Source: Candidatus Bathyarchaeia archaeon (GTDB lineage: Archaea; Thermoproteota; Bathyarchaeia; TCS64). Taken from it: a DNA stretch of 64,000 bases. The stretch spans positions 64,001 through 128,000 of the forward strand of contig JBEKDF010000001.1 of the NCBI GenBank assembly GCA_050014495.1, in the 5' to 3' direction. Below, piece after piece: positions 1-64,000 of the stretch. Both the position numbers and the translations under genes were made by a program. Every line of letters begins with the position of its first letter. Position 1 is the stretch's first letter. The notes under the pieces were generated by a model. That model ran no database searches, had not been told where the DNA came from, and worked only from the letters and a program-made list of their open reading frames with translations.

Positions 1-219
1 GAGCCTCTTGTGTATTCTCATCTCGTAATGATCCCAAGTCTTGCTGCCGTCTCCGCAGGGGGTCCTCCGTGTGGGGACTACGAGCTTCTTCGTCGGTAGC
101 GGTATGGGTCCCACAAGTTTGACGCCTATCTTTTGGGCGATGTCCCTGATCTCGTCGCATACACCCTCGAGCTTCTGGGTGTCAGTGCTTGTGAGTTTGA
201 TTCGTGCGCGCCGCGCCAT
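1..219 (-). CDS. rpsJ: 30S ribosomal protein uS10 (3' end runs off the window)
   Basis: Hand translation [13 protein letters not shown]...[37 protein letters not shown]; directly downstream of EF-1alpha; not in ORF track. Confidence 0.96.
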
Positions 220-284
220 ACCTATTCCCCGTCTTTTCAGATTGCCGAGAACTTAAAGGTATCGAAAAAAGTGGATGAGATGGT

Positions 285-1580
285 TTAGCTCTCGATCTCG
301 AGTACGATGCCAGCGCCGATTGTGGTTCCCATGTCACGTAGAGCGAATCTGCCGAGCTGTGGGAAGTCCTTGAAAGCTTCGATGGCGATGGGCTGGAGAG
401 GTATGAACTTCACGATCGCCGCCTCTCCTGTCCTGAGGTAGGTGGGGTTCTGCTCCACGACCTGGCCTGTCCTGGGGTCGAGCTTGGACTCGATTGCCTC
501 GAACTTGACCGCGATTTGAGCAGTGTGGATGTGAAGCACAGGTGTATAGCCTGGACCGACAGCGGTTGGGTGGTGAATGATGAAGATCCTACCCTTGAAC
601 GCCTTCGCGACCGTACAGGGGGTGTTAATGTGGCTCGCTACCTCGCCACGCTTTAACTTCTCGCGTGCGACACCCTTGACGTTGAATCCGATGTTATCGC
701 CGGGGACGGCCTGCTCTAGGCGAGTATAATGGGTCTCAATGCTGTTTACCTTGCCCTTTTCTCCGCTTGGCATGAAGACGATGTCTTCATTCACCTTGAG
801 TATACCGGTTTCCACCTTCCCGACGGGGGTTGTACCTACACCACGAATGGTGTAGATCTCCTGTACGGGTATTCGGAGGGGCTTATCGGTTGGCTTGGGT
901 GGCATAACGAAGCTATCGAGGGCCTCGATGAGTGTTGGGCCCTTGTACCAGGGCATATTGGTGCTCCTCTTGACGAGATTGTCACCACCCCATCCACTTG
1001 TGGGGACGAATTGGACTTTACTAGCGTCGTAGCCAACCATCTGTAGGAGGCGGGTGATGCCATCTTTTACCTCCTGGTACCGCTGTTCGCTCCAGGCGAC
1101 AGTCGGGTCGTCCATCTTGTTGATTGCGACGACGATCTGGTTGACACCCAGAGTCTTGGCGAGGAAGGCATGCTCACGTGTCTGTCCGCCAGGGTTGGTT
1201 CCTGCCTCGTACTCGCCTTTCTTAGCGGAGATTAGGAGGATCGCACCATCTGCCTGACTTGCACCTGTGACCATGTTCTTGACGAAGTCGCGGTGGCCTG
1301 GGCTATCGATGACGGTGAAGAAGTTCTTCGCCGTCTCTAGCTTGTAGAAGGCGAGGTCGATCGTGATACCACGTTCGCGCTCCTCCTTGAGCCTGTCGAG
1401 GAGCCATGCATACTTGAAGGACTCCTTACCCATGGCCTTAGACTCGGCCTCCATGTCCTTCGCATACTTCTCATCGATTGCGCCGGCGTCATAGAACAGG
1501 TGGCCAATACTCGTGCTCTTACCGTGATCAACGTGTCCGATGATGATCAGGTTAATGTGTGGCTTCTCTTTACCGCTCAT
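285..1580 (-). CDS. tuf: Translation elongation factor EF-1alpha
   Basis: GHVDHGKS, ERERGITID, DSPGHRDF, NKMD, GRFALRDMG motifs. Confidence 0.98.
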   Translation of the reverse strand: MSGKEKPHINLIIIGHVDHGKSTSIGHLFYDAGAIDEKYAKDMEAESKAMGKESFKYAWLLDRLKEERERGITIDLAFYKLETAKNFFTVIDSPGHRDFVKNMVTGASQADGAILLISAKKGEYEAGTNPGGQTREHAFLAKTLGVNQIVVAINKMDDPTVAWSEQRYQEVKDGITRLLQMVGYDASKVQFVPTSGWGGDNLVKRSTNMPWYKGPTLIEALDSFVMPPKPTDKPLRIPVQEIYTIRGVGTTPVGKVETGILKVNEDIVFMPSGEKGKVNSIETHYTRLEQAVPGDNIGFNVKGVAREKLKRGEVASHINTPCTVAKAFKGRIFIIHHPTAVGPGYTPVLHIHTAQIAVKFEAIESKLDPRTGQVVEQNPTYLRTGEAAIVKFIPLQPIAIEAFKDFPQLGRFALRDMGTTIGAGIVLEIES

Positions 1581-1760
1581 TTCTCAAATCTCCTACTCAA
1601 TCCGAACTGGATGGTGGATAAAAAGGTTAGGTTCACATCTATAAACCATACTGATCCTTGGGAGTTGGCTGATTGCAGCCGTTTTTACTAAACTAATGAG
1701 AAATTTAGAGAATGCGTAAAGTTTAAACATGTCAGCCTACACCGGAAGGTGGAGAATCGT

Positions 1761-2189
1761 TTGACTAACGGTATGTTCTGTGCCCGCAGGCTAAAAAATA
1801 ACAGGAGGGCTATGCGGTACAAGAGCAAGGACTACGTCCTCCGCAGGAAGCGCAGAACGGAGAATAAGGATCTCCTCCAGGGCGCTCCCATGGGTAGGGG
1901 CATCGTACTCCAGAAGGTAGGCGTTGAGTCCAAGCAGCCTAATTCCGCCATTCGCAAATGTGTTCGTATCCAGATCATTAAGAATGGCCGACTTGCAACG
2001 GCTTTCCTCCCCGGCGACGGCGCCCTCAACTTCGTTGATGAACACGATGAGGTCACCATCGAGGGTATCCACGGTCCCCGCAGCCGTAGCATGGGCGACA
2101 TCCCCGGCGTCCGCTTCAAGGTGAACGCCGTTAACGGCGTCCCACTCAACCTCCTGGTCATCGGCAAGGTCCAGAAGCCAGCTAGGTAA
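1761..2189 (+). CDS. rps12: 30S ribosomal protein uS12 (start TTG 1761, or GTG 1749)
   Basis: [12 protein letters not shown] and [10 protein letters not shown] motifs, archaeal type. Confidence 0.96.
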
Positions 2190-2219
2190 AAAATTCTTAA
2201 CTGAAAAAGTTCTACTGGT

Positions 2220-3413
2220 TTAATTTTCCAGTTTCTTTACAGAGGGTTTAGTTTCCCCCGCCATAATGCTAGGTATTAAGGCTATTACAAGAATAATGGA
2301 GGACAGATAGAATGTCCATGAAGCCCCTCGAGTCTCCTGCACCCAAATCATGATGATAGGGCCGAATATCGACCCGAGGTCGAAGAAGGTGCGATAGGTC
2401 CCGATGGCAGCACCCCTACTCTCCACACCAACAGCTTCAGCAGAGAAAACTGGTCCGACTATCCAGACCGCACCTGTCGTGATACCAAGGAGGAAGAATA
2501 CCACCAAGCTCGGGAGTAGCCCAGATACAAATACGAGGGGAACCATCATGAGGGCAGTAGAGGCGATCCCAAACATCAACACGGGCTTCCTCCCGATCCT
2601 GTCGGAGATCATCCCCATCATGAATATTGCGAGGACATATCCGATGGAATTAGCACCCATAATAAGGCCTATGTCAGTGAAGCTCATCTTCAGCACCCCA
2701 TTGGCATAAAGCGGATACGTTGTGGAGATTACACCCGAACTCACTACGAATGAAACGAACGTGGCAAGGCAGACGACAATTAATGTCTTGTTCCTGAACA
2801 TCAGAGGGAAATCAGAGAGCTTCATTGGTCTAGATTTAGGGGTGTTAATTGTGTCCCTCTTAACCCTAGGAATCAGTATAAGGGCCACGGCAATAACGCA
2901 GAGTATCGCCGAGAGAATGAAGCCCCCGAAGAAACCCAGCTCAGTTATTAGGAAGCCACTAGCTGTAGCACCGAGTATGCTTCCACCGAACTCGATTCCC
3001 TGGAATACTCCCATCGCGCTACCCCGACCCTCGATGGGAAACATGTTCAGGATGAGAGTCATCGACACAGCGAAAAAGAGGGGTGAGCCGAATCCCTGTA
3101 GCCCCCTCGCGATTATGAGCTGAAGTGGATCGGTTGCGAAGGCGATGTAGAATGTACCCACCGTCGTGAGTATGAGGCCGAGGAACATCGGCCAGAAGTA
3201 GCCCCACCGTGAGGACAAGAAGCCGCTCGGTATTTCGAGTAAAACCTTTGCAATCCCGTATGCAGCAATGCTTAGTCCAATCATCATACCAGTCGCTCCT
3301 ATTGACTTTGCGAATATCGAGAGTAGAGGGCCGATTAGGCTCGTGGATAACATGGCGAGGAGAGCTACGGCGCAGAGTATCAGGTAGGAGGTGCTGTAGC
3401 TTTTTTTCGACAT
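2220..3413 (-). CDS. MFS transporter
   Basis: About 12 hydrophobic segments, motif-A-like SDRIGRK, RGxAMG repeats. Confidence 0.9.
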   Translation of the reverse strand: MSKKSYSTSYLILCAVALLAMLSTSLIGPLLSIFAKSIGATGMMIGLSIAAYGIAKVLLEIPSGFLSSRWGYFWPMFLGLILTTVGTFYIAFATDPLQLIIARGLQGFGSPLFFAVSMTLILNMFPIEGRGSAMGVFQGIEFGGSILGATASGFLITELGFFGGFILSAILCVIAVALILIPRVKRDTINTPKSRPMKLSDFPLMFRNKTLIVVCLATFVSFVVSSGVISTTYPLYANGVLKMSFTDIGLIMGANSIGYVLAIFMMGMISDRIGRKPVLMFGIASTALMMVPLVFVSGLLPSLVVFFLLGITTGAVWIVGPVFSAEAVGVESRGAAIGTYRTFFDLGSIFGPIIMIWVQETRGASWTFYLSSIILVIALIPSIMAGETKPSVKKLEN

Positions 3414-3517
3414 TATACACCTATCGCATTTCGTAGCGTAATAAGTCTGGTGATCTTCGGTAGCCTTTTATTCACGTTCCCACTCTTCCCCTCTGCAATC
3501 CGAGGCGAATCGGCCAA

Positions 3518-4129
3518 GTGAGCGACGAACAAGAAGTAACAATCGAGGCCACTACAGCGGGAACAGGCGGCATAAAGCTGTTTGGCGAGTGGAGCTTCGA
3601 GAACATTGAGGTCCGGGATCCCGGTCTCAAGAGGTATCTAAAGATCTCTCCGGTCTTCATGCCCCACTCAGGTGGTCGCCACGAGGCCAGGAAGTTCCAG
3701 AAGAGCGAAATGAGTATTGTTGAACGCCTTACAAACGACCTACTTAAGCCTGGAAGCAGTGGCGGTGATAAACCTCGGGTAATGAATGCGGTAAGGACGG
3801 CGTTCAAGATCATTTACATCAAGAGTGGGAGGAATCCCATCGAGGTACTCGTCCGCGCAGTCGAGAACTGCTCGCCTAACGAGGACACGACCCGCATCGG
3901 CTACGGTGGAGTAGTCTATAGGCTAGCCGTAGACATCTCGCCACAACGCAGGATCGATCTTGCCCTTAGGTTCATTGCGAAGGGTATCAAGGAGCAGACC
4001 TTCGGTAACAGGAAGACCTTCGAGGAGATTATCGCAGACCAACTCGTCGGTGCTGCCCAGAACGACGGAAACAATTTTGGTGTCCGCCGGAAGCGTGAAA
4101 TGGAGCGAGTGGCGCTCGCCTCAAGGTAA
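3518..4129 (+). CDS. rps7: 30S ribosomal protein uS7
   Basis: PHSGGRH, NPIEVLVRAVEN, AVDISPQRRIDLALR, ERVALASR. Confidence 0.97.
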   Translation: MSDEQEVTIEATTAGTGGIKLFGEWSFENIEVRDPGLKRYLKISPVFMPHSGGRHEARKFQKSEMSIVERLTNDLLKPGSSGGDKPRVMNAVRTAFKIIYIKSGRNPIEVLVRAVENCSPNEDTTRIGYGGVVYRLAVDISPQRRIDLALRFIAKGIKEQTFGNRKTFEEIIADQLVGAAQNDGNNFGVRRKREMERVALASR

Positions 4130-4150
4130 GCCTAGTTATTAATTTCTTTT

Positions 4151-4993
4151 TTAAATCGCTCCTGCCGTGAAGGCTAGGAGTCCGAAGAGCATCCAATAGA
4201 GGATCTGATTCTTCACCTTTCTGCTCGATTCTCGACTGTGGTCACGCAGTAGTGTGATGGTGCCGTAGACAAGGCCCAAATCTGTAACAATCACGAATGG
4301 AATATACCAAGGTGAGACGAGGTTGAGCAGCAAAGGTATGATCGACGCCACTACTGCGATAATGTACAATACGGAGACGAGGTGAGCCGCGGCATCAACT
4401 CCATACGCGACGGCGATTGTCTTTACACCTCGGGAAGAATCACCCTCCGTGTCAACGATGCCCTTCGTAACCTCCCTCCCTGTATTGGTTAGAAAGGCTA
4501 AGGCACTGAATAACAGAGAGGTGGATACGTTACCTGCTAAGACGCCACCGTAGACGAAGGGGAGGCCTATACAGGTACTCACCATGAGGTTTCCAAGAAA
4601 CCCAGTCCTCTTTCCCCAGGCAGAATAGATCATCATCAACAGTAAAGAGAAGACAGCGATGGCGAGGCTTGGGAGACTTGTGAGGTAGGCAGCAGCTAAC
4701 CCGACAGCATTCAGTATTAGAGAGTAGATGACCGCTTCTTTGGGCTTCACTTCACCACTGGGGATAGGACGACTGGGCTCGTTAACCGCATCAATTTCTC
4801 TGTCGAAATAGTCGTTGATGACCATTGCGCTCCCTGTGAGGGTGAATCCAGTGACAAATGCTAGGGTAAGGTACTCGAGGGAAATGTTTGATCGGAGCCC
4901 GCCAGCAATCACAACACCGACTAGTATGCCGACCCCCATCATAACGGAGTTGATAGGTCTAATGATATTGAGGAAGCCACCCGCTCTGCCCAT
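4151..4993 (-). CDS. UbiA-family prenyltransferase, probable digeranylgeranylglyceryl phosphate synthase
   Basis: IRPIN, NDYFDREIDAVNEPSRPIPSG, REVTKGIVDTEGD; multi-TM; start at ATG 4993 chosen over the longer ORF. Confidence 0.88.
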   Translation of the reverse strand: MGRAGGFLNIIRPINSVMMGVGILVGVVIAGGLRSNISLEYLTLAFVTGFTLTGSAMVINDYFDREIDAVNEPSRPIPSGEVKPKEAVIYSLILNAVGLAAAYLTSLPSLAIAVFSLLLMMIYSAWGKRTGFLGNLMVSTCIGLPFVYGGVLAGNVSTSLLFSALAFLTNTGREVTKGIVDTEGDSSRGVKTIAVAYGVDAAAHLVSVLYIIAVVASIIPLLLNLVSPWYIPFVIVTDLGLVYGTITLLRDHSRESSRKVKNQILYWMLFGLLAFTAGAI

Positions 4994-5060
4994 TGCATAG
5001 GCAGATACCTGCTGCGTTATTAAAATCCCCATTGTAGGCGTAGAAGGCAAATTATTTGAG

Positions 5061-5249
5061 CTAGTTTAGGTCGTCTTGCTCCCACTCATCCTCGCTATAC
5101 TCTTCCTCTATCTCATCATCGTTCCAGCCGAGGCAGTCGTAACAAAGGCACTTCTGAGCGTCTCCACACTCAGTGCAATACTTCGCACCGCACTCCTTAC
5201 AGTCGTGGAGTTCCTGTACGTCCATACCGCAGATCTCGCAGAGTGGCAT
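5061..5249 (-). CDS. Small Cys-rich zinc-finger protein with acidic tail
   Basis: Four CxxC pairs (CEIC, CKEC, CTEC, CYDC) followed by a D/E-rich C-terminus. Confidence 0.75.
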   Translation of the reverse strand: MPLCEICGMDVQELHDCKECGAKYCTECGDAQKCLCYDCLGWNDDEIEEEYSEDEWEQDDLN

Positions 5250-5298
5250 ATGCGATCCCATTTGGAGCCGGAGGTGCGGAAGCTATAAACCTATTGAG

Positions 5299-6251
5299 CT
5301 ACCCGGAGGCGACACGGCGAAGAAACTCCATTTCTATGTTACCACCACTGATGATTACCCCAACACGTCTACTCTCGAATCGGTTTGGGTTCTCCATGAG
5401 GGCAGCGACTCCGACGGCGCCTGAGCCTTCGATAACCTCATGGTGGCGAAGGAGCATAAGGCTGAGGGCGTTGACGATTGTCTTCTCCTCGACATCTATC
5501 CAATCATCCACAAAACTTTGGCATATAGGGAAGGTGACGCTCCCTTGCTCGATGCCGCCATGGAGCCCCTCAGCAACGGTGTCAAACATGGGTATGTCGA
5601 TGATCCTCCCCGCCTTGATGCTTTCGTGCATTACAGGACTCGCCTTTGTCTGAATGCCGATGACCTCGGTGCTTGATGCGGCTTTCATCACTGTGGCAAT
5701 GCCCGAGATCAGCCCTCCCCCACTCACTGGCACAAGGACGGCGTCGAGTACCGGGCCATCCTCCACCATCTCTAGCCCAACCGTGCCTTGGCCAGCGATG
5801 AGGTCGGAGTCGTTGTATGGACTGAGGAAAATCATACCATTATCTCGGCTCATGGACTGGGCGAGGCGCTCAGCCTCAATATACTCTTCTCCATGGATGG
5901 TGAGGTCCGCATCGAGGGCCCTTATGGCGTCTCTCTTCACTTTTGGAGTGTTTTCTGGCACTACTATGGCTGTCTTTACGTCAAGCTGTCTCGCTGCGTA
6001 AGCGACCCCCTGCGCATGGTTCCCCGAGGAGGCCGCTACTACCCCTCTCCGCCTCTCATCAGATGTGAGGAGGGCGATCTTGTTTGAAGCACCCCGTATC
6101 TTGAATGAGCCGGTGAGCTGCCTATTCTCCAGTTTGAGCCAAACCTCCCCCCTGTTAGCTCGCTGAGGAATGGGGAATACTCGAAAGGAGTCCTCCTGAT
6201 CCAAGGGCCCATCCGCTTTTGGGCGGCGTAGACATCGCCGAGAGTTACCAT
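5299..6251 (-). pseudogene. ilvA: Threonine/serine dehydratase (fold-II PLP enzyme, no ACT domain), split by a single-base frameshift
   Basis: N-terminus MVTLGDVYAAQKRM..RRTP..SPFLSELTGG is in one frame; EVWLKLENRQLTGSFKIRGA, SSGNHAQG and ISGGN are in another; the switch is at the G6 run 6147-6152. Confidence 0.8.
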
Positions 6252-6689
6252 AGTTGTAAAAACGTAATTGGATATTTCAAATCTGGGCTCAAAGCAGCTA
6301 CCGAGTATACATAGACTGCGGTAGAACGAGGGGATTAAACAACCTCGTTGAGGGCTACTCCCGGAGTATAGCCCATAGGAGGAGCCAGTAGATTTACATT
6401 TTTCTTGGCCTTGGCTGGCATGGAAGTAATGTAGGAGTAATATTATCGATCATTTAACTGAAGTTTCTGGTTTCTCAAAATCTCGGAGAGGGGTGCAGAC
6501 TCCATCACCTCCTTTCATTGACTCGAAGGATGTGGCTTACAAGGCTGGATCTCTGCTAGATAGCGCGCGAGAGTTTCAGCCAAGGCATGACTAATAGATG
6601 TAATTTTTATGCCAATATTAGGCAAAAGATGTGATGCGGTAAAGCTCTTAACCCTAGTGGCTCATCGGTCTATCAACCGGTGATTTTGT

Positions 6690-7631
6690 TTGAGGCGTAT
6701 CATCCTCGACACGGATCCAGGCGTCGACGACGCGCTGGCCTTCCTCCTCGCCTTCTCGAGCCCAGAGATTAATGTTGAAGCTGTAACAACGGTCGATGGT
6801 AACGTTGACGTTGATAAGGGGACTCGAAACGCTAGGCAGCTTCTGGAGTTTCTTGGTAGAGGCGATGTCCCAGTGGGGCGTGGCGCATCGCACCCTATGC
6901 TGAGACCCATGGGGAACGCGGAGAGCTTCCATGGCAAGACGGGACTTATGGACGCGGTACTCCCCGAGCCAAAGATGAGGGTGGATAAACGTGGCGCTGC
7001 CCAGCTCATCATTGATGAGGCAAACAGTCTCGGCAAGGAACTCACCCTCGTCGCCATAGGTCCTCTCACCAACATCGCAGCAGCGATTCTCGCAGACCCT
7101 ACAATACCCATGAAGGTGGGTGGTCTCGTCATCATGGGTGGTGCCTTCGGTCTCACCCCTTACGGCTCAGGGAATGCGAACGCTGTCGCCGAGTTCAATA
7201 TTTGGCATGACCCTGACGCGGCTAAGTTAGTCTTCGACAGCGGAATCCCGGTCGCTTGCATCGGACTCGATACCACCACGCACCCCGACTATAGGATGAA
7301 TAAAGTCATGTATAGCGAGATGATCGCAAGGAAGACAAAGCGTTCCAAGCTTATCGAGGGTCTCTGTGGTGCACTCGTGGAGAGGTTTAATGGCTTCAGC
7401 CTACACGACCCTATGGCGATGGCTTACGTCGCGAACCAGACCATGTTTAAGACGGAGAAATATAGGGTTGAGGTCGAAACCACTGGCACTCATACCATAG
7501 GTATGACCGTCGTCGACCGACGTAAGTTCCATCGCGAGGAGAATCAGGGGGCAAGGCACGAGATAATCGTTGAGGTGGATGCACCTCGATTCCTAGAGAT
7601 GATCTCGGAGAGGGTTGGCAAGGGGGGCTAG
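6690..7631 (+). CDS. Inosine/uridine-preferring nucleoside hydrolase family protein
   Basis: DTDPGVDDA, GPLTN, MGG, AEFNIWHDPDAA, LHDP motifs. Confidence 0.94.
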   Translation: MRRIILDTDPGVDDALAFLLAFSSPEINVEAVTTVDGNVDVDKGTRNARQLLEFLGRGDVPVGRGASHPMLRPMGNAESFHGKTGLMDAVLPEPKMRVDKRGAAQLIIDEANSLGKELTLVAIGPLTNIAAAILADPTIPMKVGGLVIMGGAFGLTPYGSGNANAVAEFNIWHDPDAAKLVFDSGIPVACIGLDTTTHPDYRMNKVMYSEMIARKTKRSKLIEGLCGALVERFNGFSLHDPMAMAYVANQTMFKTEKYRVEVETTGTHTIGMTVVDRRKFHREENQGARHEIIVEVDAPRFLEMISERVGKGG

Positions 7632-7632
7632 G

Positions 7633-8586
7633 GTGGCCAACCTCATTACCTGCGGCGCTATAAACTGGGACATAAATCTCTTCATGGAGAGACTCCCACG
7701 GGCGGGGGAGGAGGTTCCCGTTAAGGAGATACAGCGTGTTAGTGGCGGCACCGCTGCGAACGTCGCCGTGGCTGCTGCCCGACTCCTCGGAAAAAAGAGG
7801 GTCGCCTTCATAGGCGCTTTGGGTAAGGATGAGATAGCTGACAAACAGAGGAGTATCCTCTGGGAAGAGGGAGTCGACGATTCGGGGCTCCTATTCGTTC
7901 AGGGGGAAGAGTCAGGACAGGCCTATATTAGTATAGGTGGCGATGGTGAGAATGAGATTCACACATATTTTGGGGCCAACCTGAAATTAGATGGTGTATG
8001 CCTTCATGACTCAGAACGGCTCAGGCTAATCAAGGGAGCGAGAGTTTGCGTCATTATGGACCCACCCCTAGAAACTGCGCGGTGTCTAGCAGAAATATGC
8101 CGGGAGCAAGGCGTCACGGTTATATGGGATCCGGGGGTCTACGCCGAGCTTGGCCTCGACGCTCTAACACCCACCTTAGTCAACACAGACTACTTCATTC
8201 TTAACCATCTTGAATATGAGAATCTACTCGGCACGAGTTCGGCTCACGAGATCGCAAGAATGATGCATGAAAAGTTCAGGGGACTTAAATGCATAATCAA
8301 ACATGGCTCGGAGGGATGCACTCTTACACAGGATAGCGTCGGAGCCATGATCCACGTCGACGCGGTGCCACTTGAGAAATTGGGGATGACTGTGGTAAAT
8401 AGGGTGGGATGCGGCGACGCCTTCATCGGGGGTTTTGCCTCGGCGAAGGTCGAGGGACTGGAGGATACGGAGGCGCTCCGCTGGGGGAACGCAGCAGGTA
8501 GCTTTAAGGCGACACGTAAGGAGACACGGGGGGGTCCTTCGAAGGCGCAATTAGAAGACCTAATCGAGAAGTGGAGGCAAATTTGA
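7633..8586 (+). CDS. PfkB-family carbohydrate kinase (ribokinase-like)
   Basis: GGTAANVA, N-x-x-E, VGCGDAF anion-hole motif. Confidence 0.9.
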   Translation: MANLITCGAINWDINLFMERLPRAGEEVPVKEIQRVSGGTAANVAVAAARLLGKKRVAFIGALGKDEIADKQRSILWEEGVDDSGLLFVQGEESGQAYISIGGDGENEIHTYFGANLKLDGVCLHDSERLRLIKGARVCVIMDPPLETARCLAEICREQGVTVIWDPGVYAELGLDALTPTLVNTDYFILNHLEYENLLGTSSAHEIARMMHEKFRGLKCIIKHGSEGCTLTQDSVGAMIHVDAVPLEKLGMTVVNRVGCGDAFIGGFASAKVEGLEDTEALRWGNAAGSFKATRKETRGGPSKAQLEDLIEKWRQI

Positions 8587-8587
8587 A

Positions 8588-9058
8588 GTGTATAACAACC
8601 TGCACGGATCAAAACGCGTCTCCGCTTACCTGAACGAGAAGGGGATTCAAAACAGAGTTGTGACCCTCGACGAATCGACGAGAACTAGCCAACTCGCTGC
8701 TGATGCACTTGGATGTACTTTGGCGGAGATAGCGAAGAGCATAGTATTCAAGGGCGGTGAGCAAGCTGTAGTCGTAGTAATCAGTGGTGATAAGCGCGTA
8801 GATGCGAAAAAGGTCTCCGAACTTATAGGCTTCAATGTTGCAAGCGCTGATGCTGACACTGTAAAGGCGATCACTGGCTATGCCATAGGTGGAGTCCCAC
8901 CCTTCCCACATGACGCGAGGGTGAAGGTTCTTCTCGATAGGAGCCTCACTCGGTTCGAGAAGGTCTGGGCCGCAGCGGGCACGCCGAACTCTGTTATAAA
9001 CCTAAATGTCGAGCAGCTAATGGATATCGTTGGCAAATTTGTAGACGTTGCCGCATAG
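8588..9058 (+). CDS. YbaK/EbsC-family aminoacyl-tRNA trans-editing protein
   Basis: IAKSIV lysine, TGYAIGGVPPF (GxxxP), AAAG motifs. Confidence 0.9.
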   Translation: MYNNLHGSKRVSAYLNEKGIQNRVVTLDESTRTSQLAADALGCTLAEIAKSIVFKGGEQAVVVVISGDKRVDAKKVSELIGFNVASADADTVKAITGYAIGGVPPFPHDARVKVLLDRSLTRFEKVWAAAGTPNSVINLNVEQLMDIVGKFVDVAA

Positions 9059-9096
9059 TCACACCTATCTTATACACATTTGAGCATTATAGATTC

Positions 9097-9792
9097 ATGT
9101 ACAAAAGGATAGGTATCCTCGGCGGGCTCACTCCAGAGTCGACGGTCCCCTACTACATGCACATCGTCCACAGGTACGAGGAGATTTTTCATAACCACTC
9201 CTATCCAGAGGTCATCATCTTCAGTGTCAGTTTCCAGAAGTTCGACGACTGGATGGAGGTGGAAGACTGGGACAGTATGGAGCTTGAGTTGGCGAAGGGA
9301 TTACAAGCTCTTCATGATGCTGGAGCAGATTTTGCAGTCATCGCTACGAACACGATGCACAACCTATACGAGAAGCTCAACAGAAGAAAAATAATTCCAC
9401 TCCTTAGCCTTGTAGACGCCACAGGAGCCGAAGTGAAAAAGGCGGGGTTAGAGAGGGTTGGCCTAATCGGGACAAGGTTCGCTATGAATAAGCCCTATTA
9501 CCGAGAAGGGCTCGCGAAGTATGGCGTCAAGGTAGTGGTCCCTGATGTGGAGGACCAAGCGTACATAGGCAAGGTGATCTTCGAGGAGCTAAGCTATGGA
9601 ATTCTTAGGGAGGAGAGCCGCAAAGGCTACCTGGAGATCATGGATCGGCTCAAAGCGAAGGGGGCACAGGGGATAATTCTCGGCTGCACGGAGATACCTT
9701 TGCTCATCAAGCAAGAGAATACGAAGATACCTGTCTTTGACACAACGACTATACACGCCGAGGCAACACTTCAGTACGCCTTGAATGGCTAG
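9097..9792 (+). CDS. Aspartate/glutamate racemase family protein (Thr/Cys, YgeA-like)
   Basis: IGILGG, ATNTMH, LGCTEI motifs. Confidence 0.9.
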   Translation: MYKRIGILGGLTPESTVPYYMHIVHRYEEIFHNHSYPEVIIFSVSFQKFDDWMEVEDWDSMELELAKGLQALHDAGADFAVIATNTMHNLYEKLNRRKIIPLLSLVDATGAEVKKAGLERVGLIGTRFAMNKPYYREGLAKYGVKVVVPDVEDQAYIGKVIFEELSYGILREESRKGYLEIMDRLKAKGAQGIILGCTEIPLLIKQENTKIPVFDTTTIHAEATLQYALNG

Positions 9793-10445
9793 CAGCTTAG
9801 CAGATACCTCAGTTCTGGTAATTCATCAATTATATAGTCGGGGTGTAGGGTCAAAAGTTTCTCTCTGTCATGTGTGCCTGTTGTAATGCCAACGGTATGG
9901 ATGCCTGCTCTGATCCCTGCCTCCAAGCCTATAGTAGTATCCTCGACGAAGACGGCTTCTTTGGGCTTCACTCCGATGCGTTTTAGTGTCTCTTCAATGA
10001 TGTCAGGAGCGGGTTTCGGAGAGGCAACGTCGTTTATCCCGAGGACTAGCTCAAAGTAGCACCTGAGGTGAAGGGTTCTGAGTAAGCGGGAGGCTACATC
10101 ACCGCGCTTCGTGGTGGCGATGCTCTGGAGGAAACCTGCATCCTTGAAGTAAAGGAGGGTCTGAGGTACCCCGGGTAATATTCTGGTCTTCCTCGGCCCG
10201 ATGTCGGAGTATATCTCGACATATCTGTCCCAGCAGGATTGGATTTCTCCATGTTTCTTCGCAGGAAGGACCCTTAGGAACATCTCGGTTAGGGGGAGTC
10301 CAATCATCTCCTCAATCTCCTCCTTGGGACAGCTTGGCTCGTCCTGCTCTTCGATGACGCGGTTGAAAGTCTCGACTATAGCCTCAGTGGAGTCTATAAG
10401 GGTCCCGTCGAGATCGTAGATGACTAAACGTATCCCATGAAGCAC
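9789..10445 (-). CDS. HAD-superfamily hydrolase (phosphoglycolate phosphatase-like)
   Basis: DLDGTLIDS, KPAPD, ED motif IV. Confidence 0.9.
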   Translation of the reverse strand: MLHGIRLVIYDLDGTLIDSTEAIVETFNRVIEEQDEPSCPKEEIEEMIGLPLTEMFLRVLPAKKHGEIQSCWDRYVEIYSDIGPRKTRILPGVPQTLLYFKDAGFLQSIATTKRGDVASRLLRTLHLRCYFELVLGINDVASPKPAPDIIEETLKRIGVKPKEAVFVEDTTIGLEAGIRAGIHTVGITTGTHDREKLLTLHPDYIIDELPELRYLLSC

Positions 10446-10523
10446 GACTGGAATAGGGGCATCCGGGCCATTAAATGGTTCCTAGCACTCAACCTTTTTC
10501 CACGCGCCTTCCATCAACTATTC

Positions 10524-10877
10524 ATGAGACACTTTTACCACGCTGAAATTCCCCTTGAGGATATAAAAGCCCCCGCTGTGGGGGCTAGAAGGAGATGGCT
10601 CGTCGATGTTAGCGTTGATTCGCCTAACTTCACGGTGGCCGAAGTTGAGGTCAAGCCGGGTGGCAGCACACTCTATCACTCCCACCCCTATGAACACGCC
10701 ATGTTCATCCTTGAGGGTACAGGTGAAGTGGTCGAGTCCACAGGAACCAGCCCGCTGATGCCATGGGAAGTTCTATACATCATATCCAACGAGTTGCATC
10801 AGATTAGGAACACCGGGGGGAAGATGCTCAAGTTCCTCTCAGTGGAACCAACACAGAAAGAGGAGAAGAAGCCCTAG
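10524..10877 (+). CDS. Cupin-domain protein
   Basis: HSHPYEH...G-x-G and H-x-I-x-N cupin motifs; ATG 10524 is the likely start. Confidence 0.85.
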   Translation: MRHFYHAEIPLEDIKAPAVGARRRWLVDVSVDSPNFTVAEVEVKPGGSTLYHSHPYEHAMFILEGTGEVVESTGTSPLMPWEVLYIISNELHQIRNTGGKMLKFLSVEPTQKEEKKP

Positions 10878-10893
10878 GGTTCTAGGGGCTTTC
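10870..10893 (+). terminator. Possible hairpin terminator at the end of the cupin gene
   Basis: AGCCCTAG-GGTT-CTAGGGGCT stem-loop followed by TT, between convergent genes. Confidence 0.3.
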
Positions 10894-10989
10894 CGTAAGC
10901 GCGCATTTTTCGGTCATTGTTTTTAGCGCCAATCTGAGTGGAGATATAAGTTTGAAAGAAAACGGTCTGAAGACCTAGTGTAAAATGGT

Positions 10990-11847
10990 TTACTTGGAGG
11001 GCTTCTTCGCATCAACCTTTTCTAGCAGGCTCTTCGCCTGAGCGTTGGCCTTCGCGATTATCTCAGCTGCGGTGTCCGGCGTAATATATCCTGCATCGAT
11101 TGCAACCCTCTTCGCATTCTGGAGAGCCATTGTTACGAGTGTGGGTGTAGTCAATGTGGTGAGGTATTCACCTCTGAGGGCGACCTGGAATGCACCACTC
11201 GCTGCGTCCGTGAGCTGCTTTCTGTAGCTTGGGATGTCGAGTACCAGTTCGGAGCCGGGTATGATAGTTCCCCTTTCGTAGACGGCTTTGAGGCTGAGTC
11301 CACTCTGTGCTGCTTTGATACCGAGTCTCTGGAGGAGGTCCGCCATATCCGCCGTGATCTCGTCACCCTTCTCCGCGACGACCGTGTCCGCGACCACCCA
11401 GATGTTCCCTGCCTCAATGCGGGTTTTTATCCCGAGGCCACCGAATTTACTTATCATAGGGCCTGGACTGATACCCGTGTTTCCTGCGGGTATGGTCAAC
11501 TCCTTGAGTGCTTTGTCCCCGGCCTTGGCGAAACTTTCAACTTTGCTCTTCTCGAGGTTCATCGCCAGCTTGAAGGGGTTCCCGTTGGTGAAGAGGAACA
11601 TGTTCTGCCCCTCCACAGCCTTCATGAACTCCTTCGTGAGTGGCTTCTCCGCCTTCTCCATACTGATCCTCATCAGTGTGTTCTTGACGGTCTTGATCTC
11701 GAGCTGCCCCCTCAGGCTCTTCCTGAGGTCCATAAGCATCCCGCTCTGAACCTTGTAGAGGTCAGCCGCAGCTATGACTTCGTACTTCTTTAGCAAATCT
11801 ACTGTTTTCTCGACAACCGCCGTTTTCTGATCAGATACCTGCGACAT
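10990..11847 (-). CDS. rpl10: 50S ribosomal protein uL10 (P0)
   Basis: KNTLM, FTNGNPFKL, PAGNTGISPGP; position after uL1. Confidence 0.95.
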   Translation of the reverse strand: MSQVSDQKTAVVEKTVDLLKKYEVIAAADLYKVQSGMLMDLRKSLRGQLEIKTVKNTLMRISMEKAEKPLTKEFMKAVEGQNMFLFTNGNPFKLAMNLEKSKVESFAKAGDKALKELTIPAGNTGISPGPMISKFGGLGIKTRIEAGNIWVVADTVVAEKGDEITADMADLLQRLGIKAAQSGLSLKAVYERGTIIPGSELVLDIPSYRKQLTDAASGAFQVALRGEYLTTLTTPTLVTMALQNAKRVAIDAGYITPDTAAEIIAKANAQAKSLLEKVDAKKPSK

Positions 11848-11857
11848 TCATGTCACC

Positions 11858-12502
11858 TCAGAACAGCTTGACGGCCTCACCCATGGTCGTCTTCAGGTAG
11901 ATACTCTTGATGTTGGCGTAGCCTCTCTTCGTTGCCCCTACGAGGTTGTTTAGGACAGTTTCGATGTTCTGGGCTACCTGCTCGTCCGTCATGTTCTCTC
12001 GTCCTACCATGCAGTGGCAGAACATCTTGTCCCTGCTCCTCAGCACCACGGCCCGACGCTCACGTTCTATGACGTTGTCGACTGGTGCCTGTGGCGGCAC
12101 TGGGGTAGGCATTTTACCGCGGGGGCCCAAGATGGGTCCGGCTACACGACCAACTGTCGGCATCAACGGCGCCTCGCTAATGAATATGTCGAAGTCCTTG
12201 AGTCTCTTCTTCGCCGCCTTTTTGTCCTTAGCAAGCTCGTTTAGCTCCGCTGGCTCGATGACCTCGTCTGCCCCGCTCCTGCGAGCCCTGAGGGCCAGAT
12301 CGCCACCTGCGAAAACTAGGACCTTCTGCCCACCTATACCGTTGGGGAGCTGAACACGTAGGTTGACCCTGTTCTCGGGACGCTTCATGTCGAGCTCGCG
12401 GAGGTTAATAGCTAACTCGAAGGTCTGCTCGAAGCGACGCTTCTTAGAGGCTTGCCTCGCCTTTGTGATAGCCTCGTTAATATCCTTGCGTTGGAGTGAC
12501 AT
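11858..12502 (-). CDS. rpl1: 50S ribosomal protein uL1
   Basis: RRFEQTFEL, LGPRGKMP, KTTMG. Confidence 0.96.
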   Translation of the reverse strand: MSLQRKDINEAITKARQASKKRRFEQTFELAINLRELDMKRPENRVNLRVQLPNGIGGQKVLVFAGGDLALRARRSGADEVIEPAELNELAKDKKAAKKRLKDFDIFISEAPLMPTVGRVAGPILGPRGKMPTPVPPQAPVDNVIERERRAVVLRSRDKMFCHCMVGRENMTDEQVAQNIETVLNNLVGATKRGYANIKSIYLKTTMGEAVKLF

Positions 12503-12504
12503 AT

Positions 12505-12990
12505 TTAATTCTCCTTTAGCTGGGCATCGTAGGCCCCGCTCTTTATGAGGTCTTGGACCTCCTTGGCGGACTTACCGTCGACCGTAACACCCATGCTATG
12601 ACATGTGCCGAGGACTTCACGCGTCGCCGCTTTAAGGTTAGCTGCGTAGAGACCCGCTCTCTTCTTCTTGGCGACGTCCACGAGCTGGTCGAAGGACAGG
12701 TCACCCACTTTAGCTGAGTGTGGCGTTCCTGAGCCCTTCTGGATACCTACCGCCTGAGTGAGTAGAGCGAATGTGCTGAGCATCCCGACTTTAACAGTGA
12801 ACGCTCTAGTGTCAGTATCTATGAACACATCCACAGGAACGGGTGTCCCCTTGTACTCGTCGGTCTGATTGTTGATCTCGGCGACGATCTGCATGATATT
12901 GACGCCCATCGGGCCAAGCGCTGGACCGATTGGCGGACCACCTGTCGCCCCCCCACCGGGGACGATAAAGTTGAATTTTTTCTCGACCAA
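12505..12990 (-). CDS. rpl11: 50S ribosomal protein uL11
   Basis: ATGGPPIGPALGP, GTCHSMGV. Confidence 0.96.
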   Translation of the reverse strand: MVEKKFNFIVPGGGATGGPPIGPALGPMGVNIMQIVAEINNQTDEYKGTPVPVDVFIDTDTRAFTVKVGMLSTFALLTQAVGIQKGSGTPHSAKVGDLSFDQLVDVAKKKRAGLYAANLKAATREVLGTCHSMGVTVDGKSAKEVQDLIKSGAYDAQLKEN

Positions 12991-12992
12991 AC

Positions 12993-13445
12993 CTAGTTAG
13001 CTCCTTTAACCTCCCGGACATAGTCGGCGTGAACGGTTATCGGCAGGCTAAAAGCCGCCTCCAAGATCTCGATTGTAACTTCCTCCTTGGAGGTATCCAC
13101 GCGCACCACTCTCGCCTGCATTCCCTTGAAGGGCCCAGCTACCACGTCCACAAGGGTGCCCTCAGCCAAGCCCTCAATTGCCGGCTTCGTCTCCAAGTAG
13201 TGCTCGACCTCTTGAGGCGAGACGGTTCCTTGGATGCGCTCCCTTGCGTATCGGACGCCCCGAATAAGCTCATCAACCATGTGAGGATTGACGCTTTCAA
13301 CGATTATGTAGCCCTTCAGCTCCGACGGCGCGAGTATGGCGAGTATAGCTATATGCTCGATCTTCGCCTTATCGGCTAGCATATCAGCTACTGTCCTCTC
13401 CTGGCCGTTTGTGACCTTCACCGCGTAAAGCTGGGTCTGGGGCAT
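12993..13445 (-). CDS. spt5: Transcription elongation factor Spt5 (NusG)
   Basis: NGN domain (KGYIIVE) plus KOW motif (VVAGPFKG); start ATG 13445. Confidence 0.95.
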   Translation of the reverse strand: MPQTQLYAVKVTNGQERTVADMLADKAKIEHIAILAILAPSELKGYIIVESVNPHMVDELIRGVRYARERIQGTVSPQEVEHYLETKPAIEGLAEGTLVDVVAGPFKGMQARVVRVDTSKEEVTIEILEAAFSLPITVHADYVREVKGAN

Positions 13446-13546
13446 GTCTGGCACATCTGCCACGTCCGGTTGCACCGTAAGCGTAAGTGGATGGCTAATA
13501 TTAATATTGCTGAACCTAGAAAACGTAGCCACTTGGAATGGCTTAT

Positions 13547-13720
13547 TTAACCGACTGGCTGCAGGACAACAGCGACGAGACGTATAATGTAACCGATAGC
13601 CCCGAGAATGACGATGCCTAGTAGCACAATCTTCATGCTTTGGCTGAAAGTTTTCCAGTCAGGCCTGTTGATCGTAACAAGAAGCCTTTTAGCGCTATCG
13701 ATGAATTCCCTAATTCCCAT
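13547..13720 (-). CDS. secE: Protein translocase subunit SecE (Sec61 gamma)
   Basis: Hand translation MGIREFIDSAKRLLVTINRPDWKTFSQSMKIVLLGIVILGAIGYIIRL..., 57 aa, conserved position between ftsY and spt5; not in ORF track. Confidence 0.92.
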   Translation of the reverse strand: MGIREFIDSAKRLLVTINRPDWKTFSQSMKIVLLGIVILGAIGYIIRLVAVVLQPVG

Positions 13721-13761
13721 GAGCTATCGCCCTTTTGAGGGGTGCACTAGCTTTAAATTCT

Positions 13762-14673
13762 TTACGAATCTCCGAGGAGCTTCTCAGCGAACCAACCCGC
13801 ATCGAAGGGCTGTAGGTCATCGTATCCCTGCCCGACACCGATATAGATGATCGGTTTCCCCGTGAGAAAGCTCACACTAAGGCTAGATCCACCCTTAGCG
13901 TCTGCGTCCACCTTGGTGAGGATGACCGCGTCGAAGCCAACTGCCTTATTGAAGCTGAGGGCCTGCTCCGTCGCGTCGTTCCCGATGAGACTGTCAATGA
14001 TCATGATGGTAAGATCAGGCCCGACTACGCGTTTGATCTTCGTCAACTCGTCCATCAGGTTACGGTTCGTCTGCATCCTCCCAGCGGTGTCTATAAGGAC
14101 AGCGTCTACTCCCCTTGCCTTGGCATATTGGATGGTGTCATAGCCTACTGAAGCAGCGTCGCTGCCGTATTGATGCTTGATAACCTTGACGCCTAGACGC
14201 CTCGCATGCTCCTCGAGTTGCTCAATGGCCCCCGCACGGTATGTGTCCCCGGAGGCGATCACAACGCTGAAGCCGTTCTTCTGGAGTAGCCTTGTGACTT
14301 TGGCAATGCTCGTGGTCTTTCCTGTGCCGTTTATGCCTACAAACATAATGACATAGGGACGACCTTGACTCTTACTCTCCCCGACAGCTTTGACGACATC
14401 TACCCCCTTCCCTGTCTGCATTACAGACTCTATCGACTCCTTGAGCGCCTTCTTAACCAGGTCAGATTTGCTTCCAAATCGGTTAGCCTCCTCTCCCTTT
14501 AGGCGCTCCTTGAGCTCCTCGCAGACCTTCTCCGCGACCTGAACAGAGACATCGTTTCCTATGAGCTGCATCTGGAGGTCCCAGACTAGAGGTTCAAGGT
14601 CCTTCTCGGTTAAACCCGTCTTAGAAATCTTCTCAACTATGCCCTTGAGACCCTGTTTGAGCCTATCGAACAT
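13762..14673 (-). CDS. ftsY: SRP receptor FtsY
   Basis: GINGTGKTT, DTYRAGA, DTAGR, TKVDADAKGG, GVGQ. Confidence 0.97.
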   Translation of the reverse strand: MFDRLKQGLKGIVEKISKTGLTEKDLEPLVWDLQMQLIGNDVSVQVAEKVCEELKERLKGEEANRFGSKSDLVKKALKESIESVMQTGKGVDVVKAVGESKSQGRPYVIMFVGINGTGKTTSIAKVTRLLQKNGFSVVIASGDTYRAGAIEQLEEHARRLGVKVIKHQYGSDAASVGYDTIQYAKARGVDAVLIDTAGRMQTNRNLMDELTKIKRVVGPDLTIMIIDSLIGNDATEQALSFNKAVGFDAVILTKVDADAKGGSSLSVSFLTGKPIIYIGVGQGYDDLQPFDAGWFAEKLLGDS

Positions 14674-15109
14674 TGGCGGCCCCACCCTGAAGCTCGGCCG
14701 AGAGCCGATTCCCGACTTCCTGATGACTCTGCATCTGGGCTAGAACCTGCCCCAGCTGCTCTTCGACGGAGGCCAGTGTCTTCTCAACCTCCTCGAGACG
14801 TTTATTGACGTCATCAAGGGCCTTTGGGAGCTCCATCTCGATGGAGACATCAGCCCCGACGCCAACTATCACTTTATCAATAGGACCCATTTTGGCATGA
14901 ATGAACGCCGCGCCACCGATGGGTACAAGCATAGGTGTTTCAGGTTGCAGTGCCTTCATGTCGTTAAGGCTCTGCTGACTCACACTCAGCTCCGTCTGGA
15001 CGCTGGTGAGTATCTGGAGCCTTTGTTGAAGGACTTGTGCAGTACTCTCCATCATCTGTAACTCATATAGAATCCTACGTAGCTGGTCCTCTTTATTCTG
15101 GGAGGCCAA
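14663..15109 (-). CDS. pfdA: Prefoldin alpha subunit
   Basis: Coiled coils flanking LVPIGG...VIVGVGA hairpins; conserved position. Confidence 0.93.
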   Translation of the reverse strand: MASQNKEDQLRRILYELQMMESTAQVLQQRLQILTSVQTELSVSQQSLNDMKALQPETPMLVPIGGAAFIHAKMGPIDKVIVGVGADVSIEMELPKALDDVNKRLEEVEKTLASVEEQLGQVLAQMQSHQEVGNRLSAELQGGAANVR

Positions 15110-15113
15110 ACTT

Positions 15114-15323
15114 CTACCCTACCTTCTCCGGCTGGACCTCTTCTACGCTGAAAATGGTTATCTGATTGCGTTTAGCACGATGGCGGCTACCCATCTCGGC
15201 GTAGACCCGCTCGACTGCGTGCTCCATCTTCACTGCTCTAATCTCCTGGTTGAAAGCCATAGGAACGAAGAACTTCTGCTTGTTTATCTCACCCTTTACA
15301 CGAAATACCTTGACATCGCTCAT
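15114..15323 (-). CDS. rpl18a: 50S ribosomal protein eL20 (L18Ae/LX)
   Basis: VFRVKG...AVERVYAEMGSRHRAKR. Confidence 0.92.
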   Translation of the reverse strand: MSDVKVFRVKGEINKQKFFVPMAFNQEIRAVKMEHAVERVYAEMGSRHRAKRNQITIFSVEEVQPEKVG

Positions 15324-15613
15324 TCCTTCTTCTCAGCCTCCGTCTGCTTTACGTCCTCCGTCTCAGCCATTGTTATGGTGACCATTCCTTCGTCGTCCTT
15401 CGTCATCCTTACCCTAATCTTATGAGGCGGGCTCTTTATTCCCCTCGCCCAGATAGCCTCGTTGACGGTAGTATCGACGCTGATATCCTTCGCCTTCATG
15501 TGACGGACAGCGAACGCTTTGAGTACCATCATAGCTCTTTCGCTTCGCCTATACCTTTGGGCGTTCCATGCTTCCTTAAGAGGAACCGTATAGATGCGTT
15601 CCTGCTCAGACAT
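15320..15613 (-). CDS. rpl31e: 50S ribosomal protein eL31
   Basis: ERIYTVPL, NEAIWARGIKSPP. Confidence 0.95.
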   Translation of the reverse strand: MSEQERIYTVPLKEAWNAQRYRRSERAMMVLKAFAVRHMKAKDISVDTTVNEAIWARGIKSPPHKIRVRMTKDDEGMVTITMAETEDVKQTEAEKKE

Positions 15614-15619
15614 GTTTCA

Positions 15620-15778
15620 TCAGTCCTTGAGCTTCCTCGTACGCCATGCACGCACACTCTTTGGGCTCCAGCGTACTTTACCGTTGGTTTTTGCTATGAT
15701 CCAAGCTGGAACCGACCTACTGGACTTTCCCGCCTTTATTAGGCGAAGCTTATACGCTAGAGGCTTGTTCCTTGCCAT
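15620..15778 (-). CDS. rpl39e: 50S ribosomal protein eL39
   Basis: Hand translation [31 protein letters not shown]...WRTRKLKD; not in ORF track. Confidence 0.93.
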
Positions 15779-15780
15779 CG

Positions 15781-16119
15781 TTAAACTCTCCTTATGCTAA
15801 TGTCCCTCTTCTTTTGTTGCCCCTCTATCTGGACGAGAAGCTTCTTCAGCTGGTCGTCCGTAATGGGGAGGGGAACCCTGCCTGTTTGTGCTAGCTGGAC
15901 TAGCTCGAGTTCGAGCTGCTTGCCGAACTCTTGGCGGACCATCTTTATATTTGCGAGTCTTTGCCGGGCCTCGGGAGTCAGTAGTCTACGCATCAGCGTC
16001 TGCTTCTGGGCCTCAGCTTCAGCTGCGGCTCGCTGCTGTTCAGCACCCTGCTGCTGTCTGGCTTGAAGCTCGGCCATTCGCTGGGCTTTGAGCCTCTCAA
16101 GCTCTTCGTCCCCCGACAT
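15781..16119 (-). CDS. PDCD5/TFAR19-family DNA-binding protein
   Basis: [15 protein letters not shown]; conserved position after eS19. Confidence 0.92.
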
Positions 16120-16131
16120 CTATGACCACGC

Positions 16132-16587
16132 CTAGATTGCCTTTAGCTCTGGCTTCTCCCTATCCAGGTCCTTTTTTATCTGGGTAGACATAGCATCGAG
16201 TAAACTCCGCCCCTTCTTGCTGACGACACGGCCAGACTTTTCTACCTTGTCTACGAGGCCAGCTTTCTCGAGCTGCTGAAGTGAGAGGCGAATGATACTA
16301 CCACCAGCTTTCCTGTGGTGAGCTGGTGAATCACCCTTCCTCTTCCGACCACCGTACTCCTTCCTCAGCCTTTGGATCCCGATAGGACCCTCCATATAGA
16401 GCTTTCTGAGTAGGGAAGCGGTCCTGACGTACCACCAGTCCGGCACCTGCGGTACCCTCTCGACGTGACTTCCCGTCTTCACGTGGGCTGCCCACTCAGG
16501 AGGCGTAACTTCTTTGATGTTCTCCTTGATGTAGCCGCTAAGTTTCCCTATGAGCACGTCCGCTGGTACGTCGTAAGCTGTCGTCAT
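16132..16587 (-). CDS. rps19e: 30S ribosomal protein eS19
   Basis: PEWAAHVKTG, WWYVRTASLLRK, LQQLE. Confidence 0.96.
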   Translation of the reverse strand: MTTAYDVPADVLIGKLSGYIKENIKEVTPPEWAAHVKTGSHVERVPQVPDWWYVRTASLLRKLYMEGPIGIQRLRKEYGGRKRKGDSPAHHRKAGGSIIRLSLQQLEKAGLVDKVEKSGRVVSKKGRSLLDAMSTQIKKDLDREKPELKAI

Positions 16588-17010
16588 CTCGTTTCCTTTT
16601 CCCAGATGCTACTCTATCGGTGCAGGGACCGACATATATAGATGTGCCTTTCCCTGCTTTTTAGCAACTGTTAACCACACCCTCCAAATTTAAAGGTTTA
16701 GCCACGGCCACATTATACCCCTGAGGGCGCCTAATAGGGCTAGGATGCGCATTATTCTTTTTAATTACAGATCAGATGAGGCCATCTCCCAGTGTACAGT
16801 CGATGTGATTTAATTTGCATACACTTTCACTCTTTATCGACCAGCCACATGGTTGTATACTCGTCTACTAGCGCACGCGACTGAACTGTTAGGTATACTG
16901 ACCATGTAAACATACATCTTGTAAGATATTATGGAATAGGTGTCGAACCTAAGCCCAACTCAATAATAGTTCCCCAACACTTCGGACACTTCATGTTCAA
17001 TTAGATCAAC

Positions 17011-17946
17011 CTACAAGTACGCCTTCGATATCTTAGCCACTACTGTGTACAGTGGGTCTACTATCTGAGCTATCCTCGACTTCGAGGCTATGCTGAGGAA
17101 CATATAAGCGTCGTCCCGGGTCCAGCCGTAATCGACCACCATCCATTTGATGAGTTCACGGTAGGCTAGCCGTGCAGCGTCTTCTAAGGGTTTAGCGCTA
17201 CAGATAGTCATGATCTCTTCAGCGGACTCGACTCTGGGCCAGGCTATGGAGTAGCTCTTTCTGAGGCCGAACCTTAGCCTAACTTTAGCGGATATCTCGA
17301 TTGCTGAGCCACCGACTTCGCCGTCTCCCTGCAAAGCGTGGACGTCACCTAAGCCGAATAATGCACCAGGCTGGTTCACTGGAAGGATAAGGGTGTTACC
17401 AGGTCTAATATCAGGGCAATCCATGTTTCCGCCGTGGGAGCCTGGAGTTAGTGTATTTATGGCCTCGTAAACGGGCGAGTTACCGATAGTTCCGATGAAT
17501 GAGTCTGCTGAGATTTCTATGACCCTACCACGGTCGGTCCTGTAAAGGACCTTACCCGCTCTGATCCCACTGGTCTTCGTCCGAGGAGTCATAAGGTTGA
17601 GCCAACCCTCTAAAGAGCCGAATCCAGGATTGATCGTTGTAGTACCATTGTCGGGGAGCTCGATCCCAAGGATCTCCACTGTGAGGCTATCACCGGTCTC
17701 TGCTCCCTCGACATAAATTGGGCCTGTTATGGGATTTACTGGTACCCTTATCCCCTTCTCTGTTACCTGTGCACGGGTCTGCCCCTCCTTTACACAGCCC
17801 CCAAAGGCATCCCATGTTTCTATTTCGACTTCCTCCCCCAGCTTGACGGTGGCGATGGGTTTGTTAAAAGGGCTGAGAGTGGAGGTCCCAGAGGGCGTGA
17901 GTCTCTCGAAGGGTATCTTTGATATACTTTTAACCATCGGAATCAA
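17011..17946 (-). CDS. Acetamidase/formamidase family protein
   Basis: NPITGPIYVEGAE, HGGNMD, GDVHALQGDGE. Confidence 0.92.
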   Translation of the reverse strand: MIPMVKSISKIPFERLTPSGTSTLSPFNKPIATVKLGEEVEIETWDAFGGCVKEGQTRAQVTEKGIRVPVNPITGPIYVEGAETGDSLTVEILGIELPDNGTTTINPGFGSLEGWLNLMTPRTKTSGIRAGKVLYRTDRGRVIEISADSFIGTIGNSPVYEAINTLTPGSHGGNMDCPDIRPGNTLILPVNQPGALFGLGDVHALQGDGEVGGSAIEISAKVRLRFGLRKSYSIAWPRVESAEEIMTICSAKPLEDAARLAYRELIKWMVVDYGWTRDDAYMFLSIASKSRIAQIVDPLYTVVAKISKAYL

Positions 17947-18065
17947 TTCAAGAGGAGCTTATACTCCCTTAAATGATTGTCACGCTACGATGCTTCGGTA
18001 TAGGAAAGATTAAAAGGAGGATACATTGTCCTTTTCATAGCAGTTCAAGAAAAGGTGTAATTATA

Positions 18066-18371
18066 ATGGAGTACATGTACGCCGCTATGCTTCTCCACAG
18101 CGCTAAGAAGCCCATCACTGAGGAGTCAGTAACCGCAATCCTCAACGCCGCCGGTGTCCAAGCCGATGGTGTACGCGTCAAGGCTCTTGTCGCTGCCCTC
18201 GCAGAGGTCAACATCGACGAGGCCCTTAAAACGCCGGTCTTCTCCGCTGCCGCAGCCCCAGTCGCCGCTCCGGCTGCTGAGGTTAAGGAGGAGAAGAAGG
18301 CAGCTGTGAAGCCAAAGGTTGAGGAGAAGAAGGAAGAGGATCTTCAAGGTCTGGGCGCTCTATTCGGTTAA
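18066..18371 (+). CDS. rpl12: 50S ribosomal stalk protein P1 (aL12)
   Basis: [11 protein letters not shown]...Ala-rich hinge...GLGALFG; true start ATG 18066. Confidence 0.96.
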
Positions 18372-18451
18372 CCTCCTAAACCTTATTCTATTTCTTCCCC
18401 TATTCACATTTCAGTTTCCGGAGTCTGACCATGTTGCATCATTCTCCTATA

Positions 18452-20353
18452 ATGCTCACTTCTGACGAAATCCGCAGTCGATACCTCGCCTACTATATGA
18501 GGAGAGGACACATCGAGATCCCGTCATCCTCTCTTCTACCCGAAGGCGACGTGACGACCCTCTTCACGGGATCAGGCATGCAGCCTCTGATCAAGTACCT
18601 TCTTGGCGAGCCTCATCCCTACGGAAGCCGCCTAGTGGACTCACAGAAATGCTTCAGGTCAGAAGACATAGACGAGGTGGGGGACAACAGGCACACGACG
18701 TTCTTCGAGATGCTGGGTAACTGGTCGCTGGGTGACTACTTCAAGTCGGAACAGCTTCCATGGGTATTCGAGTTTCTGGTGGAGGAGTTGGGGATAGACC
18801 CGACCCGGCTCTACGTCACAGTCTTCTCCGGAGAGAAGAAGTACGGGATCCCGAAGGACGACGAGTCCGTCGAGATCTGGCGCTGCCTCTTCAAGAAGGT
18901 GGGCATTAAGGCGAAAGCCGTCCAAATCGGTGACCCCAACCGAGGAAGCGAGGTAGGTATGCGGGGCGGTAGGATATTCTACTATAATAGCATGAAGAAC
19001 TGGTGGAGCCGGGCTGGCCCACCGGAGAAGATGCCGGCCCGCGAACCCGGGGGACCCGACTCGGAGATCTTCTACGACTTCGGCACCCCCCACGACCCCA
19101 AGTATGGGACTCACTGCCACCCGAACTGCGAATGCGGTAGGTTCATGGAGATTGGGAACTCGGTGTTCATGGAGTACAAGAAGACCGACGATGGAAGATT
19201 CGAGAAGCTACCCCAGAGGAATGTTGACTTTGGAGGAGGACTTGAGAGGATAAGCGCGGCAGTCACCGGCAACGCGGACATGTTCGCGATTGATACGCTC
19301 AAGTGCCTGACCGACGCGCTCCCAGGGGGCATCGAGGCAATGCGCTCCAAGAGGATCATAGCTGACCACGTGCGCGCCGCGGCTTTCCTCATCACCGATA
19401 GCGTCGAGCCCTCGAACAAGGATCGCGGGTATATGCTCCGCAAGCTCCTGCGGAGGTCGATCGTCCATGTGAGAATGCTTGGGCGCTATGAGGGAGACGT
19501 AAACAACCTGAGTGCTGGCTCCGATGAGATCCTTGAGCGGCTCTTCGGGATCATTTGCGACGAATACGCTGGGACGTACAAGCTCGACAGGGAGAAGATA
19601 CTCGCTGTGTTCCGGGGTGAATCCCAGAAGTTCAGGAACACCTTCACCGCGGGCATGCGCCAACTGGGACGCTATGAGACCGTGGACGTGGACACGGCCT
19701 TCAAGCTCTACGAGAGCTTCGGGCTCCCATACGAAGTGATCAAGGAGTTCGGGGGAGCCAAAGCAGCCTCCCTCACCCGTGAGGCTTTCGAGGAGAGGCT
19801 CGACGTTCACAGACAGCTCTCCCGTGCTGGAGCGGAGAAAAAGTTCGGAGGGCACGGACTAATCCTCGACACGGGGGAGCTGAAGGCGAAGGATCAGGCG
19901 GAGATGGAGAAGGTGACGCGCCTGCACACCGCGACGCACCTGCTGCACGCTGCCCTCCGAGAAGTTCTCGGAGACGAGGCGAAGCAAGCGGGATCAGACA
20001 TCACCCCCGAGCGGCTACGCTTCGACTTCACCTTCCCCCGGAAGCTGACGGAAGAGGAGATCAAGAAGGTAGAGGAGATAGCCAACAGGATCGTCCAGCA
20101 GGACGTCAAGGTAGAGTGCCGCGAGATGCCTAAAAGCGAAGCGGAGAAGACCGGAGCGCTCTTCTTCTTCAAGGCAAAGTACGGGGATAAGGTAAAGGTC
20201 TACTACACGGGGGGTAGCCTCGAAGGAGCCTTCAGCAAGGAGTTCTGTGGAGGACCCCACGTCGAGCGGACTGGCAAGATAGGTAGGATCCGAATCACGA
20301 AGGAGGAGGCGGTCGCTGCCGGGGTCCGTAGAATCAGGGCGGTTGTCGATTGA
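18452..20353 (+). CDS. alaS: Alanine--tRNA ligase, short bacterial type lacking the C-Ala domain
   Basis: LFTGSGMQP, FFEMLGNWSLGDYFK, DFGGGLER, IADH, editing motifs HTATH and CGGPH; ends at GVRRIRAVVD. Confidence 0.95.
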   Translation: MLTSDEIRSRYLAYYMRRGHIEIPSSSLLPEGDVTTLFTGSGMQPLIKYLLGEPHPYGSRLVDSQKCFRSEDIDEVGDNRHTTFFEMLGNWSLGDYFKSEQLPWVFEFLVEELGIDPTRLYVTVFSGEKKYGIPKDDESVEIWRCLFKKVGIKAKAVQIGDPNRGSEVGMRGGRIFYYNSMKNWWSRAGPPEKMPAREPGGPDSEIFYDFGTPHDPKYGTHCHPNCECGRFMEIGNSVFMEYKKTDDGRFEKLPQRNVDFGGGLERISAAVTGNADMFAIDTLKCLTDALPGGIEAMRSKRIIADHVRAAAFLITDSVEPSNKDRGYMLRKLLRRSIVHVRMLGRYEGDVNNLSAGSDEILERLFGIICDEYAGTYKLDREKILAVFRGESQKFRNTFTAGMRQLGRYETVDVDTAFKLYESFGLPYEVIKEFGGAKAASLTREAFEERLDVHRQLSRAGAEKKFGGHGLILDTGELKAKDQAEMEKVTRLHTATHLLHAALREVLGDEAKQAGSDITPERLRFDFTFPRKLTEEEIKKVEEIANRIVQQDVKVECREMPKSEAEKTGALFFFKAKYGDKVKVYYTGGSLEGAFSKEFCGGPHVERTGKIGRIRITKEEAVAAGVRRIRAVVD

Positions 20354-20425
20354 TACAGCCCCAATTTTTCGAATAAGGATTATTCTATAACCGAAGCGCG
20401 TCAAGCCAATTTTCTAAGGGACAGA

Positions 20426-20650
20426 GTGGCGACCGACTACTTCATCGAGATCGGGAACCGCCATCGCGGGCACGAGACACTCTTTGCCTCCGTCATGTAC
20501 ATTGAATCGGAGAAGAGGATCGCCGTAAAGGTCGAGGACCCGGCAACAGGCCAAGGCCTCCACGCAGGTAAGCTCATCAAGGAGATCGCCAAGCCTATGC
20601 GTGGTAGTGGGGGAGGACAGCAGCACCTGTGCAACTCTTTTTGCTCATAA
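20426..20650 (+). pseudogene. Relic of an AlaRS C-terminal C-Ala/DHHA1 domain
   Basis: GLHAGKLIKEIAKPMRGSGGG resembles the DHHA1 GGxGGG motif; the terminal AQGG is lost; lies between alaS and leuS. Confidence 0.65.
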
Positions 20651-20701
20651 CCTTTATTCTCGAAGCTACCCAAGGAAACAATAGAACAGAGGTTACTCCG
20701 A

Positions 20702-23617
20702 ATGGTTGACTGGAAAACACTGGAACAGAAGTGGCAGGGGCGCTGGACGGAGGCTGCAGCCTTCGAGACCGACCCCGATCAGGAGAAGCCCAAATATTAC
20801 CTGACCGTTGCATATCCGTACCCCAACTCGCCTCAGCATATTGGCCACGGCAGGACCTACACCCTGACTGACGTACACGCCCGCTACATGAGGATGAGGG
20901 GATACAATGTCCTCTTCCCCATGGCATGGCACTTCACAGGCACACCACTATTCGCTATGGTAGAGCGCCTCAAGGAGCACGACCCGAGCCTCGTCGACAC
21001 CTTCCTCAACCTCTACGGCATACCTGAGTCAAAGCTGCACGAGTTAGAGACCCCTGTCTCAATGGCGACGTACTTCGCAAACGAGATCAAGGGGGGCATG
21101 AAGAAGATCGGTTACAGCATCGACTGGCGCCGGGAATTCACAACAGTCGATCCCTACTACAGCAAATTTATAGAGTGGCAGTTCGCCAAGCTGCGCCAAA
21201 AGGGGTACATCACACAGGGTAGCCACCCAGTCGGTTGGTGTCCTCATTGTGGTAACCCAGTCGGGCAACACGACACAATCGGGGACAAGGAGCCAGAGAT
21301 CGAGGAATTCACCCTGATAAAGTTCAGGAAGGTTGACACGGTTTTCCCCGCAGCTACCCTGCGCCCTGAGACCATCTATGGCGTCACCAACATGTGGCTC
21401 AACCCCGATGCGGTCTATGTCGAGGCTAACGTTGATGGAGAGACATGGATTGTGAGCGCTGACGCTGCTAAGAAGCTCGAGATGCTAGGACATAAGGTCC
21501 AGGTCGAGACCGAGTTCCAAGGGTCCCGCCTCATCGGTCAAACATTGACGAACCCGGCAACGGGTAAAGAGATTATAATACTACCAGCGCCCTTCGTCGA
21601 CCCTAAGAATGCTACGGGTGTAGTAATGAGCGTCCCCGCACATGCTCCATTCGACTATGTTGCCCTAGAGCAGCTGAAACGCGAGGTCAAGACAAACCCA
21701 AATGCCTACAGCATCAAGCAGAGCGATATTTCACTACTTGAGCCAATCAGTGTTATTGAGCTACCCGGCTACGGCGAGTCACCCGCCATCGACATCGTCA
21801 AAAAGATGAAGATCACAGACCAGAGCAGCCCCGACCTGGAAAAGGCGACCAAGGAGATCTACAGCGACGAGTTCCATAGCGGAAAGATGAGGGGAAATAC
21901 TGGCCAGTACGTTGGCCTAAACGTACAGGCTGCGAAGGAGGCTGTCAAAAATGACCTAATCGCCAACGGAAACGCTTCGACGATGTATGAAATGATAGAA
22001 CCCGTCAAGTGTCGCTGCGGGACAGATGTCGTTGTCAAGATATTCGAGAATCAGTGGTTCATCAACTACGGCGACGAGGCGTGGAAGAAGCTAGCGCGAG
22101 AGAATATCGATGAGATGGAGATAGTTCCTCGGGAGCTGAAGCAGGAATTTTTAAATGTCGTCGACTGGCTGAAGGCGAAAGCATGTGCAAGGAAGGCAGG
22201 GATGGGTACACGTCTGCCGTGGTCACCAGACTGGATCATCGAGTCCTTATCAGACTCCACCATCTATATGGCGTACTATACAGTAATCAAGGGCATTAAT
22301 GAGGTCAAGCCAAAGCCAGAGCAGCTGACTGAGGCCTTCTGGGACTACGTCTTCCTCGGTATAGGCACGCCCATCAAGGTCGAGGCAACCACGGGAATTC
22401 CGATGGAGAAAATTGAGGAGCTGCATAATGAGTTCAGCTACTTTTACCCCTTGGACGCCCGACACAGTGGAAGGGATCTGATACCTAACCATCTGACCTT
22501 CATGATCTTTATCCACGACGCTATCTGGGGGAGAGAACTCTGGCCCCAGGGCATCTTCGTCAATGGCTCCGTCCTCATGGAGGGTGCGAAAATGAGCAAG
22601 AGCATGAACAACATCATTCCCCTAGTCAATGCCATAGACCGCTTCGGCGCTGACCCTCTGAGACTCAGCCTCATGATCACAGCGGAGCCGCTTAAGGACG
22701 CAGACTTCAGCCCAGACCTCGCTAAGAGCATGATTGGGCTACTCGAGAACCTATACATCCGCGCACAGAGAATAGTCTCAGAGAAGCAAGACAGCGACTA
22801 TGAGCTGCAGGAGATAGACCTCTGGATGCTGAGCAGGCTGCAGAGCCATATCAGCGACGCAACCGAGGCTATGCATGAACTCAAGGTCAGGAAGACGATA
22901 CATGCTGCTACCTACGATATCGAGGGAGATATGGACTGGTACCTGAAGAGAGTAGCCTTTGACAGGGAGCATGTGGAGAGGAAGAATGCGATAAGCCACG
23001 TCGAGTGGACAGTGCTAGACACGCAGGTTAGATTGCTTGCCCCTTTCACCCCTCACATTTGTGAGGAGATCTGGGAGCAAATGGGTAATGAGGGCTTCGT
23101 CGCCTTCGCGCCTTGGCCCGAGGTCGATGGAACGCTCATCAGAGAGGACGCTGAGGAGTTGGAGACCATCATTAAAACCTGCGCCGAGGATGTCTCAAAC
23201 ATTACTAAGGTTATAGGTATCAAGCCTGAGATTATCCATTTCTACACTGCCGATAATTGGAAATGGAAGATGTTAGAGAAGGCGATAGAGATGCAAGCAA
23301 AGGGCGCAGTGGATATCGGAACCCTGATCAGGGAGGCTTTCAAGGACGAGGAGATGAAGATGAAGCAGAAGGAGGTCCCAGCCTATGCTAGGACCCTAGT
23401 GGAGGAGGTCAAGAAGATGCCCGATGCCACCCTAAAGCTTCGACGCGAGATGGGCTTCGTCAATGAGACTTCACTCCTGCAAGATGCAGAAAAGTTCCTG
23501 AGGGCAGAGTTCGGCTGTGATATCACCGTCTCAGGGGAAAGCGACCCATGGATCGTTGACCCAGCGAAGAGAGCGAGCCGCGCCAAGCCATATAGACCAG
23601 CCATCTACGTTGCCTAG
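20702..23617 (+). CDS. leuS: Leucine--tRNA ligase, archaeal/eukaryotic type
   Basis: YPYPN..HIGH, ATLRPET, MSVPAHAP, ESLSDSTIYMAYY, KMSKS. Confidence 0.97.
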   Translation: MVDWKTLEQKWQGRWTEAAAFETDPDQEKPKYYLTVAYPYPNSPQHIGHGRTYTLTDVHARYMRMRGYNVLFPMAWHFTGTPLFAMVERLKEHDPSLVDTFLNLYGIPESKLHELETPVSMATYFANEIKGGMKKIGYSIDWRREFTTVDPYYSKFIEWQFAKLRQKGYITQGSHPVGWCPHCGNPVGQHDTIGDKEPEIEEFTLIKFRKVDTVFPAATLRPETIYGVTNMWLNPDAVYVEANVDGETWIVSADAAKKLEMLGHKVQVETEFQGSRLIGQTLTNPATGKEIIILPAPFVDPKNATGVVMSVPAHAPFDYVALEQLKREVKTNPNAYSIKQSDISLLEPISVIELPGYGESPAIDIVKKMKITDQSSPDLEKATKEIYSDEFHSGKMRGNTGQYVGLNVQAAKEAVKNDLIANGNASTMYEMIEPVKCRCGTDVVVKIFENQWFINYGDEAWKKLARENIDEMEIVPRELKQEFLNVVDWLKAKACARKAGMGTRLPWSPDWIIESLSDSTIYMAYYTVIKGINEVKPKPEQLTEAFWDYVFLGIGTPIKVEATTGIPMEKIEELHNEFSYFYPLDARHSGRDLIPNHLTFMIFIHDAIWGRELWPQGIFVNGSVLMEGAKMSKSMNNIIPLVNAIDRFGADPLRLSLMITAEPLKDADFSPDLAKSMIGLLENLYIRAQRIVSEKQDSDYELQEIDLWMLSRLQSHISDATEAMHELKVRKTIHAATYDIEGDMDWYLKRVAFDREHVERKNAISHVEWTVLDTQVRLLAPFTPHICEEIWEQMGNEGFVAFAPWPEVDGTLIREDAEELETIIKTCAEDVSNITKVIGIKPEIIHFYTADNWKWKMLEKAIEMQAKGAVDIGTLIREAFKDEEMKMKQKEVPAYARTLVEEVKKMPDATLKLRREMGFVNETSLLQDAEKFLRAEFGCDITVSGESDPWIVDPAKRASRAKPYRPAIYVA

Positions 23618-23793
23618 TTTACGCGCGCGTTTCAAGTTAGATTATATTTTTTTTACTAATCGCAATTGAAATAGCATATTTTTAGGAGTCTAGAGATTTG
23701 AATTTTTTTTATGGCAACTGTTTTCTCAGTTTCTTAGCTCAATTTTTTTTGATGAGTCTGTTAAACGCATGCGAACTAGAAAACAGTACCGTC

Positions 23794-24402
23794 TTAGACG
23801 GTAGCGACTGGGACTTCTACTGGTGTAACGATGGGTGCGGCTATCAACTCGCTCTTCCTGACGCCCACGTGGCGGAGAGCTGTTACGTTCTTTGCCTGAT
23901 TGTAGACGTCGGACGCGAGCTTGCCAAGGACCATTTCGTGAGCGATCTGGTCAAAAGTGAGTGTCTTAGCCTTCTCGTCTACTATCGTCGTCATTATGGC
24001 ACGTATCTCGTGTTCCTGACTCGTCTTGATCCTGACCTGCGTCATCGCTGTGACGATGATCTTTACTTTATAGCCATCGGTTGTGGTTACACGGAATATG
24101 CCGTCCACTTTGGTGCTTCTGCGACGAACTAGACTACGTAGGTAGTCACGTAGGTACTCGTGGCCCTTGAAGATGGTAGATGCCTTGTGATCCTCGACTC
24201 CAGTTACCTGGAAATACATCTTGATGTACTCCTGGCTGAAGTCGCCTGTGATCTGTGCGAGTGTTGTCTCAAAGACGCGGCCTTTGAGGAGGGCCTCCTC
24301 CTCTGCGGGTGTCTCTCCGACCTTAGTCTCGCCGAAGTAGCGGGGTAGGATGATGTCGTACCAGTCCTTCCTACGCCATTTATCCTTGACGGCCTTAGAC
24401 AA
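23794..24402 (-). CDS. rps3ae: 30S ribosomal protein eS1 (S3Ae)
   Basis: KDKW..K.WY, RDYLRSLVRRRSTK. Confidence 0.95.
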   Translation of the reverse strand: MSKAVKDKWRRKDWYDIILPRYFGETKVGETPAEEEALLKGRVFETTLAQITGDFSQEYIKMYFQVTGVEDHKASTIFKGHEYLRDYLRSLVRRRSTKVDGIFRVTTTDGYKVKIIVTAMTQVRIKTSQEHEIRAIMTTIVDEKAKTLTFDQIAHEMVLGKLASDVYNQAKNVTALRHVGVRKSELIAAPIVTPVEVPVATV

Positions 24403-24479
24403 GCGTTTGAGTCTCTCCTATTTTCAGCACCAAGTAACAGCTCGGCGCTAATTTATACCTTTCTCTAAAAACAGCGACA

Positions 24480-24737
24480 CTACCTGAGCCCGTCGAGTAC
24501 CTTCTCCGCTGCACCAATACAACTGAGAAGGTCATCGAGAGTCGTTATAAGGCTCCCCACCCCTTTGGGACAACGTACATTAACTGTAATTTCATTATTT
24601 ATCCGATCTATTTTGAGTTCGAGCCCCTCGGGGGCCTGATAATTATCAGGACTCACAGCCTCAGCTACAACCCTTGCGGTTTCCTCGTCGGGATACTGGA
24701 GTTTTAACTCAGCTTCCGCTCCACTTTTTGGCGACAA
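24480..24737 (-). CDS. pcc1: KEOPS complex subunit Pcc1
   Basis: AVSPDN, SLITTLDDLL; conserved position between RecJ-like gene and eS1. Confidence 0.85.
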   Translation of the reverse strand: MSPKSGAEAELKLQYPDEETARVVAEAVSPDNYQAPEGLELKIDRINNEITVNVRCPKGVGSLITTLDDLLSCIGAAEKVLDGLR

Positions 24738-26136
24738 GCTCGTCGACCCTCCTCATGAACTCGTCTTCAACGCCCTTGGGTATGAATGCTCCGGCGGCGT
24801 TGTCGTGCCCCCCGCCAGCGCCGTTGACCCCTATAGCCGCCTCTTGCATTATCTTACCGAGGTGGATGCCTAGGTAAGCTGTGCCCTCAGCTATTCGTGA
24901 GGATATCTTGATGGTGCCATCGTCACTGTTGGCGGCGGAGACTATAGGTTTCGTGTTCTTGAGGATGCCTTGGCCAAGTAGAATACTAGAGACGACACCA
25001 ACTATATTCTCGTCTATGTCGTTGCCAGCGCTGAGGACGTAGATGCTGTTAAGCTCTTTGACTCTGTCGCCGCCCCTGACCCAGTCTAGGTAACCACCTA
25101 TTCTGCGACGGTACTCGTCAACAGTCTGCTCTGCTTCCTTCATGGCTTCACCCCGGTCGCCCAAACAGATGCCTATGCCTAGGCTTGGGCGCCTCATACG
25201 TGCGCAGGCATTGAGGAGGCTGGAATACTCCCGTCCATCGCGGAGAGGTGTCGTCGCCTCTTCCCTCTTGAAGGTGTAGATGGTGCCGATGAGGTTGTGG
25301 ATGGTCTTTGTATCGCAGCCCTGGGCTACCATATGGCTACTGAGAGCTGAGAAGAGTTTCTTTTTCTCCTCCTCGTCGAGGTCGCTGAGGCTCCTCATCC
25401 TATCGCCAGTCTTGAGGGAAACCCCGATGTGATTGAGGAAGGCAACGCAGTTATCCTCTTTGCCACTGAGTCCGGGAATGAAGGGAGTAGTTGTATTTGA
25501 GATTGCGCGGGCTATGGGGCGAGTCTCGTGGCCATAAAAAATGAGGTCGACATCCTTAGAGAGGAGTCCAGCGGCTGTAGCCTCCTCCTCGATGAGTGTG
25601 TTGACCCCTCTGAGACTCTTCTTCTCCCCTTTGTCTTGCTGATCGCCCAGGGCTCCTACTAGGCCAAGGAGAGAGAGATCGACGTTCTTAGGGTCAAGTG
25701 TCTTAGCGAAGAAGTAGCATACCCCGGAGGCGGCAATGTCCCTGGAGCCGTCGATGCCAAATAGGAGGGGATTGATCTGGAGGACGCGTGTAGGCGCTTC
25801 TCCCATTGGCATATGATGGTCTAGGATAATCACATCTATGTTCGGTAGTTGATTACCCACCATTTCGAGGTAGCCGGAACCAAAGTCGGTGAGTATGATG
25901 AGGGATGGTTTCTCCTCTGCTAAATCCTTGAGCATCTGATTATCGAGACGTTTCTCGACCGATGTCTTGAAGGGTGCGCCTGCTCTAAGAGCGACTTTAC
26001 TCAGTATTCCACCGCTGGCGACGCCATCGGCGTCATTATGTGTGAGGATGTGGATGAATGAGCCTTGGTGGATATGTGTGTTGAAAAGTTCGGCGGCAGG
26101 TTTGAAGGAAGATAGAAATTCCTTAGTTGACTCCAT
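24709..26136 (-). CDS. DHH-family RecJ/Cdc45-like phosphoesterase
   Basis: HNDADG, TDFGS, DHH, C-terminal GGGH (DHHA1). Confidence 0.92.
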   Translation of the reverse strand: MESTKEFLSSFKPAAELFNTHIHQGSFIHILTHNDADGVASGGILSKVALRAGAPFKTSVEKRLDNQMLKDLAEEKPSLIILTDFGSGYLEMVGNQLPNIDVIILDHHMPMGEAPTRVLQINPLLFGIDGSRDIAASGVCYFFAKTLDPKNVDLSLLGLVGALGDQQDKGEKKSLRGVNTLIEEEATAAGLLSKDVDLIFYGHETRPIARAISNTTTPFIPGLSGKEDNCVAFLNHIGVSLKTGDRMRSLSDLDEEEKKKLFSALSSHMVAQGCDTKTIHNLIGTIYTFKREEATTPLRDGREYSSLLNACARMRRPSLGIGICLGDRGEAMKEAEQTVDEYRRRIGGYLDWVRGGDRVKELNSIYVLSAGNDIDENIVGVVSSILLGQGILKNTKPIVSAANSDDGTIKISSRIAEGTAYLGIHLGKIMQEAAIGVNGAGGGHDNAAGAFIPKGVEDEFMRRVDELVAKKWSGS

Positions 26137-26147
26137 GCCGGATCATA

Positions 26148-26594
26148 CTATATGGTGACGATCTCGTCCCTATAGTTCCAATCCTTCGGAAGAACGCCCT
26201 TACTCTTGTAGTATTTCGTCACTCTGTAGATCATTGATTCTGTTAAGTGTAGACCTCTCTTGTTTCCGTAATCTTTGGGGTTACGCTCCATATGGCGCTT
26301 CATCCTTGTGGCGCGGACCATCAAATTGTAGAGGTCCTCGGGTATGGTACTTGCTAGGCCAGCTTCTGTTAGTACCTTGCGTATACCGTAGCCAACGATG
26401 GGTTTCACGAGTGGAATGCCATGCTCGTCGCGGAGGGTATTTCCGATCTCGCTCTGTTTACGCCCCTCTCTAGCTAAATTGATTATAAGCGCCTTGACCT
26501 CGTCTGGCTGGTAGACCACCCAGGTTGGGGGCCTCTTGGAGACGGGCCTCTGGGAGAGGGATCGCCCCCGCATACTTGACAACTTACCGACCAT
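26148..26594 (-). CDS. rps15: 30S ribosomal protein uS15
   Basis: IG..LRDEHGIP, IPEDL, YYK..GVLP..WNY. Confidence 0.95.
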   Translation of the reverse strand: MVGKLSSMRGRSLSQRPVSKRPPTWVVYQPDEVKALIINLAREGRKQSEIGNTLRDEHGIPLVKPIVGYGIRKVLTEAGLASTIPEDLYNLMVRATRMKRHMERNPKDYGNKRGLHLTESMIYRVTKYYKSKGVLPKDWNYRDEIVTI

Positions 26595-26664
26595 GTTGAT
26601 TTTCGCCTACCCGGGTGACCCGGAATGCGTCAGTGTATGAATCGGAGTGGTTTAAAAAACTTTA

Positions 26665-27222
26665 CTAAATTTTAGTAAGCCACTCAGCGAGGGCTCTGAA
26701 GGCTCTTGCACGGTGACTGATCATATTCTTTTCCTCCGCCTCCATTTCACCAAATGTTCGCCCGTCACCCTCGGTAGGTATGAAGATTGGATCGTAACCG
26801 AAACCACGGGTGCCTCGAATGTTATGGGCGATCAAGCCATCGACTATGCCACGAAAGATGTGGATACCTGATTCATCTCGGTAGGCGACTGCTGAAACAT
26901 AATGTGCCTTCCGGCTTTGCTCACCCTCCATAAGCTTGAGAATACCTGGGTTGCCAAGGCGTTTGAGGACGTAGTTACTGTATGGGCCAGGAAATCCATC
27001 AAAGCGGTCGATCGAGACGCCTGCGTCCTCAACACAGATGGGTAGGTTCTCCTTGACTATACTGAGACTATAAGCAGCGATGTCAGCGGGATCGTCCGCT
27101 TGTATCTCTACTCTTTCCAGGGGATAGTGTTCGAGGGTAATTCCGTAAGGGGAGAGAATCTCAGCGGCCTCTTCGACCTTGTGACTGTTGCGGGTAGCAA
27201 ACCAGATCTTAATCTTTGTCAA
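26665..27222 (-). CDS. Non-canonical purine NTP pyrophosphatase (Ham1/RdgB)
   Basis: FATRN..K, EIQ, EDAG, GFPGPYS, FGYDPIF, SHRARA; likely TTG start at 27222. Confidence 0.94.
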   Translation of the reverse strand: MTKIKIWFATRNSHKVEEAAEILSPYGITLEHYPLERVEIQADDPADIAAYSLSIVKENLPICVEDAGVSIDRFDGFPGPYSNYVLKRLGNPGILKLMEGEQSRKAHYVSAVAYRDESGIHIFRGIVDGLIAHNIRGTRGFGYDPIFIPTEGDGRTFGEMEAEEKNMISHRARAFRALAEWLTKI

Positions 27223-27847
27223 TGTAGCGTCCCCTGCGCCTAATATCGTCGGCGCGCTGAAATATCTCCTCGGCTTCAGCGCCCATGATTGCTCGGTAGC
27301 CATCTTTGAATGACTCGAGCAGGGGATCCATGACTGTGTAGTGGGTGCTGGCGAGCATCCTCACCATTAGGTTGAAGTCGACTCCGCGTTTCTCTACCTC
27401 TTTGCTGACCTCGCCAAGGCCGAAGTCTATGAAGACTACACGGTTCCCGGTTTTTATCATGTTACTGGTTGTGAGGTCACCATGGATTATCGAGTAATTG
27501 TGGAGTCTTCCGGCCTCCTCTCCGATTAGGTGAAAGAGGGCGCGATTCTCCTCAAGACTCAACTTGGGGACTACGTCTCTAACCTTCTCCCCCTCAACGA
27601 ACTCCATGACGATGGTGGCGCCCTCAGGGTCGAGCTGGTAGATGAGAGGGGTGGGAACCCCAGCCTCTTTAGCACGGTGTATGAGGTCGGCCTCATGAAG
27701 AGTCCTGTACCTGCGAATATCTCGGTCTATCTGAGGATGTCGATATTTCTTGGCACCGCGGCGCTTGAGGAGGACTTTTCTGCCATTCCAGTCGATATCA
27801 ATGAGGATATCCGCCTCGGCACCCTTTGCGATGAGAGTTAACGCCAA
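27209..27847 (-). CDS. bud32: KEOPS kinase Bud32
   Basis: KGAEA, HGDLTTSN, IDFGL. Confidence 0.94.
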   Translation of the reverse strand: MALTLIAKGAEADILIDIDWNGRKVLLKRRGAKKYRHPQIDRDIRRYRTLHEADLIHRAKEAGVPTPLIYQLDPEGATIVMEFVEGEKVRDVVPKLSLEENRALFHLIGEEAGRLHNYSIIHGDLTTSNMIKTGNRVVFIDFGLGEVSKEVEKRGVDFNLMVRMLASTHYTVMDPLLESFKDGYRAIMGAEAEEIFQRADDIRRRGRYIDKD

Positions 27848-28851
27848 GGTATCTCCACCTCATCAAGCCTCCACCTAGGGTCAACGTAACTAGTCTCTAT
27901 GGGGGTCCTTATGCCGTGTGTGAAAGCGAGTATTCCGGTCCATGCTATCATAGCGCCATTATCGGTAGCGAGACTAATGGGGACATAGTAGGGCTGAGCA
28001 CCCTGCTCCTCCGCGATTTCCTTGATGACTCCACGGAGCCTCTTATTGGCGCCGACTCCGCCGGTGAGGAGTAGTTCAGGCTTCTTCGTATGGGCAAGGG
28101 CTCTCTCAGTCACTTCCCCAAGCATTGCATAACCAGTCTCTTGCAGGCTATAACATAGGTCTGGGATACTATGCTTACCAGATTTGAACTCGTTGCTTAC
28201 AGCGGTTAAGAGGCCGCTGAAGCTCATGTCCATCCCCTTGACGGCATAAGGTAAAGGGATTAGCTTCGACCCTTGCTGGGCTAATTTTTCTATGGCGGGG
28301 CCACCTGGGTACTCTAGACCAGCTAGGCGGGCGAAGGTATCGAGGCAGTTCCCAATGGCGATGTCAAGGGTTTCCCCAAAGACGCGATAACGCCCAGACT
28401 CAAAACCAGAAACTATAGTGTTTCCTCCGCTGACATATAGTGTAAGAGGGTCCTTTGCACCTGTGGCAAGGCGCCCAACCTCGATGTGACTTACGCAGTG
28501 GTTAACACCTATTAGGGGTACCTTTAGGTAGCTAGCGAGGGCACGTGCCGATGTTGCGCCTGTGCGTAGGCAGGGGCCTAGGCCAGGGCCTTGAGCGAAT
28601 GATACGAAGTTGATGTCCTTAGCAGTGACCTGCGCCGTTTCAAGCGCAGTTGCAATGACAGCACCAATGTTGTCGGAGTGGTGGCGTGCTGCTTCGCGTG
28701 GGTGGATGCCACCGAGGTCGGGGACATACACCTTCACCTCGTTTGCTAGAATCTCTCCGTCGCTTGATGCTATGCCTACTCCTAGGTTGTCTGCAGTAGA
28801 CTCGATCCCCAGGCAGATTAGTGGATCTATTCCCGCCACCTTCAACTGCAT
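27838..28851 (-). CDS. kae1: tRNA t6A threonylcarbamoyltransferase Kae1
   Basis: GIESTA, GGIHP, HCVSH, VSGGNT, DNGAMIA. Confidence 0.96.
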   Translation of the reverse strand: MQLKVAGIDPLICLGIESTADNLGVGIASSDGEILANEVKVYVPDLGGIHPREAARHHSDNIGAVIATALETAQVTAKDINFVSFAQGPGLGPCLRTGATSARALASYLKVPLIGVNHCVSHIEVGRLATGAKDPLTLYVSGGNTIVSGFESGRYRVFGETLDIAIGNCLDTFARLAGLEYPGGPAIEKLAQQGSKLIPLPYAVKGMDMSFSGLLTAVSNEFKSGKHSIPDLCYSLQETGYAMLGEVTERALAHTKKPELLLTGGVGANKRLRGVIKEIAEEQGAQPYYVPISLATDNGAMIAWTGILAFTHGIRTPIETSYVDPRWRLDEVEIPWR

Positions 28852-29185
28852 CGTGAGGGATACCGATAAAAACCTTTAGAAAAAGGAGTTCTTTACACCA
28901 GAAGCATTTTTCAAATCAGTAAATGTTTGCTCTCCTGAATAAATAGGAGTAGAATAATCGAGTTTAGAGCTGAGGAGGTGAGGAACCACCAGCTGAGGGC
29001 TAAGAGCCCATCATATCCACCATCCACCGAAGATGGGTGGTCCGATAAGATTGCCTTTAAGAGATCAACCTTAAACCATTATCTGGTGAGACAACAGATA
29101 CCTATCGAAAGCTGTACTGCTCCCAACCATAGTTAAACATTCTTTACATGACTAAAGGTGTGAAAAATCAATGGATGACTATTCA

Positions 29186-29770
29186 CTAGCGCGCGCTCGC
29201 GTCACCACCCACGGAAGCGCTATGCCTCTTCACAATCTCCTCGATTTCCTTCTGCATCCCCGGGTTTTCCTCGATTATCTCGTTGAGCTTGGCGACGTTG
29301 CTTCTCCACATATTTTCAGAAGTGGAGTCCCATTCCCAAGCAAAGTCGAAGAGCTCCATTAAGCTGCGAATCGAGCCCTTCATGGAGTCGAATGCTATCT
29401 CCAAGTTCCTAGCTACCTCCCGGTCCTGGATGAGCATCTCGAGGATCGGGAAGTAGGCGATCCTCGCGTCCCCCCCAATGGTGACTTCAACGCCTGCGTC
29501 GAGAGATCTGATCCGTTCACGAGGGACCCCCATCCCCGAGAGAAACTCGACAGCATTCCCGGTAGCAATCTCCATAACCTCTGGAGGAAGGTACCCGAAG
29601 AACTCACGGTAGACAAGTGAAAAAGAGCCCGAGGGAGCACGCTCCAGCTTAACTTCAAGCCTATCCGGGACGAAGCCTACGCCCTTCCCCACACCATATT
29701 TCTTGAAAACATCGTTGATTTCCTTAAAAAGGAAACCAGCATCCAATCGCCCAGAGATATCCATCGACAC
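29186..29770 (-). CDS. Hypothetical protein
   Basis: 194-aa ORF with protein-like composition; no recognised motif. Confidence 0.6.
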   Translation of the reverse strand: MSMDISGRLDAGFLFKEINDVFKKYGVGKGVGFVPDRLEVKLERAPSGSFSLVYREFFGYLPPEVMEIATGNAVEFLSGMGVPRERIRSLDAGVEVTIGGDARIAYFPILEMLIQDREVARNLEIAFDSMKGSIRSLMELFDFAWEWDSTSENMWRSNVAKLNEIIEENPGMQKEIEEIVKRHSASVGGDASAR

Positions 29771-29803
29771 GCATACTCTGCAGAGATGATATAAACGAGA
29801 CCC

Positions 29804-30073
29804 CTATTTTGGGAGGGCCATCGTAGCCTTACGGAAATACTTTAGGACATTCATCCCCGACTCTGTAATCTCATATCTTTTGACGTCTCTCTCCTTCCCA
29901 GCCTGCTCCTCATTCTCAGTTATTAAGCCCTGAGTAATGAGATTGTTGAGAATATTTTGAAAAACCTTCCAGGAGAGGTTAGCACTATACATTATCCTCG
30001 TGGGCTTGGCTTCACCTTTCATTATAATCTCGAGGACTTCTATGTATATCTCGACTTTACCTCTCCTAGGCAT
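29804..30073 (-). CDS. Winged helix-turn-helix transcriptional regulator
   Basis: RR.K.EIYI.VL...KPTRIMYSANLSW...YEITESG; likely start ATG 30073. Confidence 0.85.
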   Translation of the reverse strand: MPRRGKVEIYIEVLEIIMKGEAKPTRIMYSANLSWKVFQNILNNLITQGLITENEEQAGKERDVKRYEITESGMNVLKYFRKATMALPK

Positions 30074-30565
30074 ATTGAACACATGCTTGATGTGGCGCAA
30101 ACATAAGGTTTTCCCAATCAGCCAATAATATACATATGATTTACCAAATCCATCTGTGCAGATACTCCTGAAACTATTTTTTAAAGGCAGATGGTGGGGT
30201 GACTTGAATACAACAAAAGAATGTGAGAGGAAGGTGGACAAGATGCGCGCGTGACCGACTTATAATCCAGCCAATATGAAGCCCTCATCCTTCGAGGACA
30301 GTATTAGTCAAAAAAATTCAGCATTCAACATTTAGGACCATCTTAAGTAATTATCAGTTGAAGTAGAGGAAGCGACGTAAATCTGTGTTATATCAAGAGG
30401 CTCACCGAAGACTAACTCGCTTAGAATTATGGACCAAAAACCTAACTTCTTGCTTAAAAAAAATGCTTAAAACACGTTAAAAACACAAAAATCTATATAA
30501 AAAATATGAATCAGGGAACCACAACGGCTTTTATCATCAACGTCTTAATGATATCGATCTTAGTA

Positions 30566-31123
30566 ATGTCTCTGAAGGAGAAGATAGACGTCCTTGACTT
30601 CCTCATAAGTATACTAAAGGAGCATGAAGAGAGCTTGTACGAGATAACCCAAAGACTCGAAAAGCTCTCCGAAAGGCTTGAATCGGGAGAGGTCAAGCCA
30701 GAGGATAAAACTCTAATAGAGGAGGCGAAAAGGCAAGCTGAAAATATTGTCTCAGACAAGTCCAGTATCTTGATAGTCGATGACGATGAGTTCCTCACCG
30801 AGACATTCAAGGTCATCCTGGAGACTGTAGGCTATAATGTGGAGATCGCTGCATCGGGTATGCAGGCGATACACAAGACTAAGGACCGGGACTTCGACTT
30901 AATAATTCTGGATATAAAGCTCCCCGACATCAATGGGGACGAAGTTGCCCGCATTATGAAAAAGCAGGGTAAGAAGACGAAGATAGTCATGATAACCGGC
31001 TACGAAAAACTCGCAGAGGGACTTAAAGGTGAGCCAATGGATGTAAAGGAAGTCCTTATGAAGCCTGTAAGTCCGAATAGTCTTCTTACTGTAACTAAGA
31101 AGGTTTTACAAGACAATAAGTAG
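30566..31123 (+). CDS. Response regulator: N-terminal coiled-coil segment plus receiver domain
   Basis: ILIVDDD, LDIKLPD (phospho-Asp), ITG, KP; N-terminal KIDVLDFLISILKEHE helix. Confidence 0.88.
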   Translation: MSLKEKIDVLDFLISILKEHEESLYEITQRLEKLSERLESGEVKPEDKTLIEEAKRQAENIVSDKSSILIVDDDEFLTETFKVILETVGYNVEIAASGMQAIHKTKDRDFDLIILDIKLPDINGDEVARIMKKQGKKTKIVMITGYEKLAEGLKGEPMDVKEVLMKPVSPNSLLTVTKKVLQDNK

Positions 31124-31188
31124 ACATTTTTTTTCACGACGTAACAGGAGAGGGATTTAATCTCTGGATGCAGTTTCTGTTTATTGAA

Positions 31189-31782
31189 TTGGGCGAGAGA
31201 TCAATTATCGCTAGGGAAGCGGCGAGACTTCTGTACATAGGAGCAGCTGAGGAGTACATACAAGCAAAGGGGATGGCTGCCTCGAGTCTCGGGATGAGGT
31301 CGATACCTAGTAATTTTGAGGTTGCTGTGGAGCTTGATCGTCTCGCTGATGAAGCAGAGGGAGGGGAGAGACAGAAGCGCCTCGAGGAGATGAGGAAAAT
31401 TTCCCTTAGAGTGATGAGGGATCTAAGTTCTTTCTCTCCTCGCCTCATCGGGAGCGTCTGGAGGGGAACTGCCCGAAAGGGGAGCGACATAGACATAGTT
31501 GCCCTCGCTCGGAGCCCTCTTGATGTCGAGAACTCCCTAAAGGAGTATAGGATCAAGGAGAAGGGGGAGGTCAATTTCAAGAATGGCGTTTATGCCTACC
31601 ATTTCAAGTTGGAGGTCGGGGAAGATGAAGTGGAGGTCGTTGTCAGAGATCCCGCTGGATATACGGAGAACCGTTGCGATATTTATGGTGACATTAAACG
31701 TGGTATCATGCTCCCGGAGCTGGAAAGACTTTTGAGAGTTAACCCATTAAGAAGATTCGTCCCTCGGAGGCGCTCTAGCTGA
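31189..31782 (+). CDS. Nucleotidyltransferase-domain protein
   Basis: IGSVWRG...SDIDI polymerase-beta-like motif; N-terminal AREAARLLY. Confidence 0.8.
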   Translation: MGERSIIAREAARLLYIGAAEEYIQAKGMAASSLGMRSIPSNFEVAVELDRLADEAEGGERQKRLEEMRKISLRVMRDLSSFSPRLIGSVWRGTARKGSDIDIVALARSPLDVENSLKEYRIKEKGEVNFKNGVYAYHFKLEVGEDEVEVVVRDPAGYTENRCDIYGDIKRGIMLPELERLLRVNPLRRFVPRRRSS

Positions 31783-33119
31783 ATCTATTCGGTTCTTCAG
31801 GAATACGTGGTGTCACAAACACCGAGATCACCCCAATATTAGCCCAGAAGCTTGGGTCAGCCCTCGCCACAATCCATGAAGGGGGGGAGTTCGTCGTGGG
31901 AAGAGACGCCCGAATCACTTCTCCTATGCTCGAGGCAGCGCTATCCGCTGGTATCACAGCCTGCGGTGGAGATGTGAAGCTCGTCGGCTTGCTACCTACA
32001 CCAGTCATCGCCTGGCTCACTCGAGGACTTGAGGTGAACACTGGTATTGCAATCTCCGCGAGTCACAATCCGCCACAGTACAATGGCCTTAAAGTCTTCA
32101 ACGACCGTGGCATGAGTTTTACAGAGAAGGAACAGGCCCAAGTTGAGACCCTCATGCAGAGTGGAGAGGTCGACTACGCCCCATGGGATAGCATTGGATC
32201 GGTTGATTCAACCGAGGCCGCATGGATGTACCTAGACGCCCTGCAGGATGTTATGGAACTTAGTAAGGAATGGAAGATCGCCTGTGATCTATTCTGTGGA
32301 GCAACGGGAACTATAGCAGCTGAAGCCTTTGAGGTATTCGGGATACATGCAACCTTAATCAATGGCAACCCCGATGGCCACTTCCCCGCTGGTGATCCCG
32401 AGCCGACCACCGAGAACCTTCACAGACTCGGTGCCTACATAAAGGCGACCGAGGCGGAAGTTGGCTTCGGATTTGACGGAGACGGTGATAGGATGATGGC
32501 GGTCGACGAGAAGGGTATCCCAGTGAGTGGGGACAGGATTCTCGCAGCCTACGCCGGTCACGTAATCGGAAAGGAAGGAAAAGGTACTGTCATAACTCAT
32601 GTCGGCGCCTCAATGTGCATCGAAGACGTAGTTGAGGCAGAAGGTGGGAAAGTGATACGTGTCAAGGTCGGAGACGCCTACATAACCGAGGAGATGGAGA
32701 GAAGGAGAGCAGTATTCGGTGGTGAGCCAATTGGGGCCTGGGTCTTCCCCGATGTGCATATGTGCCCCGACGGAATCCTCAGCGCTCTCAAGCTTCTTGA
32801 AGCACTTGAGGAACATGAAATGACTCTCTCACAGTTCGTCTCGAATGTTCCAGAGTACCCGATCAAGAGCACAAAGGTTGAAGTCCCGAACAAGTCTCTG
32901 GTAATGAAGGGGGTTGAGCAGAACTACAAGCGGATCTTCAATGAGGCAGAGGTGAACCGAGTGGATGGCGTCCGACTTCAACTGGCCGAGGGATGGATAC
33001 TTATACGCGCCTCCGGTACCGAACCTATCATAAGGCTCACTGCTGAGGGCAGAGATGAGAATTCGACCGCATCTCTTCTTGAACGTGGAAGGAAGCTCGT
33101 AATGGAGGTATCCAAGTGA
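31779..33119 (+). CDS. glmM: Phosphoglucosamine mutase / phosphohexomutase
   Basis: LFGSSGIRG, ISASHNP, FDGDGDR, RASGTEP; frame extends upstream to CTG 31779. Confidence 0.9.
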   Translation: MNLFGSSGIRGVTNTEITPILAQKLGSALATIHEGGEFVVGRDARITSPMLEAALSAGITACGGDVKLVGLLPTPVIAWLTRGLEVNTGIAISASHNPPQYNGLKVFNDRGMSFTEKEQAQVETLMQSGEVDYAPWDSIGSVDSTEAAWMYLDALQDVMELSKEWKIACDLFCGATGTIAAEAFEVFGIHATLINGNPDGHFPAGDPEPTTENLHRLGAYIKATEAEVGFGFDGDGDRMMAVDEKGIPVSGDRILAAYAGHVIGKEGKGTVITHVGASMCIEDVVEAEGGKVIRVKVGDAYITEEMERRRAVFGGEPIGAWVFPDVHMCPDGILSALKLLEALEEHEMTLSQFVSNVPEYPIKSTKVEVPNKSLVMKGVEQNYKRIFNEAEVNRVDGVRLQLAEGWILIRASGTEPIIRLTAEGRDENSTASLLERGRKLVMEVSK

Positions 33120-34354
33120 AGGCAGTAGTGATAGCAGCGGGGAAGGCGGAGAGACTTAGACCTCTCACATCGACGAGGCCAAAGCAATTAATACCGATTG
33201 CGGGAAGGCCACAACTAGAGTGGCTTCTCAGAGGAATCGCCGAGGCGGGGATCGAGGAGGCCCTTATCATCACCAATTATCTGGAGGACATGACCAAAAA
33301 GAGGTTTGGTGATGGTTCCGAACTTGGTTTAAAACTAACCTACGTGACTCAGAAGGAGATGAAAGGTACTGCCGACGCATTCCGGTACGCGGAGGCATTC
33401 GTCGCGGGGGATGATTTTCTAGGCATAAACGGGGATCTCTACCTGAGCCCGGGCATTATCAGCGAGGTAGTGAGAGCACATAGAGTTGGCGAATTAACAG
33501 TCACGGGTTTGGAAAGGGACCCCTATCTCTATGGTGCACTTAAGCTTCAGGGTGATAAGGTCTTAAGTATCGTAGAGAAGCCCTCCCCAAGTAGTGCACC
33601 CAGCAACGTCACTAATGCGGGCATCTACATCTTTCCAGAGAAAATATTTGATGCTATAAAGGCAACAAAGATCAGTCCAAGGGGAGAGTACGAGATCACT
33701 GACTCGGTGAACCACGTAATAGCCTCCGGCGTTTCAGCACGCGTCCATATGCTCGACGATGTTGATTGGCTTGACATCGGTCACCCTTGGCACGTCCTCG
33801 AGGCAAACACCAGAGCCCTCTCCAGACTCGAATCGAGGATAGAGGGAATAGTCGAGGAGGGCGTCCATGTCCAGGGACCTGTCTATGTCGCCTCCACATC
33901 CAGGGTGAGAAGCGGCGTCTATATCGAGGGCCCCGCCTACATAGGCCCAGACTCCGACGTCGGACCAAACAACTACATCCGTGCGGGCACCACCCTCGTC
34001 GGTGGCAACCGAGTCGGTGCAAGCTGCGAAGTCAAGAACACAATCCTCTTGGAGAAGGCCACAGTCCCCCATCTTAGCTATGTGGGCGACTCTATAATCG
34101 GGGAGCGCTGTAATCTCGGTGCAGGAACAATAACAGCAAATCTCCGTTTCGACCACAAGAACATTAAGATGACCATCAAAGGAGTGCGCATCGACACAGG
34201 ACTTCGAAAGCTCGGCACAGTCATGGGGGACGATTGTCAAACTGGCATAAATGTCAGTATCCACCCAGGTGTCATCATTGGCTCTGGTGCATGGATAGCC
34301 CCCGGTGTTACAGTCGAGAAAGACGTTCCAGAGGGCATTCTCCTTACATCCTAG
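33116..34354 (+). CDS. glmU: Bifunctional sugar-1-phosphate nucleotidyltransferase/acetyltransferase (GlmU-like)
   Basis: AAG...RLRPLT..RPK, SPRGEYEITD, hexapeptide repeats, HLSYVGDS. Confidence 0.88.
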   Translation: MKAVVIAAGKAERLRPLTSTRPKQLIPIAGRPQLEWLLRGIAEAGIEEALIITNYLEDMTKKRFGDGSELGLKLTYVTQKEMKGTADAFRYAEAFVAGDDFLGINGDLYLSPGIISEVVRAHRVGELTVTGLERDPYLYGALKLQGDKVLSIVEKPSPSSAPSNVTNAGIYIFPEKIFDAIKATKISPRGEYEITDSVNHVIASGVSARVHMLDDVDWLDIGHPWHVLEANTRALSRLESRIEGIVEEGVHVQGPVYVASTSRVRSGVYIEGPAYIGPDSDVGPNNYIRAGTTLVGGNRVGASCEVKNTILLEKATVPHLSYVGDSIIGERCNLGAGTITANLRFDHKNIKMTIKGVRIDTGLRKLGTVMGDDCQTGINVSIHPGVIIGSGAWIAPGVTVEKDVPEGILLTS

Positions 34355-34412
34355 GGCATACGCGAGAAGCTTAAGACAAATTAAATAACAGGGCCGACAG
34401 GGTCTTAGCCCG

Positions 34413-34745
34413 ATGGAGAAGAAGGACTTCAAAAGGCTCTTCCCCCACATTGCTGAGGAGATCGAGACAGATGCCTCAAAGGTTGACCTTAACAAGATTA
34501 ACGAGCCCACACCATCCACTGAGCCCAGCTACAAGGAGGACAGGAAATATGCCGGCTATCAACCCAGAGCCATCGATTTTATAAGAAGATGTAGAAAGTT
34601 ACAGGAGGCTGAGGAGATAATAAACTACCTCGAGAAGAGGGGTGAGATTGCTAGTGAGGAGGCCATGTTACTCAGAAAGCAGCTCAGCGAGGAAGGGCTT
34701 CGTAGCTTCGGTCCCCGAAAAAAGCCCGGCGACTACGAAAAATGA
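34413..34745 (+). CDS. Conserved archaeal protein (DUF2095-like)
   Basis: FPHIA.E, GY.P..IDFIRRC...EA.EII.YLEKRGEI, GLRSFG.RK..G.Y. Confidence 0.8.
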   Translation: MEKKDFKRLFPHIAEEIETDASKVDLNKINEPTPSTEPSYKEDRKYAGYQPRAIDFIRRCRKLQEAEEIINYLEKRGEIASEEAMLLRKQLSEEGLRSFGPRKKPGDYEK

Positions 34746-34819
34746 AATAGACACTCCCAAAATGTGGCAGTGCATGGCGTTTAAAAGACCTATAAGCATC
34801 GGCTACATATTATATATCG

Positions 34820-35146
34820 ATGTCTTTCTCAGAGAGAAGAGCAATCCTTCTTAGAATACTTGAGATTGAAACTAATATAAATGATATTGAGCACAGCAAG
34901 AATTATCTCATTACGAGAAGGGATCTTAAAGCGCTCGAGCACTTCGGAAGTGGTGGCGGGAGGATAGTTGTTTGCTCCCCCGAGGACCTTGACAGGACCG
35001 TTGAGATCAGGAAAAACAGCCCAGAAATGGGGGAGTATATTGCCCGCTACAAGGAAAGAATGAGGGGCGATAGGGAGCGAATTGACAGTCTCAACATCGA
35101 AAAGTCGAAGCTCAAAACGGAACTTTTAAACAATTCAAACCGGTGA
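34820..35146 (+). CDS. Hypothetical coiled-coil protein
   Basis: 108-aa ORF with an upstream TATA-like sequence; helix-hairpin-helix layout. Confidence 0.65.
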   Translation: MSFSERRAILLRILEIETNINDIEHSKNYLITRRDLKALEHFGSGGGRIVVCSPEDLDRTVEIRKNSPEMGEYIARYKERMRGDRERIDSLNIEKSKLKTELLNNSNR

Positions 35147-35259
35147 CTAACTAAGTCGCTATTCATTTATAGCCAAAGACGCCAAAAAAACACTTCGGGA
35201 GTTGATCATCGGCCACTTTTTAAGCCACGCTGTCCCCAAAGACCTAAGAAGGTCGGTTA

Positions 35260-35568
35260 TTGGGAAAGAAGAAAGTACTAAGCGAGAAGAATCTTCACAC
35301 GATGGTCCTACCATCGAAGAACGATGTCTTAGGGATAGCCCAGAAGATGCTCGGTTTCGATAGGGTCAGTGTAAAGTGTCAAGATGGCAATGTGCGCATC
35401 TGCCGCATCAGGGGCAAGATGAAGCGTCGCACATGGATACGCGAGGGCGATATCGTCCTAGTCAGCCCCTGGGACTTCCAGACAAATGAGCGTGGCGAGA
35501 TATTTTGGCGCTATACGCAGGGGCAGGTCGAGGAACTTAGACAGAAGGGAATACTTCTTATAGATTAA
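35260..35568 (+). CDS. eif1a: Translation initiation factor aIF-1A
   Basis: RICRIRGKMKRR.WIREGD.VLVSPWDFQ, WRY. Confidence 0.96.
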   Translation: MGKKKVLSEKNLHTMVLPSKNDVLGIAQKMLGFDRVSVKCQDGNVRICRIRGKMKRRTWIREGDIVLVSPWDFQTNERGEIFWRYTQGQVEELRQKGILLID

Positions 35569-35698
35569 ATGGGTGGAGAATTCGCCCGTTTATAATGGCA
35601 AATCAAAAAAAAACACATTTTTTATTTATACATTAGCAAAAGTTTGCCAGCGCTGAAAAGGGTTTTAGACTTGAAACTCCCCAGCATTACAGGTAAAC

Positions 35699-36907
35699 AT
35701 GCCACCCCTCGTAGGACTCGTAGGTAAGGCAAATGTTGGCAAGAGTACATTCTTCGCCGCTGCCACTCTCAAACCAGTTGAGATAGCCAACTTCCCATTC
35801 ACAACAATCAAAGCCAATAGGGGAGTAGGCTACTTACGCACCCCGTGCGTCTGCCGGGAATTCCACGTCAAAGATGACCCCAACAACAGTGCATGCGTAG
35901 ACGGCATCCGGCTCGTACCAATCGACCTCATAGATACCCCTGGTCTCATACGTGGTGCCCATGATGGAAAGGGCCTAGGTAACCAATTCCTCGACGAGGT
36001 TCGACGAGCCGACGCCCTCATTGTCGTGTGCGATGCAGCCGGCAGTACAGACGAAGCGGGTCAGAGCTGTGCCCCTGGCGCCCACGACCCTATTGACGAC
36101 ATAAAGCTCTTCGAAGAGGAATTTGATGCCTGGCTCTTTGGTATAGTAATTAAAGATTGGGAGCGCCTCGCCCGCACAGCCGAGATGAAGCATGAAGAGA
36201 TATGGAAGCACATAGATGAGAAGATAAATGGTCTAGGTATAACAAGCAGTCACATACAGAACGCCTGCGAAAGGGCGAAACTAAACCCATTCAAGGCCGC
36301 TCAGTGGACGAAGACCGAGCTACATATCTTCTGCACCGAGCTCAGAAAGGCATCGAAGCCCCTCATAGTGGCTGCAAATAAGGCCGACAGGGAGCCTGCC
36401 TCACACAATGTTGAGAGGATCAAAGCAGCAGGCTATAGGGTCGTCCCGACATGCGCCGAAGCGGAACTTGCTCTACGTCGGGCAGCCGAGGCCGGACTCA
36501 TTAGGTATACACCAGGAGATAAAGACTTCAACGTTCTTCAGCCCGAGAAGCTTAACACCAACCAGCTCAATGCACTGGAGAGCATACGTGAGAAGGTCTT
36601 TAAGAAGTGGGGTGGAACCGGAGTCCAGGACGCGATAAATGAAGCTTTTTACAACCTACTCGACATGATAGCAGTCTTTCCTGTAGAGGACGCTGAGAAG
36701 CTCACAGACAGTAAAGGTCGTGTGCTCCCAGACTGCTTCCTTGTACCTAAGGGAACCACCGCCCGCCAGTTTGCCGGAATCATACATACTGACCTAGCCA
36801 AGAGCTTCCTATTCGCCGTTGATGCCCGTACAAAGATGCGCCTGGGAGAAGCTAAAGTACTCAAGGACAAAGATGTAATACAGATAGTCTCTGCGAAGTC
36901 AAGGTGA
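35699..36907 (+). CDS. ychF: Obg-family YchF-like GTPase/ATPase with TGS domain
   Basis: GKANVGKST, PFTT, DTPG, NKAD, IHTDL. Confidence 0.9.
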   Translation: MPPLVGLVGKANVGKSTFFAAATLKPVEIANFPFTTIKANRGVGYLRTPCVCREFHVKDDPNNSACVDGIRLVPIDLIDTPGLIRGAHDGKGLGNQFLDEVRRADALIVVCDAAGSTDEAGQSCAPGAHDPIDDIKLFEEEFDAWLFGIVIKDWERLARTAEMKHEEIWKHIDEKINGLGITSSHIQNACERAKLNPFKAAQWTKTELHIFCTELRKASKPLIVAANKADREPASHNVERIKAAGYRVVPTCAEAELALRRAAEAGLIRYTPGDKDFNVLQPEKLNTNQLNALESIREKVFKKWGGTGVQDAINEAFYNLLDMIAVFPVEDAEKLTDSKGRVLPDCFLVPKGTTARQFAGIIHTDLAKSFLFAVDARTKMRLGEAKVLKDKDVIQIVSAKSR

Positions 36908-36911
36908 TGAG

Positions 36912-37838
36912 ATGAAGGACGTTAAGGTGCTCGTATGTGATCCAATTGATGAAGTTGGGGTCAAAATGCTTAGGGAGGCCGGTTACCAGGTTGATCTTAA
37001 GACGGATATAACCGGCGCCGACCTCGTAAAGACAGCAGTTGCCTACGACGCCCTCGTCGTGAGGAGCAGAACGAAGGTCACCAAGGAGGTCCTACAGGCT
37101 GGAAAGCCAAGACTCAAGATAATTGCACGAAGCGGTGTCGGTCTCGACAATGTCGATTCTGAAGCAGCAAAAACCCTCGGCATCCAAGTGGTCAACAGCT
37201 CCGAGGCACCGAGCAATGCAGTCGCTGAGCTAGTCATCGGCTACATGCTTAGCCTTAGCCGAAACATCGCCCGTGGTGACGCTTCTATGAAGCGTGGCGA
37301 GTGGGCGAAGAATAAGCTCACCGGCTTCGAGCTCAGTGGTAAGACAATGGGCATCGTCGGTTTTGGCCGGATCGGCTTCTTAGTCGGGAAGAAGACTAAG
37401 GCACTTGGTATGCGCGTCCTTTGCTACGACGTTTTAATAGATAAGATGATGAACCTAGTCCAAGAGGCTGGGGCAGAGGCAGTACCATTAGATAAGCTCC
37501 TCACAGAGTCTGACATCATCACAGTGCACGTCCCACTACTCCCTCAGACCAAGTATATGTTCAATGCCGTAACCATCGCCAAGATGAAGAAGGGCTCGTA
37601 TATCATTAACGCTGCCCGCGGGGGCATCATCGAGGAAAAAGCCCTAATCGATGCCTTAAAAACGGGACACCTAGCCGGTGCAGCTTTAGATGTCTACGAA
37701 GAGGAACCCACAAGGAACCTCGACCTCATTAAGATGGAAAATGTCGTCTGCACCCCCCATATAGGCGCAGAGTCGAAGGAGGCGCAGCTAGGGAATAGTA
37801 CAATAGTCGCTGAGAAATTAATAAAAACACTCGGTTGA
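36912..37838 (+). CDS. D-3-phosphoglycerate dehydrogenase-like D-2-hydroxyacid dehydrogenase (no ACT domain)
   Basis: VRSRT, GVGLDNVD, GFGRIG, NAARGG, DVYEEEP, TPHIGA. Confidence 0.88.
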   Translation: MKDVKVLVCDPIDEVGVKMLREAGYQVDLKTDITGADLVKTAVAYDALVVRSRTKVTKEVLQAGKPRLKIIARSGVGLDNVDSEAAKTLGIQVVNSSEAPSNAVAELVIGYMLSLSRNIARGDASMKRGEWAKNKLTGFELSGKTMGIVGFGRIGFLVGKKTKALGMRVLCYDVLIDKMMNLVQEAGAEAVPLDKLLTESDIITVHVPLLPQTKYMFNAVTIAKMKKGSYIINAARGGIIEEKALIDALKTGHLAGAALDVYEEEPTRNLDLIKMENVVCTPHIGAESKEAQLGNSTIVAEKLIKTLG

Positions 37839-37931
37839 TCCTCCAATTCCTTATAACGCAGGATATATTAACGCTAGCCAAGTTTAATAGGAGTCGACAT
37901 GGGGAGAGATTAACCTCCTGAGTAGGTGTGT

Positions 37932-39212
37932 ATGAGAGTAATAATTGGGGCGGGTCTGTCCGGGCTCAGCGCTGCTTACCATTCGGGTGGCGATTACATA
38001 GTTCTAGAGCGGGAGGGAGAGGTCGGTGGCCTCTGCCGTAGCATCACCACAAGGGGTTACACATTCGACCTCGCCCCCCACATCTTCTTCTCTGGGAGCA
38101 AGTACGTCAATGGCTTAGTAAACGAGCTCCTTAATGGTGACCTCGTAAAACAGAGGCGACGCGCCTACATCTATCTTCACGGCTCATACATAGAGTACCC
38201 ATTCGAGGTAAACCTATACGGTCTGCCTCAACAAATAATCGATGCGTGCATAGATGGCGCACGTCACAGACTAGATATGCAGCCCCGGAACTTCATGGAG
38301 TGGATTAAGGCCACAATGGGGGATGGCGTCGCCAAGCACTATATGGTTCCTTACAATGAGAAGGTTTGGAAGTATCCTCTTGAGGAAATGAGCATTGAAT
38401 GGGTGGCAGGGAGAGTCCCAACACCGAGTGTTGAGGACATGGTTAAGGGCGCAAAAGGAAAGTTGGAGAGGGATTATGGCCCCAACGCCTACTTTCTCTA
38501 CCCCCGAGTTGGTGGCATAGGAGCCATTCCAAACGCCTTCATCAAGAGAGTCAAGGACATATCGTTAAACTCGAATGTATTAGAGATACGCCCCAGCGGG
38601 AAGCTCATCAACGTGCTCTACACAAGAAACAGAGAGCAGAAGATACTCCAAGCGAATCGAGTGCTCTCCTCCGCTCCATTACCAGAACTCGTAAAGATGA
38701 TCAGGTCTTCCCCTGAGGAGGTCATCAAAGCTTCCGAGAGGCTAGTCTACAACAGCCTAATCTGCTTCAACGTCGGTGTGAACCGTGAGGCCATCAGCGA
38801 TAAACATTGGCTCTACTTTCCCGAGAAGGAGTATGTTTTCAACAGGATCAGCTTTCCAATGAATCTCTCACCTGAGACCTCGCCCAAAGGTAAGAGTAAC
38901 ATTGTGGTTGAAGTTACCTACAGGGGAGTTAAGCCCGACCCAGAAGCTATTAAGGAAAAGGTTAAGAAGGGGCTCATTCACGCAGGAATACTCCGCGAAG
39001 AAGACGAATTGGAGGTCTTTGACTTTCTAAACTTCAAATATGCGTATGTAGTCTACGACCTCCAGCACAAGGGAAACGTTAATCTAATACTGAGATACTT
39101 GAAATCCCTCGGAGTCTCCTCCATGGGACGGTTCGGGGAGTGGGAGTACCTCAACATGGACAAGGCTATCCTCTCTGGAAAGAGGGCGGCGGAGGAAGAA
39201 AATAGAAAATGA
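37932..39212 (+). CDS. FAD-dependent oxidoreductase, UDP-galactopyranose mutase / protoporphyrinogen oxidase-like
   Basis: GAGLSG, GGLCRS, YPF, PYNEKVW, GPNAYFLYP..GG.G, GRFGEWEY.NMD. Confidence 0.8.
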   Translation: MRVIIGAGLSGLSAAYHSGGDYIVLEREGEVGGLCRSITTRGYTFDLAPHIFFSGSKYVNGLVNELLNGDLVKQRRRAYIYLHGSYIEYPFEVNLYGLPQQIIDACIDGARHRLDMQPRNFMEWIKATMGDGVAKHYMVPYNEKVWKYPLEEMSIEWVAGRVPTPSVEDMVKGAKGKLERDYGPNAYFLYPRVGGIGAIPNAFIKRVKDISLNSNVLEIRPSGKLINVLYTRNREQKILQANRVLSSAPLPELVKMIRSSPEEVIKASERLVYNSLICFNVGVNREAISDKHWLYFPEKEYVFNRISFPMNLSPETSPKGKSNIVVEVTYRGVKPDPEAIKEKVKKGLIHAGILREEDELEVFDFLNFKYAYVVYDLQHKGNVNLILRYLKSLGVSSMGRFGEWEYLNMDKAILSGKRAAEEENRK

Positions 39213-39937
39213 TTACAGTAGTCGTACCAACTTATAATGAGGAGAAGAACATCGAACGCTGTCTCCGGGCCCTTGCTATGCAGAGCATACCACGTGATTC
39301 GTATGAAATCATCGTAGTTGACGGAAACAGTAAGGACCAGACGAGGGAGATAGCCTCAAAGTATGCTGACTTAGTCATCCAGCAGAGTAGCTCAGGAGTT
39401 GGAGGCGCTCGGAACGATGGCGTAATAGTCGCAAGGGGAGACATAATTGCTACGACCGATGCCGACTGCCTCCCTGACGAGAACTGGCTTCTAACTATAC
39501 TCGAGGACTTCAGTGACGATGAGATAGTCGCCGTCACAGGATACCTAGACCCCATGATCCCTAAAGACATGCAGAGGTTCAAAGCAGGAACCTATCATTA
39601 CGCATTCAAGGTCGCTAACGGCCTCCGCAAGGCTGGATCTCTAGTTGGCTACCACCATCTTTGTGGGGCGAACACAGCCTTCCGAAGGGATGTCTTCCTC
39701 GAGGTTAAAGGCTACAGAGACCTCGCCTACTCAGACGATATTGAGCTTGCCAAGAGGCTGAAACTGCATGGTAAAATGGCGATGGATGACAAGATACAGG
39801 TCGACTATTCTATTCGACGTATTCAGAAGCTTGGGATAGCTAAGTACACATGGATGATATTTAGAAACGACGTCAATGTAATGTTTCTCGGCATGAAACC
39901 AATTAAAGGTAACTATGCCAAGCAGGATTATAATTAG
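39209..39937 (+). CDS. Glycosyltransferase family 2
   Basis: VVVPTYNEE, VDG.S.D, DAD, GAN. Confidence 0.92.
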   Translation: MITVVVPTYNEEKNIERCLRALAMQSIPRDSYEIIVVDGNSKDQTREIASKYADLVIQQSSSGVGGARNDGVIVARGDIIATTDADCLPDENWLLTILEDFSDDEIVAVTGYLDPMIPKDMQRFKAGTYHYAFKVANGLRKAGSLVGYHHLCGANTAFRRDVFLEVKGYRDLAYSDDIELAKRLKLHGKMAMDDKIQVDYSIRRIQKLGIAKYTWMIFRNDVNVMFLGMKPIKGNYAKQDYN

Positions 39938-39971
39938 AAAATTAATAGATGGTTTCCTACATCGGATAGTA

Positions 39972-40424
39972 TTACTTTCTTGTGACCCAATTAAGGTCCT
40001 TGTCAGCCTTAATGTGGGGGCTTGCGGGGTCGAGGAGTATGACCTCATACCACTTATTTACGCCGTCCTGCCAAACCCAGTAACTGTTGAGTACCTCAAG
40101 GTTAGGATACTTCTTCGAAGCTCGTTGCTCCGCTATTAACTGAATACTCTTCGCGGGGGTGTATTTAGTTACACCCATCTTTTTCGGCCTACGGCCGAGG
40201 ACGGCTCTGAGCTTATGTGCACCACCGCGGCGGACGCGTACTCGTACCACCACTATACCTTTCTTGGCCTTGTAACCGAGCCTGTGGGCGCGGTCTAGAC
40301 GCGTTGGCTTATCCACTCTATTGACGGCGGGTTGCCGCCTCCAAGCGACGACGCGCTGGCGCATGAGATCCTGCACGTAGCTCTTCGCCGGACGTTTCCA
40401 AGCCTCTTCGAGGTGCCGGTACAT
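39972..40424 (-). CDS. rpl15e: 50S ribosomal protein eL15 (short form)
   Basis: PTRLDRA..LGYKAK, NLEVLNSYWV..D...KWYEVIL.DP. Confidence 0.95.
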   Translation of the reverse strand: MYRHLEEAWKRPAKSYVQDLMRQRVVAWRRQPAVNRVDKPTRLDRAHRLGYKAKKGIVVVRVRVRRGGAHKLRAVLGRRPKKMGVTKYTPAKSIQLIAEQRASKKYPNLEVLNSYWVWQDGVNKWYEVILLDPASPHIKADKDLNWVTRK

Positions 40425-40670
40425 TGACGGATTCTCCTATGCGAAGACCTTAGAGAAGTCTACGGCCTAATAAATGTATAGGGGTGCACTTTTGAACTAG
40501 GGGACAAGGGTGAAAGAAAAGAAGAGTATGGTAACTAATCAAATATGGTACAGATGAATAACATCGTTGCTAGGGGCGTATGAAAAATGAACTTGATCGA
40601 TATGAAAAATGAGAAACAAATTGAATTCTCTGGCTACTGCATCATTCTAGAAAAGCATTGATGATTGGGG

Positions 40671-41087
40671 TCAACGATTGATCAAACCATCTACTATTAG
40701 ATGTCGCTTCTGACGGAGATATACAACCGGTATACTTCGTTCCCTAAGTCTCCTTCTTAGCATTGCATCGGTGGTGCCAACCACATAACCACCAAAGGCT
40801 GCAAGCCTGATAAGTTGATCATCTACCTCCTCACCAGGTTCGAGATGGACATCCAAAAGGGTAATCCCACCTGCTAAAGTTAATGCAAACTCAATCTCCT
40901 TCTGCTCACCCGGCTTAACCAGATTCTTAAGTTTCCTGAGTTCCTCAACAACGGCTGTGGTTGTTGCTAACTCGAAAGAAGTCTCGATGACACGCTTTAA
41001 CTCGGCTTCGATGTCAACGCCAAATCTAATTGATATCATCAAGAAATTTGTGTCCAAAAGTACCATAATGGGTTCTCTGTGGATCAT
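40671..41087 (-). CDS. PIN-domain protein (Fcf1/Utp24-like)
   Basis: LLDTNFL, V.EEL, VDD, TTD; conserved position after aIF2gamma. Confidence 0.88.
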   Translation of the reverse strand: MIHREPIMVLLDTNFLMISIRFGVDIEAELKRVIETSFELATTTAVVEELRKLKNLVKPGEQKEIEFALTLAGGITLLDVHLEPGEEVDDQLIRLAAFGGYVVGTTDAMLRRRLRERSIPVVYLRQKRHLIVDGLINR

Positions 41088-42331
41088 CAGTTACTCAGGG
41101 CTCCGGCTCCAATAAGGCGCCAGCGCCCATCAATTCTGCGGCTGAGTGCCACCCTGTCAGTTTCCTCACCACAGATGGGGATGCTGAGCTTAGCTTCGAG
41201 ATAATCCTTTTTGACAAGCGTGACGTCCGCCATTGTCTTAGCTGTGCCAACGTTGAGGAGAAGTTTCTCCCCCTTGGCGATCGCCGCCACTTTCTCCTGC
41301 TCCTTACTTCCAACGACACTACCGAAGAGCTTGACTTTCATCGATAGTTCATCCTGAACAGATGGGAGAGTTCCGAGTTTTCCGAGTAGACTTCCGACGA
41401 GACCGTCGCTCTTGCTCAGACTCGGATCGAGTAGGGTTCCTACGCCAACTAAACCACCTGGAATCGCCTCATCAACGGTGGTGCCGCCAATGTGGAGACT
41501 AGTAATCTCTGTGACGAGCTCCCTCATCTTCAGCTTATTTTTATCCCTCGTGGGTAGGCCGGGCTTGATCTCGACCTCATCTCCCACCTTGAAGCTGCCC
41601 CGGTAGATGCTGCCGCCAAGAACACCTCCAGTCAAGTCATCGATCATTGTCCCCGGGTTGTTGACATCGAAGCTTCTAACTATGTGCATACGGCCGGGTT
41701 TATTGGAGTCCCTTTCGGGGGTGGGGAGGTACTCCTGTATGGCTTGGAGAAGCATGTCTATGTTGACCTCGTGTTGTGCTGAGACAGGTATGATGGGGGC
41801 ATCCTCCGCGACTGTGCCATCGATGAACTTTACTATATCGTTATAGCTCCTGATGGCATCATCGCGCTTTACGAGATCAATCTTGTTTTGTACTATAATG
41901 AGATTCTTGAGCCCTAGCGTGTCGATGGCAGCGAGATGTTCCCTCGTTTGTGGCTGTGGGCATTTCTCGTTAGCTGCGATGACGAGTATTGCCCCATCCA
42001 TTACAGCTGCGCCAGATAACATTGTAGCCATCAGAATCTCGTGGCCGGGGGCGTCCACGAAGCTGATAGCCCGCTGGAACTCGGCCTCCTTGCCACAGCC
42101 CGAGCATACGGGAGAGGTGCAATAACACTTTGGCTCATCACAATCAGGGCACTTGAATATGGCGAAATCGGCATAACCGAGCTTTATTGTGATGCCTCTT
42201 TTTAGTTCCTCGCTGTGCTTCGAAGCCCACTGTCCAGTTAGTGCTTGGACGAGCGTTGTCTTTCCATGGTCAACGTGGCCAATTGTACCGATGTTGACCT
42301 CAGGTTGTTTAGGTAGGCTAGATATTTCCAC
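41087..42331 (-). CDS. eif2g: Translation initiation factor 2 gamma subunit
   Basis: QPEVNIG..GHVDHGKT, TIKLGY, Zn knuckle, PQPQT.EH, WRLIG. Confidence 0.97.
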   Translation of the reverse strand: MEISSLPKQPEVNIGTIGHVDHGKTTLVQALTGQWASKHSEELKRGITIKLGYADFAIFKCPDCDEPKCYCTSPVCSGCGKEAEFQRAISFVDAPGHEILMATMLSGAAVMDGAILVIAANEKCPQPQTREHLAAIDTLGLKNLIIVQNKIDLVKRDDAIRSYNDIVKFIDGTVAEDAPIIPVSAQHEVNIDMLLQAIQEYLPTPERDSNKPGRMHIVRSFDVNNPGTMIDDLTGGVLGGSIYRGSFKVGDEVEIKPGLPTRDKNKLKMRELVTEITSLHIGGTTVDEAIPGGLVGVGTLLDPSLSKSDGLVGSLLGKLGTLPSVQDELSMKVKLFGSVVGSKEQEKVAAIAKGEKLLLNVGTAKTMADVTLVKKDYLEAKLSIPICGEETDRVALSRRIDGRWRLIGAGALSN

Positions 42332-42487
42332 TTCCCCCGTGCAAACTCAATCAGTGATAAGCCTCCTCTTAAATACATTTATTGAAATCACTGAACCCCT
42401 ACGCGGATAATTCCGCGACTTAAAAAGAGGCACTTGGGAGGTAGATTAAATTTAATCGAATTATTAATAGAAAGTGAATATAGGGTT

Positions 42488-42901
42488 TTATTGTTTTGGC
42501 TCTTCTTTGAGCTTTTCGGTAACAGGTTCTGTTACCTTCTCCGCCTTCTTCTTTCCCTTGGTCTGGCTAACAATAGAGAGGTTGATGAACTTAGATTCCA
42601 TGCTTAATGTATTCCCACGAATTACCTTCCTTCTCCTTTCCCCTTCGGACTTCGGATGAAATCCAACTCCGCCACTCAATATGACGTGTGACTTGGCGGT
42701 TCCGTGTATATCAGGGCGCATGGGTATGCCATCCTTATCGGTTCCACCAGTTATCTTTAGTATATATCCTGCCATATTAGCGACAGAACCATCAACTTCC
42801 TCGCCTATCTTTTTGCCGATGAGTGGCGTCATCCTAGCGTCTTCTAATTCGACCTTCTGGCTTTTTCCTGTTGAGGGGTCGGACACGATCAATAGTGGCA
42901 T
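42488..42901 (-). CDS. rps6e: 30S ribosomal protein eS6
   Basis: ITGG.DKDG.PM, GERRRK.IRG. Confidence 0.95.
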   Translation of the reverse strand: MPLLIVSDPSTGKSQKVELEDARMTPLIGKKIGEEVDGSVANMAGYILKITGGTDKDGIPMRPDIHGTAKSHVILSGGVGFHPKSEGERRRKVIRGNTLSMESKFINLSIVSQTKGKKKAEKVTEPVTEKLKEEPKQ

Positions 42902-42913
42902 TGTTCTTCTCTC

Positions 42914-44692
42914 CTATATGGCCCAGAGTGGGTCCTTCTTCCTTTTTATTTCGACGAGTTCCGCGAGGGCCTTGTTGGCGTTCTCAGTCAGACGTGTAGC
43001 GAACTTCTGTCGCAACGCTCTGGCATCTTTCTCCGGAACGTCCACGTAAAGGACATCTCGCTCTTTTATATGTCTACCGACGATGGGCGTAGGCATCGAA
43101 ACAGCGACTTCCTTGCCTTCCTCGGCCTTACTTATCGCAGCTCCTTGGTCCTGGATCTGTGTGAGGCGCCCGAGTCCCTCATTCTCCCTGTTGACCATTA
43201 TGGAGTTAGGAATTAGGATGCCTGCCTCGACGCGGACGCCAAAGATAGCTGGCTTTGCGCGGCGGAAGATGTAGCCGTCGAGTATCTGGATCTTGGCGGG
43301 TTGGACGAGAGTCTCGAACTCCTTTCGGGCTTTAGCTTCGCGCTCCCCCTCCATCCACTTGATATAGTCTTCCATCAGGTTGTAGATTATATCGTTTCTG
43401 AATACCTTTACACGTTGCTCATCGGCTTCAGTCTCGGCGTCAGGAAGGAGCTTGACATTGAAGGCGAGGATAGCACCATAGAGTGGTTCCTCGAATCGGA
43501 CTGAAGCAGATTCCATTACGTCTCGGCGACTAACGTCACCGATGTCCGCTAGGCGGATTGGAATGTCCCTCGCTCTGATGCTCTCAACAAGAGCCTCAAG
43601 GCTCCCCAGAGTATCTGTCTTCACTATTATACCAGTCTTATCGGTTTGTACTTTGACGCTCTCCATCTCCCTTACTATTTCGGCGAAGGCTTTCTCCTGC
43701 GTCATTTCGCCTCCAATGACAATGAGAGGTGAGCCTGGCAGTGCGTCCTCAATGTTGGGGGCTGATATTTTGATACCAGCTGCGGCTGGAACTTCTGTGA
43801 TAGTAGTGAATTTTTTCTTTGGGTCCCTGATCTCGTCAAGGGGTTGGGGCATGAGTAGGGCACGGATCTTCGTGGCTATCGGACCATTCTTGCCGCCGAT
43901 GACTATTGTATCCTCGGCCTTGAGGATACCATCGTAGATTATAGCATTGAGAGTGTGACCGAGACCAACCTCCTCACGGACCTCGAGTACAGTACCCTGG
44001 GCTCGGCCCTCAGTGACAGTAAGTTTATCCTGCATATACTGCTGTGTTAAACCGATGAGGACGGCGAGTAGCTCGCCAATGCCTTCACCCGTCTTGGCGC
44101 TGACGGGAACGATGGCGACGTTACGTGTGAAGTCGCGCACCCTGTCGAAACGCTCAGAGCTTATACCCTCCCGGCTGAGGACGCCCATCATGCTGTAGAG
44201 CCTGTTGTCAAGGTCCTCTTGGACAAGCTGCTGCTGTTCTGCATAAGTCTGAAGGAAGGCTTGGCCTTCCTTGGAGCGCCACCCCTCTATGCGATCTATC
44301 TTGTTAGCCGCAATTATGAAGGGTGTCTTTCTGCTCTTCAGTATTCTTAGGCTCTCATAGGTCTGGTTCTCAAATCCATGCATCACATCGACAACGAGAA
44401 TAGCGATGTCGGCAACGCTTCCACCGCGACGGCGAAGATTAGCGAAAGCCTCGTGACCTGGAGTGTCTACTACTAGTAGTCCAGGTATCTGAATATTGAC
44501 ATTGAAGTTCTTGACGAGTCTCTGAGTTATTGCCACAAGGGTCTCAAGTGGAAAATAGCTAGCGCCTATCTGCTGTGTCATTCCACCTGCCTCGCGTAGC
44601 TGAACAGCGGTACCTCTAATTTTATCGAGTAGGCTCGTCTTCCCTGTATCGACGTGGCCAAGCATGCATACGATAGGTTGGCGGATTGGCAT
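42914..44692 (-). CDS. infB: Translation initiation factor aIF5B (IF-2)
   Basis: RQPIV..GHVD.GKT, TQQIGA, DTPGHEAF, NKID. Confidence 0.97.
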   Translation of the reverse strand: MPIRQPIVCMLGHVDTGKTSLLDKIRGTAVQLREAGGMTQQIGASYFPLETLVAITQRLVKNFNVNIQIPGLLVVDTPGHEAFANLRRRGGSVADIAILVVDVMHGFENQTYESLRILKSRKTPFIIAANKIDRIEGWRSKEGQAFLQTYAEQQQLVQEDLDNRLYSMMGVLSREGISSERFDRVRDFTRNVAIVPVSAKTGEGIGELLAVLIGLTQQYMQDKLTVTEGRAQGTVLEVREEVGLGHTLNAIIYDGILKAEDTIVIGGKNGPIATKIRALLMPQPLDEIRDPKKKFTTITEVPAAAGIKISAPNIEDALPGSPLIVIGGEMTQEKAFAEIVREMESVKVQTDKTGIIVKTDTLGSLEALVESIRARDIPIRLADIGDVSRRDVMESASVRFEEPLYGAILAFNVKLLPDAETEADEQRVKVFRNDIIYNLMEDYIKWMEGEREAKARKEFETLVQPAKIQILDGYIFRRAKPAIFGVRVEAGILIPNSIMVNRENEGLGRLTQIQDQGAAISKAEEGKEVAVSMPTPIVGRHIKERDVLYVDVPEKDARALRQKFATRLTENANKALAELVEIKRKKDPLWAI

Positions 44693-44759
44693 AACAAGCA
44701 CCCGTCTAAATTCGCCTGTAGCTCCGCCTATTAACCTATCTGAGCCATCTAAAAAAGAA

Positions 44760-46943
44760 CTAAGCGACCCTCATGGTGGAGGGAGGCGAAGCCTTCCCGA
44801 ACATCACGGACTGGAGGCTCGTAGGCTTCACCTTTTCGAAGGCTACTTCGAAGTGGCGCTCGTAGATCTTGAGCTCTTCTATGTGCTTCTTCGCATCTTC
44901 GGCGTCGGGGTGGGCAGAGAGGTAGTCGTTTATGGCAGCGAGACTTGCTGCACTGCAAACCGCCGCGATCTCAGCGCCTGTGTACATCTCTGTCTGCTCT
45001 GCGAGTTTGTCCATACTCACATCCTCCGCTAGGGGCATCCCCTTAGTATGGATTCTGAGTATGGCCTTTCTCGCCTCCAAATCGGGGGGTGGAATATAGA
45101 GCATCCTATCAAAGCGTCCAGGTCTAAGGAGAGCGGGGTCGACCATGTCAGGCCGGTTTGTAGCTCCAATCACAGTGACATCCTTAAGCTCTTGGAGCCC
45201 GTCTAGCTCGGTGAGTATCTGACTTAACATCCTTTCAGTGACACCGGAGTCCCCAAGACTGCTACCCCTCCCAGGAGCCATTGCATCGATCTCGTCGAAG
45301 AAAATAATGCATGGAGCTGCTGTACGTGCCTTTCTAAAGATCTCCCTGACACCCTTCTCGGACTCGCCGACCCACTTGCTGAGGAGCTCGGGACCCTTGA
45401 TGCTGATGAAGTTAACACCACTCTCAGTAGCAACAGCCTTCGCGATGAGGGTCTTCCCCGTGCCAGGTGGGCCATAAAGGAGTATCCCCTTTGGGGGCTT
45501 CGCAGCTGTGTGCTCGAAGAGTTCTCTGAACTTGAGTGGCCACTCAACTGCCTCACGAAGCTCTTCCTTCGCTTCCTGAAGACCGCCGACATCATCCCAT
45601 CGGACGTTGGGGCTCTCGACAAGAACCTCTCGTAGGCTACTTGGGTGGACCTCACGCATGGCATCCTCGAAGTCCTGCATCGTTACGGTTATCTTGTTTA
45701 GGAGTTCAGCGGGTATGCTCACTTGACTGAGGTCGATCTCGGGGAGAATCCGGCGAAGACTACTCATAGCGGCCTCTTTACTTACCGACTCTAGGTCAGC
45801 GCCAACGAATCCATGTGTTCTGTCTGCAATTGTGTCAAGATTTACATCCTTGGCTAGAGGCATGCCACGTGTGTGTATCTGAAGTATCTGCAGACGTCCA
45901 TTACGGTCAGGGAGGCCTATTTCGATCTCTCTGTCGAATCTTCCTGGGCGTCGCAGGGCGGGGTCGAGGGCATTAGGGCGATTAGTCGCACCTATGACGA
46001 CTACCTTTCCCCTTCCCTCCAGACCATCCATGATTGTTAGTAACTGAGACACTATACGTTTCTCAACATCGCCGCTGACCTCCTCTCTCTTTGGTGCGAT
46101 GCTATCGATCTCGTCGATGAAGATTATGCTTGGAGCGTTCTCCTGTGCCTCCTTAAAGATCTCACGGAGTCTCTCCTCGGACTCCCCGTAGAATTTACTC
46201 ATTATCTCTGGTCCGCCAATGCTGTAGAAGTTTGCCTGGGTCTCGTTGGCGACCGCTTTAGCCAGTAGGGTCTTACCGGTGCCCGGGGGACCGTGTAGTA
46301 GAACACCCTTAGGGGCCTCTACACCGAGGCGCTCGAATATCTCGGGATGCTTAAGGGGGAGCTCGATCATTTCCCTGACCTTAGATATCTCCCTGTTAAG
46401 ACCTCCAATATCCTCATAGCTGATCTTGGGGACACTGCCTTGCGTCTTGGGAGCCTTGTCTGTGAACTCTATCTCAGTGTCCACGTCGATTATCACAGCG
46501 TCGGCTTGTGGCTGCACCGATGCGACGATTAGGTCGACGCGCCGCCCCATGATGTTTAAAGGAATGACGCTACCTTTTGATACGACTCGCCCCTCCAGTA
46601 ACTGCGTTAGATAGCCCTCTCCACCTTCGATCCTCAATGGCTCCGTAGGGTAGAGTGTGAGCTTCTCAGCTGGCCTCGCTTCGACCCGACGCACCGTGAC
46701 ACGATCATCAAGGCTGACACCAGCGTCGTTGCGCAGGTTACCGTCTATCCTGATTATGCCCTTTCCATAATCGTTCATCTGGCCAGGCCAGATGAGGGCG
46801 TACGCCTTCCTCTTGCCTGTTATCTCTACGACCTCACCGGCACGCCATTGGAGCTTGTTGACAAGCTCTGGGTCGACGACGGCTATTCCTCTGCCCGCAA
46901 CGTTCTGCGGTGCCTCAGCTACTCTAAGTGTAATATTTTCCAT
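44760..46943 (-). CDS. cdc48: CDC48/VAT-family AAA ATPase
   Basis: N-domain plus two AAA modules (GPPGTGKT x2, RPGRFDR x2). Confidence 0.96.
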
Positions 46944-46975
46944 TTTTAATCCTCCTCAAAAACTGTTAATCAGGT

Positions 46976-47506
46976 TTATTTGACTATGATGTTGACACCT
47001 TTAGGTGGCTCTGGGCCTTTCTTCTTGAAGATGACCTGTAAGATGCCGTTTGTGTAGCTAGCATCGGCTGTGTTAGGGTCGACCTGTACGTCCAAAGGAA
47101 TCTCAGCGTTATACGGCGTCCCTGAATCATTCGTAGTGATGGTCACATGCTCCTCCGTAGCGTTAATCTTGATACCCGACTTATCGGCTCTTGGCATCTC
47201 TGCGATCACCTTGACCATTCCCCCATTTTCATCGATGGATATGTCCACGAGAGGCTCGCGAATGCCGAGCTGTTGACTACCCCCTGTTGGCTTTACATTA
47301 CCGAACTCCTTCACATGTGGCTTGCCATCAGAACCTATGTTGACCTGGTACCCGTAGTACCAAGTCTTTGCGTTAGGGTTCTTCTGCATCTCATTCCACA
47401 TCTTATTCCCGTTCTCATCGAAGTCCCAGAAGTCTCTGAGCATATCATCCCAGAGAGATTCGAATGGGTTTCTTCTTATTCTCCACGTCATGTTTTTCAC
47501 TGCCAT
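46976..47506 (-). CDS. hsp20: Archaeal small heat-shock protein Hsp20 (start 47506 or 47491)
   Basis: YYG....IG.DGKP.V.EFGN, REPLVD, A.Y.NGIL, C-terminal IxI/V motif. Confidence 0.9.
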   Translation of the reverse strand: MAVKNMTWRIRRNPFESLWDDMLRDFWDFDENGNKMWNEMQKNPNAKTWYYGYQVNIGSDGKPHVKEFGNVKPTGGSQQLGIREPLVDISIDENGGMVKVIAEMPRADKSGIKINATEEHVTITTNDSGTPYNAEIPLDVQVDPNTADASYTNGILQVIFKKKGPEPPKGVNIIVK

Positions 47507-47543
47507 GGGTTGTGTATGGCCTCTTAATAAATATTGTGCCATA

Positions 47544-47561
47544 ATGTCATATTTTTGACAT
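47544..47561. promoter_or_regulatory. Palindromic candidate operator upstream of hsp20-cdc48
   Basis: ATGTCA-N6-TGACAT, about 13 bp upstream of a minus-strand TTTATTAA TATA-like box (47524-47531). Confidence 0.5.
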
Positions 47562-47622
47562 ATGGTAATGTTTTAAAGGAAGTGTTATAAGTCTTAAATC
47601 GCCAGCTACGGGTGAAAGATAC

Positions 47623-48276
47623 ATGTCGGGGCACTCTAGCGTTCAGGACGTGGTACGGGTCATTGTGACCCGAAACCCGTACCTTTACCGCGGGTTAAGG
47701 ATGAGAGTAGTGAACTATAGTGCTCTCGCACGCTACATTCAAGGGGAGGTTCAGAGTGCCTTCGGCGACGAAGTAGATGCAAATACAATAGTCACGGCGA
47801 TCATGAGAGTGAGCAACCAGCTTATAGAACCCGAGGAGCCAAGAAGCCCATTGGCGGGCAGTAGGATTAATCTTGTGACTGGGATATCAGAGGTTCTGAT
47901 AAGAGCCCCACCCGTTAGACATACGGAGATCGTGGAGAAGATCGTGAAGCTGGGCGTCTTCGATAGCTACATGCTTAATCTTCACCAGACTCAGTTAGGA
48001 ATAAGACTATTCACTAACTCTAACGATGTTGGTAGGATCTCTGAGGAGTTGAAGACTGATGACGTTGAAATTAATAGTGGATACGCAGAGCTCCACCTCA
48101 GGATGCCCCCTGCGATGAAGGGTGTTGAGGGGTTGTTGACCATGATAATAGATGTCCTCTCCCAGAATGGAGTCCATGCAATAGAAGCAAATCTCGCTGG
48201 CGATGAGCTAAGACTCATTATAAGAGAAGACGATGCGGGTAGGGCCTTCGACTCGCTTAGGGCGATGTCGAGGTAG
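47623..48276 (+). CDS. Archaeal ACT-domain-containing regulator-like protein
   Basis: VNYSALAR..I..AI.R N-terminus, C-terminal ACT-like fold. Confidence 0.78.
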   Translation: MSGHSSVQDVVRVIVTRNPYLYRGLRMRVVNYSALARYIQGEVQSAFGDEVDANTIVTAIMRVSNQLIEPEEPRSPLAGSRINLVTGISEVLIRAPPVRHTEIVEKIVKLGVFDSYMLNLHQTQLGIRLFTNSNDVGRISEELKTDDVEINSGYAELHLRMPPAMKGVEGLLTMIIDVLSQNGVHAIEANLAGDELRLIIREDDAGRAFDSLRAMSR

Positions 48277-48548
48277 ACGAGCTTACTCATTAAAAGGCCA
48301 TCGAGAAGGAAAACAGCTCATGAATGGACGATGACCCTCGTCTTGGGTGGCGAAAAAAGGGAGCGCGAGGAGTTATGGGGAAAGGTAAAGATCGCCTTGG
48401 AGACGGGAGTCTGGGCGCACACTGGCCATTCAATGAGGCCCTAAGGTACACAGGATTTGAATGATCTAAGAAAGATTCCCTTTTATTAGGAGTATTTTTC
48501 TAAAATCACATTTAAGGTCAAGACACGGATTCGGGTTTGGATTGTCTC

Positions 48549-49706
48549 CTAAGCTAGTAGAATCGCAAGTATACCGATAGAGGACACGATGGCGGTGACT
48601 TCAAAGGTCGTTTCTAACCCCCAGATCTGTGCCACACCACCGAGGATTAGGGGGCTGACTACGTTACTCACATTGCCGAAGCTCGAGTAAACACCCATCG
48701 CCGCTCCCCTGTGTTCCGGCGAAGCCTCCTGAGTGACATAGACGTTCCCTGAGGTAAGGAATACGCCATAGGTGAACCCAAGAAGAGCGAGGATTAGGAG
48801 TAACGCCAACAATGTGGAGGACATCGCTAAGGCGAAATACAGGCATGAGGACAGGGCTAGGCTCAACGTTATGAGCGTTAACGCTGTCTTCCCACGGGAG
48901 ACTGCACCAGCTGGGAACCTGATGACTGTCGACACGAGTCCCCGAACGGTGAAACACAATCCAATTTCGGAGGATGTAAGTCCAATGAAGACCCCATATA
49001 GGGGGTAGAACGTGATAAGTGAAGAATACATCAATGTGTTCACGAAGTTGGAAACACCAGCAGCAAAGATTCGCGCGTCCGAGATCGCTTCCCTGAAGTT
49101 CACTTTACTGACTGCTTGCGTGTTCCTAACGACTTCCTTCCCAGAGAAGAAGAGGCAGACGAGACCTGCGAATCCAAGTAGGCTGCTAATCATGAAGGCG
49201 GCGTAGTAATTCCATGTGGAGGAGGCGAAACCTCCAAGAATGGGGCCGAGGGTGAAGCCGGATCCCATCATCGTCATGTAGAGCCCCTGTAGTAGAGCCC
49301 GCTGCTTTTTTGGGGCCGCCTCGGACACCCAGATAAAGCCGATGCTGAAGGTAGATCCCTGTGCTATACCGAGGAGGAGACGAGCACCCAAGAGGTGAAT
49401 GGGTTCCCGAGAGATCGTGTAGAGCAGTGGTACAGTGATGAAGAGGACATAACCTAGCATCATGACGCCACGTCGCCCAATCCGATCGGATATGCTACCA
49501 ATGGGTATGCTGAGGAGGACCATCGCCACTCCGACTGCGGAACCGTATATCCCGATCATCTCGAGATTGGCCCCGAGCCCCTCTGCAAAAGCGGGGAATA
49601 TGGGTATCACGACACTGTGACTCGCGTCCGCGAAGAATATGGCCACACAGACGACAACGACCCCCCAGAAACTGCGCCTCTCATCAAGGGATAGATCTGA
49701 GAGCAT
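48549..49706 (-). CDS. MFS transporter
   Basis: SDRIGRR motif A, about 12 TM segments, RGAAMG. Confidence 0.9.
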   Translation of the reverse strand: MLSDLSLDERRSFWGVVVVCVAIFFADASHSVVIPIFPAFAEGLGANLEMIGIYGSAVGVAMVLLSIPIGSISDRIGRRGVMMLGYVLFITVPLLYTISREPIHLLGARLLLGIAQGSTFSIGFIWVSEAAPKKQRALLQGLYMTMMGSGFTLGPILGGFASSTWNYYAAFMISSLLGFAGLVCLFFSGKEVVRNTQAVSKVNFREAISDARIFAAGVSNFVNTLMYSSLITFYPLYGVFIGLTSSEIGLCFTVRGLVSTVIRFPAGAVSRGKTALTLITLSLALSSCLYFALAMSSTLLALLLILALLGFTYGVFLTSGNVYVTQEASPEHRGAAMGVYSSFGNVSNVVSPLILGGVAQIWGLETTFEVTAIVSSIGILAILLA

Positions 49707-49886
49707 CTCACTGTAGGGTTGATAGAAGAGTTAAGAATCCTTGCCCCTGGCCTTCCTGCCTACTCTATAGTCACTCCTTGACCATAGCCCCCTCTAATTC
49801 TGAAAAGAGGAACTGGATGAGATGCATCGGAATAAGTACGGATCCAGGTACCCTTACCACGATAGCCTAATGTGCACGCGAAATGA

Positions 49887-49963
49887 TGGTGGGCCGGGCC
49901 GGACTTGAACCGGCGACCTCCGCGGTGTGAACGCGGCGTTCCACCAAGCTAGACTACCGGCCC
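49887..49963 (-). tRNA. tRNA-Val (anticodon CAC), CCA encoded, no intron
   Basis: Reverse complement GGGCCGG...CCGCG-TTCACAC-CGCGG...GGTTCAAGTCC...CCGGCCC-A-CCA folds as a cloverleaf. Confidence 0.96.
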
Positions 49964-50189
49964 ACAGCACCACTAGGGAACCCGACGCAATAAAATCCTT
50001 TTCGCCATCATAATATTCGCGACAGAGAACATTTTCGAGTGCGCGCTTACTAGATTAAACCGAAAACCGTTCAGTCTACGATTCGAAATGCACGCGCTCA
50101 ACGAATGAGAGATCAATCCGGCTTTTTTACTCAAAGGAATATCGTAGATAAGTTTAAAATATCTGAATGAGTTCCGCTAAGAGAACAAC

Positions 50190-50468
50190 ATGGTCGTAAA
50201 AGTCGCAACACCGGTCGAGATTGTCGACGGCATAAGCTTCCGTCTCAGGACCGACCAGATAGTTATCCTCGAAGGCCTGACCTTACCTGCTAAGAACACC
50301 GAACAGGAGAAGAAAGCAATGGCCAAGTTGGGTGAGCTGGTCTTAAAGAAAAAGGTCTCATTTGAAAGCCACAGCATAGACACCTTCGGCCGCACGAAGG
50401 CAGCTGTTAAGCTAGAGGATGGAACCGACATCAATAAGAAGATGGGAGAGTTCCTCGCCACACTATAG
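50190..50468 (+). CDS. Thermonuclease (SNase)-like OB-fold protein with degenerate active site
   Basis: V.IVDG..F, L.G...P, A...L..LV..K.V, D.FGR pattern. Confidence 0.65.
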   Translation: MVVKVATPVEIVDGISFRLRTDQIVILEGLTLPAKNTEQEKKAMAKLGELVLKKKVSFESHSIDTFGRTKAAVKLEDGTDINKKMGEFLATL

Positions 50469-50547
50469 AATCAACACAGGCGCAATAATCATTATACTCG
50501 TGGTTTCTCCCAGAAATCGTTAAACCCCCAACAACCACCATCCATCC

Positions 50548-51657
50548 ATGAGCGAGTTCAACCACCTGAGGACTAATGAACTTATATCAAGTCTTAGAAA
50601 AGACGGGTTCGACGCCCTAATACTTTTCCCAGGCCCAAACATGGCCTACTACACCGGCTTCAATATTGGATTAAGTGAGCGACTGGCTTCCGCTCTCATC
50701 CCGATGAACGGAAAACCCACATTTATCGTCAACAAGCTCGAGGAGGAGCTCCGGGGTCAGACACCCTGGTTTAAGGAGAAGGCCATCTGGCTCGAACAGG
50801 AGGACCCAATTGCCATCCTCGCGGAAACGATGAAGGATCGGGGCCTGGTCTCGGCGAAGATCGGTGTACCCGAGGATGCCCCATGGGGCTGGGTGAACAG
50901 GCTTCAAGCTGCTCTCCCAGGGGTACAGCTTGTTGATGTCTCAGACTATGTCAGCAATATACGTATGGTGAAAACGCCCCAGGAGCTTGAATGGATGACG
51001 ATGGCCTGCCATGTAGCTGACATGGCATTAGAGGCCAGTTTCAGTAAACTGCATACGGACATGACTGAGAAGGAGCTTAGCGAAACCCTCAGCGAGGAGA
51101 TGAGTAGACTCGGAGGAGGTCAGACTTTCACAGGTGTGCTCTTTGGAGAGCGGGCCGCGCTTCCGCATGGTAACCCGGGTGATAGACGCCTGAAACAGGG
51201 AGAAGCGATCCTAGTCGACATGGGCTGCACAGTAAATGGTTATTGGAGCGACATAACGCGAACAGTATTCTACGGTGAACCAAGCCTTAGGCAGAGAGAA
51301 CTATATGACATTGTCCTACGAGCCAATAGAGCAGCATTCGAGGCGGTGAGGCCAGGCGTTACTAGCCAGTCCGTCGACGAGGCCGGCAGGAAGATAATAG
51401 AGGACTCTGGGTACGGGAGATACTTCATTCACCGCCTCGGTCATGGCGTGGGTCTGCAGGTCCACGAAGCCCCATACATCGTACTTAACAACAGACTCAG
51501 ACTCGAGCCGGGCATGACATTCAGCGACGAGCCGGGTATTTACATTGTTGGTGAGCTTGGAATAAGGGTCGAGGACACCCTGGTCTGTACCCATACAGGG
51601 TGCGAGAGCCTCACCAAGTTCAATAGGAACTTTCTCACGTATCCAGTGAAGGACTAA
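50548..51657 (+). CDS. Xaa-Pro peptidase (M24 family)
   Basis: Creatinase-like N-domain, D..D (DMG, SDITRT), HRLGHG, EPG, RVED. Confidence 0.93.
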   Translation: MSEFNHLRTNELISSLRKDGFDALILFPGPNMAYYTGFNIGLSERLASALIPMNGKPTFIVNKLEEELRGQTPWFKEKAIWLEQEDPIAILAETMKDRGLVSAKIGVPEDAPWGWVNRLQAALPGVQLVDVSDYVSNIRMVKTPQELEWMTMACHVADMALEASFSKLHTDMTEKELSETLSEEMSRLGGGQTFTGVLFGERAALPHGNPGDRRLKQGEAILVDMGCTVNGYWSDITRTVFYGEPSLRQRELYDIVLRANRAAFEAVRPGVTSQSVDEAGRKIIEDSGYGRYFIHRLGHGVGLQVHEAPYIVLNNRLRLEPGMTFSDEPGIYIVGELGIRVEDTLVCTHTGCESLTKFNRNFLTYPVKD

Positions 51658-51661
51658 AGAT

Positions 51662-52012
51662 ATGGACTTCCTAGCCCCATCGACTATAGCAGGCGCTGTC
51701 CTCATTGCGCTGGGACTCTACTATATAATATTCTGGTGGAGCTACTGGAAGGTAAACTATAAGGGAAAACTAGTCACTGGGGGACCATATATGATCGTGA
51801 GGCACCCCTACTATCTCGGCTTTCTACTCCTGACTACCGGCCTAGTCGTCATCCTACCCCTCGTCGAGACCATAGGTCTCGCCCTTGTATCATGGGGCGT
51901 CATACTATCTCAGATAGGCAAGGAGGAGGAGGAGCTCATCAAGAAGTATGGTAGTAAGTATCGAGAATACCAGAAGCGAGTAAAGTGGCGCTTGATCCCC
52001 GGCTTGTATTAG
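51662..52012 (+). CDS. Isoprenylcysteine/phospholipid methyltransferase-family membrane protein
   Basis: LVTGGPY..VRHP.Y, EE..L...YG..Y..Y...V..RLIP. Confidence 0.85.
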   Translation: MDFLAPSTIAGAVLIALGLYYIIFWWSYWKVNYKGKLVTGGPYMIVRHPYYLGFLLLTTGLVVILPLVETIGLALVSWGVILSQIGKEEEELIKKYGSKYREYQKRVKWRLIPGLY

Positions 52013-52048
52013 CAACCGATTTCTATTCAACCAACTATAATCTCCACG

Positions 52049-52702
52049 ATGAGCGAACTCGTAGACTACTATAGACAGAGGGCAAAGGAGTATGAGGATG
52101 TCTACTACGGGACGGACCCCCACCGTCAGGAGGAGCAAGCTTTGATGGCGAATACTATGAAGACTTCACTTGCCAAACGAGATGTCCTCGATATAGCATG
52201 CGGCACAGGTTGGTGGGATCGAATCCTGTCAGAGACCGCCAAGAGTATAACGGGGCTCGATATAAACCGAGATGTACTCAAGATCGCCAAGACTAAGGAA
52301 TACATGTGTACAACGCGGTTCCAGGTCGGGGACGCTTATGAGCCACCCTACCAAAGTGCCAGCTTCGATGGAGCCCTCGCCACCTTCTGGCTCAGCCACA
52401 TCCCTAAGGCGAAGCTGCATGGATGGATCGATACCCTCCACAAGGTGCTGAAGCCTGGGTCGAAGATCTTCATTGCGGATAACACGAACATACCAGGCAT
52501 CGGGGGTCCACTAGTCACCAAAGAGGGGGATGAGAACACATACAAGCTCCGGACCCTCAAAGACGGCAGCCAGCACATGGTCCTTAAAAACTATTACTCG
52601 ACGAGTGAACTCATAGATATATTCGGGAGGCATGTGGAAGGCTTCAGTGAGGGAAACACTTTTCATGGTCACTGTTTCTATTGGGTTGATTACGAGATCT
52701 AG
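52049..52702 (+). CDS. Class I SAM-dependent methyltransferase
   Basis: [22 protein letters not shown]. Confidence 0.9.
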
Positions 52703-52860
52703 GTCTTCACCCTGAAGGCTTCCTTGGGAGCCCCACAGATAGGGCAGACCCAGTTATCGGGAACCTTCTCAAAAGGCGTGCCCGGAGCTATGCCGGATGG
52801 GGGGTCTCCCTCGGCAGGATCATAGATGTAACCACAAACAGTGCACTCATATTTTTCCAT
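52699..52860 (-). CDS. Rubredoxin
   Basis: Hand translation [20 protein letters not shown]...[13 protein letters not shown], 53 aa; not in ORF track. Confidence 0.96.
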
Positions 52861-52953
52861 GAATAGAATCTAGCAACGCCCTGATTTAAAGGAGAGTGTA
52901 GGAGGGGAAGAGTCGGAGATTTGACTATTTAAAAAATTGAAGAGTGGAGTAGA

Positions 52954-53712
52954 TTACTCCTTGATGGCGCCGATGTCGTGGACCTCGACAGCTCCAAGGT
53001 ACATCTCGTTGAGCTGTGGGTGGTTCGCCAAGACTTCAGCACTACCAACGAAGGTAAACCTGCCTCCTCTCATCATGTATGCTTTGTCACCGACCTGAAG
53101 GGCGCGCTTAGCGCGTTGCTCGACTAGAACGATGGGTAAACCCGTTGTCTTAGCCATCTGCTCGAGCTGCCTCATGACGTCGTTGACTAGCTTAGGCATT
53201 AGTCCTGCGGTTGGTTCATCTACCATCATCAGTTTGGGGTCCCTCATTAGAACCATGCCCTCGGCGAGCATTTGGCGCTCACCACCGCTCAATGTGCCCG
53301 CTGCGCGTGGCATGTAGTCCTTGAGTCTTGGGAATAGGTTGAATACGAACTCGAGTTTATCGGAGTACATCTTGGTGTTGTTCACCGTGTAAGCCGCCAT
53401 CTTGAGGTTGTCCTCAACTGTTAGTTTGCTGAAGATGTTGCCTGTCTGGGGCATGTATCCTATACCCATCTTTGTCCTCTCATAGGGTGGGATCCTCGTT
53501 ATGTCCTTCCCTTGAAAGAAGACTTGCCCGGAGTATATAGTCGCGAGGCCCATTATTGCCTTCAGGAGAGTGGTCTTGCCGACGCCATTGGGGCCGACGA
53601 TAACAGTTACTTCACCATCTGGAACCTCGAAGTCCAGATCGTAGATAACGTGGATTGGGCCGTAGCCGACATTTAGTCCCTTAGTCTCTAGTATGTTACC
53701 CACATTACTCAC
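52954..53712 (-). CDS. livF: Branched-chain amino acid ABC transporter ATPase (LivF-like)
   Basis: GPNGVGKT, LSGGERQMLA, DEPTAGL.P. Confidence 0.88.
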   Translation of the reverse strand: MSNVGNILETKGLNVGYGPIHVIYDLDFEVPDGEVTVIVGPNGVGKTTLLKAIMGLATIYSGQVFFQGKDITRIPPYERTKMGIGYMPQTGNIFSKLTVEDNLKMAAYTVNNTKMYSDKLEFVFNLFPRLKDYMPRAAGTLSGGERQMLAEGMVLMRDPKLMMVDEPTAGLMPKLVNDVMRQLEQMAKTTGLPIVLVEQRAKRALQVGDKAYMMRGGRFTFVGSAEVLANHPQLNEMYLGAVEVHDIGAIKE

Positions 53713-54463
53713 CTAGGTACGACTCGATGACGCGTGGATCCTCGAAAACCTCTTCAGCTGTGCCCTCTATGACGAGTTGGCCACGGTCCATAGCGAATAC
53801 ATGGTCGGCGTATTGGGCAGCTACCTCTAGTCTGTGCTCTATGACAAGGAATGTAATTCCTAGCTCGTCGCGGAGTCTCAGGACGTGGTTGAATATCTGG
53901 TGGCAAAGCTTCGGGTCTATGCTACCAACTGGCTCGTCTAAGAGTATCGTCTCTGCGCCTGACATCAGTGTCCTGCCTATCTCCAAGAGTTTGAGTTCTC
54001 CCCCGCTCAGGGTGTTCGCGGGTTTGTTCCAGACATGTCTTAACCCGAGGACCCTGAGTAGCTCGGAGGCCCTCCGAACAGCACTTATCTCGCTATCTAT
54101 CCAGGTGGGCTTTGCGAGGGATTTAAAGAGGTTCTCCCCAGCGTTATCGGGGAGGGCGACGAGCATGTTCTCAAGGGTCGTGAGATGTAGGAATGGTGAG
54201 GCTATTTGGAAGGTCCTGACACAGCCCCTTCTCGCGATCTTGTACATCTCCTCGTGTGTGATCTCTTCGTCCCTGTAGTAGATTTTCCCTTCCTCGGGGT
54301 GAAATATGCCCGAGATACAGTTGGTTAATGTGGTCTTTCCGCAGCCGTTAGGGCCGACCAGAAGGTAGATTCCACCCTCCTTTAGGCCGATGCTGATGCC
54401 ATCGACGGCTGCGAAGTGACCGAAATACTTCCTCACGTTTTCGATTCTGAGAATCTCCGACAT
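53705..54463 (-). CDS. livG: Branched-chain amino acid ABC transporter ATPase (LivG-like)
   Basis: GPNGCGKT, RTFQ, LSGG, LLDEP, V.ESYLG. Confidence 0.88.
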   Translation of the reverse strand: MSEILRIENVRKYFGHFAAVDGISIGLKEGGIYLLVGPNGCGKTTLTNCISGIFHPEEGKIYYRDEEITHEEMYKIARRGCVRTFQIASPFLHLTTLENMLVALPDNAGENLFKSLAKPTWIDSEISAVRRASELLRVLGLRHVWNKPANTLSGGELKLLEIGRTLMSGAETILLDEPVGSIDPKLCHQIFNHVLRLRDELGITFLVIEHRLEVAAQYADHVFAMDRGQLVIEGTAEEVFEDPRVIESYLGE

Positions 54464-54585
54464 ACCAGCATCAACTAAACTACCTGTACCATGTACATAG
54501 TTTAAATAGTTTTGCAGAGAGCCTTTTAAGGCAAAAAGTTGATTCGAAAAAAACTATAGAAAAGAAAATTGAGGTTTTACGTGGT

Positions 54586-55917
54586 TTACGGTCCCGCTAT
54601 GTTGTATTTGAGGTTCGCCATCATTCCAGCGGAGTCCCAGGTCATGACCTTCGTGTCAGGGTTGTAGACCCCGGCAATGTAGGAGAAGCTAGCCTTAGTC
54701 GCACTAGGAGCGTAGTACCAGACGTTGAATGGTGGAGGAGCCCTGTCCCCGTACTCATTCAGTTGGCACCAGCCACCCGAACCCCATGTCGTATCGGATA
54801 TGGGAGTCTGGAGGCTGAGTACGTCCTTTCCGGCTATGCTCTGAGCCTGGATCTGGCTGTACGCACTGATGAACTCGATGTCGTAGGCATACGCGGAGTA
54901 TGCTGTGAACTGCTGCTTAGTGAGGGCCGTGTATTTAGCTGCCAACGCATCGAATTGGGAGGACTCTGGGGACTGTGCCATCATGCTGAAGCACCGCAGG
55001 TGATTCACCTGATCAGGAGCATCATCCATGCCACGCTGAGAGACAGCCGTGCCGTCACCACCGAAGCATGGGCACTTGTAGAAGTCCGCGTAGTCCTTAG
55101 CCTGGCTAGCGATCACTGGGAACTCGTCGAAGCTGAGGAGCAGGGTGCCGACGCGCTCGGGGTTACCACCGTTGGCTGCGATCGCGGCCGTTGCCGCGGT
55201 GTTGGCCTGCTGGAGGTAGTTCGAGAAGTCGGTCGCCTCTGTGGCGTATCTTATCGTCGTGCCTGCGAAGTTGCCGCCCTTAGCGGTCCAAGCTGGCGTG
55301 AAGAGGTTGACGATGCCATCACCCCAGGAGTCGCCACGCTGGAAAACTATCACCGACTTGATGCCGTAGCCCCACATCATGTCGACGAGGGCTGGCGCCA
55401 AGGCGCTGTCAGCGGGGCACATGCGGTAGAGGTAGTCGTTAGCGATGGCTAGGGTCGGGGAGGTTGAGCTGCTGCTCCACATGAGCATGTTGTTTGAGTT
55501 GCAGTAGCTTAGGCTCGCCTGAGCCTGGCTCGACCAGCCTCCACCCTGGAAGACGGTGTCACCGAGGGATAGGAATCCCTGCACCTTCTCTAGGTGGACG
55601 TTGTCCTGACCAGTGGCGTCCTCGAGTAGGTCTGTGAAGGTCGGGGCGCCCCAGTTGAGGGCCTGCATCTGTTTGTTGAGGTCTGGGAAACACATCGACT
55701 CCATTAGATACTTTCCTGTCTCTAGGGATGTTGTCGAAGATGCGATATAGCCTAGCTTGATTGTTTGACCCTTGAGGGGTAGCGCCGTTACAGTCTGAAC
55801 GGTCGTTGTGCCAACAGTTACAGTCTTTGAGGGTGCTGCGAAGTATCCTATGCCTCCGCCCACGATCAAACCTGCGACCAGTAGCACTATTGCTAGTGTC
55901 ATTCCTTTATCTGCCAA
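54586..55917 (-). CDS. ABC transporter substrate-binding protein (LivJ/K-like, N-terminal membrane anchor)
   Basis: N-terminal TM, Thr-rich linker, S..STSP.L...YLYR..P.D, YD motif. Confidence 0.88.
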   Translation of the reverse strand: MADKGMTLAIVLLVAGLIVGGGIGYFAAPSKTVTVGTTTVQTVTALPLKGQTIKLGYIASSTTSLETGKYLMESMCFPDLNKQMQALNWGAPTFTDLLEDATGQDNVHLEKVQGFLSLGDTVFQGGGWSSQAQASLSYCNSNNMLMWSSSSTSPTLAIANDYLYRMCPADSALAPALVDMMWGYGIKSVIVFQRGDSWGDGIVNLFTPAWTAKGGNFAGTTIRYATEATDFSNYLQQANTAATAAIAANGGNPERVGTLLLSFDEFPVIASQAKDYADFYKCPCFGGDGTAVSQRGMDDAPDQVNHLRCFSMMAQSPESSQFDALAAKYTALTKQQFTAYSAYAYDIEFISAYSQIQAQSIAGKDVLSLQTPISDTTWGSGGWCQLNEYGDRAPPPFNVWYYAPSATKASFSYIAGVYNPDTKVMTWDSAGMMANLKYNIAGP

Positions 55918-56162
55918 TTTTTACACCTTTGTTTGTCGCGATAGTAGACTTCGCCATACTATATTTAAGACTTAACATAATATGCCCTAAGACGCTAGAT
56001 CTTTAACTAGATCAACGAATTATCTCGATTCCACAAATATATATCGTGATCTTGTTAAAAATATTAGGATTAATAATCTATATTATACTTGATTTGCAAT
56101 AAGGTTCGATCAAATGAAAAATATTATAAACTTTACAAGTTGCAAAACTTAGCGGAGAAAAT

Positions 56163-57122
56163 ATGGATTTAACGATTTGGTATATGGCAATAACTTACGC
56201 TGCTGAACTTATGCTTCTAAGCATTGGTTTTACATTGACCTACCTAACAGCTAAGATTCCGAACTTCGCTCATGGGACTTACGCCGGTTTTGGAATCTAC
56301 GTCAGTTACACTCTTTCAAAGTTCTACCATGTTAATCCTTACCTCGGACTTCCATTAGCGTTTATCATCGGAAGCGGTGTCAGTATAGTAGTCTACAAGT
56401 TAGTTATTAGCACGCTAACGAAGATGGGGAGCGGTTCGATCGTTTTGACGATCGCCACGCTAGCAATTCAGATCTTCTTAGGTGCAATACTAAACATCTA
56501 TTCCTACATATTCATCGCGTTCTTTCATCAATACGCAACTGCTTTCCTCCTAAAGGAAGATGACTTCCATATAGGTGACGTTGCTGGAATCTTCTTCGTC
56601 TCGCTAATAATCAGCGTTATAGTCGTAATCATACTTCACTACATGCTCACAAGAACAAGGATGGGCATAGCCATGAGAGCGACAGCTGAGGACACAGAAC
56701 TCGCCTCAGTTCTTGGTATCAACATCAACTCCGTCCAACTCTTCTCCTGGTTCCTCACGGGTGGTCTCGCTTGCCTAGCAGGTGCTATGATCCCATTCTG
56801 GTTCCAAAGCAGTCCGACGACGGGCTCAGGAATCATCACTAGCATCATGGCGGGAAGCCTACTTGGCGGATTAGATAGCGTATACGGAGCCATTCTTGGA
56901 GGCTTTATAATAGGTATGTCAGAGATCATGCTGACGCTAGCAGGTCAGGTACTATTTGGCAACTGGTTTGGCGAATATAGACCACTAATCCCCATGTTCT
57001 TCCTCATCGCAGTACTACTGATCGAGCCCAGAGGCTTGCAAGGCTTCTGGGAGAATTATCAGAGGAGAAGATCGAAGCCAATTCCAAAGGAACCTGAAAA
57101 GAAGGAGGAGGCTAAGAAGTAA
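56163..57122 (+). CDS. livH: Branched-chain amino acid ABC permease (LivH-like)
   Basis: NFAHG, G.AMRA.A.D..LA..LGIN, LGGL. Confidence 0.88.
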   Translation: MDLTIWYMAITYAAELMLLSIGFTLTYLTAKIPNFAHGTYAGFGIYVSYTLSKFYHVNPYLGLPLAFIIGSGVSIVVYKLVISTLTKMGSGSIVLTIATLAIQIFLGAILNIYSYIFIAFFHQYATAFLLKEDDFHIGDVAGIFFVSLIISVIVVIILHYMLTRTRMGIAMRATAEDTELASVLGININSVQLFSWFLTGGLACLAGAMIPFWFQSSPTTGSGIITSIMAGSLLGGLDSVYGAILGGFIIGMSEIMLTLAGQVLFGNWFGEYRPLIPMFFLIAVLLIEPRGLQGFWENYQRRRSKPIPKEPEKKEEAKK

Positions 57123-58300
57123 TGTACACCAACATAGCTCTGGGAATACTAAGCTCAATGCCCGCTGCGATCCAGGGAATAGATAGGCTCGTTGTGGACA
57201 TTGCGATGTTTTTCGGCTTGCTAGTTATCGTTGCCATGGCCCTCAACTTCCAGTATGGTAACGCAGGCATCCCAAACATGGGGTGCGCAGTGCAGGTTAT
57301 CGTAGGCGCTTTCACAGTTAGCGGTATCGTGTTGAGGATCATGTTCATGGTAGCGGCAGCAGGAGGCTTGCCTCTAGATGATTGGAATGACCCGTTCAAG
57401 TTTATCTACAGCAACCCTTCAAACGTAAGGCTTGTCAATGGTCTCTTTGCTAGTGACGCTGTACTCGCAATGGGCTTCTTACTTTTAAGCCTCGGAATCG
57501 CTGTCCTGATGGGAGCCCTTACTGGCTATCTGCTTGCTCTGCCCGCGATCCGTCTGAGGGCTACTTATCTGATGATCGTCCTCATCACGGTCGCTGATGC
57601 GTCACAGATCTTCGGTAGAAACATTACAGGTATTTCGGGTGGGACTCTGGGAGTTTGGATCCCCAATGTCTTCGCCTGGTACCCCGGTGACATAGGTGTA
57701 GTAACGGCGGTTGTAACCCTGCTACTCGGCCTTATCAGCTTCTTCATATTCAGAACCATGCTTAATTCGCCCTACGGTAGATTGATGAGGTCTCTGAGGG
57801 AGAATGAGGTGACCTTAGCCAGCGTCGGCAAGAATGTTGTAGGAATCCGCCGAAACATCCTCATGTTTGCTTCGGGTATCACTGCGATAGCGGGTGTCAT
57901 GAACGCCTTCTACGTGCAATTCGTCAACCAATCAGACTACCAACGAGCCTACTGGACATATTGGCCTTGGTTGATGCTCATCCTAGGTGGACCTGGCAAC
58001 AACGCCGGAACCTTCCTAGGAGCGGCAATCGTCGTAGCATTAAGGAGACTAATCATCATATACAAGTTCCAGATACAGCAGTTCTTCTTCTTCCCAGTTT
58101 CCTACCTCGAGGACATCATCCTCGGTGGCCTCCTAGTCTTGGTGATGATTTTCAGGCCCAGCGGACTGATCCCTGAGAAACTACTTTACATTCCTGGCAT
58201 CAACTACGCAAAAATGGTAAAGGAAGAAGTAAAGGTAGACTGGCGCGCGGCACCGAAAGCAAGAGAAACGCATGTTGAAAAGAAGGAGGAGAAAAAGTGA
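57122..58300 (+). CDS. livM: Branched-chain amino acid ABC permease (LivM-like)
   Basis: LRA.YL.I, SPYGR..RS.RENE, LGG.GN..G, RPSGL. Confidence 0.88.
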
Positions 58301-58491
58301 TGAACGGACTAATACTCCTGGCTAGCATACTACGAATCATCGGACAGACAACAGCTGATCAGTACGACAACATCCTCTTCTACCTAATGATCGCGCTCTG
58401 GATCATTATGCCAGTCTTCATCGTCTACGAGGAGATAACCGAGCGCAGGGCCCTCAGAGAAGCCGATAAATCGGAAGAAGGCACAGCTTAA
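58297..58491 (+). CDS. Small membrane protein coupled to the livM-like gene
   Basis: GTGA overlap with upstream stop; 64 aa with a TM helix. Confidence 0.65.
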
Positions 58492-58567
58492 CCATCCCAT
58501 TTTCCATAATTTTTTTCTTTTAAGCCACTGCAAGAATTAATAGGTATAAATATTCTAAAAAAAGCGG

Positions 58568-58939
58568 CTACTCCGTTGTTAGAGTGTAATGAACACCCAG
58601 ATTACTGAGAGCCACATCTATCCTTTCGATTAGGTTCTCGAGTTGCTTCAAAGTGGGCTTCTTATCTACCCACTCGAACATGAAGTCGTAGTCGCCGAGG
58701 AGCTGCTTCGCGTCGCTAATTATCTTCGCCGGCTCGTAGCAGTCAACGTAAGTATTCTTGAGGTTGTTTAGGTAGTTATTCCAATCTCGGTTGTCTACCT
58801 GCATCCGTGTGGGGTACGGTATGCATTTGTGGCTGAACTTTACCTCCCTCTCCTTGGACATCTCGACGGCTACACCCTCGAGAGCCTTGAGGGCCTTCAT
58901 GAGCGGTGGACCGTATATGCGAACATAAGTCTTAGCCAA
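58568..58939 (-). CDS. Hypothetical protein
   Basis: 123-aa ORF, TTG start, upstream TATA-like TTTTATA. Confidence 0.75.
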   Translation of the reverse strand: MAKTYVRIYGPPLMKALKALEGVAVEMSKEREVKFSHKCIPYPTRMQVDNRDWNNYLNNLKNTYVDCYEPAKIISDAKQLLGDYDFMFEWVDKKPTLKQLENLIERIDVALSNLGVHYTLTTE

Positions 58940-58993
58940 TCTAGTCGCCTAAGAATGCATGTAAGTGAGATAATATAAAATCTTTCCACCATA

Positions 58994-59182
58994 CTACGCT
59001 TTCGCGGTGTCTTCGCTCTTCTCTGACATCCTTTTCATTATGAGGCGGTATCTTCTATATTTGTCGTCCATGGAGAACTTCGCCGGGTGCGGTGACTTCA
59101 CCAAACCTCCGCATCTAGGACAATTGTCCCCCCTAAGCGTGTATGATCCACATCGCTCACATTTCCTGAGTAGCCAGACCAT
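58994..59182 (-). CDS. nop10: H/ACA RNP protein Nop10
   Basis: RKC..CG.YTL...CP.CG.....HPAKFS.DDKY..YR; start ATG 59182. Confidence 0.95.
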   Translation of the reverse strand: MVWLLRKCERCGSYTLRGDNCPRCGGLVKSPHPAKFSMDDKYRRYRLIMKRMSEKSEDTAKA

Positions 59183-59190
59183 CGGACACA

Positions 59191-59982
59191 CTACTCCCGT
59201 TTGAAGGAAATTGCACCTTCGTGGGTTGACCACTCCTTCTCCGCCTGCTTCACAATTCGGTCGAGGGCGAACTCAACCTTCTTGTAGTCTTCGGAGGTCA
59301 CCTCGACGCGATATTTGGGGGAGCCAAGGGTGTAGATTTTAACTGTCGATTCAAGTTCATCGCCGAGATCTTGGATCATTCGGAAAACGTCCTTGATTTC
59401 CTCAACGCCTTTATTGCCCATGGCAGAAACCTCAAAGACACCCTGAATGGTGACCCCCTTTACAATGATCTTATCCTTAGCGACGCTTGCAAGAGCTTCG
59501 GCAGTTTTAGCTTTGACGCCTATGTCTGTGAATATCGGTGCACCTTTTTTAGCGGATTGTTCTAGGGCGTCGTATAAGTTGATTTGAGCCTCGTTGAGCT
59601 GGGGACTAATCTCCGCGAACAGGTCCTCAGGAGTAACCTTGAGGTCACCAGCCGCTTGCTTTAGAAGGGTCTCTGCTTTGCGAGTCTTTTTCCACTGTTC
59701 GATCTTCTTTCTGCGATCGTCTTTGTTGACTCTACGAAGTGATAGATCGACCTGGCCTTTTGAGGGGTCAACTCTAAGTACCTGGAGGACAACTTTTTGG
59801 TTTTCCCTTACATGGTTCCTGATGTTTCGGACCCAGCGAGAGCTGATCTCTGAAATGTGGAGGAGGGCTTCCTTGTTATTGTATTCGTCCAGAGCCACAT
59901 AGGCACCGTAGGATTCTATTCGGCTGACGGTCGCTACTACCATCTCGCCTGTTTCCGGCCATTCGGCGTGCCCTAGGCTCAT
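59191..59982 (-). CDS. eif2a: Translation initiation factor 2 alpha subunit
   Basis: S1 domain GAYV.LDEY, HISE, DLSLRRV, SPKYR. Confidence 0.96.
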   Translation of the reverse strand: MSLGHAEWPETGEMVVATVSRIESYGAYVALDEYNNKEALLHISEISSRWVRNIRNHVRENQKVVLQVLRVDPSKGQVDLSLRRVNKDDRRKKIEQWKKTRKAETLLKQAAGDLKVTPEDLFAEISPQLNEAQINLYDALEQSAKKGAPIFTDIGVKAKTAEALASVAKDKIIVKGVTIQGVFEVSAMGNKGVEEIKDVFRMIQDLGDELESTVKIYTLGSPKYRVEVTSEDYKKVEFALDRIVKQAEKEWSTHEGAISFKRE

Positions 59983-59989
59983 GGGTTGG

Positions 59990-60187
59990 TCACCCTAGAA
60001 CTGCCATGATGGAGCCGTTAATCTCGGCCTTACCACCGGTTGGCCTCGCGATGACCTCTCCGCATGTGCGGCATTTAACCTCATGAGTCGCGTGGCTAAA
60101 TACGATTTGCTCAGACTCACAACTGAGACATTTTACCCTCAAAAACCTTGATGAGGGTCTTGGGATTAGGTTTTCCCACTCCGCCAT
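59990..60187 (-). CDS. rps27e: 30S ribosomal protein eS27
   Basis: P.S.FLRVKC..C..EQ.VF, C..CG...PTGGKA. Confidence 0.96.
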   Translation of the reverse strand: MAEWENLIPRPSSRFLRVKCLSCESEQIVFSHATHEVKCRTCGEVIARPTGGKAEINGSIMAVLG

Positions 60188-60188
60188 C

Positions 60189-60464
60189 TTACTCCAACTC
60201 CGCCTTCTTGAGTCTTAGTCCCTCGCGCATCAGGCTATGCTTGCACTCCTTGCACTGCAGCATTAGCGTGGTCTTCTTCGTGACCTTGGCCTGGTTGTGC
60301 TGCATCGGGAACTTCTGGCCACCGTAACCTGTCTTACGTATTGCTTGGTCGCGTTCACCCTTACGGGCGCCACGACGCTTCCCAGCTTTGTAAATAGTGA
60401 CAGTGAATTCAGTGTGCGTCTTGCATTTTGGGCAGAAGGTCCTGAGTGTTTTTGGAACTTTCAT
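60189..60464 (-). CDS. rpl44e: 50S ribosomal protein eL42 (L44e)
   Basis: MKVPK..RTFCPKC..HT, GYGGQK, C..C. Confidence 0.96.
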   Translation of the reverse strand: MKVPKTLRTFCPKCKTHTEFTVTIYKAGKRRGARKGERDQAIRKTGYGGQKFPMQHNQAKVTKKTTLMLQCKECKHSLMREGLRLKKAELE

Positions 60465-61090
60465 TGCGCTGTCTCTACTAGCTTGGCTATGCCCTTCCTT
60501 ATTAGGTTATCCGCATTCTGGGTGGGAAGAGAGGCGACGTCCTCAGCCTTGAATGGGCCGTATGTTTTCATGTCAATACCCATTATTGCTGGTAGTGGTT
60601 GGGTGAATCTTACTACTTTTAGGGTTTGCTCGCTCTTCTCAGTATGTATAGGTAAAGGGGATTGGGGTAGGTGAGTTACAACCTGTAACGGAGCGTATGA
60701 GGCTGAGGTTTCTACGTTGGGTTCCCTACCCAGCAAAACTTGTTTCATCCCCTGTGTATGTGTGGCGAGGAGGCGACGAAGCTCTACTTGGAGGAGTTTC
60801 TCTTCGGCGGTAAGGTTTAAGGATTCGACTGGCGTACCGTTGAGCTCTGCCATTACCAGCTTATTCAACCGGAGCCTGTTGAGGTCCGGGAGTATCCTCT
60901 CTACTTGTTCCCGTTCCTTTTCAATGAGTTTTCCCTTGATTGTAGTGTTTTCGAATGCTCTTTCCTGCTCCCTGAGCTGGGATATGTACCCCGCTACGCT
61001 GTTGTAGAATCCTTCGTGAAGGGGTTGAATGTCTGTTCTCTGTCTCTCCCGTCTCCATGCCTCGAAGATTATCTTGAATTCGTCTGTCAT
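60461..61090 (-). CDS. GINS complex subunit (Gins15-like)
   Basis: Helical A-domain (FY, R..K) plus B-domain YGPF..EDVA.LP..NA..LI; conserved position after priS. Confidence 0.85.
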   Translation of the reverse strand: MTDEFKIIFEAWRRERQRTDIQPLHEGFYNSVAGYISQLREQERAFENTTIKGKLIEKEREQVERILPDLNRLRLNKLVMAELNGTPVESLNLTAEEKLLQVELRRLLATHTQGMKQVLLGREPNVETSASYAPLQVVTHLPQSPLPIHTEKSEQTLKVVRFTQPLPAIMGIDMKTYGPFKAEDVASLPTQNADNLIRKGIAKLVETAQ

Positions 61091-62340
61091 TGGTCTATCC
61101 TTGCTCCCTTCTTGCACAGCAGGAAAATGGCGACTGCAAGTGGAACGGTGATGGATTCTTGTATGTAGGGTCCATATTCGGCGTCCCCTATCCTCACCTT
61201 CGGTGCGTGTCTGACATATATTTTCGCCTCCCCTGTTCTGAAAGCTATGGCGCTGGTCATGGGGTCATAATCTGGTAAGGAGTCTAGTTGGATGGTTTGG
61301 ACCTGCCATCCAGTCTTTCCATGCAGGGTATTCGGGAGGCGAATGAGACGGTGAATATCGGTGGTGACGACTGTGTCTATTTCCGCTGCTTGCTCTTTGA
61401 TGGCTATCCCCATGAGCTTCGCAATATCCGCCATAAGTCGCTCCTCATCGCTGACTCCGACCGCTTTGAGTAGGAGACTTGGGTGGCTCTCCTCAAGGAT
61501 GGTGAGGGCCTTCTCACGATTATCTATTAGTAGACTCGTGATCTTTCGCCCCAGCTTTAGGGCTTTTATCTCCTCAGGTGGCGTTGATGCTATGAAGTCA
61601 TAGAGAGCCCTGCCTGCTCTCCCACGCCACCCCTCTTCAGCGAGGGTCGACTTCCCACCTTTCGATCGGGGGTTGAAGCCGAGGTATTCAGATTTTATGC
61701 CGGTGCCAAGGATATAATCGACTACCTCACGTCGGCCTGATTGGTCGAGGCCTCGTACTCTTTGGTTGCGGACATGAACGTGGTAGCCGCGGTTTCCTGA
61801 GAAGTTCACCACGAGATCATTAGCAGGGCTGAAGCCGAAGTCTTGTATAAGTATGTCGAGAAGCTTCTGGGTCTCGTATTTCGCTGCCTGGAGGCACCTC
61901 TCGCAGAGCCAAGTCTCCTCCTCGAAGGCGGCTTTACCACACTTACATATCTCTGGTGGTTTCCCGGTGCCCTCCTCTCCGCAGTTTTTACACTTCCACT
62001 TGTCATGTTCGTGTTGGCATGGTAGGTTGAAGTGGTCCGCATCTATGTCGAAGACAAGGTCAGCTCCGCTCCATCCCTTTCCAGCCATGTCCGCCTCGGG
62101 GTGCTGATAGTAGCAGGAGCTGTGGTAACTGTGGGCGGGGCTATTTTCGGATAGATACCTATGGAATGTGCCCTCGTCGGGGAAGCCAATATGGCGGAAC
62201 ATTGTCTTCCCTCCGAATTGAAGAAAGGCAAATTCTCGCATTTTGATCTCAGTGGGGGCGGGTATAGTCCTCACATTTGATTGGTACCACCTATGGAACT
62301 GATCAGCTACAAACCTGGGACTACCCCAATCGGACTCCAC
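61087..62340 (-). CDS. priS: DNA primase catalytic subunit PriS with Zn-binding insertion
   Basis: REF, DLVFDIDAD, SGNRGYH, ID..VTTDIHRLIRLP..LHGKTG. Confidence 0.95.
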   Translation of the reverse strand: MESDWGSPRFVADQFHRWYQSNVRTIPAPTEIKMREFAFLQFGGKTMFRHIGFPDEGTFHRYLSENSPAHSYHSSCYYQHPEADMAGKGWSGADLVFDIDADHFNLPCQHEHDKWKCKNCGEEGTGKPPEICKCGKAAFEEETWLCERCLQAAKYETQKLLDILIQDFGFSPANDLVVNFSGNRGYHVHVRNQRVRGLDQSGRREVVDYILGTGIKSEYLGFNPRSKGGKSTLAEEGWRGRAGRALYDFIASTPPEEIKALKLGRKITSLLIDNREKALTILEESHPSLLLKAVGVSDEERLMADIAKLMGIAIKEQAAEIDTVVTTDIHRLIRLPNTLHGKTGWQVQTIQLDSLPDYDPMTSAIAFRTGEAKIYVRHAPKVRIGDAEYGPYIQESITVPLAVAIFLLCKKGARIDQ

Positions 62341-62396
62341 TGGTACTCAGGTAGATATATCTCTCGTGTTTTAAAACCAGTTTGGATGTAGGGGAT

Positions 62397-62522
62397 CTAC
62401 TTCTTCACGCCGCTGTGGGGGCACTTACCACAGAATTTTGGGTTGAATATAACGATGTTATTATATTGTGTGCAGAAGTGGAGACCCGTATTTCTCATCT
62501 TCTCCTCTGCGGTTTTAACCAA
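62397..62522 (-). CDS. Candidate Cys/His microprotein (41 aa)
   Basis: TTG start after AAGGA; MVKTAEEKMRNTGLHFCTQYNNIVIFNPKFCGKCPHSGVKK; fills the priL-priS gap co-directionally. Confidence 0.5.
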   Translation of the reverse strand: MVKTAEEKMRNTGLHFCTQYNNIVIFNPKFCGKCPHSGVKK

Positions 62523-62567
62523 ACTGGTCCTTTATTGGCTCGTCGCGGGGGTATTTGAGGTTTGAGG

Positions 62568-63611
62568 CTAAGGTTTCGTCCTTTGATAGGCTAAACGTCG
62601 AGCCTTTATCCGGTAGTAGCTGAGAGGATGCTTGATTCGTTCGCAGATGTCATCCTTATTTCGGCAGATACCGTGGGTTCGTAGGGTATCACATAGGGGA
62701 GGTGTGTATTTAGTACGGTTTCCCCGAACGCCGGCTATATGTTCAACCTGGTACTGGGTCATTGCGGGGTCGAAGTCGCTCACGCTTGTGTACAGGTCAA
62801 CGAGGCTATCTAGAGGCATCCCAACGGTTACTAAGAAGCTGGTTAGGGCGAAGCGCTCCATGTGACTGGCTCGCCTACCTGCGAGTAGTCCCTCCATGCA
62901 GTAGCGGATGCATGGCGGGAAGGCCTCGTTTATAACCTCAGATGGCAGATCCTCGCCGCCCAACCTCTGCCTATTCTCCTCAAATACCTTAGAGACACGG
63001 TCTAGACGTTGTTGGAGGGGTTCTGGTAAGGCAATCTTGGTAAGCTTTGAGACACGCTCCTTAATGAGTGTCTCTACCTCTCCCTGAATCAGCCGGGCAA
63101 CCTCACGCTGAGTAAGTAGTACATAACCGCTCTTCACTATTCGATTGACGAGCTTCCATTTGTCCTCGTGGAAGGATGAGGATGATCGTAGGTAGTCGTA
63201 GAAGTAAAGGCGGAAGTCGTATAGGACACCATCGTATTGTTCGCCGGAGTCAATTAGATCCCATTCGAAGTCGTTCTTCGCTATCTGTGCGAGCTTTTCG
63301 CGATCCTCCTCTTGAAGGAGGAAGTAGACTCGGACGGCTTCGGCGAGGGCATAACGCCTATTGAGGAATTGCTCCCCCTTGACTGAGGCGAACATCACCG
63401 CGACGGGAAAGCTAAGTAACTCCGTCATGTAATCGTCGAGTCGGTCGTCGACAGCGCCGTCCTCGATCGCCTGGACAATTCGCTCAGCAGCCCTGTCCAG
63501 GACCTTGGCGTATAATGGGTCGGCGAGGTCGTCAAGTTGGAGATTCAGAGCGTCCACTAGCTTCACAGCATCCCTGAGGAATGGGTACTTCGCCGCTTCC
63601 CTCTCCAGCAT
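62568..63611 (-). CDS. priL: DNA primase large subunit PriL
   Basis: YPFL, FPPC, H..RF, YQVEHI, C...C..C Fe-S ligands, HPL.YY. Confidence 0.95.
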   Translation of the reverse strand: MLEREAAKYPFLRDAVKLVDALNLQLDDLADPLYAKVLDRAAERIVQAIEDGAVDDRLDDYMTELLSFPVAVMFASVKGEQFLNRRYALAEAVRVYFLLQEEDREKLAQIAKNDFEWDLIDSGEQYDGVLYDFRLYFYDYLRSSSSFHEDKWKLVNRIVKSGYVLLTQREVARLIQGEVETLIKERVSKLTKIALPEPLQQRLDRVSKVFEENRQRLGGEDLPSEVINEAFPPCIRYCMEGLLAGRRASHMERFALTSFLVTVGMPLDSLVDLYTSVSDFDPAMTQYQVEHIAGVRGNRTKYTPPLCDTLRTHGICRNKDDICERIKHPLSYYRIKARRLAYQRTKP

Positions 63612-63876
63612 GTCCTTCAGCCCTCATGGGGTTCCAACTGAAAAAAGGCTTCCCCCCTCGGGGACTTATGACTTATTTAGACTTATTGATACGAGCTAGG
63701 AGCCAATATAAGAGGTTTCAATAGTTGAATTAGACCATCAGGTTCGGTTATCCACCAACGCGAGAAGGATCCCACACCTGCGAGGTACCCAATCATTAAA
63801 GTTGGTCCTATCGGAAATACTCGTCGAGAAAGAACCATTGGGTATAAGCCGAGAGCCTAGGCTTTTCACATTGAGT

Positions 63877-64000
63877 CTACTTCAAGTTCGTATCCGCAAA
63901 GTGCTTGAGGCGACGCAGCCCCTCGGGTGCCCATGTACGCCCATAGCTTATCCGGAAGTTGTTACCAGGATAGTTGAATACCATGCCTGGCCAAACCATG
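63877..64000 (-). CDS. C-terminus of a probable class I/II PLP aminotransferase (5' part outside the window)
   Basis: Hand translation ..VWPGMVFNYPGNNFRISYGR...EGLRRLKHFADTNLK*, matching the PG..F....FRI.. C-terminal motif. Confidence 0.6.
   Translation of the reverse strand, partial: MVWPGMVFNYPGNNFRISYGRTWAPEGLRRLKHFADTNLK

Follow-up and report, generated by a model that had tools for sequence, protein, structure and literature searches.

Xenologous gene displacement in situ is said to have been described by Omelchenko et al. in 2003; in such cases a foreign orthologue replaces the resident gene and gene order is kept. The tyrRS genes of Proteobacteria and the ThrRS and SerRS genes of archaea exist as homeoalleles, divergent isofunctional forms which usually occur once per genome, are patchily distributed and share a common gene neighbourhood, and flanking genes have been proposed as homology arms for the spread of the tyrRS homeoalleles (PMC3191353). 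In haloarchaea, 90% of testable transfers were homologous replacements (PMC3542582). A bacterial aaRS, LeuRS-B, replaced the archaeal form in most Halobacteriales and spread within the group; it is non-syntenic and very ancient, its donor is unidentified and some genomes carry two forms (PMC3436685). Exchange of aaRS between CPR bacteria and archaea has also been described, in the form of TyrRS and TrpRS transfer from DPANN to CPR (PMC5370408). AlaRS is counted among the most stable aaRS (PMC5388404).

What happened at the alaS locus of Bathyarchaeia belongs with the known homeoallele swaps, or with xenologous displacement in situ, but is recurrent and crosses domains. It differs from the latter in its recurrence (at least three sources), junction remnants and probable onward spread, and from the described homeoalleles in that Bathyarchaeia has four alleles, one native and three foreign from another domain, with remnants still visible. 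Compared with LeuRS-B, the short alaS of the host genome lies in the native slot, its donor group is identifiable and the copies are mutually exclusive. Compared with the DPANN case, transfer ran in the opposite direction and the recipients have genomes of 1.5–3.1 Mb and are not DPANN symbionts. New here are a source in another domain, with donors among the CPR for two of the three lineages, as well as the recurrence at one locus and the visible remnants. Our literature search, the scope of which stopped short of subscription journals and supplements, found no paper on AlaRS replacement in Bathyarchaeia; the aaRS trees there may show it.

The short AlaRS gene and the remnants of the native alaS

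The window is a stretch of 64,000 nucleotides from a Bathyarchaeia MAG of TCS64 (G000, the host genome; other G numbers denote comparison genomes), and its alaS locus is laid out in Table 1. An alternative in-frame ATG at 18431 would lengthen the 633-aa product by 7 aa, and relatives begin at the equivalent of 18452. The sequence-only reading had described an AlaRS of about this size with bacterial-style motifs, and the ORF and every quoted motif were recovered (LFTGSGMQP, FFEMLGNWSLGDYFK, NWWSRAGPPEKMPAREPGGPDSE, HTATH at residue 492 and CGGPH at 599). A stretch containing NWWSRAG, taken there for a private insert, is instead a signature common to CPR AlaRS in our alignment. Pfam searches placed tRNA-synt_2c at residues 6–480 and tRNA_SAD at 581–628, and found DHHA1 absent from the ORF.

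Table 1. Features of the alaS locus in the window
Feature	Positions	Strand	Remarks
rpl12 (archaeal P1), left neighbour	18066..18371	+	TIGR03685 110.6 bits, above the model cut-off; precedes alaS at both native and short-type loci
Native rpl12-alaS spacer, ending in TTGCA (start codon plus two bases of the displaced alaS)	18372..18438	+	
12-base leader arriving with the short gene	18440..18451	+	CATTCTC..TAATG
Short alaS (type A, Paceibacteria-derived)	18452..20353	+	633 aa plus stop; class II catalytic and tRNA-recognition domains, editing core, without C-Ala
Non-native tail of about 40 bases	20354..20394	+	Junction as in G011 (DNA alignment)
Remnant of archaeal alaS (C-Ala globular/DHHA1 part)	about 20395-20626	+	Open stretch corresponds to native residues 812-878
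leuS (archaeal), right neighbour	20702..23617	+	TIGR00395 1039.9 bits, over cut-off

The native counterpart is found in G002, the nearest relative by flanking genes (leuS 91% identical in aa), which holds a 906-aa archaeal AlaRS in the slot scoring 1069.8 bits against TIGR03683. The short AlaRS scores 204.8 bits against the same archaeal model, below its cut-off of 744.7. Aligned with the native enzyme, it lacks the archaeal Cys-rich N-terminus of about 40 aa, the beta-barrel preceding the editing core and C-Ala. It shares the domain layout of the PRK01584 family (NCBIfam NF002436) and exceeds the curated cut-off (571.6 bits against 529, covering model positions 2–592 of 595), differing as the sole AlaRS of an archaeon, with CPR-specific insertions and a Glu at the equivalent of E. 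coli D400. The predicted structure has a mean pLDDT of 79, with a low-confidence linker before the editing core (456–478). Compared with its G011 homologue, the gene has a pN/pS of 0.15 and is under purifying selection.

With a GC content of 57.8%, alaS is richer than leuS (53.0%) and the amidase gene (51.9%), as had been noticed. Its GC3 of 0.753 stands against a genome mean of 0.596 ± 0.10 (96.6th percentile among 1422 ORFs), and its overall codon bias reaches only the 85th percentile among 224 ORFs of similar length. This excess does not trace the donor: high GC was rejected as a donor fingerprint, as the two closest CPR alaS genes have GC3 values of 0.58 and 0.44 and one native alaS reaches 0.78. 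Type-A copies range from 0.73 to 0.90 in their hosts.

The reported lack of C-Ala applies to the ORF and not to the locus, since a decayed native C-Ala piece lies directly downstream (DHHA1, E 1e-5). This remnant is 67% identical in aa to the native protein of G002, shares 169 of 231 bases with it, is frameshifted before the GTG at 20426 and has lost the final ~30 native codons. Upstream, the spacer aligns to the native locus of G002 and G016 as far as their TTG CA(G), and the leader that follows matches the type-A copies in G006 and G017 and not the native locus. G009 and G011 retain 11 native codons at the 5′ junction, and the 3′ junctions of G000 and G011 are identical. A masked search detected remnants in seven of 52 short-type genomes (53 loci), namely G000, G009, G011 and G005 with type A, and G146, G248 and G282 with type C (types as described below). 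Both ends are preserved in G009, G011 and G146, the remnants of the last being 82–86% identical to a congener's native protein, and G005 retains native residues 457–551 and 781–906. No remnant was detected in six of the ten type-A genomes. As remnants flank the short gene, the newcomer sits inside the footprint of the old one. The sequence-only reading was incomplete here: the leftover piece of the native alaS had escaped it, and the event also occurred in other genomes.

An assembly chimera or a contaminating CPR contig might be considered in a MAG scored 7.5% contaminated, and the earlier reading had asked for read support across the junctions. Contigs from three of the four runs not marked as a possible source (X4, X6 and X7) bridge the 5′ rpl12-alaS junction, two of the four (X4 and X6) bridge the whole alaS-to-leuS stretch, and X7 and X10 reach into the remnant, all with zero differing letters. 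Hence the locus is no chimera, and the nine other species of the genus with an 80–90% identical gene directly after rpl12 also render this explanation vanishingly improbable. The runs best holding the window are peat and wetland metagenomes. It is likewise very improbable that the downstream ORF encodes a free-standing C-Ala partner in a split AlaRS. Its 74 codons are open from GTG and score over the DHHA1 cut-off, and its pN/pS of 0.29 (0.20 between two intact natives) is well under 1; a low pN/pS is, however, expected for a recently dead gene. The frameshift falls just before the GTG, the final native codons are deleted and the helical part of C-Ala is missing; furthermore, the remnant is frameshifted in G011, mostly deleted in G009 and undetected in the six type-A genomes mentioned above.

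Several other features of type-A loci were observed. Some 50 bases ahead of alaS, seven type-A genomes (L114/L116/L117/L118/L113) have in common a conserved leader, AAAAAAGGTTTTTGAG..GAGCCCAGTCCATTC, which is absent from the native locus and is possibly a promoter travelling with the gene; comparison of the leaders of type-A and CPR genes revealed no clear common motif. In G017, a 66% identical copy of the last ~50 short-alaS codons lies 1.3 kb downstream (L113:1617-1769), perhaps a remnant of an earlier short allele which was itself displaced. Three extra genes, encoding a 123-aa protein, a 478-aa APC-like transporter (by eye) and a 174-aa membrane protein, separate short alaS from leuS in G012 (L115:7803-10313). 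Within the host family, rpl12 stands apart from the spt5-rpl11-rpl1-rpl10 run, in the opposite orientation (window 11858-13532 versus 18066-18371), and in other families that run is kept directly ahead of alaS.

Ancestry and recurrence of the short types

Type A formed one clade in trees of 306, 74 and 40 proteins (support 1.0, 100 and 100), the large trees being quick searches with SH-aLRT only; the native protein of G039 was left out of the AlaRS trees. With IQ-TREE, type A (100) fell within a 99-supported clade holding named Paceibacterota and Sungbacteria proteins. The phylogeny thus agrees with the sequence-only reading on both a cross-domain transfer and a Patescibacteria/CPR-like donor, with type A nested inside Paceibacteria AlaRS and its grouping with archaeal AlaRS rejected (p-AU 0.008). 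AU tests also rejected the union of type A with the two other short types described below, B (7e-49) and C (6e-5), and of all three (1e-55). Beyond the host clade, the best match is P0037 (71%), which shows 100% identity to a gene from the Paceibacteria genome G1174. This 1.1-Mb genome belongs to the same order as G473, and G473 to the same class as a named Paceibacterota record. The alaS of G1174 follows a bacterial rpoD-like gene, as does that of G1336. Two proteins 81–82% identical to the short AlaRS (P0031 and P0068) are annotated as Bathyarchaeia, P0031 being at zero distance from the protein of G017, which belongs to the host's genus. Loci from the contig search were 43–70% identical, with none of the host clade among the matches listed, and the genome loci are the named tree references. 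No transfer vector was found, the best full-length match among nine viral-contig matches being 47% identical.

No second full alaS was found in G000 (3.1 Mb, 96% complete), the other hits being three free AlaX-like genes; this answers another check raised by the earlier reading. Judged from sequence, the short AlaRS of G000 is very probably of Paceibacteria (CPR) ancestry, lies in the footprint of the native alaS and likely charges all tRNA-Ala. Such an origin directly documents gene flow from CPR to Bathyarchaeia within the core translation machinery.

The host family comprises 71 genomes in our dataset, of which 39 possess a short AlaRS, 20 the native form, none both and 12 neither; most genomes compared are incomplete MAGs. 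Across the class sample, short AlaRS were detected in 53 of 401 genomes, including 14 of 330 outside the host family, and a search of the phylum sample with type C returned five of 401. All native loci fetched (n = 34; 18 of the 20 in the family and a further 16 elsewhere in the class) place alaS beside rpl12 and/or leuS, hence the slot is ancestral. Short alaS has rpl12 upstream and/or leuS downstream in 38 of 39 family genomes and nine of 13 fetched from outside the family; the loci of G355, G058 and G064 lay outside the fetched set. As the native alaS of relatives occupies the same rpl12/leuS slot, the proposed replacement at the gene's own locus is upheld.

The short genes belong to three types (A, B and C), about 40–49% identical to one another. 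Type A is restricted to ten genomes of one genus. Type B, found in G007 (L121:6411-8276) and inverted between rpl12 and leuS, is nested among Microgenomates AlaRS (Collierbacteria, Woesebacteria) and has two close relatives at 86–90% identity, one of them named Bathyarchaeota. Type C, a separate clade, occurs in 28 family genomes and 14 outside; the homologue matches listed for it are relatives at 86–100% identity, and among named sequences it comes closest to two plasmid genes of Bacillales (55%). By their sequences these are three separate short lineages in one slot, and likely separate transfers. Type-C genes were also seen in other settings: in two genomes of another family (G114 and G121, f29; L174 and L175) the gene does not follow rpl12 but precedes spt5 in divergent orientation, while in other f29 genomes leuS no longer adjoins alaS, and G940, from another class of the same phylum, has a type-C AlaRS (62%; L355:411-2171) on a short contig without visible rpl12 or leuS ORFs.

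The distribution of types requires at least 11 changes on the leuS tree (48 genomes, G009 being left out owing to gaps), although leuS is linked to alaS, and, with unlinked markers, at least five within the genus (17 genomes). Both leuS and amidase make native G004 the sister of G014, a type-C genome (100/100).

Probable onward spread between species

Four-fold degenerate sites are far more alike in type-A alaS than in its flanks. Identity between G000 and G011 was 178/262 in alaS versus 301/750 in the flanks (p 8e-15), between G000 and G009 178/259 versus 172/393 (p 3e-10), and between G005 and G015 60% versus 32%. Native control pairs showed no such alaS spike (36% versus 40% and 42% versus 44%). 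The alaS tree groups G000 with G009 and G011 (100/100) and G005 with G003 and G015 (100/100), and places G008 and G012 apart, although as species they are sisters. Nucleotide markers and leuS, on the other hand, join G000 with G002, a keeper of native alaS (97/97 for leuS). On rpoB+rpoA+EF2, a single clade uniting the type-A hosts was rejected (p 2e-8), as was a clade of G005, G003 and G015 (p 6e-6); for G014, the EF2, the rpoA fragment and a second, more divergent piece of rpoB were excluded. A clade of G000, G009, G011 and G013 was not rejected on protein markers (p 0.23) and the amidase tree joins G000 with G009 and G011 (87/86), hence the case for recent transfer involving G000 is built on the spike at silent sites together with the leuS and nucleotide marker trees; base composition differs among the hosts. 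The informative sites change over near 18150 and again near 20620, as would a tract of ~2.5 kb.

These data indicate that the G000 copy likely came via another Bathyarchaeia species and not straight from a bacterium. Its GC3 (0.75 in alaS against 0.62 in markers) suggests G000 as the receiver, whereas the 95% identity of the rpl12 3′ end between G002 and G009 suggests the reverse direction. An alternative history would have each type acquired once, long ago, and inherited vertically, with patchiness arising from native alaS returning to G002, G016 and G004 from relatives. Type A is indeed limited to a single subclade within the genus and is present in G005, the deepest member of that subclade. 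In G009 and G011, moreover, the spacer, the 5′ remnant and the 3′ half of rpl12 are nearly identical to native G002, which indicates traffic involving the native allele. Returning native genes could explain part of the patchiness. As a full account we consider it unlikely, given that native alaS diverges like its flanks in the control pairs and type-A alaS shows identity spikes and splits sister species; remnants also vary by lineage, and those of G146 are still close to a congener's native protein.

Predicted function and possible drivers of replacement

G3:U70 is the universal identity element of tRNA-Ala, read by an Asn/Asp pair (N303 and D400), and in E. coli C-Ala is the module chiefly responsible for tRNA binding, yet a viral AlaRS that lacks it works (PMC10036535). 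The three intact host tRNA-Ala have G3:U70 and A73, and the short AlaRS retains the class II motifs and the HxxxH/CxxxH editing core. It keeps the equivalent of N303 (N322). D400 corresponds to E421 (window 19712-19714), with Glu in nine of nine type-A rows, Gln in types B and C and Asp in eight of nine natives. Across short AlaRS in the 306-protein alignment, this residue varies (E, Q, A, S, T, D) and its Asn partner is nearly invariant. The free AlaX-like genes of G000 (L189-L191; contigs C11, C49 and C12) encode 158, 216 and 236 aa, all score under the AlaXM cut-off and show the editing Cys/His spacings CGKQH, CGGTH and CFGTH.

We infer that in an ancestor among the Bathyarchaeia an alaS from CPR inserted into the native gene, probably through illegitimate recombination. 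Such an insertion would have destroyed the native gene, hence the newcomer would have been essential at once, and the leftover native ends would then have decayed. From its motifs and the compatible tRNA-Ala, the foreign enzyme is predicted to be functional in the host, as AlaRS reads only the acceptor stem, and the three AlaX-like genes could back up editing. Subsequently, rpl12, native remnants and leuS would make a ready replacement cassette for homologous recombination between species of the genus, with rpl12 and leuS likely acting as left and right homology arms. The same slot would also have been entered by the Microgenomates-derived AlaRS and by the third short type.

Whether selection drove the swaps is a matter of two competing explanations. 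Short AlaRS may have been favoured for resistance to natural alanyl-adenylate mimics or other attack on the native enzyme, which we regard as possible but doubtful. Three separate short types in the slot, none coexisting with the native gene, would fit this, as would the two full-length matches among 73 plasmid records, both in Bacillales clusters (55% identical to type C, and one 41% to the G000 short AlaRS). These uncharacterised clusters (L365:5989-7776, NZ_CP053558.1; L366:5980-7767, NZ_CP068052.1) place a short AlaRS with ATP-grasp, MFS and S66 peptidase genes, one also with an extra 386-aa AlaRS-related gene, and by analogy could possibly represent biosynthesis of an aaRS inhibitor with a self-resistance copy. 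In the ascamycin AcmD/AcmF pair, the extra AlaRS is the resistant one (PMC12945691). However, AcmD has 871 aa and is not of the short type (PMC4257720), and 20 of 71 relatives keep the native enzyme. Alternatively, no advantage would be needed: copies landing elsewhere would be redundant and lost, and a copy inside alaS would be locked in as essential, the smaller protein (633 versus 906 aa) being at most mildly cheaper. We give this slightly less than an even chance. It agrees with the remnants on both sides, which place the newcomer inside the old gene, with the inversion of type B, as random insertion could produce, and with the lack of any genome with both types; by itself it leaves unexplained why one family shows at least 11 changes and the other 330 genomes contain 14 of short type.

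These results mean that AlaRS, despite its listed stability, probably underwent at least three cross-domain replacements at a single locus. The genomes offer a natural time series of in-place displacement, from fresh remnants (G146, G009 and G011) through piecemeal deletion (G005) to none in most, and near-sister species differing only in allele (G000/G002 and G014/G004) are material for asking why. They also add a large group of predicted sole AlaRS which lack C-Ala and have a changed G3:U70 contact residue, and make alaS a risky marker gene in the Bathyarchaeia class. Tentatively, the slot may be an ongoing swap site, which at least three foreign AlaRS, two of them from different CPR groups, entered separately and from which they sweep between species under selection against the native enzyme, the selecting agent being for instance an AlaRS-targeting natural product. 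If this were true, it would mean repeated intimate DNA contact between CPR bacteria and Bathyarchaeia.
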